Of a stretch of 32,087 nt of DNA, positions 1 to 32,087 are shown piece by piece. Within the stretch, counting starts at the first letter, position 1. Every line of letters starts with the position of its first letter. The position numbers and the translations under genes were made by a program. Source of the stretch: Thermodesulfobacteriota bacterium (lineage in GTDB: Bacteria > Desulfobacterota > Desulfobacteria > Desulfobacterales > SURF-7); assembly GCA_049320885.1 (NCBI GenBank), contig JBMORA010000003.1, forward strand, positions 1 to 32,087. The letters run 5' to 3'. The notes under the pieces were generated by a model that saw nothing but the letters and a program-made list of their open reading frames with translations, was not told where the DNA came from and ran no database searches.

Positions 1-35
1 CGTTCATTCTGAGCCAGGATCAAACTCTCCAATTA
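1..35 (-). rRNA. rrs: 16S rRNA, 5' end only (runs off the left edge)
   Basis: Reverse complement of 1-28 is AGAGTTTGATCCTGGCTCAGAATGAACG, the universal 16S 5' (27F) region. Mature 5' end estimated about 7 nt upstream. Confidence 0.97.
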
Positions 36-104
36 AATCGAAAACAATCCGCTTCCGCAGATCGTTGTTTAACAAGAGACCCAACTCAATCGTTTTGTCA
101 CTAC

Positions 105-120
105 CTAGTTTTCAAAGATC
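105..120 (-). promoter_or_regulatory. rrn leader boxA-like antitermination sequence
   Basis: Minus strand GATCTTTGAAAACTAG between the promoters and the 16S start; resembles rrn boxA. Confidence 0.7.
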
Positions 121-145
121 GAATCGTTTTCATCGAAACCAGAGA

Positions 146-173
146 ACAATATCAAATTTAAAAAATCTGTCAA
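146..173 (-). promoter_or_regulatory. rrn promoter P2 (sigma70-type)
   Basis: TTGACA (173-168), 16 bp spacer, TATTGT (151-146), with an A/T-rich UP-like tract at about 176-205. Confidence 0.7.
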
Positions 174-230
174 GCATTTTGTGCTAAAATTTTTAAATTT
201 TTTATACCGATCTCCTAAAAACGTTTTTGC

Positions 231-259
231 TTCCTATATTTCTTTGGCTGGCCTGTCAA
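231..259 (-). promoter_or_regulatory. rrn promoter P1 (sigma70-type, non-canonical -10)
   Basis: TTGACA (259-254), 17 bp spacer, TAGGAA (236-231), then GCAAA. Same layout as the tRNA-Pro promoter. Confidence 0.55.
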
Positions 260-337
260 GGACTTTTCGTCTTTTTTCTGCAAATACTCATTAACGAAAA
301 ATCACCAAAAGTTACAGGCTGGCCGATAAAATTTGAA

Positions 338-1621
338 TTATACTATCTTTACAATATGATATTTCTTTTTTCCTGCCCGCAGAATCATTTCATTACGGTT
401 CAGGTCCTCACCCGTCACCACATAATCGGACGCTTGGATCCGCTGATCGTTAATATATGCCCCGCCCTGCTCGATCAATCTTCTGGCTGCGCCACCAGAT
501 GCGGCCAGACCGACCTGTTGAAAAAGCTTGAATGCCGGTATACCTGCGGCCAGCAGGGATAATGACAACTCCGATTGCGGCGCCGAATCATCCTGCGCTT
601 GCACCCCTCCTCGCGGTATTGAGCTGGAAGGCAACAATAAATCAGGGATCTCGCGCGCGCCGAACATGCTGACGGCTGCACGATAAGCCTTCAACGCCTC
701 GTCAGCCCCATGAGCCAGCTTTGTCGCTTCATACGCCAGAACCGACTTCGCATTGTTCAGCTCCGATCCGCCGGTGATTTGGATTTCATTGATTTCATTC
801 ATCGGAATGAAGGTAAATAGCGCCAAAAACCGTTTAACATCCAGATCATCCGTATTAATCCAGAATTGAAAATATTCATACGGGGATGTTTTGGCCGGAT
901 CAAGCCAGACTGCGCCTTGGGCCGTTTTCCCCATTTTGGCCCCGCTGCTGGTTGTAATCAACGGAAATGTAATCCCGCAAACGGTTTGCTGGCGCATCTT
1001 CCGCACCAGTTCTATCCCCGCGACGATGTTCCCCCATTGATCGGCGCCCCCCATTTGGATGCAACAGCCTAATTTATCATACAGATTCAAAAAATCATAC
1101 GCCTGCAACAACATGTAGTTAAATTCGATAAAATTCAACCCTTCTTCAGATTCAAGGCGCATCCGATAACTTTCCGCTTTCAGCATCCGGTTGACACTGA
1201 AATGACGGCCGATATCACGCAAAAACGGAATATATTCAATACCGGTCAGCCATTCGGCGTTGTTCACCAGCAGTGCTCTATCCTCGGAAAAATCGATAAA
1301 ATTCGAAAGCTGTCTCTGCAAACACCCTACATTCCTTGCGACAATATCCGGCGACAGCAATTGCCGCATTTCGGTCTTTCCACTTGGATCGCCCACCAGT
1401 CCGGTTCCACCGCCGACCAAAGCAACCGGACGGTGCCCCGCTTTTTGGAAATGCGCCAGCGACATGATCGGAACCAGGCTTCCGACATGCAGGCTGTCGG
1501 CAGTGGGATCAAAGCCGATATAACAGGTTGCCGGCCCCCCGGATAAAAGCTCTCGTAATTCCTGATCATGAGTGGTGCTTTCGATAAACCCCCGCTCGTT
1601 AAAAATATCCAATATATTCAT
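338..1621 (-). CDS. tyrS: tyrosine--tRNA ligase
   Basis: YIGFDPTADSLHVGS (HIGH), QMGGADQWGNI, KMGKT (KMSKS), C-terminal S4-like domain. Start placed at ATG 1621, just after the rny stop. Confidence 0.97.
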   Translation of the reverse strand: MNILDIFNERGFIESTTHDQELRELLSGGPATCYIGFDPTADSLHVGSLVPIMSLAHFQKAGHRPVALVGGGTGLVGDPSGKTEMRQLLSPDIVARNVGCLQRQLSNFIDFSEDRALLVNNAEWLTGIEYIPFLRDIGRHFSVNRMLKAESYRMRLESEEGLNFIEFNYMLLQAYDFLNLYDKLGCCIQMGGADQWGNIVAGIELVRKMRQQTVCGITFPLITTSSGAKMGKTAQGAVWLDPAKTSPYEYFQFWINTDDLDVKRFLALFTFIPMNEINEIQITGGSELNNAKSVLAYEATKLAHGADEALKAYRAAVSMFGAREIPDLLLPSSSIPRGGVQAQDDSAPQSELSLSLLAAGIPAFKLFQQVGLAASGGAARRLIEQGGAYINDQRIQASDYVVTGEDLNRNEMILRAGKKKYHIVKIV

Positions 1622-1628
1622 TTTATTC

Positions 1629-3203
1629 TCACTTATTCGCGTATTCAACCGCCCGTGTCTCCCGAATGACCGTCACTTTTATCTGACCTGGGAAAGTCAA
1701 TGTTTCTTCTATTTTTTTTACAATATCCCTGCTCAACAGAACAGCATCTTCATCAGTGATTTTATCTCCTTCCACAATTACACGCAGTTCGCGCCCAGCT
1801 TGAATGGCATAGGAGTTTGCGACCCCCTGAAAGGAAGATGCTATTTTTTCCAAATCCTCTAATCTCTTGACGTAATTCTCCAGCAATTCCTTTCTGGCCC
1901 CAGGCCTGGCTCCGGACAGGCTGTCCGCGGCCTGAACCAGCAAATCATAAACCGATGTAGGGGGCACATCCTCGTGATGGGCTGATATCGCCTGAACCAC
2001 CTTTGCCGATTCACCATATTTTTTTGCCAATTTACCGCCGATGATAGCATGGGGGCCCTCGACTTCATGATCGATCGCCTTACCAATGTCATGAAGCAGC
2101 CCCATCCGTTTCGCCAGCTTCTGGTTCAGTCCCAGCTCCGATGCCATGATACCGCATAAAAATCCTACCTCCACCGAGTGCTGCAACACATTTTGGGCAT
2201 AGCTCGTGCGGAATTTCAGTCTGCCGATGACCTTGACAAGCTCCGGATTGATACCATGCACCCCAACGTCGAAGGTTGCCTGTTCCCCGGCTTCCTTGAT
2301 TGCCAAATCCACCTCTTGCTCAACCGTTTTAACAATGTCCTCTATTCTGGCCGGATGGATTCTACCATCGGCTATCAACCGCAGAAGCGACAGACGGGCC
2401 ACCTCTCTTCGTACAGGGTTGAATCCGGAAAGAATGACAGCTTCAGGAGTGTCGTCGATAATCAAATCAATACCGGTAGCCGCTTCCAATGCTCGTATAT
2501 TCCGGCCCTCCCGGCCGATAATCCTTCCTTTCATTTCATCGCTCGGCAATGCCACAACCGAAACGGTCCGCTCAGTGACAAAATCGCCGGAGTATCGTTG
2601 AATAGCGGTGGCAATGATTTTTTTGGCTTTTTTATCCGCTTCCTCTTTTGCCTCGTTTTCAACCCGCTTGATCAGCTTGGCCGCCTCATGGCGGGCCTCA
2701 TTTTCCATGGCATGAATCAACAAATCCTTGGCTTGATCCACCGTCAAACCAGAAATCCGCTCCAGCTGTTTTTTCTGTTCTTCGATCAGGTCATGGTATT
2801 TCTGCTCGCTCTCCGCCAGTTGTTCATCTCTTTTTTGATTTTGCTTTTCCTTCCATACCAGTTCCCGTTCTCTCTTATCCTGCTGTTCCTGCTTGGCTTC
2901 CAGATTTTCAGATTTTTGAGCCAGCCGTTTTTCGATTTTCTTTAATTCCGAACGCGCCTCTCTTGTTTCAGCGTCGAATTCATTTTTCATCTTGAAGAGA
3001 CGGTCTTTGGCTTCAAGCTCAGCCTCCTTTTGGAGTGTCTCCGCCTGCCGTCTGGCCTCTTCGACAATTCGCTCCGCTTCGCTTTCGATCGATTCCCGTT
3101 TCTTTTTTGCCGCCCGATTCCGCAACCAATATGCGACTGCAAATCCGGCACCGCCACCCACCCCCAATACCAATACTAAATTCAATATATTGAATTCGTT
3201 CAT
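1629..3203 (-). CDS. rny: ribonuclease Y
   Basis: N-terminal TM, long coiled coil, KH domain ([14 protein letters not shown]), HD domain (LLHDIGK), C-terminal [15 protein letters not shown]. Confidence 0.97.
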
Positions 3204-3368
3204 CGCTATCCCTCAACCACACCATAATAAAAATAGTAACAGTTTGCATTCATAGTAGAATATACTCATCCCCGACAATGTAAGAAATTTGAACAATCCG
3301 ATTATAAAGGTAAAATCTGTCTGGAAAGGGCGTACGGGGTATTCAGGATGGGAATCAAAAAAGAAGAG

Positions 3369-3547
3369 GACCCCCGCATAAGTGTCGTGTTAAAAGGCCT
3401 TTGAGCCAGAGCATCAAAGGAGGGGGCCTTGTAGTTTCTTTAGGCTTTTCTGTACGGGCAGAACCTGCTCACCGAAACCAGGAAAGGCTCCCGAATTATA
3501 AGTGTTGGGACAAAGAACATCTTTTAATCACGAACACAGCAGGGGTC
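3369..3547 (-). ncRNA. ssrS: 6S RNA
   Basis: About 180 nt directly downstream of zapA. Ends pair into a long closing stem (GACCCCTGC.GTGTTCGTG..TAAAAG with CTTTTAACACGACAC..GCGGGGGTC), with a central bubble and a following U-rich tract. Canonical zapA-ssrS synteny. Confidence 0.88.
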
Positions 3548-3648
3548 GCATACTCAAATTTATGTTGAAATCTAGGAACATTAAACTGAATCGAGCTATT
3601 CCGACGAAACATTCCTGCTAATCTTATATCCTAATTCCGCCGTATTGT

Positions 3649-3942
3649 CTATTGCAGATTCAGGTCTATCCTGCTGGCGAGCAAAGCGGATCTGGCAGAG
3701 ATATGTTGCAGCAGCTCATTATATTTTCTTTTTAGTTCAATATATTCACTCGATATGTTGAGCCCCGCCAAGATCAGGATGGTCATTTTGTTCATCCCCA
3801 TGCTTGTTTTATCTATCTGGTGCTCAACGATAGCGACCTCGCGTGCTAACAAGTCAGCTACCTCTTCGGCGCCCTGAACGCCTGCCTCTGCCTTAAACGT
3901 GTATCTCTGTCCGAATAACTCAATCGTAATCAGTTCGTCCAA
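3649..3942 (-). CDS. zapA: cell division protein ZapA
   Basis: ITIELFGQRYTF...ILAGLNI pattern, 97 aa, TTG start, upstream of 6S RNA. Confidence 0.88.
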   Translation of the reverse strand: MDELITIELFGQRYTFKAEAGVQGAEEVADLLAREVAIVEHQIDKTSMGMNKMTILILAGLNISSEYIELKRKYNELLQHISARSALLASRIDLNLQ

Positions 3943-3980
3943 TATTCCGACTTTTACCCTGGTTGAGTTCAGCCTTGCTT

Positions 3981-4229
3981 TTAAAAAGGACCGGATTCAT
4001 CTAAATGGTGTAACTTTCCCAACAAATTATCAATTTTTTGACGTACCTGATCCCTTTGCTCCTGATAGAACTTTTCCGCCTCGACTTTTTCCGAAAGTTT
4101 TCGTTCCAGATCTTCTATTCTTGTTTTTAATTCGGAATTCGCCACCCCTAGAGATTTGCAGACTTCGATCAGTTTATCAACCTTCCCCTCAATTTCGTCA
4201 AATTGACGTAATACCCCTTTGTCAAACAA
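3981..4229 (-). CDS. zapB: ZapB-like coiled-coil cell division protein
   Basis: Short, entirely coiled-coil protein upstream of zapA. SD GAGGTG (4241-4236) favours the TTG at 4229 over the GTG at 4238. Confidence 0.7.
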   Translation of the reverse strand: MFDKGVLRQFDEIEGKVDKLIEVCKSLGVANSELKTRIEDLERKLSEKVEAEKFYQEQRDQVRQKIDNLLGKLHHLDESGPF

Positions 4230-4255
4230 GATTTTCACCTCATATTTTATAATTC

Positions 4256-4285
4256 ACTATAAACTCGATTTTTAGGCAAAGTCAA
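4256..4285 (-). promoter_or_regulatory. putative zapB-zapA promoter
   Basis: TTGACT (4285-4280), 18 bp spacer, TATAGT (4261-4256); overlaps the glmU stop. Confidence 0.5.
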
Positions 4286-5031
4286 GTTATTTTCCCCTTC
4301 CGCTTTTCCAATAGTTTTCCTGCCATCTCCAGATCTTGGGGGCTGTTGATCCCGATCACTTCATCCGGATCAGTGCCGACCAGTACTCCGATTTTCATTC
4401 CAGTTCGCTTTCCGATTCCAACGATATCGGTCAGATAAAATTCGTTCTGTTTGTTTTCGGGCCTGATCTGCAATACGGCTTTTTCAAGCTGTTCCCGATT
4501 GACGCAATATATACCTGAATTAATAGTCTTTACACGCCTCTCTTCCTCCGTTGCGTCCGCTTCTTCAACGATCTTTTCCACCCCGCCATCAGGTCCGACA
4601 ATAACCCTGCCATATCCGGTAGGAATATCAACCTCCACCACCAACACCGTAATGTCGTGGTGATTCCCCCGATGGCTATCGATCAGGCGAATCAGTGTGT
4701 CTTCCGTCACCAACGGCACATCGCCGCACAAAATCACGATTTCCCGTATATGAACCGGTATTTCCGGAAGGGCGCATTTCACCGCATGCCCTGTGCCGAG
4801 TTGCTTTTCCTGGATCGCAAAGCGCACAGTAAAAAATTCAGAGATCGTGTCCCGAACCTGTTCAGCCTGGTGCCCGGTAACAATGACGATGTTTTCGCCC
4901 ACCACCCGCTTGGCGGTCTCCACGACATACAGAACCATCGGCCGTCCATGTAGGCAATGCAACACTTTGGCCTTGTCCGACTTCATCCGCTTGCCAAGCC
5001 CTGCTGCAAGTATAATGACCGCTGTCTTCAT
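4282..5031 (-). CDS. glmU: GlmU N-terminal-type nucleotidyltransferase (uridyltransferase domain only, 249 aa)
   Basis: ILAAGLGKRMKSDKAK, QLGTGHAV, CGDVPL, GYGRV, INSGIY, EFYLTD, GINS motifs. Ends before the hexapeptide acetyltransferase domain. Confidence 0.85.
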   Translation of the reverse strand: MKTAVIILAAGLGKRMKSDKAKVLHCLHGRPMVLYVVETAKRVVGENIVIVTGHQAEQVRDTISEFFTVRFAIQEKQLGTGHAVKCALPEIPVHIREIVILCGDVPLVTEDTLIRLIDSHRGNHHDITVLVVEVDIPTGYGRVIVGPDGGVEKIVEEADATEEERRVKTINSGIYCVNREQLEKAVLQIRPENKQNEFYLTDIVGIGKRTGMKIGVLVGTDPDEVIGINSPQDLEMAGKLLEKRKGKIT

Positions 5032-5052
5032 AATATCACCCCAATAGCCAAT

Positions 5053-5094
5053 AAAAAGGCCGCACCATTTTCTGAATGGTAACGGCCTCTTTTT
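5053..5094. terminator. intrinsic terminator after atpC (possibly bidirectional)
   Basis: AAAAAGGCCGCACCATT-TTCT-GAATGGTAACGGCCTCTTTTT: hairpin with A/T tracts on both sides. Confidence 0.75.
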
Positions 5095-5158
5095 ACTGTC
5101 GTGCAAACGAAATTCATTCGTTATGCCGATATATGTTCTGATTCGTGTTTAGCTATCG

Positions 5159-5566
5159 CTATCGAGAGCTCGCAATCCTGATTCTGTGAATTGCGCGTTC
5201 CAGCGCCGCTTTTGCCCTTGTGAAGTCGAGGTCCTGGCGATGCTCCTCAAGCCTCTTTTGGGCTCGCTCCAATGCCGATTTCGCACGCTCCAGATCAATA
5301 TCTTTCCGTCTTTCCGCTGACTCCGCAAGAATGGTGACTTTTTCCGGAAGCGCTTCGGCAAACCCTCCGCTCACGAATACCTGTCTTTCCTGGCCTTTTG
5401 CATCCGTGTAGCGCAATGTTCCGGTTTTCAGAGTGGTCATGAAGGAAGTATGGCCGACAAGCACGCCAAAGTCTCCCAGCTCTCCAGGCGCCACGACGAT
5501 CTGGGCCTCCTCCTTGACAACTTCTTTTTCCGGAGTAACGATCTCCAGTTGTATATTTCCAGCCAT
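5159..5566 (-). CDS. atpC: ATP synthase F1 epsilon
   Basis: LEIVTPE, GDFGVLVGH, VSGGFAE motifs; last gene of the operon. Confidence 0.96.
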   Translation of the reverse strand: MAGNIQLEIVTPEKEVVKEEAQIVVAPGELGDFGVLVGHTSFMTTLKTGTLRYTDAKGQERQVFVSGGFAEALPEKVTILAESAERRKDIDLERAKSALERAQKRLEEHRQDLDFTRAKAALERAIHRIRIASSR

Positions 5567-5581
5567 GATGAGCCCCCGATC

Positions 5582-6997
<1,416 letters not shown>

Positions 6998-7039
6998 CTA
7001 CTGACCTCCTCCTATAAAAAATTCGGTATTTGTATTTTT

Positions 7040-7933
7040 TTAACCCTTTAGGGCCTCGGCGCCTCCGACGATGTCCATCAATTCTGCGGTAATAGACGCC
7101 TGTCGGGCTTTGTTATACGCCAACGTGAGTTCACCGATCATATCGTTGCATGCTTTGGTGGCATTATCCATGGCCATCATGCGCGCGGCATGCTCGCTCG
7201 TGGAAGTCTCCAGCAAGGCGCTGAATATCTGAATATAAACATTTCTCGGCAACAGACTTCCCAATAATTGGTCGGGTGAAGGCTCACAGATATGCTCGGC
7301 CACATAGTGCTTTTCTGCATCCATCGATACCTTCTCGGCGGAAGCAACCGGCGGAATCGGCAAAAGTTGCCTGATTTGCGGCGGCTGCTTCGACATTGCC
7401 TGGAACTCTGCATAAATCACATGAACCTCGTCATGAGTTCCTTTCAGGAAGCCGTCGATCAGCTTCCGCCCTGCATTGGCAGCCACGTTGAAATTCAATT
7501 TCGTCCCCATGATTCCGATATGGGCGTCATCAATGGTGATTTTTTCCCCCCGGCACCAGTCCCGGCCCTTTTTACCGAAAACGGTGAAGGACACGGACAC
7601 TCCGTCCGCGGCCTTGCTCTTGATGAATTTATCCGCTTTCTCAATCAGATTCGCGTTGAAACCGCCGCACAGCCCGCGATCGGAGGTACAAAGGACAACA
7701 TGTATATTTTTCACCTCTTCACGAGGAATCAGCAAGGGATTCGCGTTCTCGCCCGCCTTGTCGGCCAAGCTTCCCAGCACTTCGGCGAATTTATGCGCAT
7801 AAGGCCGGAAATTTTCCATACTGGTCTGAGCGCCGCGCAGTTTCGATGCCGCAACCATGTTCATCGCTTTTGTAATCTGCCTGGTTTTCTTAACGGCCGA
7901 GATCTTGAGTTTTACTTCTTTTAATGTAGCCAT
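7040..7933 (-). CDS. atpG: ATP synthase F1 gamma
   Basis: QITKAMNMVAASK, SDRGLCGGFN, YNKARQASITAEL. Confidence 0.98.
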   Translation of the reverse strand: MATLKEVKLKISAVKKTRQITKAMNMVAASKLRGAQTSMENFRPYAHKFAEVLGSLADKAGENANPLLIPREEVKNIHVVLCTSDRGLCGGFNANLIEKADKFIKSKAADGVSVSFTVFGKKGRDWCRGEKITIDDAHIGIMGTKLNFNVAANAGRKLIDGFLKGTHDEVHVIYAEFQAMSKQPPQIRQLLPIPPVASAEKVSMDAEKHYVAEHICEPSPDQLLGSLLPRNVYIQIFSALLETSTSEHAARMMAMDNATKACNDMIGELTLAYNKARQASITAELMDIVGGAEALKG

Positions 7934-7976
7934 TACAGGTCAACCTTTATCCGTTTTTTCTCTGGTTAATCGCAAA

Positions 7977-9494
7977 TTATTTTATGGTGTCCTTAAACTC
8001 TTCACCATATGCTTCCAGTGCGGTTCTCATCAGCTTTTCAATGTCTTCGGTGATCTGCTGTTTTTCCTTCAATCCTTTGAAAACCTGCGGGAATCTTTCT
8101 TCGATAAACGGATAGAGACCGGCCTCGTATTTCGCGACAACATCCACCGGAAAATTGTCTAGATATCCTCTGGTGCCGGCGAACAGGATGGTGACCTGTT
8201 TTTCCATGGGCAAAGGTTGATATTGCGGCTGTTTGAGGATTTGCACCAAACGCTGGCCCCTGGTGAGCTGCTTCTGGGTGGCGGCATCCAAATCGGAACC
8301 GAAAGCGGCAAACGCCTCCAATTCCCTGAACTGGGCCATGTCAAGCCGCAGGGTTCCGGCAACCTGCTTCATGGCTTTTACCTGGGCAGCGCCACCGACG
8401 CGGGAAACCGAGAGCCCCACGTTAATGGCCGGACGGACACCGGCAAAAAAGAGGCTGGGTTCAAGATAAATCTGACCGTCGGTAATGGAAATAACGTTGG
8501 TGGGGATGTATGCGGAAACGTCACCCGCCTGGGTTTCGATAATCGGAAGGGCGGTCAGTGAACCAGCGCCCAGTTCATCACTCAGTTTCGCGGAGCGTTC
8601 CAACAGACGAGAATGGTTGTAAAAAATATCACCCGGGTACGCTTCGCGTCCCGGAGGTCGCCTCAACAAGAGGGAAACCTGGCGATAAGCCGCGGCCTGC
8701 TTTGACAAGTCATCATAAATGATCAGCGCATGCTGGCCTTTATCCCGGAAATATTCGCCCATGGCGCATCCGGCGTAAGGGGCGATGAACTGCAGCGTCG
8801 CCGGATCACTGGCGCAGGCGGAAACGATGGTGGTGTATTCCATTGCGCCGTGTTTTTCCAGAATTGCATGAACCTGCGCAACGGTGGACTTTTTCTGGCC
8901 GCAAGCGACGTAAATACAATAAATCCCGGATTCTTTCTGGGCAATGATCGCGTCGATGGCGCAGGCGGTTTTCCCGATCTGGCGGTCGCCGATAATGAGC
9001 TCGCGCTGACCGCGTCCCACAGGCGTCATGGCGTCAACGGCTTTCAAACCGGTGTAGCAAGGTTCATGCACGCTTTTACGAGCGATGACACCGGGTGCGA
9101 CCATTTCTACACGGCGTGTGTCCTTGGCGTCGATGGGGCCCTTGCCGTCCAGTGGTTCCCCCACCGCCGACACCACGCGTCCCAGAACCGCCTCACCTAC
9201 CGGTACCTCGGCGATGCGACCGGTGCGTTTGACGATATCGCCTTCCTTGATATGGGTAACTTCACCCATAACGGCAATACCCACATTGTCTTCTTCCAGG
9301 TTCAGGGCAAGGCCGAGAGTGCCGTCGGGGAACTCGACAAGCTCCATGGCCATGACTTCTTCCAGGCCGTAAACCCTGGCAATACCATCGCCGACAGACA
9401 AGACAATTCCTGTTTCGCTCAGTTCGACCTTCTTGTCGAAATCCTTGATCTGTTGCTTAATGACTTGACTTATTTCTTCAGCTCTTAGTTCCAT
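7977..9494 (-). CDS. atpA: ATP synthase F1 alpha
   Basis: [31 protein letters not shown]. Confidence 0.99.
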
Positions 9495-10045
9495 TAGACA
9501 CTCTCACCCCTTTTTAAAGATTCTTTCATATTGAATAACTGGGTTTTGATACTGCCGTCCAATATAAGATCCCCTATCTGCGTGACCACACCGCCGATCA
9601 GACTTGCATCCTGTTTGCATTCCAGAATGATTTCCTTGCCGACCATTTTCGAAAGGGATAAACGGATCTTTTCAACAGCCTCGGTTGAAAGCATAGCTGC
9701 GGACGTTACGCTCGCCCGGGCAACACCTTTCAACTCGTCCGCCAGTTTTTGGTAATTTTGATTGATAAGACTGATAAAGTTGATCCGTCCTTTATCAAAA
9801 AGCAGCAGTAAAAAAGATTTCATGACGGGGGTCAATTTCAATTTACCGATGATTGCTTCCAGGATCTTGCGCCGGGATTCGTTGGCATAGATGGGATTGT
9901 ACACTGCCTGCCGAAGCGTGTGCTCCTTCTCCATCAACTGGGCCATCCCATTCAGTTCATCCCGGTAGTTTTCCGCCTGGCCGTCTTCCTTACCGATAAG
10001 CATCAGTGCCTTGGCATATCGCCTTGCTACTGCCGAATTCTTCAC
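9494..10045 (-). CDS. atpH: ATP synthase F1 delta
   Basis: VARRYAKAL and SLIGGV...[10 protein letters not shown] motifs; operon position. Confidence 0.95.
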
Positions 10046-10725
10046 AATGCCACCACCTTATCTAAGTATTCATCCACCAGTCTGTCCTGATCTTTGGACG
10101 TAATCTTGCTCTGAATAAGTGCCTCCGCCTTGGCCAATGATTTTTCCAGAAGTTCTGTTCTCAGCTGCATTTTTGCCTGCTGGAATTCATGGGCGATGGT
10201 CCGACGGGCCTGCTCCTCCAGTTTTTCGGCAGCTTTCTTGGATTCCTCCAAAATCCGCTTCTTCGATTCCTCACCCTGGCGGACGAATTCCGCGACGATT
10301 TTCTCCGCCTCCTGATCCAGCAGCTGGATCTGCCGATCATATTCCGCCAATTTCTTCTCCGCCGCCTTCTTTTTGGCCTCCAGTTCTTCCAGTTGATTTT
10401 GAATGCCCTTGATCCTTCCATTCAAGGATTGTGACAGGGGCTTGCGCAAAACCAAAAACAGAACAGCGGCAAGAACGACGAAATTCATCACCCGGGCAGT
10501 GTCGGTCGTCGCCCAGTGCTTGACCCCGGACGACTCACCGTGTGATGACCCTCCATGCTCCGCATCCGCTTTGGCATGCCCGGAATCTGTTGCCGAATGT
10601 TCGGCATCCGCTTTTCCATGGTCGGCATCAGCGGACGCCAATGCCGCGCCGCCCAGCCCCAACCATACCAGCAATGCCGCAAGAAAGATGAATCCTGCAA
10701 CCGTATGGTGCTTATTGACCCACAT
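10042..10725 (-). CDS. atpF: ATP synthase Fo subunit b with N-terminal leader and His-rich extension
   Basis: RVMNFVVLAAVLFLVLRKP TM, then coiled coil, ending DQDRLVDEYL. Confidence 0.92.
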   Translation of the reverse strand: MWVNKHHTVAGFIFLAALLVWLGLGGAALASADADHGKADAEHSATDSGHAKADAEHGGSSHGESSGVKHWATTDTARVMNFVVLAAVLFLVLRKPLSQSLNGRIKGIQNQLEELEAKKKAAEKKLAEYDRQIQLLDQEAEKIVAEFVRQGEESKKRILEESKKAAEKLEEQARRTIAHEFQQAKMQLRTELLEKSLAKAEALIQSKITSKDQDRLVDEYLDKVVAL

Positions 10726-11261
10726 TACATCGCCCTCCCCAATATCTTCTCTCCGATGATTGCGGCGAACGCGTCGATTTCCTTCGCCAGCGTACCCCTC
10801 ACCGAAGCGGTGTCCTTCGCAATCTTCTCCTTGGTCTCCGCCAGATTTTCCTGGGCCTTGCGGTTGATTTCGGCTATCAGCTTTGCTTCCTCTTCCGCGG
10901 CAGCGTCCACGATCATTTGTTTCTGCTTCAACCCTTTCGTTCTCGCATCCTTGATTCCTTCGCCATAAGCATCGTCTTTTCTCTGCGCATCCTGGCTGAG
11001 CTTCTCAACACTCTTCTCCAACCCGGAAACCTTCTCTTTTCTTTGCGCAATCATTTTGCGTATGGGCTTATACAACAGCATGTTCAACGCCCAGATCAGC
11101 AAAAGGAAATTGACTATCTGAACAATTACCGACGCGTCCGGGATGACTGAAATCCCACCCCCGGAGGCGTAGGCGCTTGTTGCGCCCGAAACCGCGGCCG
11201 CAAAAATGACGGCGCACTGCTTACCCACGGATACAATCCGCCCCAACCCAGCGATTCCCAT
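10725..11261 (-). CDS. ATP synthase Fo subunit b'
   Basis: VQIVNFLLLIWALNMLLYKPI TM plus coiled coil, ending EKILGR; first gene of the atp operon. Start codon uncertain. Confidence 0.88.
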   Translation of the reverse strand: MGIAGLGRIVSVGKQCAVIFAAAVSGATSAYASGGGISVIPDASVIVQIVNFLLLIWALNMLLYKPIRKMIAQRKEKVSGLEKSVEKLSQDAQRKDDAYGEGIKDARTKGLKQKQMIVDAAAEEEAKLIAEINRKAQENLAETKEKIAKDTASVRGTLAKEIDAFAAIIGEKILGRAM

Positions 11262-11379
11262 AACCCCTCACCCTGAAATAACTTGTTTTTTTACTTAAAT
11301 TTCAAAATCTTAAACCCATAAATCCACATAAGCCTTTTTTACTTTAAAGGTGGTACCTACCATTAGCGATAACAATTTG

Positions 11380-11814
11380 TCAAAGGTTTTTTGGAAAATT
11401 TTTCACTTTGGAATCCTCGATTATCGGAAGCGAATCATCCGATCGGAGAGCGCCGTCAGCCGTCCTGTTATGCATGGCTTTCATGGAGCAATTCCCATTG
11501 AATTTTACTCCTGCATCGATGGAAATCGTCGGGGCTTGTATATCTCCCATTACGGTGGCGGGAGGATAGACCTCGATGCGGTTTCTGGCATCGATGAAAC
11601 CCGTGACCTTTCCCATAATAATGGCATTGTCCACTTGAATATCCGCGTCGATCACCGCTTTTTCGCCGATGATCACCGTGCCGCCCTCGCTTTCGATTTT
11701 ACCCCGGACACTCCCGTCCAGCCGGATAGTGCCCGAAAATCGTATGGTCCCCTCGATACAGGCGTCCGTACCTAGAAATGTCGTTATCGAATCCTCTTTT
11801 TTCGACCTGCGCAT
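11380..11814 (-). CDS. bactofilin (polymer-forming cytoskeletal protein)
   Basis: TFLG...IEGTI.F.G.IRLDG.V.G.I beta-helix repeats, ending ISIDAGVKFNGNCSM. Confidence 0.9.
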   Translation of the reverse strand: MRRSKKEDSITTFLGTDACIEGTIRFSGTIRLDGSVRGKIESEGGTVIIGEKAVIDADIQVDNAIIMGKVTGFIDARNRIEVYPPATVMGDIQAPTISIDAGVKFNGNCSMKAMHNRTADGALRSDDSLPIIEDSKVKNFPKNL

Positions 11815-11851
11815 TCGTCCTCCTCGTTTGAATTCCTCAAAAAGCCTCTGT

Positions 11852-12958
11852 TCATTCGATGATAAAACGACGCATGCTTACATTCATCAGCAGTCCGATA
11901 CCGATAAGAGAAGTCACCACAGATGACCCGCCATAGCTGATCAGAGGCAACGGGACGCCGACAACCGGCATCAGCCCCATCACCATGCCGACATTGATGA
12001 ACACCTGCCAGAAAAACATCGCCGTAACTCCCACGGATAAAATCGTTCCAAACGGATCCCGGCATCCGTATGCGATCCTCAACCCCCATACGATCAACAG
12101 AAGAAACACCACCAGGACAAAACCGGTGCCGATGAATCCCCATTCTTCCGATAAAACGGAAATGATGAAATCCGTATGGTGCTCGGGCAAAAACGACAAG
12201 GCGTTCTGGGTCCCCTTTAAGAAGCCTTTCCCAACCAATTTTCCGGACCCGATGGCAATTTTAGATTGGATGATATGGTAACCGGATCCCAACGGATCAC
12301 GCTCCGGGTTCAGAAAGGTCTTTATCCGCTCCTGCTGGTATTCCTTCAGAAAAAACGACCAGAGCATCGGCACCATTACGAGGCAGGACACAATGATGCA
12401 GATCAGGGATCGCCGTTCGATCTTGACATAGACGGTCATGGATGCCGCAATCAGCAGCACCAGCATGCCCGTTCCAAGATCCGGCTGTTTGACGATCAGT
12501 AAAAAGGGAAACATCACCAGGATCATGGGCAGGATCAATTCCCGTAACGTGAATCCATTGATATTGGCTCGTTTTGAATAAAATTTCGCCAGAATAACTA
12601 TCACGGCGATTTTCATGGGTTCGGAAGGCTGTAACATCACGGGACCGATGGACAACCACCGTCTCGCCCCCGAGATGTTCCGGCCATGGAGCATCACGGC
12701 AATCAGCAGAACGACCGCGGCAAGATAAATGACGCCCCCCCATCTATCCAACTCTTTGTAATTAAAAATAAAGACCATTATCATGGCCCCCAGCCCGATA
12801 CAACACGAAATCGCCTGTTTCGCCACCAGGGTCCGTTGCACATCGGACGCGCCGGCGGTTACGGCGCTATATAAAATGGTAAGACCCACCGTGGCCAGCA
12901 ACAACGTTAGCCCCAACAACCACCAATCAAAATGTTGAATCAGGCGTCGATCGAACAT
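11852..12958 (-). CDS. rodA: rod shape-determining protein RodA (SEDS)
   Basis: GARRW, QPSE, QPDLGT, LPEHHTDFI, GVPLPLISYGGSS; follows mrdA. Confidence 0.97.
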   Translation of the reverse strand: MFDRRLIQHFDWWLLGLTLLLATVGLTILYSAVTAGASDVQRTLVAKQAISCCIGLGAMIMVFIFNYKELDRWGGVIYLAAVVLLIAVMLHGRNISGARRWLSIGPVMLQPSEPMKIAVIVILAKFYSKRANINGFTLRELILPMILVMFPFLLIVKQPDLGTGMLVLLIAASMTVYVKIERRSLICIIVSCLVMVPMLWSFFLKEYQQERIKTFLNPERDPLGSGYHIIQSKIAIGSGKLVGKGFLKGTQNALSFLPEHHTDFIISVLSEEWGFIGTGFVLVVFLLLIVWGLRIAYGCRDPFGTILSVGVTAMFFWQVFINVGMVMGLMPVVGVPLPLISYGGSSVVTSLIGIGLLMNVSMRRFIIE

Positions 12959-13022
12959 AGGCCCTGTGCTTTCAAGATCAATATATAGATATGATTACCT
13001 GTGGCCATGCGGAGACTCCGTG

Positions 13023-14849
13023 TCATTCGCTTAGATAAAGTTTGATCAATTCCCGCGCCACGGGTCCGGCGGCACTGGACCCATGTTCGCCGTTTTCGAT
13101 CATTACGGCGATGGCAATCCGCGGATTCTCCGAGGGCGCATAGGATACAAACCAGGCGTGAGGCTTCAGATGATCCGGGAGCCTTCCCTTGGAATCCCTC
13201 ACCGCATCCTCCGATTTTCGACTGAATACCTGGGCGGTCCCTGTTTTTCCGCTGACGGATATGTCGGGCAGGCGGGCAGCCGCCCAGGCCGTGCCATACT
13301 GCATATTTACCACCTCCCATAATCCTTTGCGGATGATCTGCAGCGTCCTTTCGCTGACCGGCAGGCGACCGAGGATCTTCACCCGGTTTTTGTCCAGCGT
13401 CATCCCGTCAACCGTTTCCACGGATCGCAAAATGAGCGGTTTTCTTCTGACGCCGTCCAGCCCCACAGCGGCGGTCAAGACCGCCATTTGTAAGGGAGTG
13501 GTCAGATTATACCCCTGCCCGATGGCCACTGACAGGGTTTCCCCCCCCATCCAGGCAACGCCGAACCGTTTGCGTTTCCAGACCTCGGAGGGTATCAATC
13601 CACCGGATTCGTGATCCAGGTCGATCCGTGTCAAATGCCCCAAGCCGCAAGCCCTGGCATACCAGGCCAGACGGTCCACCCCGAGCTTCTGACCCAGCTG
13701 GTAAAAAAAGACATCGCAGGATTTGGCCAAGGCGCCGAACACATTGACAGGACCATGTCCACCCGCCTTCCAGCAACGGAAAGATCGGTTGCCGTAATAA
13801 TAATAACCCGGACAATTGACGGTCGTGTCCGTGTCGATCACCCCTTCTTCCAGTCCCGCCATGGCGGTAACGATTTTATACGTGGAAGCCGGCGGATACT
13901 CCGCCTGGATGGCCTTGTTGGACATCGGTTTCTTCGGGTTGGAAATCAACTCCCGCCAAAGGTCGCGCGACAAGCCACTGACAAATTCGTTCTGATCGAA
14001 AGTCGGACTACTGGCCATGGCCAACACCTCCCCGGTGGCGGGCTCCACTGCCACCACGGCGCCCGTCTTGCCTTGGAGGAGTTCCTCGGCTTTATGTTGC
14101 AAATCCCTGTCGATGGTGAGGACGATGTTGTTACCGGGCACGGCGTCCACGGTCCTGAGGACACGGACCACCTGACCATTGGCATCCACTTCGACCTGCT
14201 GGCCGCCGCGAACACCGCGCAGGATCTCCTCATAGGTCTTCTCCACACCGAATTTCCCGATGAAATCCCCCTGCCGGTTTTTGGGGTATCTGCCGCTTTT
14301 CAATTCATCCGGACTGATTTCACTCATGTATCCTAGGATATGGGCGGCGCTTCTTTCATGGATATAATTTCGCACCGTCCGGATATCCACAACGACCCCC
14401 GGCAGATCATAGGCATGGGCCTTGATCGCCGCCAATGCATCCCGGCCGATATCCCGTTTCAGGAGAAACGGTCTGTAATATGGATGGCTCTTTTTTTCGG
14501 CGACGATATTCCGCAACTCTTCTTCCGGAATGCCGGTATAATTTGCCAGCTTCCGGATGGTTTCCTCGACGGGTTTGGCGTCCTTCAACACAATGCTCAA
14601 ATCAAAGGACGGCCGGTTATCCACCAACAGCCGTTTCTTCCGATCGAATATCGAACCCCGGGGCGCATCGATGTTCTGCAGGCGGATGCAATTGTTATCG
14701 GACAGACGCCGGTATTCATCTCCTTCAATGATTTGCAGGTAAAAAAGACGGGTGATCAGGACCGTAAAGGCAGCAAAGACTACCAGCATGACGCCGTTCA
14801 GTCGTTGTTTATACCATTCTGCGTCGGCGGATTTATAATATCGCTGCAA
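13023..14849 (-). CDS. mrdA: penicillin-binding protein 2
   Basis: APRGSIFDR, STYK (SxxK), SCD, KTGTAQ; TTG start. Confidence 0.96.
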   Translation of the reverse strand: MQRYYKSADAEWYKQRLNGVMLVVFAAFTVLITRLFYLQIIEGDEYRRLSDNNCIRLQNIDAPRGSIFDRKKRLLVDNRPSFDLSIVLKDAKPVEETIRKLANYTGIPEEELRNIVAEKKSHPYYRPFLLKRDIGRDALAAIKAHAYDLPGVVVDIRTVRNYIHERSAAHILGYMSEISPDELKSGRYPKNRQGDFIGKFGVEKTYEEILRGVRGGQQVEVDANGQVVRVLRTVDAVPGNNIVLTIDRDLQHKAEELLQGKTGAVVAVEPATGEVLAMASSPTFDQNEFVSGLSRDLWRELISNPKKPMSNKAIQAEYPPASTYKIVTAMAGLEEGVIDTDTTVNCPGYYYYGNRSFRCWKAGGHGPVNVFGALAKSCDVFFYQLGQKLGVDRLAWYARACGLGHLTRIDLDHESGGLIPSEVWKRKRFGVAWMGGETLSVAIGQGYNLTTPLQMAVLTAAVGLDGVRRKPLILRSVETVDGMTLDKNRVKILGRLPVSERTLQIIRKGLWEVVNMQYGTAWAAARLPDISVSGKTGTAQVFSRKSEDAVRDSKGRLPDHLKPHAWFVSYAPSENPRIAIAVMIENGEHGSSAAGPVARELIKLYLSE

Positions 14850-14908
14850 TTACCCGTTCTCTCTGAAAAAGTCGTTTGCTTGCCATGGTCGCCGGAGGCC
14901 CCGCGACA

Positions 14909-15442
14909 TCATCCGAGGTAATCCTGCCTGCCCGGCGATCTGTCCAGTTGCCAGCCAGCCAGCCTGGTTTGAAGTCGATGGAAAAAATGCAGGAGAAACG
15001 GCCCCGCAATCATGGCCCACGCGGTTTGAATCGTTACGGAGCGGACCACTTCCTCGGTGGGAATTCGCCCGCCGATCCCCATCACCACCGACGAGAACAA
15101 TGTCACCGCGTTTTCCCCTAAAACCCCCGCGCCGATAATGAACGGCATCAACAGAACACTGCCCGCATGAAAATACTGTATCCCCCACTTGGCACCGATA
15201 TACAGCCAGAAATAAATGATCAGATACAACCCGAAGGGGCCGCCGGTGACCGCGTCCATGATCAAACCGATGCAGATGACCGCCGGGATGCCTTCCGAGG
15301 AGGGGCGGAACAGTCCGATGTACGTGACAAAAGGCGTCATCAGGTTGAAAAAATGATACGACAGCAGCACGTCGATGCAAAGGAAGGTCTGGATGATGAG
15401 CAGCAGGGCCGTCATCAGCAGATAAAAAAGAAAAGTGGTCAC
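14909..15442 (-). CDS. mreD: rod shape-determining protein MreD-like membrane protein
   Basis: Multi-TM hydrophobic protein with GLIMDAVTG..FGL motif, between mreC and mrdA; start overlaps the mreC stop. Confidence 0.8.
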   Translation of the reverse strand: MTTFLFYLLMTALLLIIQTFLCIDVLLSYHFFNLMTPFVTYIGLFRPSSEGIPAVICIGLIMDAVTGGPFGLYLIIYFWLYIGAKWGIQYFHAGSVLLMPFIIGAGVLGENAVTLFSSVVMGIGGRIPTEEVVRSVTIQTAWAMIAGPFLLHFFHRLQTRLAGWQLDRSPGRQDYLG

Positions 15443-16272
15443 TTATCTTCTGTCCAGTTGGGGTGATTATAGAGAATGACAAGAACCTCTTCCAGTTTTT
15501 TAAAATCCACGGACGGAGTCACCTCCACATCCTGAAAAATACCGGCATTGCGCCGGACCAGACTGGAAACCTTTCCAACCCTCAATCCCTTTGGATAAAC
15601 CCCATCCAGACCGGAAGTAATGACTATATCTCCGAGCTTCACATCATCTTTCCGCAGCACATATTGAAACTGACAGCGATCCGCGGACTTCCCCTGAACG
15701 ATCCCCCGGGCCCGGGAACGCTGAACCAACGAGTCCACCGCGCTGTTACGATCGATCATCAGCTGGACTTTGGCGTACTGGGCCGTGGACATGACCACCT
15801 GGCCCACGATCCCGTCCGGAATCACCACCGGCAGACCTTTGACCACGCCGGCTCTCTCGCCTTTATCGATGATGATGGACTTGAACCAGTGCGAAGGATC
15901 CTTGCCGACGACTTCCGCCGCGATCACCTGGGCGTCGGTGGTTTTTTTAAAGTCCAAAAATGTTCGCAGACGCTTGTTGGACAGCTCGATTTCAATACAT
16001 TTATTGGCATGTGCGTTGGCCCGACGCAACTGCTTTTTCAGGTTATCGTTTTCATGGGCGGTGGCAATCAGGGAAAAATAGTGCCGCCAGATATCCTGGA
16101 TAAAACGCGTGGATTCGGCGGAAATTTTCTGGACCGGCGCCACAAGGGTGACCATGACGGTATTGCCCCCCTCTGTGTCGGCCGGATATCTGCTGGAAAG
16201 GCTGATCCAGATGAAGCAGCATACCATCAGAACGGTCAGACCAACGGTGATCACCAATTTTTTGGAAAACAT
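15439..16272 (-). CDS. mreC: rod shape-determining protein MreC
   Basis: TM, coiled coil, IIDKG...GIVGQV, TSGLDGVYPKGLRVG. Confidence 0.96.
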   Translation of the reverse strand: MFSKKLVITVGLTVLMVCCFIWISLSSRYPADTEGGNTVMVTLVAPVQKISAESTRFIQDIWRHYFSLIATAHENDNLKKQLRRANAHANKCIEIELSNKRLRTFLDFKKTTDAQVIAAEVVGKDPSHWFKSIIIDKGERAGVVKGLPVVIPDGIVGQVVMSTAQYAKVQLMIDRNSAVDSLVQRSRARGIVQGKSADRCQFQYVLRKDDVKLGDIVITSGLDGVYPKGLRVGKVSSLVRRNAGIFQDVEVTPSVDFKKLEEVLVILYNHPNWTEDK

Positions 16273-16276
16273 GAGG

Positions 16277-17326
<1,050 letters not shown>

Positions 17327-17420
17327 TCATTTTCCGTTATGTGTTATGCGCCAAAACCGATAACCGATCGCTACCAAAAAAAGTCTGATATTACAAGGAG
17401 AAAAGCGGGTATATCCGGCC

Positions 17421-18512
17421 TTACACACTTTTCATGACCGTATCGTGCAAATTCGGGCGAAAGGCCTTGATCCCCTCGTTGGTTCGGGACGGATGGACCC
17501 GGTTGGTCAACAGCACCACGATCACCTCTTTTTCAAGGTCCATCCAGAAGGAGGTCCCCGTAAATCCCAGATGTCCCACCGTCTGTCCGGAAAAATACCG
17601 CCCACTGCTGGAATTCGGTCCGGAGGGACGGTCGAATCCCAGCGGCCGCCCGCCGTCGGGCGGTGGCGTGAGAAATGTGCGGACAACCTCGCGCTGAAAG
17701 ATTCCCCTGTGGTTTCCTCCTGAAAAGCAGGAAGACAGCTCCACCAGCAGCTCGTGGACATTCAAAGCGGTGCCGAAAAGACCGGCATGACCGGCGACTC
17801 CTCCCACGACATAAGCATTGTCGTCATGCACGACGCCCTCGAGCACCTGTTTCCGCCAGGGGCATTTCTCCGTTGCCGCAAAAACGCGTTTTCTTTCATC
17901 CGTTTCCGGCGTAGAAAAAAGATCAATAAAAAAAAGATCATTAAGCCCAAGCGGATGATACACTTCCTCCGTGACAAAGCTGTCCAGGCGCCTGCCGGCG
18001 ATGCTCTCCACTATCCACTGCAATATCATAAACCCCAGGTCGCTGTATACGGTCCGCTGTCCCACGGGATGAACCAATTCCTCTCGGGACAACAATCCCT
18101 TCAAGGCTGCGGAGCGCTCCTTCAGCGGCAATGCCGCGAGTTGCCAATAATATTCCCTGTAATCCGGCAGACCGGAAGTATGGTTCAGTAACTGGCGGAT
18201 CATGATGACCGATTTGGGGGAGGAAGCGAAAGACGTCAGCAGGGGGCCGATGGGATCCGTAAGGAGCAACCGGCGCTGCTGCACCAGCAGCATGACTGCC
18301 GGAGTGGTCGCCAGGGGTTTTGTCAGGGAGGCCAGGTCAAAAATGGTTTCCGGGGTCACCGAAACCCCGCCTGACAAATTGGTTACCCCGTACGCCTCGC
18401 AGAGCTGAATCCGGCCGGCTCGGGAAACAACCAGCACACCGCCGGGGAAAACGCCCTCCGTCACCGCCTGTTTCATCAGCGTATGGGCGTCCTTCATCAA
18501 GTCCGCGGGCAT
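17421..18512 (-). CDS. beta-lactamase-family serine hydrolase (no signal peptide apparent)
   Basis: FDLASLTK (SxxK), YSD, GVVHDDNA, GHAGLF, GHLGFTGTS, LLTNRVHP. Confidence 0.9.
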   Translation of the reverse strand: MPADLMKDAHTLMKQAVTEGVFPGGVLVVSRAGRIQLCEAYGVTNLSGGVSVTPETIFDLASLTKPLATTPAVMLLVQQRRLLLTDPIGPLLTSFASSPKSVIMIRQLLNHTSGLPDYREYYWQLAALPLKERSAALKGLLSREELVHPVGQRTVYSDLGFMILQWIVESIAGRRLDSFVTEEVYHPLGLNDLFFIDLFSTPETDERKRVFAATEKCPWRKQVLEGVVHDDNAYVVGGVAGHAGLFGTALNVHELLVELSSCFSGGNHRGIFQREVVRTFLTPPPDGGRPLGFDRPSGPNSSSGRYFSGQTVGHLGFTGTSFWMDLEKEVIVVLLTNRVHPSRTNEGIKAFRPNLHDTVMKSV

Positions 18513-18566
18513 TCGAATGTCCTCCTTTCACAGGGACTCCCCGGCGTAAAACGGAAATCCAAGCCG

Positions 18567-19526
18567 TCACCTCCCTTGAATCGTGGCGGGCCGGTGATAT
18601 TGCAGAAACCGGCCATCGGCATCCAGGGTCGCGGTCACTCCCAGCGGCAGAGTGAGATTCCTCTTCCCATGTCCGAAGTCGAATCCGGCCAGCATCGGTA
18701 TATTCATGTCGCTGAATACTTTTGTAAAAACCGGATAAATATCCTCTGCGGGACCGCAGTCGGTGAAAGACCCCAGCGCCAGCCCGGCCAAGCCCCTGAA
18801 TATTCCTGCCAGCTTCATCTGGATAAGCATGCGGTCGATCTTATAGGGAGCTTCCTGTACATCTTCCAGAACAAGGATGCAGCCGCCGAGACGCGGTGCA
18901 TGCGGGGTGCCCACCAAATGGCAAAGGGACGCCAGATTGCCCCCCATGACTTTTCCCGACGCCACGCCCGGATTCAGGGTCAGGGGTTTTTCGGGAACGA
19001 CCAGCAGTTTTTCCCGGGGATCAATCGCCTTAAGAAGAGCCTTTTTCGTTTCCGCATCCGCTCTTGCAAGCGTCGTCACCATCGGCCCGTGAAAGACCGC
19101 CATCCGGCCGGACCGGCACAGAAACGCCAGCAGTACCGTGATATCGCTGAATCCGACAACCATTTTCGGATTGCCGCGGATGAGTTCCAGATCCAGAAGA
19201 TCGAGAAGGTGGATGGAACCGAATCCCCCCCGGGCACACATGATGGCGTTCACATCCTTGTCGGCAAACAACCGGTTCAAGATGGCGGCGCGGTGGGTGT
19301 CGTCGCCGGCAAGATACCCCTCCCTGCGATCCAGTCCGTCCGGGACCTTGATCCGGAAGCCCATTTCTCGCAACACGTCGAGACCCTTGTCGAATTTCTG
19401 TCGGTCAAAGGGCCCCGCCGGCGCGGCGATACCGATGGTATCCCCCCGGGACAGGTTTCGCGGCCGACGAATCCGGTCCCGTGTTGGCTTCATGCGGCTC
19501 TGCCGCTTCTCGGCTAGCGAATTCAT
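18567..19526 (-). CDS. LD-carboxypeptidase (peptidase S66)
   Basis: ARGGFG, VGFSDIT (catalytic Ser), GGNL, LED, FGHG. Start is ATG 19526 or 19493; the ORF-track start overlaps the tRNA. Confidence 0.92.
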   Translation of the reverse strand: MNSLAEKRQSRMKPTRDRIRRPRNLSRGDTIGIAAPAGPFDRQKFDKGLDVLREMGFRIKVPDGLDRREGYLAGDDTHRAAILNRLFADKDVNAIMCARGGFGSIHLLDLLDLELIRGNPKMVVGFSDITVLLAFLCRSGRMAVFHGPMVTTLARADAETKKALLKAIDPREKLLVVPEKPLTLNPGVASGKVMGGNLASLCHLVGTPHAPRLGGCILVLEDVQEAPYKIDRMLIQMKLAGIFRGLAGLALGSFTDCGPAEDIYPVFTKVFSDMNIPMLAGFDFGHGKRNLTLPLGVTATLDADGRFLQYHRPATIQGR

Positions 19527-19554
19527 TGCAATCCACTTTCTTGTCAGGTATTGC

Positions 19555-19583
19555 TTGACAGACAATATCGATGGTGTTAGGAA
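19555..19583 (+). promoter_or_regulatory. tRNA-Pro promoter
   Basis: TTGACA, 17 bp spacer ending in TGn, TAGGAA, 13 nt before the tRNA. Confidence 0.6.
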
Positions 19584-19595
19584 GCAAAGTCTCAG

Positions 19596-19674
<79 letters not shown>

Positions 19675-19684
19675 CAAAAACATT

Positions 19685-19714
19685 GGGTTACGGGTCAACC
19701 GCAACCCTTTTTTT
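19685..19714 (+). terminator. intrinsic terminator after the tRNA
   Basis: GGGTTACGG-GTCAA-CCGCAACCC followed by T7. Confidence 0.75.
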
Positions 19715-19887
19715 ATTCCGTTTTTATCGGGGCGCCAACCGGTCACCCCATATCGGCCAAATCGCCACGGCTGTTGCCGGGTTCTTCCTTCCTGAACCAC
19801 CCCGCATACAAATATAGAAAAGTACCACATTTTGCAAGACCGGTTTCGGCTTCCATCGCAAACCCCATAACCCACCGCTGGCGGAAG

Positions 19888-20634
19888 CTATTTCCGTTGC
19901 CCCCGAAGCGTTTGGACGCTGTAGCCCCAACCCTTGCATGACGGCACGTCGATCAGAATCAGTTCAGCCGGCTGCTCTGCCTTGAGAACCAGCGGCGTGT
20001 CGATGTCGATCCGGGCCTGGTCCTTGCTTTTCAGGAGCTCTCCATTTGCCGAGACCCTCCCCGCGGTCAGGTAGACAAAAAGCCGGCGGCCGGCAGTCGC
20101 CTCCTGGACCACCCCCTTACCTTCATCCAGGGCACATCGGTATATCGTGGCATCTGTGTGGAAAGTCACCGTTCCCGGGATGTTCCGGCCGGAAGCCACC
20201 GGCAGCAGCCGGTTCCGCCACTCGTCGGCGACGTATTGCTTCTGGTCGTAGGTCGGCTTCAGCCCGCGCTTGTCGGGAAATATCCAGATCTGATAGAAAT
20301 GCACAGGTTTGTCGGCCAGATTGAACTCGGAATGGGTGAGACCAGTTCCCGCCGACATGCGTTGGACATCGCCGGCTTTGATGACGGTTTTGTTTCCCAT
20401 GCTGTCCTGGTGAGTCATTTCCCCGTCCAGCACGATCGTGACGATCTCCATTTCCTCGTGGGGGTGGGTCGGGAACCCTGCACCGGGTTGCACAACGTCG
20501 TCGTTGAACACCCGAAGCGCCCCGAACTGGATGTTGTGCGGGTCAAAATAATCCGCAAACGAAAACAACCAATAAGTCTGCAACCATCCAAAATCCGTGA
20601 AATGCCGCCTATCGGCCCTGATGATCTCGATCAT
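19888..20634 (-). CDS. pirin family protein (YhhW-like bicupin)
   Basis: FGALRVFNDD, GFPTHPH, EIVT, HQDSMGN, MSAGTGLTHSE, QIW. SD GGAG favours ATG 20634. Confidence 0.93.
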   Translation of the reverse strand: MIEIIRADRRHFTDFGWLQTYWLFSFADYFDPHNIQFGALRVFNDDVVQPGAGFPTHPHEEMEIVTIVLDGEMTHQDSMGNKTVIKAGDVQRMSAGTGLTHSEFNLADKPVHFYQIWIFPDKRGLKPTYDQKQYVADEWRNRLLPVASGRNIPGTVTFHTDATIYRCALDEGKGVVQEATAGRRLFVYLTAGRVSANGELLKSKDQARIDIDTPLVLKAEQPAELILIDVPSCKGWGYSVQTLRGQRK

Positions 20635-20650
20635 ACGCCACTCCATTTTA

Positions 20651-20673
20651 GGGGTCAGGTCTACACTTTTGAC
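20651..20673 (+). repeat. left terminal inverted repeat
   Basis: GGGGTCAGGTCTACACTTTTGAC. Confidence 0.92.
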
Positions 20674-21605
20674 TTAATTTTTTCTACTATAATTTCAATT
20701 TCTTGAAAAAGACCTTTATCCTCCAGAATTTGCCTGCCCAGTCGCCGACTGGCCTGGGAGACAGCCGACTCACCAATCCCGAAATGACTGCCGATTTCCC
20801 GCAACGGTTTCCCAGAATATCGATGACTCACATAGAGAGCAATCCGTTTCGACAAATACCGATCCATCCCGAATCGATCGTCAACCGCTTTTATGATTAC
20901 CGGAATGCCGGGCCTCTCGATCATTTTTCCAATGGCCGGGATATCCCGTTCCTCTTCTCTACCCTGAAGATGACGATCTTTTACCTCCTGGATAAAATTT
21001 TCATCCCCCAGTATCGTGGCCGCGTAAACCCCATCCAGAGGATTGTAGTGTTCTTCTTTGATCATCTTATTGACGAACGATCGATATTGTTTCCGTGCGT
21101 TCAAGTCCTTTTCGCCCATATATCCGAGGATAAAGCCGCATTTGAGCCACGCCGGCGGTTTTGTCTTTCCGATATAGGCGGCGTAACTGGACCACTGGTA
21201 TTGTTCCGGCTTTTCTACGATTCCGGCCCTCACGGGATTCAAATGAATATATCGTGATAATTCGGTGGCATAAGAATCACCGTCTATCAGGTAGGCCTTA
21301 TACCGCCCCTGGAAAAGATGCCCGGATCGTTTGTGCTTGGTGTTGAAATAGGTTGTGTAAGCTCCGTTGATATGCCGCATTATCCGGGACAGATTTCCGG
21401 CCGGCGTCTCCAACAAAATATGGAAATGGTTGTTCATAAGGCAGTAGACATGGATGACGGCCTGGTATCGTTCGGTGGCGGTTGCAAGATAGATTAAAAA
21501 CCGTTCGCGATCCCGGTCGCTTTTAAATATGGCTTTGCGCTCGTTACCCCGGCTGGTAACATGGTAATAGGCACCTGGATATTGGATTCTCAAGGGTCGG
21601 GCCAT
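20661..21605 (-). CDS. RAYT/IS200-superfamily Y1 transposase with C-terminal HTH
   Basis: MARPLR..PGAYYHVTSRGN, YCLMNNHFH (HUH), GHLFQGRY, RYIHLNPVRAG (catalytic Tyr), WSSY; C-terminal LREIGSHFGIGESAVSQ HTH. Confidence 0.93.
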   Translation of the reverse strand: MARPLRIQYPGAYYHVTSRGNERKAIFKSDRDRERFLIYLATATERYQAVIHVYCLMNNHFHILLETPAGNLSRIMRHINGAYTTYFNTKHKRSGHLFQGRYKAYLIDGDSYATELSRYIHLNPVRAGIVEKPEQYQWSSYAAYIGKTKPPAWLKCGFILGYMGEKDLNARKQYRSFVNKMIKEEHYNPLDGVYAATILGDENFIQEVKDRHLQGREEERDIPAIGKMIERPGIPVIIKAVDDRFGMDRYLSKRIALYVSHRYSGKPLREIGSHFGIGESAVSQASRRLGRQILEDKGLFQEIEIIVEKIKSKV

Positions 21606-21648
21606 GGAGTTGCCTCATGGTGGCATCTGGTTCATCTGAAGCGGAATC

Positions 21649-21677
21649 ACTCTATGGCAATCCGGCAGGTTTGTCAA
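21649..21677 (-). promoter_or_regulatory. putative transposase promoter
   Basis: TTGACA (21677-21672, mostly inside the right TIR), 17 bp spacer, TAGAGT (21654-21649). Confidence 0.6.
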
Positions 21678-21695
21678 GAGTGTAGACCTGACCCC
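21673..21695 (-). repeat. right terminal inverted repeat
   Basis: GTCAAGAGTGTAGACCTGACCCC; reverse complement is GGGGTCAGGTCTACACTCTTGAC. Confidence 0.92.
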
Positions 21696-21704
21696 AAAAA
21701 GATC

Positions 21705-21739
21705 TTGACTTAGAATTTTATTCTGGAATATTATTCTAA
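21705..21739 (+). promoter_or_regulatory. tetR promoter with overlapping tandem palindromic operator
   Basis: TTGACT (21705-21710), 18 bp spacer, TATTAT (21729-21734), overlaid by AGAAT-TTT-ATTCT and GGAAT-ATT-ATTCT. Confidence 0.65.
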
Positions 21740-21753
21740 TTAAGTGAGGGCCA

Positions 21754-22368
21754 ATGGGACGGAACGAACAGACGCGGAAGCGTCGCGCCGAGGTAATTGA
21801 AGCTGCCTTGAAATGTTTTCAGGAGTTGGGTTACGCCAAAACAACCATGGCGGATATCCGCCGGCATTCGTCCGCCAGCACGGGAAGCATTTATCATCAC
21901 TTCAGGAGCAAACAGCAGCTTGCGACAGCGGTTTATTTCGAAGGTGTTAAAAACTATCAGGAAGGACTGCTCCGGGTATTGGCAGCGGAAAAACAGGCCC
22001 GGAAAGGAATCCGGTCGATTGTGGGGTATCATCTCCAATGGGTGAGCGATCATCCCACATGGGCTCGATATTTAACGGAAATGCGCCATGCGGAATTCAT
22101 GGATGGCGCCGAATCCAGGTTCAAGGAGTTGAACGCCCATTTCGCCGCCGGCATCACCACCTGGGTGTCCGGCCACATGAAAGCCGGACGCCTCAAGCCC
22201 GTATCCCGGGACGTGTTCATCGCCCTGCTCCTTGGTCCCTGCCAGGAATATGCCCGGCAATGGCTCGCCGGCCACGCGGTGCTGGAACCCACCGCTGCCG
22301 CCGCCGCAATGGCGGAACCGATCTGGCGCTCCCTGCAAGGAAACCAACGGGAGGAAAACCATGACTGA
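21754..22368 (+). CDS. TetR/AcrR family transcriptional regulator
   Basis: AALKCFQELGYAKTTMADI...STGSIYHHFRSKQQL N-terminal HTH. Confidence 0.95.
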   Translation: MGRNEQTRKRRAEVIEAALKCFQELGYAKTTMADIRRHSSASTGSIYHHFRSKQQLATAVYFEGVKNYQEGLLRVLAAEKQARKGIRSIVGYHLQWVSDHPTWARYLTEMRHAEFMDGAESRFKELNAHFAAGITTWVSGHMKAGRLKPVSRDVFIALLLGPCQEYARQWLAGHAVLEPTAAAAAMAEPIWRSLQGNQREENHD

Positions 22369-23323
22369 TGTAATTCGGTTGCAATATCAAAAAAGGCCTT
22401 CGGCCGTAATCGCCCTGCTGAAAGCCCTCTGGGGAATCCGGCGACGGTATGACATACTGACCGATCAGGCGGAGATATGCGCTGTATGGAAAAAGGCCAC
22501 CATGATGCCGGAACATAGAAAGGTGTTCATGGAGATATGCGGTCTTCAGGCCGATCTTTCAAACGATCATCCGATGGATATCATATATCCCTGGACTTTG
22601 GTGTTTCCCCTCGTCATCCGGGTGCTGGGCCACGCGGAGGCTCCCTTGACCATCTTCCGATCGGTTACCACAAAAGCCAGGATTGTCCAATCCCGGAAAA
22701 TCGGTGCCAACGGAGAAATGCAAGCCGTTTGCCGCTTGGGGGATCGCCGCCTTGTTGAAAAGGGGCTTGAAGCGGACGTTCTCCAATCCATCGAACTAAG
22801 CGACGGGATCGCCTGGGAATGCCGCCAGACCTTTTTCTATAAAGGACGATTCGGTGAGCCGGATAAGCCCTGCTCCTTGAATGTCATGCCAGCGATTCCG
22901 GATGCACCACCCATCGGAGAATGGTTTCTCCCGTCGGGTCGGGGTTTCCGTTTCGCCGATATCAGCGGCGACAGCAACGGTATTCACTATAGCCGAACCT
23001 ATGCCAGGATGCTCGGGTTCGAACGGGATTTTGCCCAGCCCATGCGCATCCTCTCCAAGGCGCTGGAATTTGTTCCGTCAACGGGTAATGAGCCATCCGC
23101 TTCCGGTAAACTTGAAAAACCCGATCCGGCTGGCGACAAAGCGGCAAACGGTCAGCCGGACGGCGGATGGAACAACTGCCATTCCCTCGACATCGCCTTC
23201 AAGGGACCGGTTTACTACAACAGTCGGGTGGAAGTCCGCGGCGCGTCTTTTCATGACGGCTATCGGTTTGATGTCTACGCCGGACAGAACCCGCGGCCCT
23301 GCATATGCGCATGGTTGCAGTGA
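22361..23323 (+). CDS. MaoC-like (double hot-dog) acyl dehydratase
   Basis: FADISGDSNGIH (D-x4-H hydratase motif), ARMLGFERDFAQPM, AFKGPVY. ATG 22361 has SD GGAGG and overlaps the tetR stop. Confidence 0.75.
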   Translation: MTDVIRLQYQKRPSAVIALLKALWGIRRRYDILTDQAEICAVWKKATMMPEHRKVFMEICGLQADLSNDHPMDIIYPWTLVFPLVIRVLGHAEAPLTIFRSVTTKARIVQSRKIGANGEMQAVCRLGDRRLVEKGLEADVLQSIELSDGIAWECRQTFFYKGRFGEPDKPCSLNVMPAIPDAPPIGEWFLPSGRGFRFADISGDSNGIHYSRTYARMLGFERDFAQPMRILSKALEFVPSTGNEPSASGKLEKPDPAGDKAANGQPDGGWNNCHSLDIAFKGPVYYNSRVEVRGASFHDGYRFDVYAGQNPRPCICAWLQ

Positions 23324-23366
23324 TTTTTCGGGCAGCGAGCGTCGTCACCGGAACGGAAGGAAAAGT

Positions 23367-23885
23367 ATGAATTCATCATTCATCGAAACCCTGAGCAAAA
23401 AGGATCTGGTGGAAATTCTGGGCAAGTGCTGGATGACCCATGACGGCATGTGGTTTTACAACACACTGCTGGAAAACGGTCTGGAAAGCGCCAACCGGAT
23501 CAACAAGGCGGCCATCCGATCCCTTGCGCCTATCGAAATCCAGCGATTTCGTAAACGCTTGGGAATCGAATCCGTCGAATCCTATGAAAAACTGGCCGGT
23601 TTTTTCAGGGCAGTGTCGGAATTGCTGATCCCCGATTTCATGAACATCTCCTTCACCTTTCCCGGCGACAACACGGCATCCTGGGAGTTCAACGAAAGGA
23701 AATGCTTTGCTTATAACGGGATCAATCTGCTTGGCGTGATCGACGCTTACGAATGCGGGCCGATTTACAGAATCCGCTGCTGGCTGGATGCCCTGGGCAT
23801 TCGCTATACCATGGACCCGGATATCCAGACCTGCATCATGCCATCCAAGGGCCGCTGTTCCGGCAGAATCAGTTTCCGGTTTTGA
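23367..23885 (+). CDS. conserved hypothetical protein (DUF6125-like)
   Basis: SD AAGGA then ATG 23367; CWMTHDGMWF motif and spaced Cys. Family name recalled from memory, not searched. Confidence 0.65.
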   Translation: MNSSFIETLSKKDLVEILGKCWMTHDGMWFYNTLLENGLESANRINKAAIRSLAPIEIQRFRKRLGIESVESYEKLAGFFRAVSELLIPDFMNISFTFPGDNTASWEFNERKCFAYNGINLLGVIDAYECGPIYRIRCWLDALGIRYTMDPDIQTCIMPSKGRCSGRISFRF

Positions 23886-23902
23886 ATGCCAAACGGAACC
23901 GT

Positions 23903-24541
23903 TCAGACCGGCCCACCCGCCGCCTTCACGCCCCTGATCGCCACAAAAGACCCTTTCCCGTAACCGTCCATAATGGTTCCCTGCGATTCCCCGGGAACAA
24001 GGATCTGTTTGATTTCCATTGCCCCGAACCCCGTTTCATTCAGGAATCTGAGGACTTCCCGGGCCGAGTAAAAAATCGCTTCCCGGTAGAATTTGCTGTT
24101 TTGTCGTTTTTCCGCATACTGCCTGCCCAGCTGGCTGTCTTTATCCACGAAGCCGACGACAAGGCATCCGCCCGGCTTCAATACCCGAAAAGCCTCCCGG
24201 AAAGCCCTGTTCACATCATCAACGAAACAGATGGTCGTAACCATCAGAACGAAGCCGAACCGGTCATTGGGAAAAGGCAGATCTTCGGCCACGCCGGGGA
24301 AAACATGAATTCCACGTTGTTCCGCCTTGATGGCCATTTGCCGCGATGGTTCCACGCCCACCCGTATTCCCAGCGGCAGAGCAAATTTCCCGGAACCCAC
24401 CCCGACCTCCATTCCTTCGGCAGCAGGCGACGGCAGGAGCTGACGGATGACGTCCAGTTCGGCTTCATACACTTCTGGATTCCGCTCGAACCACTCCTCA
24501 TAGGCATCACTGAATTGTTCAAATGCTTCGATTTTGGGCAT
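23903..24541 (-). CDS. class I SAM-dependent methyltransferase
   Basis: MEVGVGSGKF, GVEPS, GVAEDLPF, RVLKPGG. Start is ATG 24541 or 24547, overlapping the upstream kinase 3' end. Confidence 0.92.
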   Translation of the reverse strand: MPKIEAFEQFSDAYEEWFERNPEVYEAELDVIRQLLPSPAAEGMEVGVGSGKFALPLGIRVGVEPSRQMAIKAEQRGIHVFPGVAEDLPFPNDRFGFVLMVTTICFVDDVNRAFREAFRVLKPGGCLVVGFVDKDSQLGRQYAEKRQNSKFYREAIFYSAREVLRFLNETGFGAMEIKQILVPGESQGTIMDGYGKGSFVAIRGVKAAGGPV

Positions 24542-25667
24542 ATCCATCTCCCCGCGGCTGATCCGATCCCGGCAGCTGGACCTCAAACACCGCCCCCCTG
24601 CCGTCGGAAGGAAGCAAGCGGATCTCGCCCTTATGATCCTCGATGATGCTTTTTGCGATGTACAAGCCTAAACCCGTACCTTTATCCGGCGCCTTGGTCG
24701 TGACAAAGGGGGCAAACAGGTTGCGGCGTTCCTCCTCGTCGATCCCGGGTCCGTCGTCGGCCACCTGAATGCGGACAGAGCCCCCTGACTCGGCGGCGGC
24801 AACGGCAATGGTTCCCCCACAGGCTTCCATCGCGTCCATGGCATTGGTCAGCAGATTGACAAACACCTGGGAGAGCCGCTGACGATCGCAGACAACCCGC
24901 ACACCGGCCGCCACCCCGCTGCGGTCCACGGTCACCAGGCTGTTCTTCAACCGAAAATTCAACATCTCCACCGCATCCTCGATCACATCGCCAAGGAGAC
25001 AGGATTGCAGGGTCATCTTGCCCTGGCGGGCATATCCCTTCAGGGTCTTGATCAACTTGGAAATGCGCCGGGTCCCCTCCATGATCCGCTCGATCCTTTC
25101 CAGAACGAATTCCTGTCGCGGATCACCGGTGGCCATTTTCTGCTGGATCAGCTGGGCGCTGCCGAAAATGAAACTGAGCGGATTGTTGATTTCATGGGCC
25201 AGGGCGGCAGAAAAAACCCCGAGGGTGGCCAACCGGTCCGCATGAATCAACCGGTTGGACTGCTCCCGGACCATTTCCTCCAGCCGGTCGCGGTGCCGCT
25301 TCAATTCAAGATGGGTCGCAACCCTCGCCCGGACCTTACCCGGGCTGAACGGCTTGGTGATGTAATCCACGGCCCCCAAGGCGAATCCTTTCAGCTCATG
25401 GGTCTCTTCCCCCATGACAGTGATGAAAATAACCGGAATGTTGCGGGTGGCGGGATTGCGCTTCAATGTTTCGCAGACCTCGTACCCATCCATAGCCGGC
25501 ATGATGATGTCCAGCAGAATCAAATCCGGCGGGTTCCCGCCGCCGGCAATGCCGAGGGCCTTTTCGCCGCTGGTGGCGGCCCTGACTTCATACGCCTTCA
25601 GAATCTCACTCAAGGCGTCGATGTTTTCCACGTCGTCGTCGACGATGAGGACGGACGGATTCTTCAT
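24519..25667 (-). CDS. receiver-histidine kinase hybrid (REC-HisKA-HATPase)
   Basis: IVDDD, LLD, KP receiver; AHEINNPL H-box; NLLTNA, DDGPGI, FVTTK, GTGLGL. Confidence 0.95.
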   Translation of the reverse strand: MKNPSVLIVDDDVENIDALSEILKAYEVRAATSGEKALGIAGGGNPPDLILLDIIMPAMDGYEVCETLKRNPATRNIPVIFITVMGEETHELKGFALGAVDYITKPFSPGKVRARVATHLELKRHRDRLEEMVREQSNRLIHADRLATLGVFSAALAHEINNPLSFIFGSAQLIQQKMATGDPRQEFVLERIERIMEGTRRISKLIKTLKGYARQGKMTLQSCLLGDVIEDAVEMLNFRLKNSLVTVDRSGVAAGVRVVCDRQRLSQVFVNLLTNAMDAMEACGGTIAVAAAESGGSVRIQVADDGPGIDEEERRNLFAPFVTTKAPDKGTGLGLYIAKSIIEDHKGEIRLLPSDGRGAVFEVQLPGSDQPRGDGYAQNRSI

Positions 25668-26704
25668 GTCGGGTCTCCCTGCAGGCTTTCCCCGTCAACG
25701 CAATGGTCATCCGGGTACTTCCGGTAAACCGTTTCCACTTCCCTACGGCAATCGAAGAACAGATCGGTCAGTTGCGGGTCAAAATGCGTCCCCCTGCCCC
25801 TGCGGATGGCCTCGAATGCCTCGCCTAATGGCAGGGGAGGTTTGTAGGGGCGCCGGGATATCAGGGCGTCGAACACATCCACGATATGCACTACCCGTCC
25901 GGCGAACGGAATCTCGGTTCCGCGCAATCCCATGGGATATCCGCTCCCGTCCCAGCGCTCATGATGGGTCAGGGCGATCAGCCGGGCCATCTCCAGCAGC
26001 CGCGAAGTGCTCCCCCGCAGGTTGCGCTCGCCCAGCCGGGGATGGGTTTTCATGATGGTCCATTCCCCCTCATCCAAATGAGACTCCTTACGCAAAATCT
26101 CGTCGGGAATGCCGATCTTGCCGATATCATGCATGGTGCTGGCCATTCCGATCAATTCCGCCTCCTCCTCCGGAAAGCCGCTGCGCATCACCATGAGGTG
26201 TGTATACTCGCGGATGCGGCGCACATGCATGCCGGTGACAAGGTCCCTGGATTCGGTGGCCAGCACCAGCCGCATGACGATCTCCCGGGTGCGCTCCTTG
26301 ACCAGACATTCCAGCCGGTCCTGATGATATTTCAATTCGAGATGATTGCGCACCCGGGCCTTGACGAGACTCGGTTTGAAAGGTTTACGGATGTAGTCCA
26401 GGGCCCCCAATTCCAGGCCTTTGGCCTCGTCGCCCTCTTCACTCAGGCTGCTGACAAAAATAACCGGGATGTATCGCGTCTTCTCATCGGCTTTCAATCG
26501 ACGACAGATCTCATAGCCGTCCATTCCGGGCATGACGATGTCCAGCAAAATCAAATCCGGCGGATTTGAACCGGCGGCGATGTTCAGCGCCCGTTCCCCG
26601 TTCACGGCGGCGCGAACATGGTAGTCTTTCAGAATCTCTCCCAGGGAATCGATCATTTCAGGCGTATCATCCACGACTAAAATGGAAAACGCGGGTTGCC
26701 TCAT
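25664..26704 (-). CDS. response regulator with HD-GYP cyclic-dinucleotide phosphodiesterase domain
   Basis: Receiver plus MHDIGKIG, HHERWDGSGYP, DVFDAL, RPYK. Confidence 0.95.
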   Translation of the reverse strand: MRQPAFSILVVDDTPEMIDSLGEILKDYHVRAAVNGERALNIAAGSNPPDLILLDIVMPGMDGYEICRRLKADEKTRYIPVIFVSSLSEEGDEAKGLELGALDYIRKPFKPSLVKARVRNHLELKYHQDRLECLVKERTREIVMRLVLATESRDLVTGMHVRRIREYTHLMVMRSGFPEEEAELIGMASTMHDIGKIGIPDEILRKESHLDEGEWTIMKTHPRLGERNLRGSTSRLLEMARLIALTHHERWDGSGYPMGLRGTEIPFAGRVVHIVDVFDALISRRPYKPPLPLGEAFEAIRRGRGTHFDPQLTDLFFDCRREVETVYRKYPDDHCVDGESLQGDPT

Positions 26705-29700
26705 GGCGCCTCCCCAAGCGGCATATCCAGCAAATCAGTCATCACAAGCAATCTGTTCAATGCCTTTTCATAATCGTACCGGCCGATATGATCCCGCAGC
26801 TCCCGGTACACCGGCATTACCGCGGGCGCATTGGCGAGATACGGTCCCATGGACTCCGCGCAAGGTCCCGCCTTGACATTGTCGTCCCGGAGATAACCGA
26901 ACAATCGGGCCACGATGGATGCCAATTCATGCATATCGAACTTCTCCGCTTGTCCGGAAGGTGCCACACTGGCTTCTTCCCCGCGGGGAACCGCCATTCC
27001 GGCGATGGCGATGGCCTGCAACACCGCCCCCAGGGACTTACCCAGCGCCTCCAAGCTGGATCGGATCGCCGGGGTTTCCCCGCTCCGAATTCCGGCCTCC
27101 AGAGCACCGGCATGCTGAAACACCTCGCCGGCTCCGATGTTGCCGGCGACTCCTTTCAGGGAATGAGCAAGCCGGCGGGCCTGCTCGGTATCCCCGCCAT
27201 CCAATGCCTCCCTGATTTTCCGCTCGGTATCCATGTTATGCCTGTAAAATTTGACCAGCAGCTTCCGCAGCAGTTCAGCGCTGCCGTTGCAGTGCAGCAA
27301 TCCCGCAGGCACATGGATACCCGGGATATGCGGCAGTTCCTCCGGAAGCGCCGCGGCGAGCGGATGTCCCCCATCCCCTGCTGACTCCGACAGCTTTCTT
27401 CCCCGGATCCAACGGTTCAGCGTCGCGTACAGGTGACTGGGATCAAAGGGTTTGGTGATGAAATCATCCATCCCGGCCTTCAAACATTTATCCCGCTCGC
27501 TGTCGATGGCATGGGCGGTCATGGCGATGATGGGCAGTTCCTTCCGTTCCGGGGTCTCCCGGATCAACCTTGTGCAGTCGTACCCATCCATCTCGGGCAT
27601 TTCCAGATCCATCAAAACCGCCTCAACCGCAACAGACTCCAATATCCGCAAGGCCTCCCTGCCGTTTTCGGCCACGACGACCGTAAACCCTCCATGCTCC
27701 AGGAGGCGTTGAGCCACTTCCCGATTCATTTCGTTATCTTCCACCAGCAAAATCCGCGCCGGAACCGTTGGCAGATCATGAGACTCGTTTTCCCACAAGG
27801 GCGGTGCCTTTCCGGCTTTCAGAATGTATTTCCCGAAAACCATCATGATGGCGTCGTGCAGTTGCGACGGCGTCACCGGTTTCGTCAAAAAGCCGTCGAT
27901 GCCGGCTTTCTCCGCGCTCTGAATCACGGTCTCCCGGTCAAAAGCAGTCAGCATGATGATTTTCGGCACAGGCCTCAGATTCAGCTTCTCCTTGATGATT
28001 CCGGATGCCTGGATACCATCCATTCCCGGCATTTTCCAGTCCATGATCACCAGGTCATAGGGCCTCTCCCGGGAGTCTCCGGCCGCCCGTTCCAGCTCCG
28101 CGAGTGCTGCGGCTGAGGAGGAAAGGACGGTCGTCGTCATACCGAAATTGGCGAGCATCTGCCGGATCACCTGCTGGACAACGGGATTGTCATCCACCAC
28201 CAGCGCACGCATGCCGGCAATGGAATCGGGCAAAGCGGGATACCGCTCCTCTCCTGTCCGCGGGCAGCCGAATTCCGCCGTGAACTGGAACTTGGATCCC
28301 TCGCCGGGCCTGCTGTCCACGGCAATTGACCCGTTCATCATCTCCACAAGCCGCTTGCAGATCGCCAGCCCCAAGCCGGAGCCGCCGTATCGCCTGGTTG
28401 TGGAGCTGTCCGCCTGGGAAAAATCGTTGAACAGCGTGGGAATTTTTTCCGCGGCGATTCCGATGCCGGTGTCCCGGACCGAAAAGCGCAGCATGACCCT
28501 GTCTTCTTCCCGGGAAGCCATTTCGATGGCCAGCACGATCTCGCCGGTTTCCGTGAACTTCACTGCATTGTTGACGAGATTGATCAGCACCTGTTCCAGC
28601 CGCAGAGCGTCTCCGATCAAAACTTGAGGTACGGTTTCGGACACGGCGAAAACCATCTCCAGGCCCTTTTCCTCGGCCTTGACGCTGATCATGTCCGAGA
28701 TACTCGCCAGGATGTCATTGAGGTTGAAAACGGAATTTTCAATGGTCAGCCGCCCGGCTTCGATCTTGGAAAAATCGAGAATGTCATTGATGACTCCCAG
28801 GAGCGCATGGGAAGAGGATTGAATCTTTTGCAGGTAGTCTTCCTGCTTGACGGATAGGCTTGTCTTGCGCAAAAGGTGGGTCAGTCCGATCACCGCATTC
28901 AGGGGGGTGCGGATTTCATGGCTCATCCGCGCGAGAAAATCGCTTTTGGCCTGGTTGGCGACTTCCGCCTCCTCCCTGGCCTTTTGCATCTCCGCCTCGG
29001 CCTTGACCAGATTGGAAATATCGTCATACAGCCAGATGGAGCCGTCCATGGGTTTGGAAGGCTCCACGGCCCGGCCCACCATCCGGCACCAGAAGAGGCT
29101 GCCGTCCTTCCGCTTCAGATCCAGCGTGGTCTCAAAGGTTTTCCCCGCGGCCAGCACCGGATAGGCCGCTTCCCCCAGCCATTGATATTGGGCATCGTCC
29201 TTGTACATGATTCTGGACGATCTGCCCACAAGCTCCCCGATTTCATAACCCATCATTTTGGCCAGGCGCGGATTCGTCCATTCGCAACGCCGGCCCCTGG
29301 AAAAAATAATGCCGATCATGCTGTTTTCCAGAATCAAATTTTGTTGGGCGTTGACTTCCCTCAAGGACTCCTGAGCCTTTTTGCGCTCGCCGATTTCCCG
29401 ACTCAACCTTCGGTTCCAGAACAGAATCACCGTGAAGACGCTTCCCGCGACCAGCAGCAGGACGAAGACCACCCTCCAGACCAGGTGCCAGTCGATGGCG
29501 GTTTCCAATCCCGCAGCGACCCATTTGTTGTAAATCCGGCTGTGCTCCCGGGACGAAATGGAGGCCAGCATTTTATCGATGATCCAGACAAGTTCCGGCC
29601 AGTCTTTGCGGACACCCACGGCGATATCATAGGAGTACTGGGTGGGCGCGGCCAGCTTCAGGTCGGCAAGGCCTTCCTTACGGATGTAGTAGGCCGCCAT

Positions 29701-31734
29701 CACATGATTACCGGCATAGGCGTCCGCCTTACCTTCGGCCACGGCCCGCAGACCGTCGATGGGTCTTTTGACCAGCAGCAATTTCTGGTCCGGGTAATCC
29801 CGCTGAATCCATTCGTGTTCGGCGTAATTCTCGGCCACCGCCAGGATTTTTCCGGACAAATCCTGGATACCCTGAATGATCGGAGCCTCTTCCCGGGCGA
29901 TCAAAACCAGTGGAAACGTCAAATACGGCCTGGTGAAACTCAAATCATCCTGGCGCTTTTTGGTCCAGCTGACGCACGGGAACACATCCACCTCACCGCG
30001 TTTCAGCATTTCCATGGTGTCGGCCCAGGAATCCCCGGCCACGGGAACCATTTCGACCTCCAGCCGTTCCCTCAGGAAACCGACATAATCCGCGCTGATA
30101 CCGGCATGCCGGCCGTTCTCCAAGAACTCGATGGGCGCCCAATCCGGGTCGATGCCCAGCCGGATCCGCTGGTGGTCCTTCAGCCAGGCTTTCTCCGGGT
30201 TCCCCAGCAACTGCCTGTCGTCCGCCTCCTGGAAAATCCGCATATCCGGAGAGATCAGCCAGCGGGCCTCGATTTTCCGAAGTTCTTCCTGGCTGATGGC
30301 GCTCAGGCCCATATTGATTTCATTCAACAGGTTGTCCGAATTTTTCAACACCCCGGCATGCACCCTGCGCCTGAAACGCGGGTTTTTCATGATATAAAAC
30401 TCATCCGGCTTGCCGGTTTGCATGAGATAGGTCTGGACATGGGCGACTTCATCAAAAAAGGCATCGATCTTTTTCCCGACGCCGTCATTGATCATTTCCT
30501 TCATCTGGAGATACACAATGCGGTTGAGTTGCGGAAAATTCTCCTTGAGATACTGTTCCTGATAGGTGTCGGCCTGCACCCCCACCTTTTTTCCGGCAAG
30601 GGCCTCCACACCGAGATTTTTCCCCAGATCAGCGGCATAAAAAATAGCGGACTCGATTTCATAAAACGGAATGGAAAAATCCATATAGGTCTGTCGCTCG
30701 GAAGACCGGAACAGGCCCGAATGCGCATCCACGGCGTTTGTTTTGACCAGATCCAACGTATTGGACCAGTCCGTCATGATAAATTTAACCCGACAGCCGG
30801 TTTTTTGGGCCCACAGATTCCAGATATCCACGAACAGCCCCACCGGCTCATTGTCGGCATTCAGGGAGGTAAACGGCGGATATTCCTTATAGCCGGACAA
30901 TACCAGGACCTTCCGGCCAGGCGCTTCCGGTTGCGCTATCCATCTGCGCCGGACGGCCAGCAGCTCCTCCTCGCTCAGAGAGGCCAGGCCGGCATTGATC
31001 ACCCGGCGCAAATCAGGCCGGCCGATCTTGATTGCCGGATAGAAGGCATTCTGCTCCAACGGATCATGGGGGTGGTAGAGGTACCGGGCCTGTATGCCTT
31101 GCCGGGCCAAAAAGTGCTGGGCGACGACTTCCAGGTCCGCGAAAACCCGGACCTCGCCCCGCTGGACGGCGGCGTACAGATCCTTGTGGCTTTCATATTC
31201 CACCAGCATATCGTCCAGCGCCATGCCGCGGATCAAGGAAGCCTCATGGCCGCCTTTCACCACACCGATGCGGAACCCCCGCAAATCATCCAGGGATTCC
31301 AATCCCGGGATCTGCTGGTGGTAGAAATAATAGCTGGCGGTTTTGACCAGGGGCAGCCCCAGATCATACAGGCGGGAGTTGAATTCGTTGTAATTCAGGC
31401 CGGCGTGGATATCCGCCCGGCCGCCTTTCACCATTTCCATGGTTTCCGGCCAGGAGCCGGTCTTGAAAATGACGGAAATTCCGGTCTTTTGGGACCAGAG
31501 GCGCCAGATATCGATCAGCATGCCGGCCGGTTGCCCGTTTTCGTCCACGAATTGGAACGGCACCATGTCCCGGCCGCAGGCAACGGTAAGCGGCGCGTGA
31601 GAGCTTTCCGGGTCCTGATCCATACGGGCAGCGCTGACTGACGGCATGGCCAGAAACCATACGGTCAGTGCGATCCGGAGCGACCGGCTCACTACCCGAA
31701 CCATTCCCTTCCCGTGTTTAAATCCGTGGGCCAT
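26701..31734 (-). CDS. unorthodox hybrid sensor kinase: 3 periplasmic solute-binding domains, TM, PAS, HisKA, HATPase, 2 REC, Hpt
   Basis: Three PBP-type repeats (DMVPFQF, EYPPFTS, DWAPIEF), TM WRVVFVLLLV..., PAS-PAC KRKDGSLFW, SHEIRTP, NAVKFT, GGSGLGL, two receivers, AHSLKG Hpt. Confidence 0.95.
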   Translation of the reverse strand: MAHGFKHGKGMVRVVSRSLRIALTVWFLAMPSVSAARMDQDPESSHAPLTVACGRDMVPFQFVDENGQPAGMLIDIWRLWSQKTGISVIFKTGSWPETMEMVKGGRADIHAGLNYNEFNSRLYDLGLPLVKTASYYFYHQQIPGLESLDDLRGFRIGVVKGGHEASLIRGMALDDMLVEYESHKDLYAAVQRGEVRVFADLEVVAQHFLARQGIQARYLYHPHDPLEQNAFYPAIKIGRPDLRRVINAGLASLSEEELLAVRRRWIAQPEAPGRKVLVLSGYKEYPPFTSLNADNEPVGLFVDIWNLWAQKTGCRVKFIMTDWSNTLDLVKTNAVDAHSGLFRSSERQTYMDFSIPFYEIESAIFYAADLGKNLGVEALAGKKVGVQADTYQEQYLKENFPQLNRIVYLQMKEMINDGVGKKIDAFFDEVAHVQTYLMQTGKPDEFYIMKNPRFRRRVHAGVLKNSDNLLNEINMGLSAISQEELRKIEARWLISPDMRIFQEADDRQLLGNPEKAWLKDHQRIRLGIDPDWAPIEFLENGRHAGISADYVGFLRERLEVEMVPVAGDSWADTMEMLKRGEVDVFPCVSWTKKRQDDLSFTRPYLTFPLVLIAREEAPIIQGIQDLSGKILAVAENYAEHEWIQRDYPDQKLLLVKRPIDGLRAVAEGKADAYAGNHVMAAYYIRKEGLADLKLAAPTQYSYDIAVGVRKDWPELVWIIDKMLASISSREHSRIYNKWVAAGLETAIDWHLVWRVVFVLLLVAGSVFTVILFWNRRLSREIGERKKAQESLREVNAQQNLILENSMIGIIFSRGRRCEWTNPRLAKMMGYEIGELVGRSSRIMYKDDAQYQWLGEAAYPVLAAGKTFETTLDLKRKDGSLFWCRMVGRAVEPSKPMDGSIWLYDDISNLVKAEAEMQKAREEAEVANQAKSDFLARMSHEIRTPLNAVIGLTHLLRKTSLSVKQEDYLQKIQSSSHALLGVINDILDFSKIEAGRLTIENSVFNLNDILASISDMISVKAEEKGLEMVFAVSETVPQVLIGDALRLEQVLINLVNNAVKFTETGEIVLAIEMASREEDRVMLRFSVRDTGIGIAAEKIPTLFNDFSQADSSTTRRYGGSGLGLAICKRLVEMMNGSIAVDSRPGEGSKFQFTAEFGCPRTGEERYPALPDSIAGMRALVVDDNPVVQQVIRQMLANFGMTTTVLSSSAAALAELERAAGDSRERPYDLVIMDWKMPGMDGIQASGIIKEKLNLRPVPKIIMLTAFDRETVIQSAEKAGIDGFLTKPVTPSQLHDAIMMVFGKYILKAGKAPPLWENESHDLPTVPARILLVEDNEMNREVAQRLLEHGGFTVVVAENGREALRILESVAVEAVLMDLEMPEMDGYDCTRLIRETPERKELPIIAMTAHAIDSERDKCLKAGMDDFITKPFDPSHLYATLNRWIRGRKLSESAGDGGHPLAAALPEELPHIPGIHVPAGLLHCNGSAELLRKLLVKFYRHNMDTERKIREALDGGDTEQARRLAHSLKGVAGNIGAGEVFQHAGALEAGIRSGETPAIRSSLEALGKSLGAVLQAIAIAGMAVPRGEEASVAPSGQAEKFDMHELASIVARLFGYLRDDNVKAGPCAESMGPYLANAPAVMPVYRELRDHIGRYDYEKALNRLLVMTDLLDMPLGEAP

Positions 31735-31966
31735 ACCGGAACTTTCCCTGGTGAAAGGTCAACAAGCGGCCGGATATCGAACGCCGTGAATGGCGCCGGC
31801 TGCCGGTTCGGCGGCTCTTCAGGAAGACAACAGGAGCGTCAACAGACGAAAGCACATGATTGTTCGGTTGAATGGAACTGTAAAATGGAAACCGGATCGC
31901 GGCAGCGGCGATACTGCGGCACTGATCATTCTGATGGGAATATATTACCCCATTCTGATTGTCATT

Positions 31967-32032
31967 TCAATTATTTTCTGCCGCATTCTCTTCGACCTTG
32001 GCTTGCGTTTTGATGCTGCGTATAGATCCCAT
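31967..32032 (-). CDS. putative 21-aa small protein or gene remnant (MGSIRSIKTQAKVEENAAENN)
   Basis: AAGGAGG (32047-32041) lies 8 nt before ATG 32032; TGA at 31969-31967. Confidence 0.35.
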   Translation of the reverse strand: MGSIRSIKTQAKVEENAAENN

Positions 32033-32087
32033 TGTAAAAACCTCCTTGTTTCAAAGTGACAGTTTTTTGGTGACGCAAGTTGCTGCC

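Follow-up and report, generated by a model that had tools for sequence, protein, structure and literature searches.

Gene, protein and ends of the element

The element described here occupies positions 20651-21695 of the window, i.e. the whole 32,087-nt stretch of DNA that was analyzed. It is 1045 bp long, with a G+C content of 48.5% compared to 55.8% genome-wide, and carries an open reading frame of 314 aa on the reverse strand (20661-21605), the TIRYT gene. Residues 12-121 of the encoded protein (21243-21572, reverse strand) constitute a HUH/Y1 catalytic core, which matched the Pfam model Y1_Tnp (E 6.6e-16) and contains H60, H62 and Y119, the last of these forming a class-2 Y---NP motif with N123 and P124. 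An alignment of 121 sequences showed no variation at H60 and Y119 and at least 90% conservation of H62, N123 and P124. The protein scored 89.8 bits with the REP_Tyr_transpos model NF047646, above its cut-off of 80, and 17.5 bits with the IS200-class model NF033573, far under the cut-off of 55.

The C-terminal part of the protein (approximately residues 234-313; 20667-20906, reverse strand) is a predicted helical tail resembling domain IV of DnaA. In Pfam, it gave a sub-cut-off match to a Bac_DnaA_C-like HTH (E 0.013). A profile of the 121-sequence alignment matched the tail to the DnaA domain IV chain 1J1V (E 2.3e-8) and the core to TnpA_REP 4ER8. The AlphaFold model (pLDDT 96) has helices in the tail. 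When this model was used in Foldseek, the best match was again TnpA_REP 4ER8, with the core, whose fold is closest to TnpA_REP and IS608/ISDra2; the tail matched the fold of DnaA-DBD 3PVP with an rmsd of 2.3 over 93 columns. Residues 276-288 (20742-20780, reverse strand) form the predicted recognition helix, whose sequence changes in step with that of the repeat from one family member to another.

The element is bounded by terminal inverted repeats at 20651-20673 (downstream end, forward strand) and 21673-21695 (upstream end, reverse strand), identified by a sequence match of the two arms at 22 of 23 positions; with the outer T-runs included, the match covers 28 nt at 93%. A head of the GGGGWSAS type, GGGGTCAG, is present at both ends, and the GGGGTCA head of the downstream repeat faces outward. 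The flanks, CATTTTA and AAAAAG, form no direct repeat around the element. The stop codon of the TIRYT gene sits within the downstream (left) repeat, and the TGA of this repeat is the stop of many family frames. A predicted transposase promoter directed into the gene (21649-21677, reverse strand) takes its -35 hexamer from the inner part of the upstream repeat; it is a sigma-70-like match by consensus only, at 10 of 12 positions with a 17-nt spacer. Within the family, TTGAC was found at 82 of 138 upstream ends compared to 45 of 136 downstream ends. An earlier note, made from the sequence alone, had described a RAYT-like gene inside 22/23 inverted repeats with TIRYT-like GGGGWSAS ends and no target duplication, a description that was confirmed here.

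The element almost certainly belongs to an already named class, TIRYT/TIRtron, which is subclass 2.1.2 in Quentin et al. (2018). In the available text of Di Nocera, De Gregorio and Rocco (2013; PMC3733652), RAYT-like genes between GGGGWSAS inverted repeats, the motif being printed there as found here, are named TIRtrons; some members have a gene end that runs into the repeat, and the repeats are also found as single, dimeric and grouped copies. That text offers neither evidence of mobility nor data on junctions, cut site or binding. TnpA_Y1 subclass 2.1.2 is characterized, in the accessible part of PMC6006769, by the class-2 Y---NP motif, a long protein, a C-terminal Bac_DnaA_C-like HTH and the lack of REP hairpins, and equals RAYT Group 1 (excerpts of Bertels et al., 2017; PMC5581495). 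The element has the HUH motif with its catalytic Tyr, the Y119, N123 and P124 of subclass 2.1.2/RAYT Group 1, inverted repeats in place of REPs, and the GGGGWSAS head, and extra repeats were found as well, four in its own genome (G000) and dimers and arrays in metagenome loci. No difference from the class as given in the available text of these sources would exclude it. In itself it is unremarkable within this class, which received its name in 2013 and is common in its phylum.

Three other assignments were rejected. For a REP-associated RAYT (Groups 2 and 3), the folding of the repeat is marginal, compensatory changes are lacking in all 23 altered heads (see below), and its six copies in 5.6 Mb are not the high copy number of REP families. 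Moreover, the tetranucleotide GTAG, which the earlier note had pointed out and which does occur in this repeat, is present at only 30 of 274 family ends; it is not supported as a family feature, and a role as guide was discarded. IS200/IS605 elements (IS608, ISDra2) have the HUH/Y1 core and the absence of target duplication in common with the element; their subterminal hairpins differ from each other and lie on one strand, and their 4-5 nt sites are guide-paired (PMC8266576, as far as its available text goes). The length of 314 aa, the low NF033573 score, the symmetric repeats and the absence of a fixed target motif, the outer flanks of family ends having mild A/T richness only, count against this assignment. 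DDE-type IS were rejected on account of the HUH core and the absence of target duplication.

Distribution and mobility of the family

Loci were taken from 60 relatives, from 80 of 267 genome matches and from 119 of at least 120 metagenome matches to the repeat, and further loci from 109 of 267 matches in a sample of 401 genomes of the phylum, 133 of which contain a TIRYT homolog. Full-frame loci were defined by a frame of at least 255 aa, a match starting by residue 12 and 170 nt of flank; the 171 loci obtained contain a small number of orthologous sites, and one locus was retrieved in duplicate. As the family loci are related and derive mostly from MAGs, the counts overstate independence. An inverted-repeat pair was detected in 151 of the 171 full-frame homologs compared to 0 of 60 shuffles, and 140 loci could be anchored on a GGGGTCA-type head. 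In the family, the repeat is also found solo, in tandem arrays and, in 27 pairs measuring 52-301 bp, as inverted dimers, i.e. MITE-like pairs of the kind that the earlier note had proposed to look for do exist.

A genome search for the repeat, likewise proposed there, returned six copies with at most two mismatches in the 5.6-Mb, 98% complete assembly, for which approximately 4e-4 23-mers are expected under uniform base use. This excess, together with the repeat pairs of the homologs, shows that the repeat is not a chance occurrence. Besides the two arms there are four copies, all intergenic: solo repeats at C22:15710-15732 and C2:32295-32317, and a 31-bp tandem pair at C7:13526-13579. No partner with fewer than eight mismatches was found within 1.5 kb of the solo repeats. 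The C22, C2 and C7 copies each end in TTGACA, a possible -35 box, and the head of the C22 solo lies 17 nt from a ribosome-binding site. The same genome contains two other RAYT-like genes, one at C48:73879, with a GGGGTCA head and a duplicated tip, and one at C13:43295-44254, with 32% identity over near full length and no GGGGTCA-type head nearby. Elsewhere in the family, two TIRYT genes stand in tandem at L303 (G236:C5:3307-5329) and at L036, and a 98%-identical element was found in L068:47-1120 and L069:1912-2985, records labelled as a Woesearchaeota archaeon and a bacterium, which reflects either cross-domain transfer or mis-binning.

Comparison of closely related copies indicates that the TIRYT family is very likely mobile. 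In genome G088, two copies (L330 and L335) are 98.6% identical over 1076 nt and have unrelated flanks, sharing 7 nt outside the left end and 4 of 5 nt outside the right end. Near-identical pairs at different sites were likewise found at L266/L268 and L304/L309, and in approximately 11 more pairs, with 80-94% identity, homology stops at or near both repeat heads. A further three ends that are nearly identical (94-99%) and a mini-element of 75 bp are present in G088. The site occupied by L330 is empty in all 13 congeners, in which the flanking genes are adjacent, with gaps of 55-230 nt in the 12 displayed. At family level, these observations agree with the earlier view that this is a mobile kind of element. 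A base-level empty-site junction was not obtained at the G088 site, where the intergenic DNA is too variable, nor for any other element. In the congeners (L370-L382), this site carries variable palindromic arrays of 7-nt units unrelated to the terminal repeats.

The copy in the window looks intact, as the earlier note had it; the autonomy also claimed for it did not receive the same support, this copy being single in its genome with no empty allele found. Orthologs of the neighboring pirin gene (six loci) and tetR gene (three loci) were never neighbors among the 60 relatives, and the contigs of sequencing runs X1-X4, which drop rare variants and of which X1 may be the source sample, contained no joint removing the element. 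No empty alleles of the solo and tandem repeats at C22 and C7 were found either, five relatives being too distant and the runs holding no variant. A contig from run X2 has a joint, 20674-21671, with both repeats around 21 foreign bases, and matches the window only over the repeats; it is probably a mini-dimer of this repeat type located elsewhere.

Homologs are rare on plasmids (2 of 72,556 records at E 1e-30), and none of 50,697 phage records matched (E 1e-15), which counts against wide vector-borne spread. In the available portion of PMC5581495, RAYT Group 1 is described as the most IS-like true RAYT group, with the top RAYT duplication rate (6.2%) and 1.2% of members on plasmids. In the available text of Quentin et al. 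(PMC6006769), recognition of the repeat by the HTH is left undecided, and no mobility was evident for subclass 2.1.2. The comparisons reported here support both and in this go further than the papers cited. Our literature search, whose coverage excluded most subscription journals, returned no later or experimental study on the TIRYT/TIRtron class, which has apparently never been bench-tested.

Probable reading of the repeat and breakpoints outside it

Co-variation suggests that the tail helix is likely to read the repeat, a statistical coupling as distinct from binding. In 54 nearest-neighbor pairs and with overall distance removed, the divergence of helix 276-288, chosen beforehand, tracks the divergence of repeat positions 8-24, with a partial rho of 0.58 for the upstream repeat alone, 850 bp away, and of 0.67 for the downstream repeat; control positions 30-46 gave values of about 0 and 0.15. 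When 13-residue windows were moved along the protein, the best one started at residue 277 (0.57), compared to a 99th percentile of 0.50 and a maximum of 0.61 for the best window in permutations. With 109 of 120 rows used, helix types, DYS and HYT among them, correspond to repeat types. Relatedness was the main contributor to per-column mutual information, the top pair of which was residue 278 and repeat position 14. Of the two modes of binding offered in the earlier note, this favors recognition of dsDNA by the HTH; pairing of the ends as one ssDNA stem lost ground for the reasons given below.

No target duplication was detected in 138 elements, in which the longest direct match between the 30-nt flanks averaged 4.43 compared to 4.39 for shuffled flanks, and matches reaching 7 nt occurred in 3 of 138 compared to 3.5% expected. 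Some ends of relatives carry tandem duplications of the tip instead. Exact tandem duplications spanning the head, with a period of 7-60 (the minimum of 7 censors short units), were scored at 451 non-redundant ends, one mis-anchored element having been dropped, and at control anchors 150-400 nt outside. They were present at 59 of the 451 ends, compared to 2 of 2326 control anchors, with 33 among 291 discovery ends and 26 among 160 ends added later by protein similarity. They affect both ends (23 upstream, 17 downstream, 19 unassigned), which behave alike, so cuts would be on opposite strands. The element's own ends carry no such stutter.

The outer limit of these duplications is tightly placed. 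In the 55 of 59 with an ambiguity of at most 3 nt, the outer start has a median of 8 nt outside the first G (SD 2.2) and lies 5-12 nt out in 50 cases. The inner ends are variable (SD 7.8), with 28 in the G-run (up to position 4), 19 at positions 5-8 and 8 beyond position 8. The 22 unambiguous junctions revealed neither a dinucleotide rule nor microhomology. Longer rearrangements share the outer limit: a 417-bp unit at L364, comprising a whole mini-element and with an assembly gap in the second copy, starts 9 nt outside the head and may represent a duplication or a circle junction, and alleles of one site (L015/L016 and L047/L051) differ by indels of 63 bp and 15 bp ending approximately 8 nt outside, L047/L051 having at first been taken for separate insertions. 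The 31-bp tandem at C7 starts 5 nt outside and fits the stutter pattern; a contig with its junction is present in run X1. In close end pairs with unrelated distal flanks, at least four outside bases were common in 13 of 34, several of these being alleles of one site, compared to 1.1% of 11,020 control pairs, and 17 of the 34 share none.

The earlier note had placed the ends at the outer G of each repeat, which is probably wrong. Since the breakpoints in relatives cluster 5-12 nt further out, the exact empty-site junction that it predicted is unlikely to exist. For the present element, the predicted break zones are 20639-20646 (forward strand; from relatives, with no footprint at this end), which overlaps the ribosome-binding site of the pirin gene, and 21700-21707 (reverse strand; likewise from relatives), which abuts a promoter match of tetR. 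Copying of one flank onto the other through a panhandle was considered and set aside: outward inverted matching beyond the repeats is limited to the first 1-2 nt (0.54 vs. 0.33 and 0.43 vs. 0.34), possibly an anchoring effect.

Proposed mechanism, alternatives and genomic neighborhood

The tight outer boundary combined with a variable partner would be expected from a fixed phosphotyrosine end joined to differing 3'-OH ends. In HUH chemistry, the enzyme stays on the 5' side of the nick and a 3'-OH is freed (available text of PMC3333891). In the mechanism that we propose, and to which as a whole we give about an even chance, the DnaA-type HTH tail would bind each inverted repeat as dsDNA, and the HUH core would nick the GGGG-reading strand in the A/T-rich flank at a ruler distance of approximately 8 nt outside each end. 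The nicks at the two ends would fall on opposite strands, and both 5' ends would carry the enzyme. The 3'-OH of the flank would be extended inward and then attack the phosphotyrosine, duplicating the tip, as in the nick-extend-rejoin model proposed for BIME amplification (PMC3333891, Fig. 7B legend). With a resected or distant 3'-OH partner, neighboring DNA would be deleted, a long duplication or a circle would form, or the element would reach a new site, a few donor bases being taken along and no target duplication being made. The preferred inner stops, at repeat positions 1-3 and 6-7, could reflect stalling of the polymerase where the protein is bound or, alternatively, second nicks in the opposite strand. 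We infer the nick, its strand and its products, strand and polarity being read from the shape of the breakpoint histogram only.

A broader proposition is more tentative, possible rather than probable. TIRYTs may be a large family of true insertion sequences using an undescribed pathway, in which a HUH enzyme with a DnaA-type helix reads duplex repeats, cuts by ruler beyond both ends on opposite strands, caps the two 5' ends and joins them to 3'-OH ends irrespective of motif, thereby moving, seeding mini-elements and trimming neighboring DNA. If true, a single-strand nuclease family would have been re-tooled for duplex ends like those of classical IS, with junction rules of its own, and deletions, duplications and promoter capture in anaerobes and soil bacteria would have in it a source that has been overlooked. 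Two predictions follow from the comparisons, namely a cut approximately 8 nt outside each end and a swappable helix-to-repeat code. Under the proposed mechanism both TIRYT ends act alike on opposite strands, unlike those of IS608. Rolling-circle HUH elements of the IS91 type also join a 5'-phosphotyrosine end to a 3'-OH, with displacement synthesis, one-ended products and no target duplication; however, they use Y2 enzymes, their ori and ter ends differ from each other and their target tetranucleotide is fixed, whereas the ends are symmetric here and no target motif was seen.

The main alternative, itself rather unlikely, retains the same HTH binding but places the primary nick inside the repeat, ahead of TGACCCC on the opposite strand (7|8), with the inner 3'-OH extended outward and rejoined, or with a staggered double-strand cut. 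The inner ends of the duplications indeed peak at two places, positions 1-3 and positions 6-7, and the second peak is also seen in L239 and L240, which belong to a family whose head is different. The truncated L068 element has lost its head at 6|7, and the sequence at this site in the window, CC^TGA, resembles the E. coli iREP type I cut site (available text of PMC3333891). The 19 duplications ending at positions 5-8, whose outer start is looser (SD 2.9), are fitted equally well by this alternative. However, the other 36 of 55 end elsewhere with the outer start kept, the 417-bp unit and the adjacent indels have only the outer break in common, and 50% of ends have G at position 8 and 41% have A, so that C^T is not kept. 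A version with two nicks is compatible with the mechanism of nicking outside the ends.

Action on ssDNA in the manner of IS200/IS605 or RAYT enzymes, with a small hairpin per repeat or the arms paired as a long stem and a single-strand circle excised, is less probable still. The core is closest to TnpA_REP and IS608/ISDra2, and all TnpA_REP enzymes assayed in the available parts of PMC3333891 and PMC8266576 require ssDNA. E. coli TnpA_REP shares the core fold (4ER8), and its REP repeats likewise occur solo, as dimers and in tandem, so the solo, dimer and tandem copies of the TIRYT repeat resemble REP/REPIN/BIME arrays; it differs, as far as these sources go, in binding a folded ssDNA hairpin with GTAG, in cleaving C^T over long distances, and in having no HTH tail and a REPtron that is apparently immobile as a unit. 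The breaks in TIRYT relatives appear to be set by distance and not by a dinucleotide. In favor of ssDNA action, arms belonging to the same element are identical at 21.0 of 22 positions, compared to 16.9 for arms of different elements (33 elements), the repeat has weak palindromic character, with a TGAC tail in 119 of 239 GTCA heads, and the ends fold 0.6 kcal/mol better than shuffles. The hairpins are nevertheless marginal (mean -1.4 kcal/mol, both strands alike), none of 23 altered heads has a compensating tail, the -35 box accounts for the TGAC tail and GTAG is rare; a hairpin reading of the repeat was rejected on these grounds. The footprints on opposite strands at the two ends and the helix that tracks the repeat sequence also speak against action on ssDNA. 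Domestication as an immobile RAYT-like gene, with the repeats serving the HTH solely as autoregulatory operators and replication slippage accounting for the tip duplications, is highly improbable given the near-identical copies at different sites of one genome, the site empty in all 13 congeners, the 22 junctions without microhomology and the rate of duplication relative to the control anchors.

In the window, the downstream end of the element lies 16 nt before the likely start of the pirin gene (19888-20634, reverse strand), which has the same direction. A different TIRYT (30% identity; L239:1696-1711, G016:C6) ends 13-14 nt before a pirin homolog in genome G016, and the same element as that of G016 is located approximately 700 nt from pirin in G017. 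The presence of TIRYTs beside pirin may be due to chance, a hot spot or promoter capture. A tRNA-Pro(GGG) gene, the sole Rfam match over 19400-22000, is found at 19597-19673 (forward strand), approximately 1 kb to the left of the element, and the pirin gene, the element and tetR may belong to an island starting at this tRNA gene.
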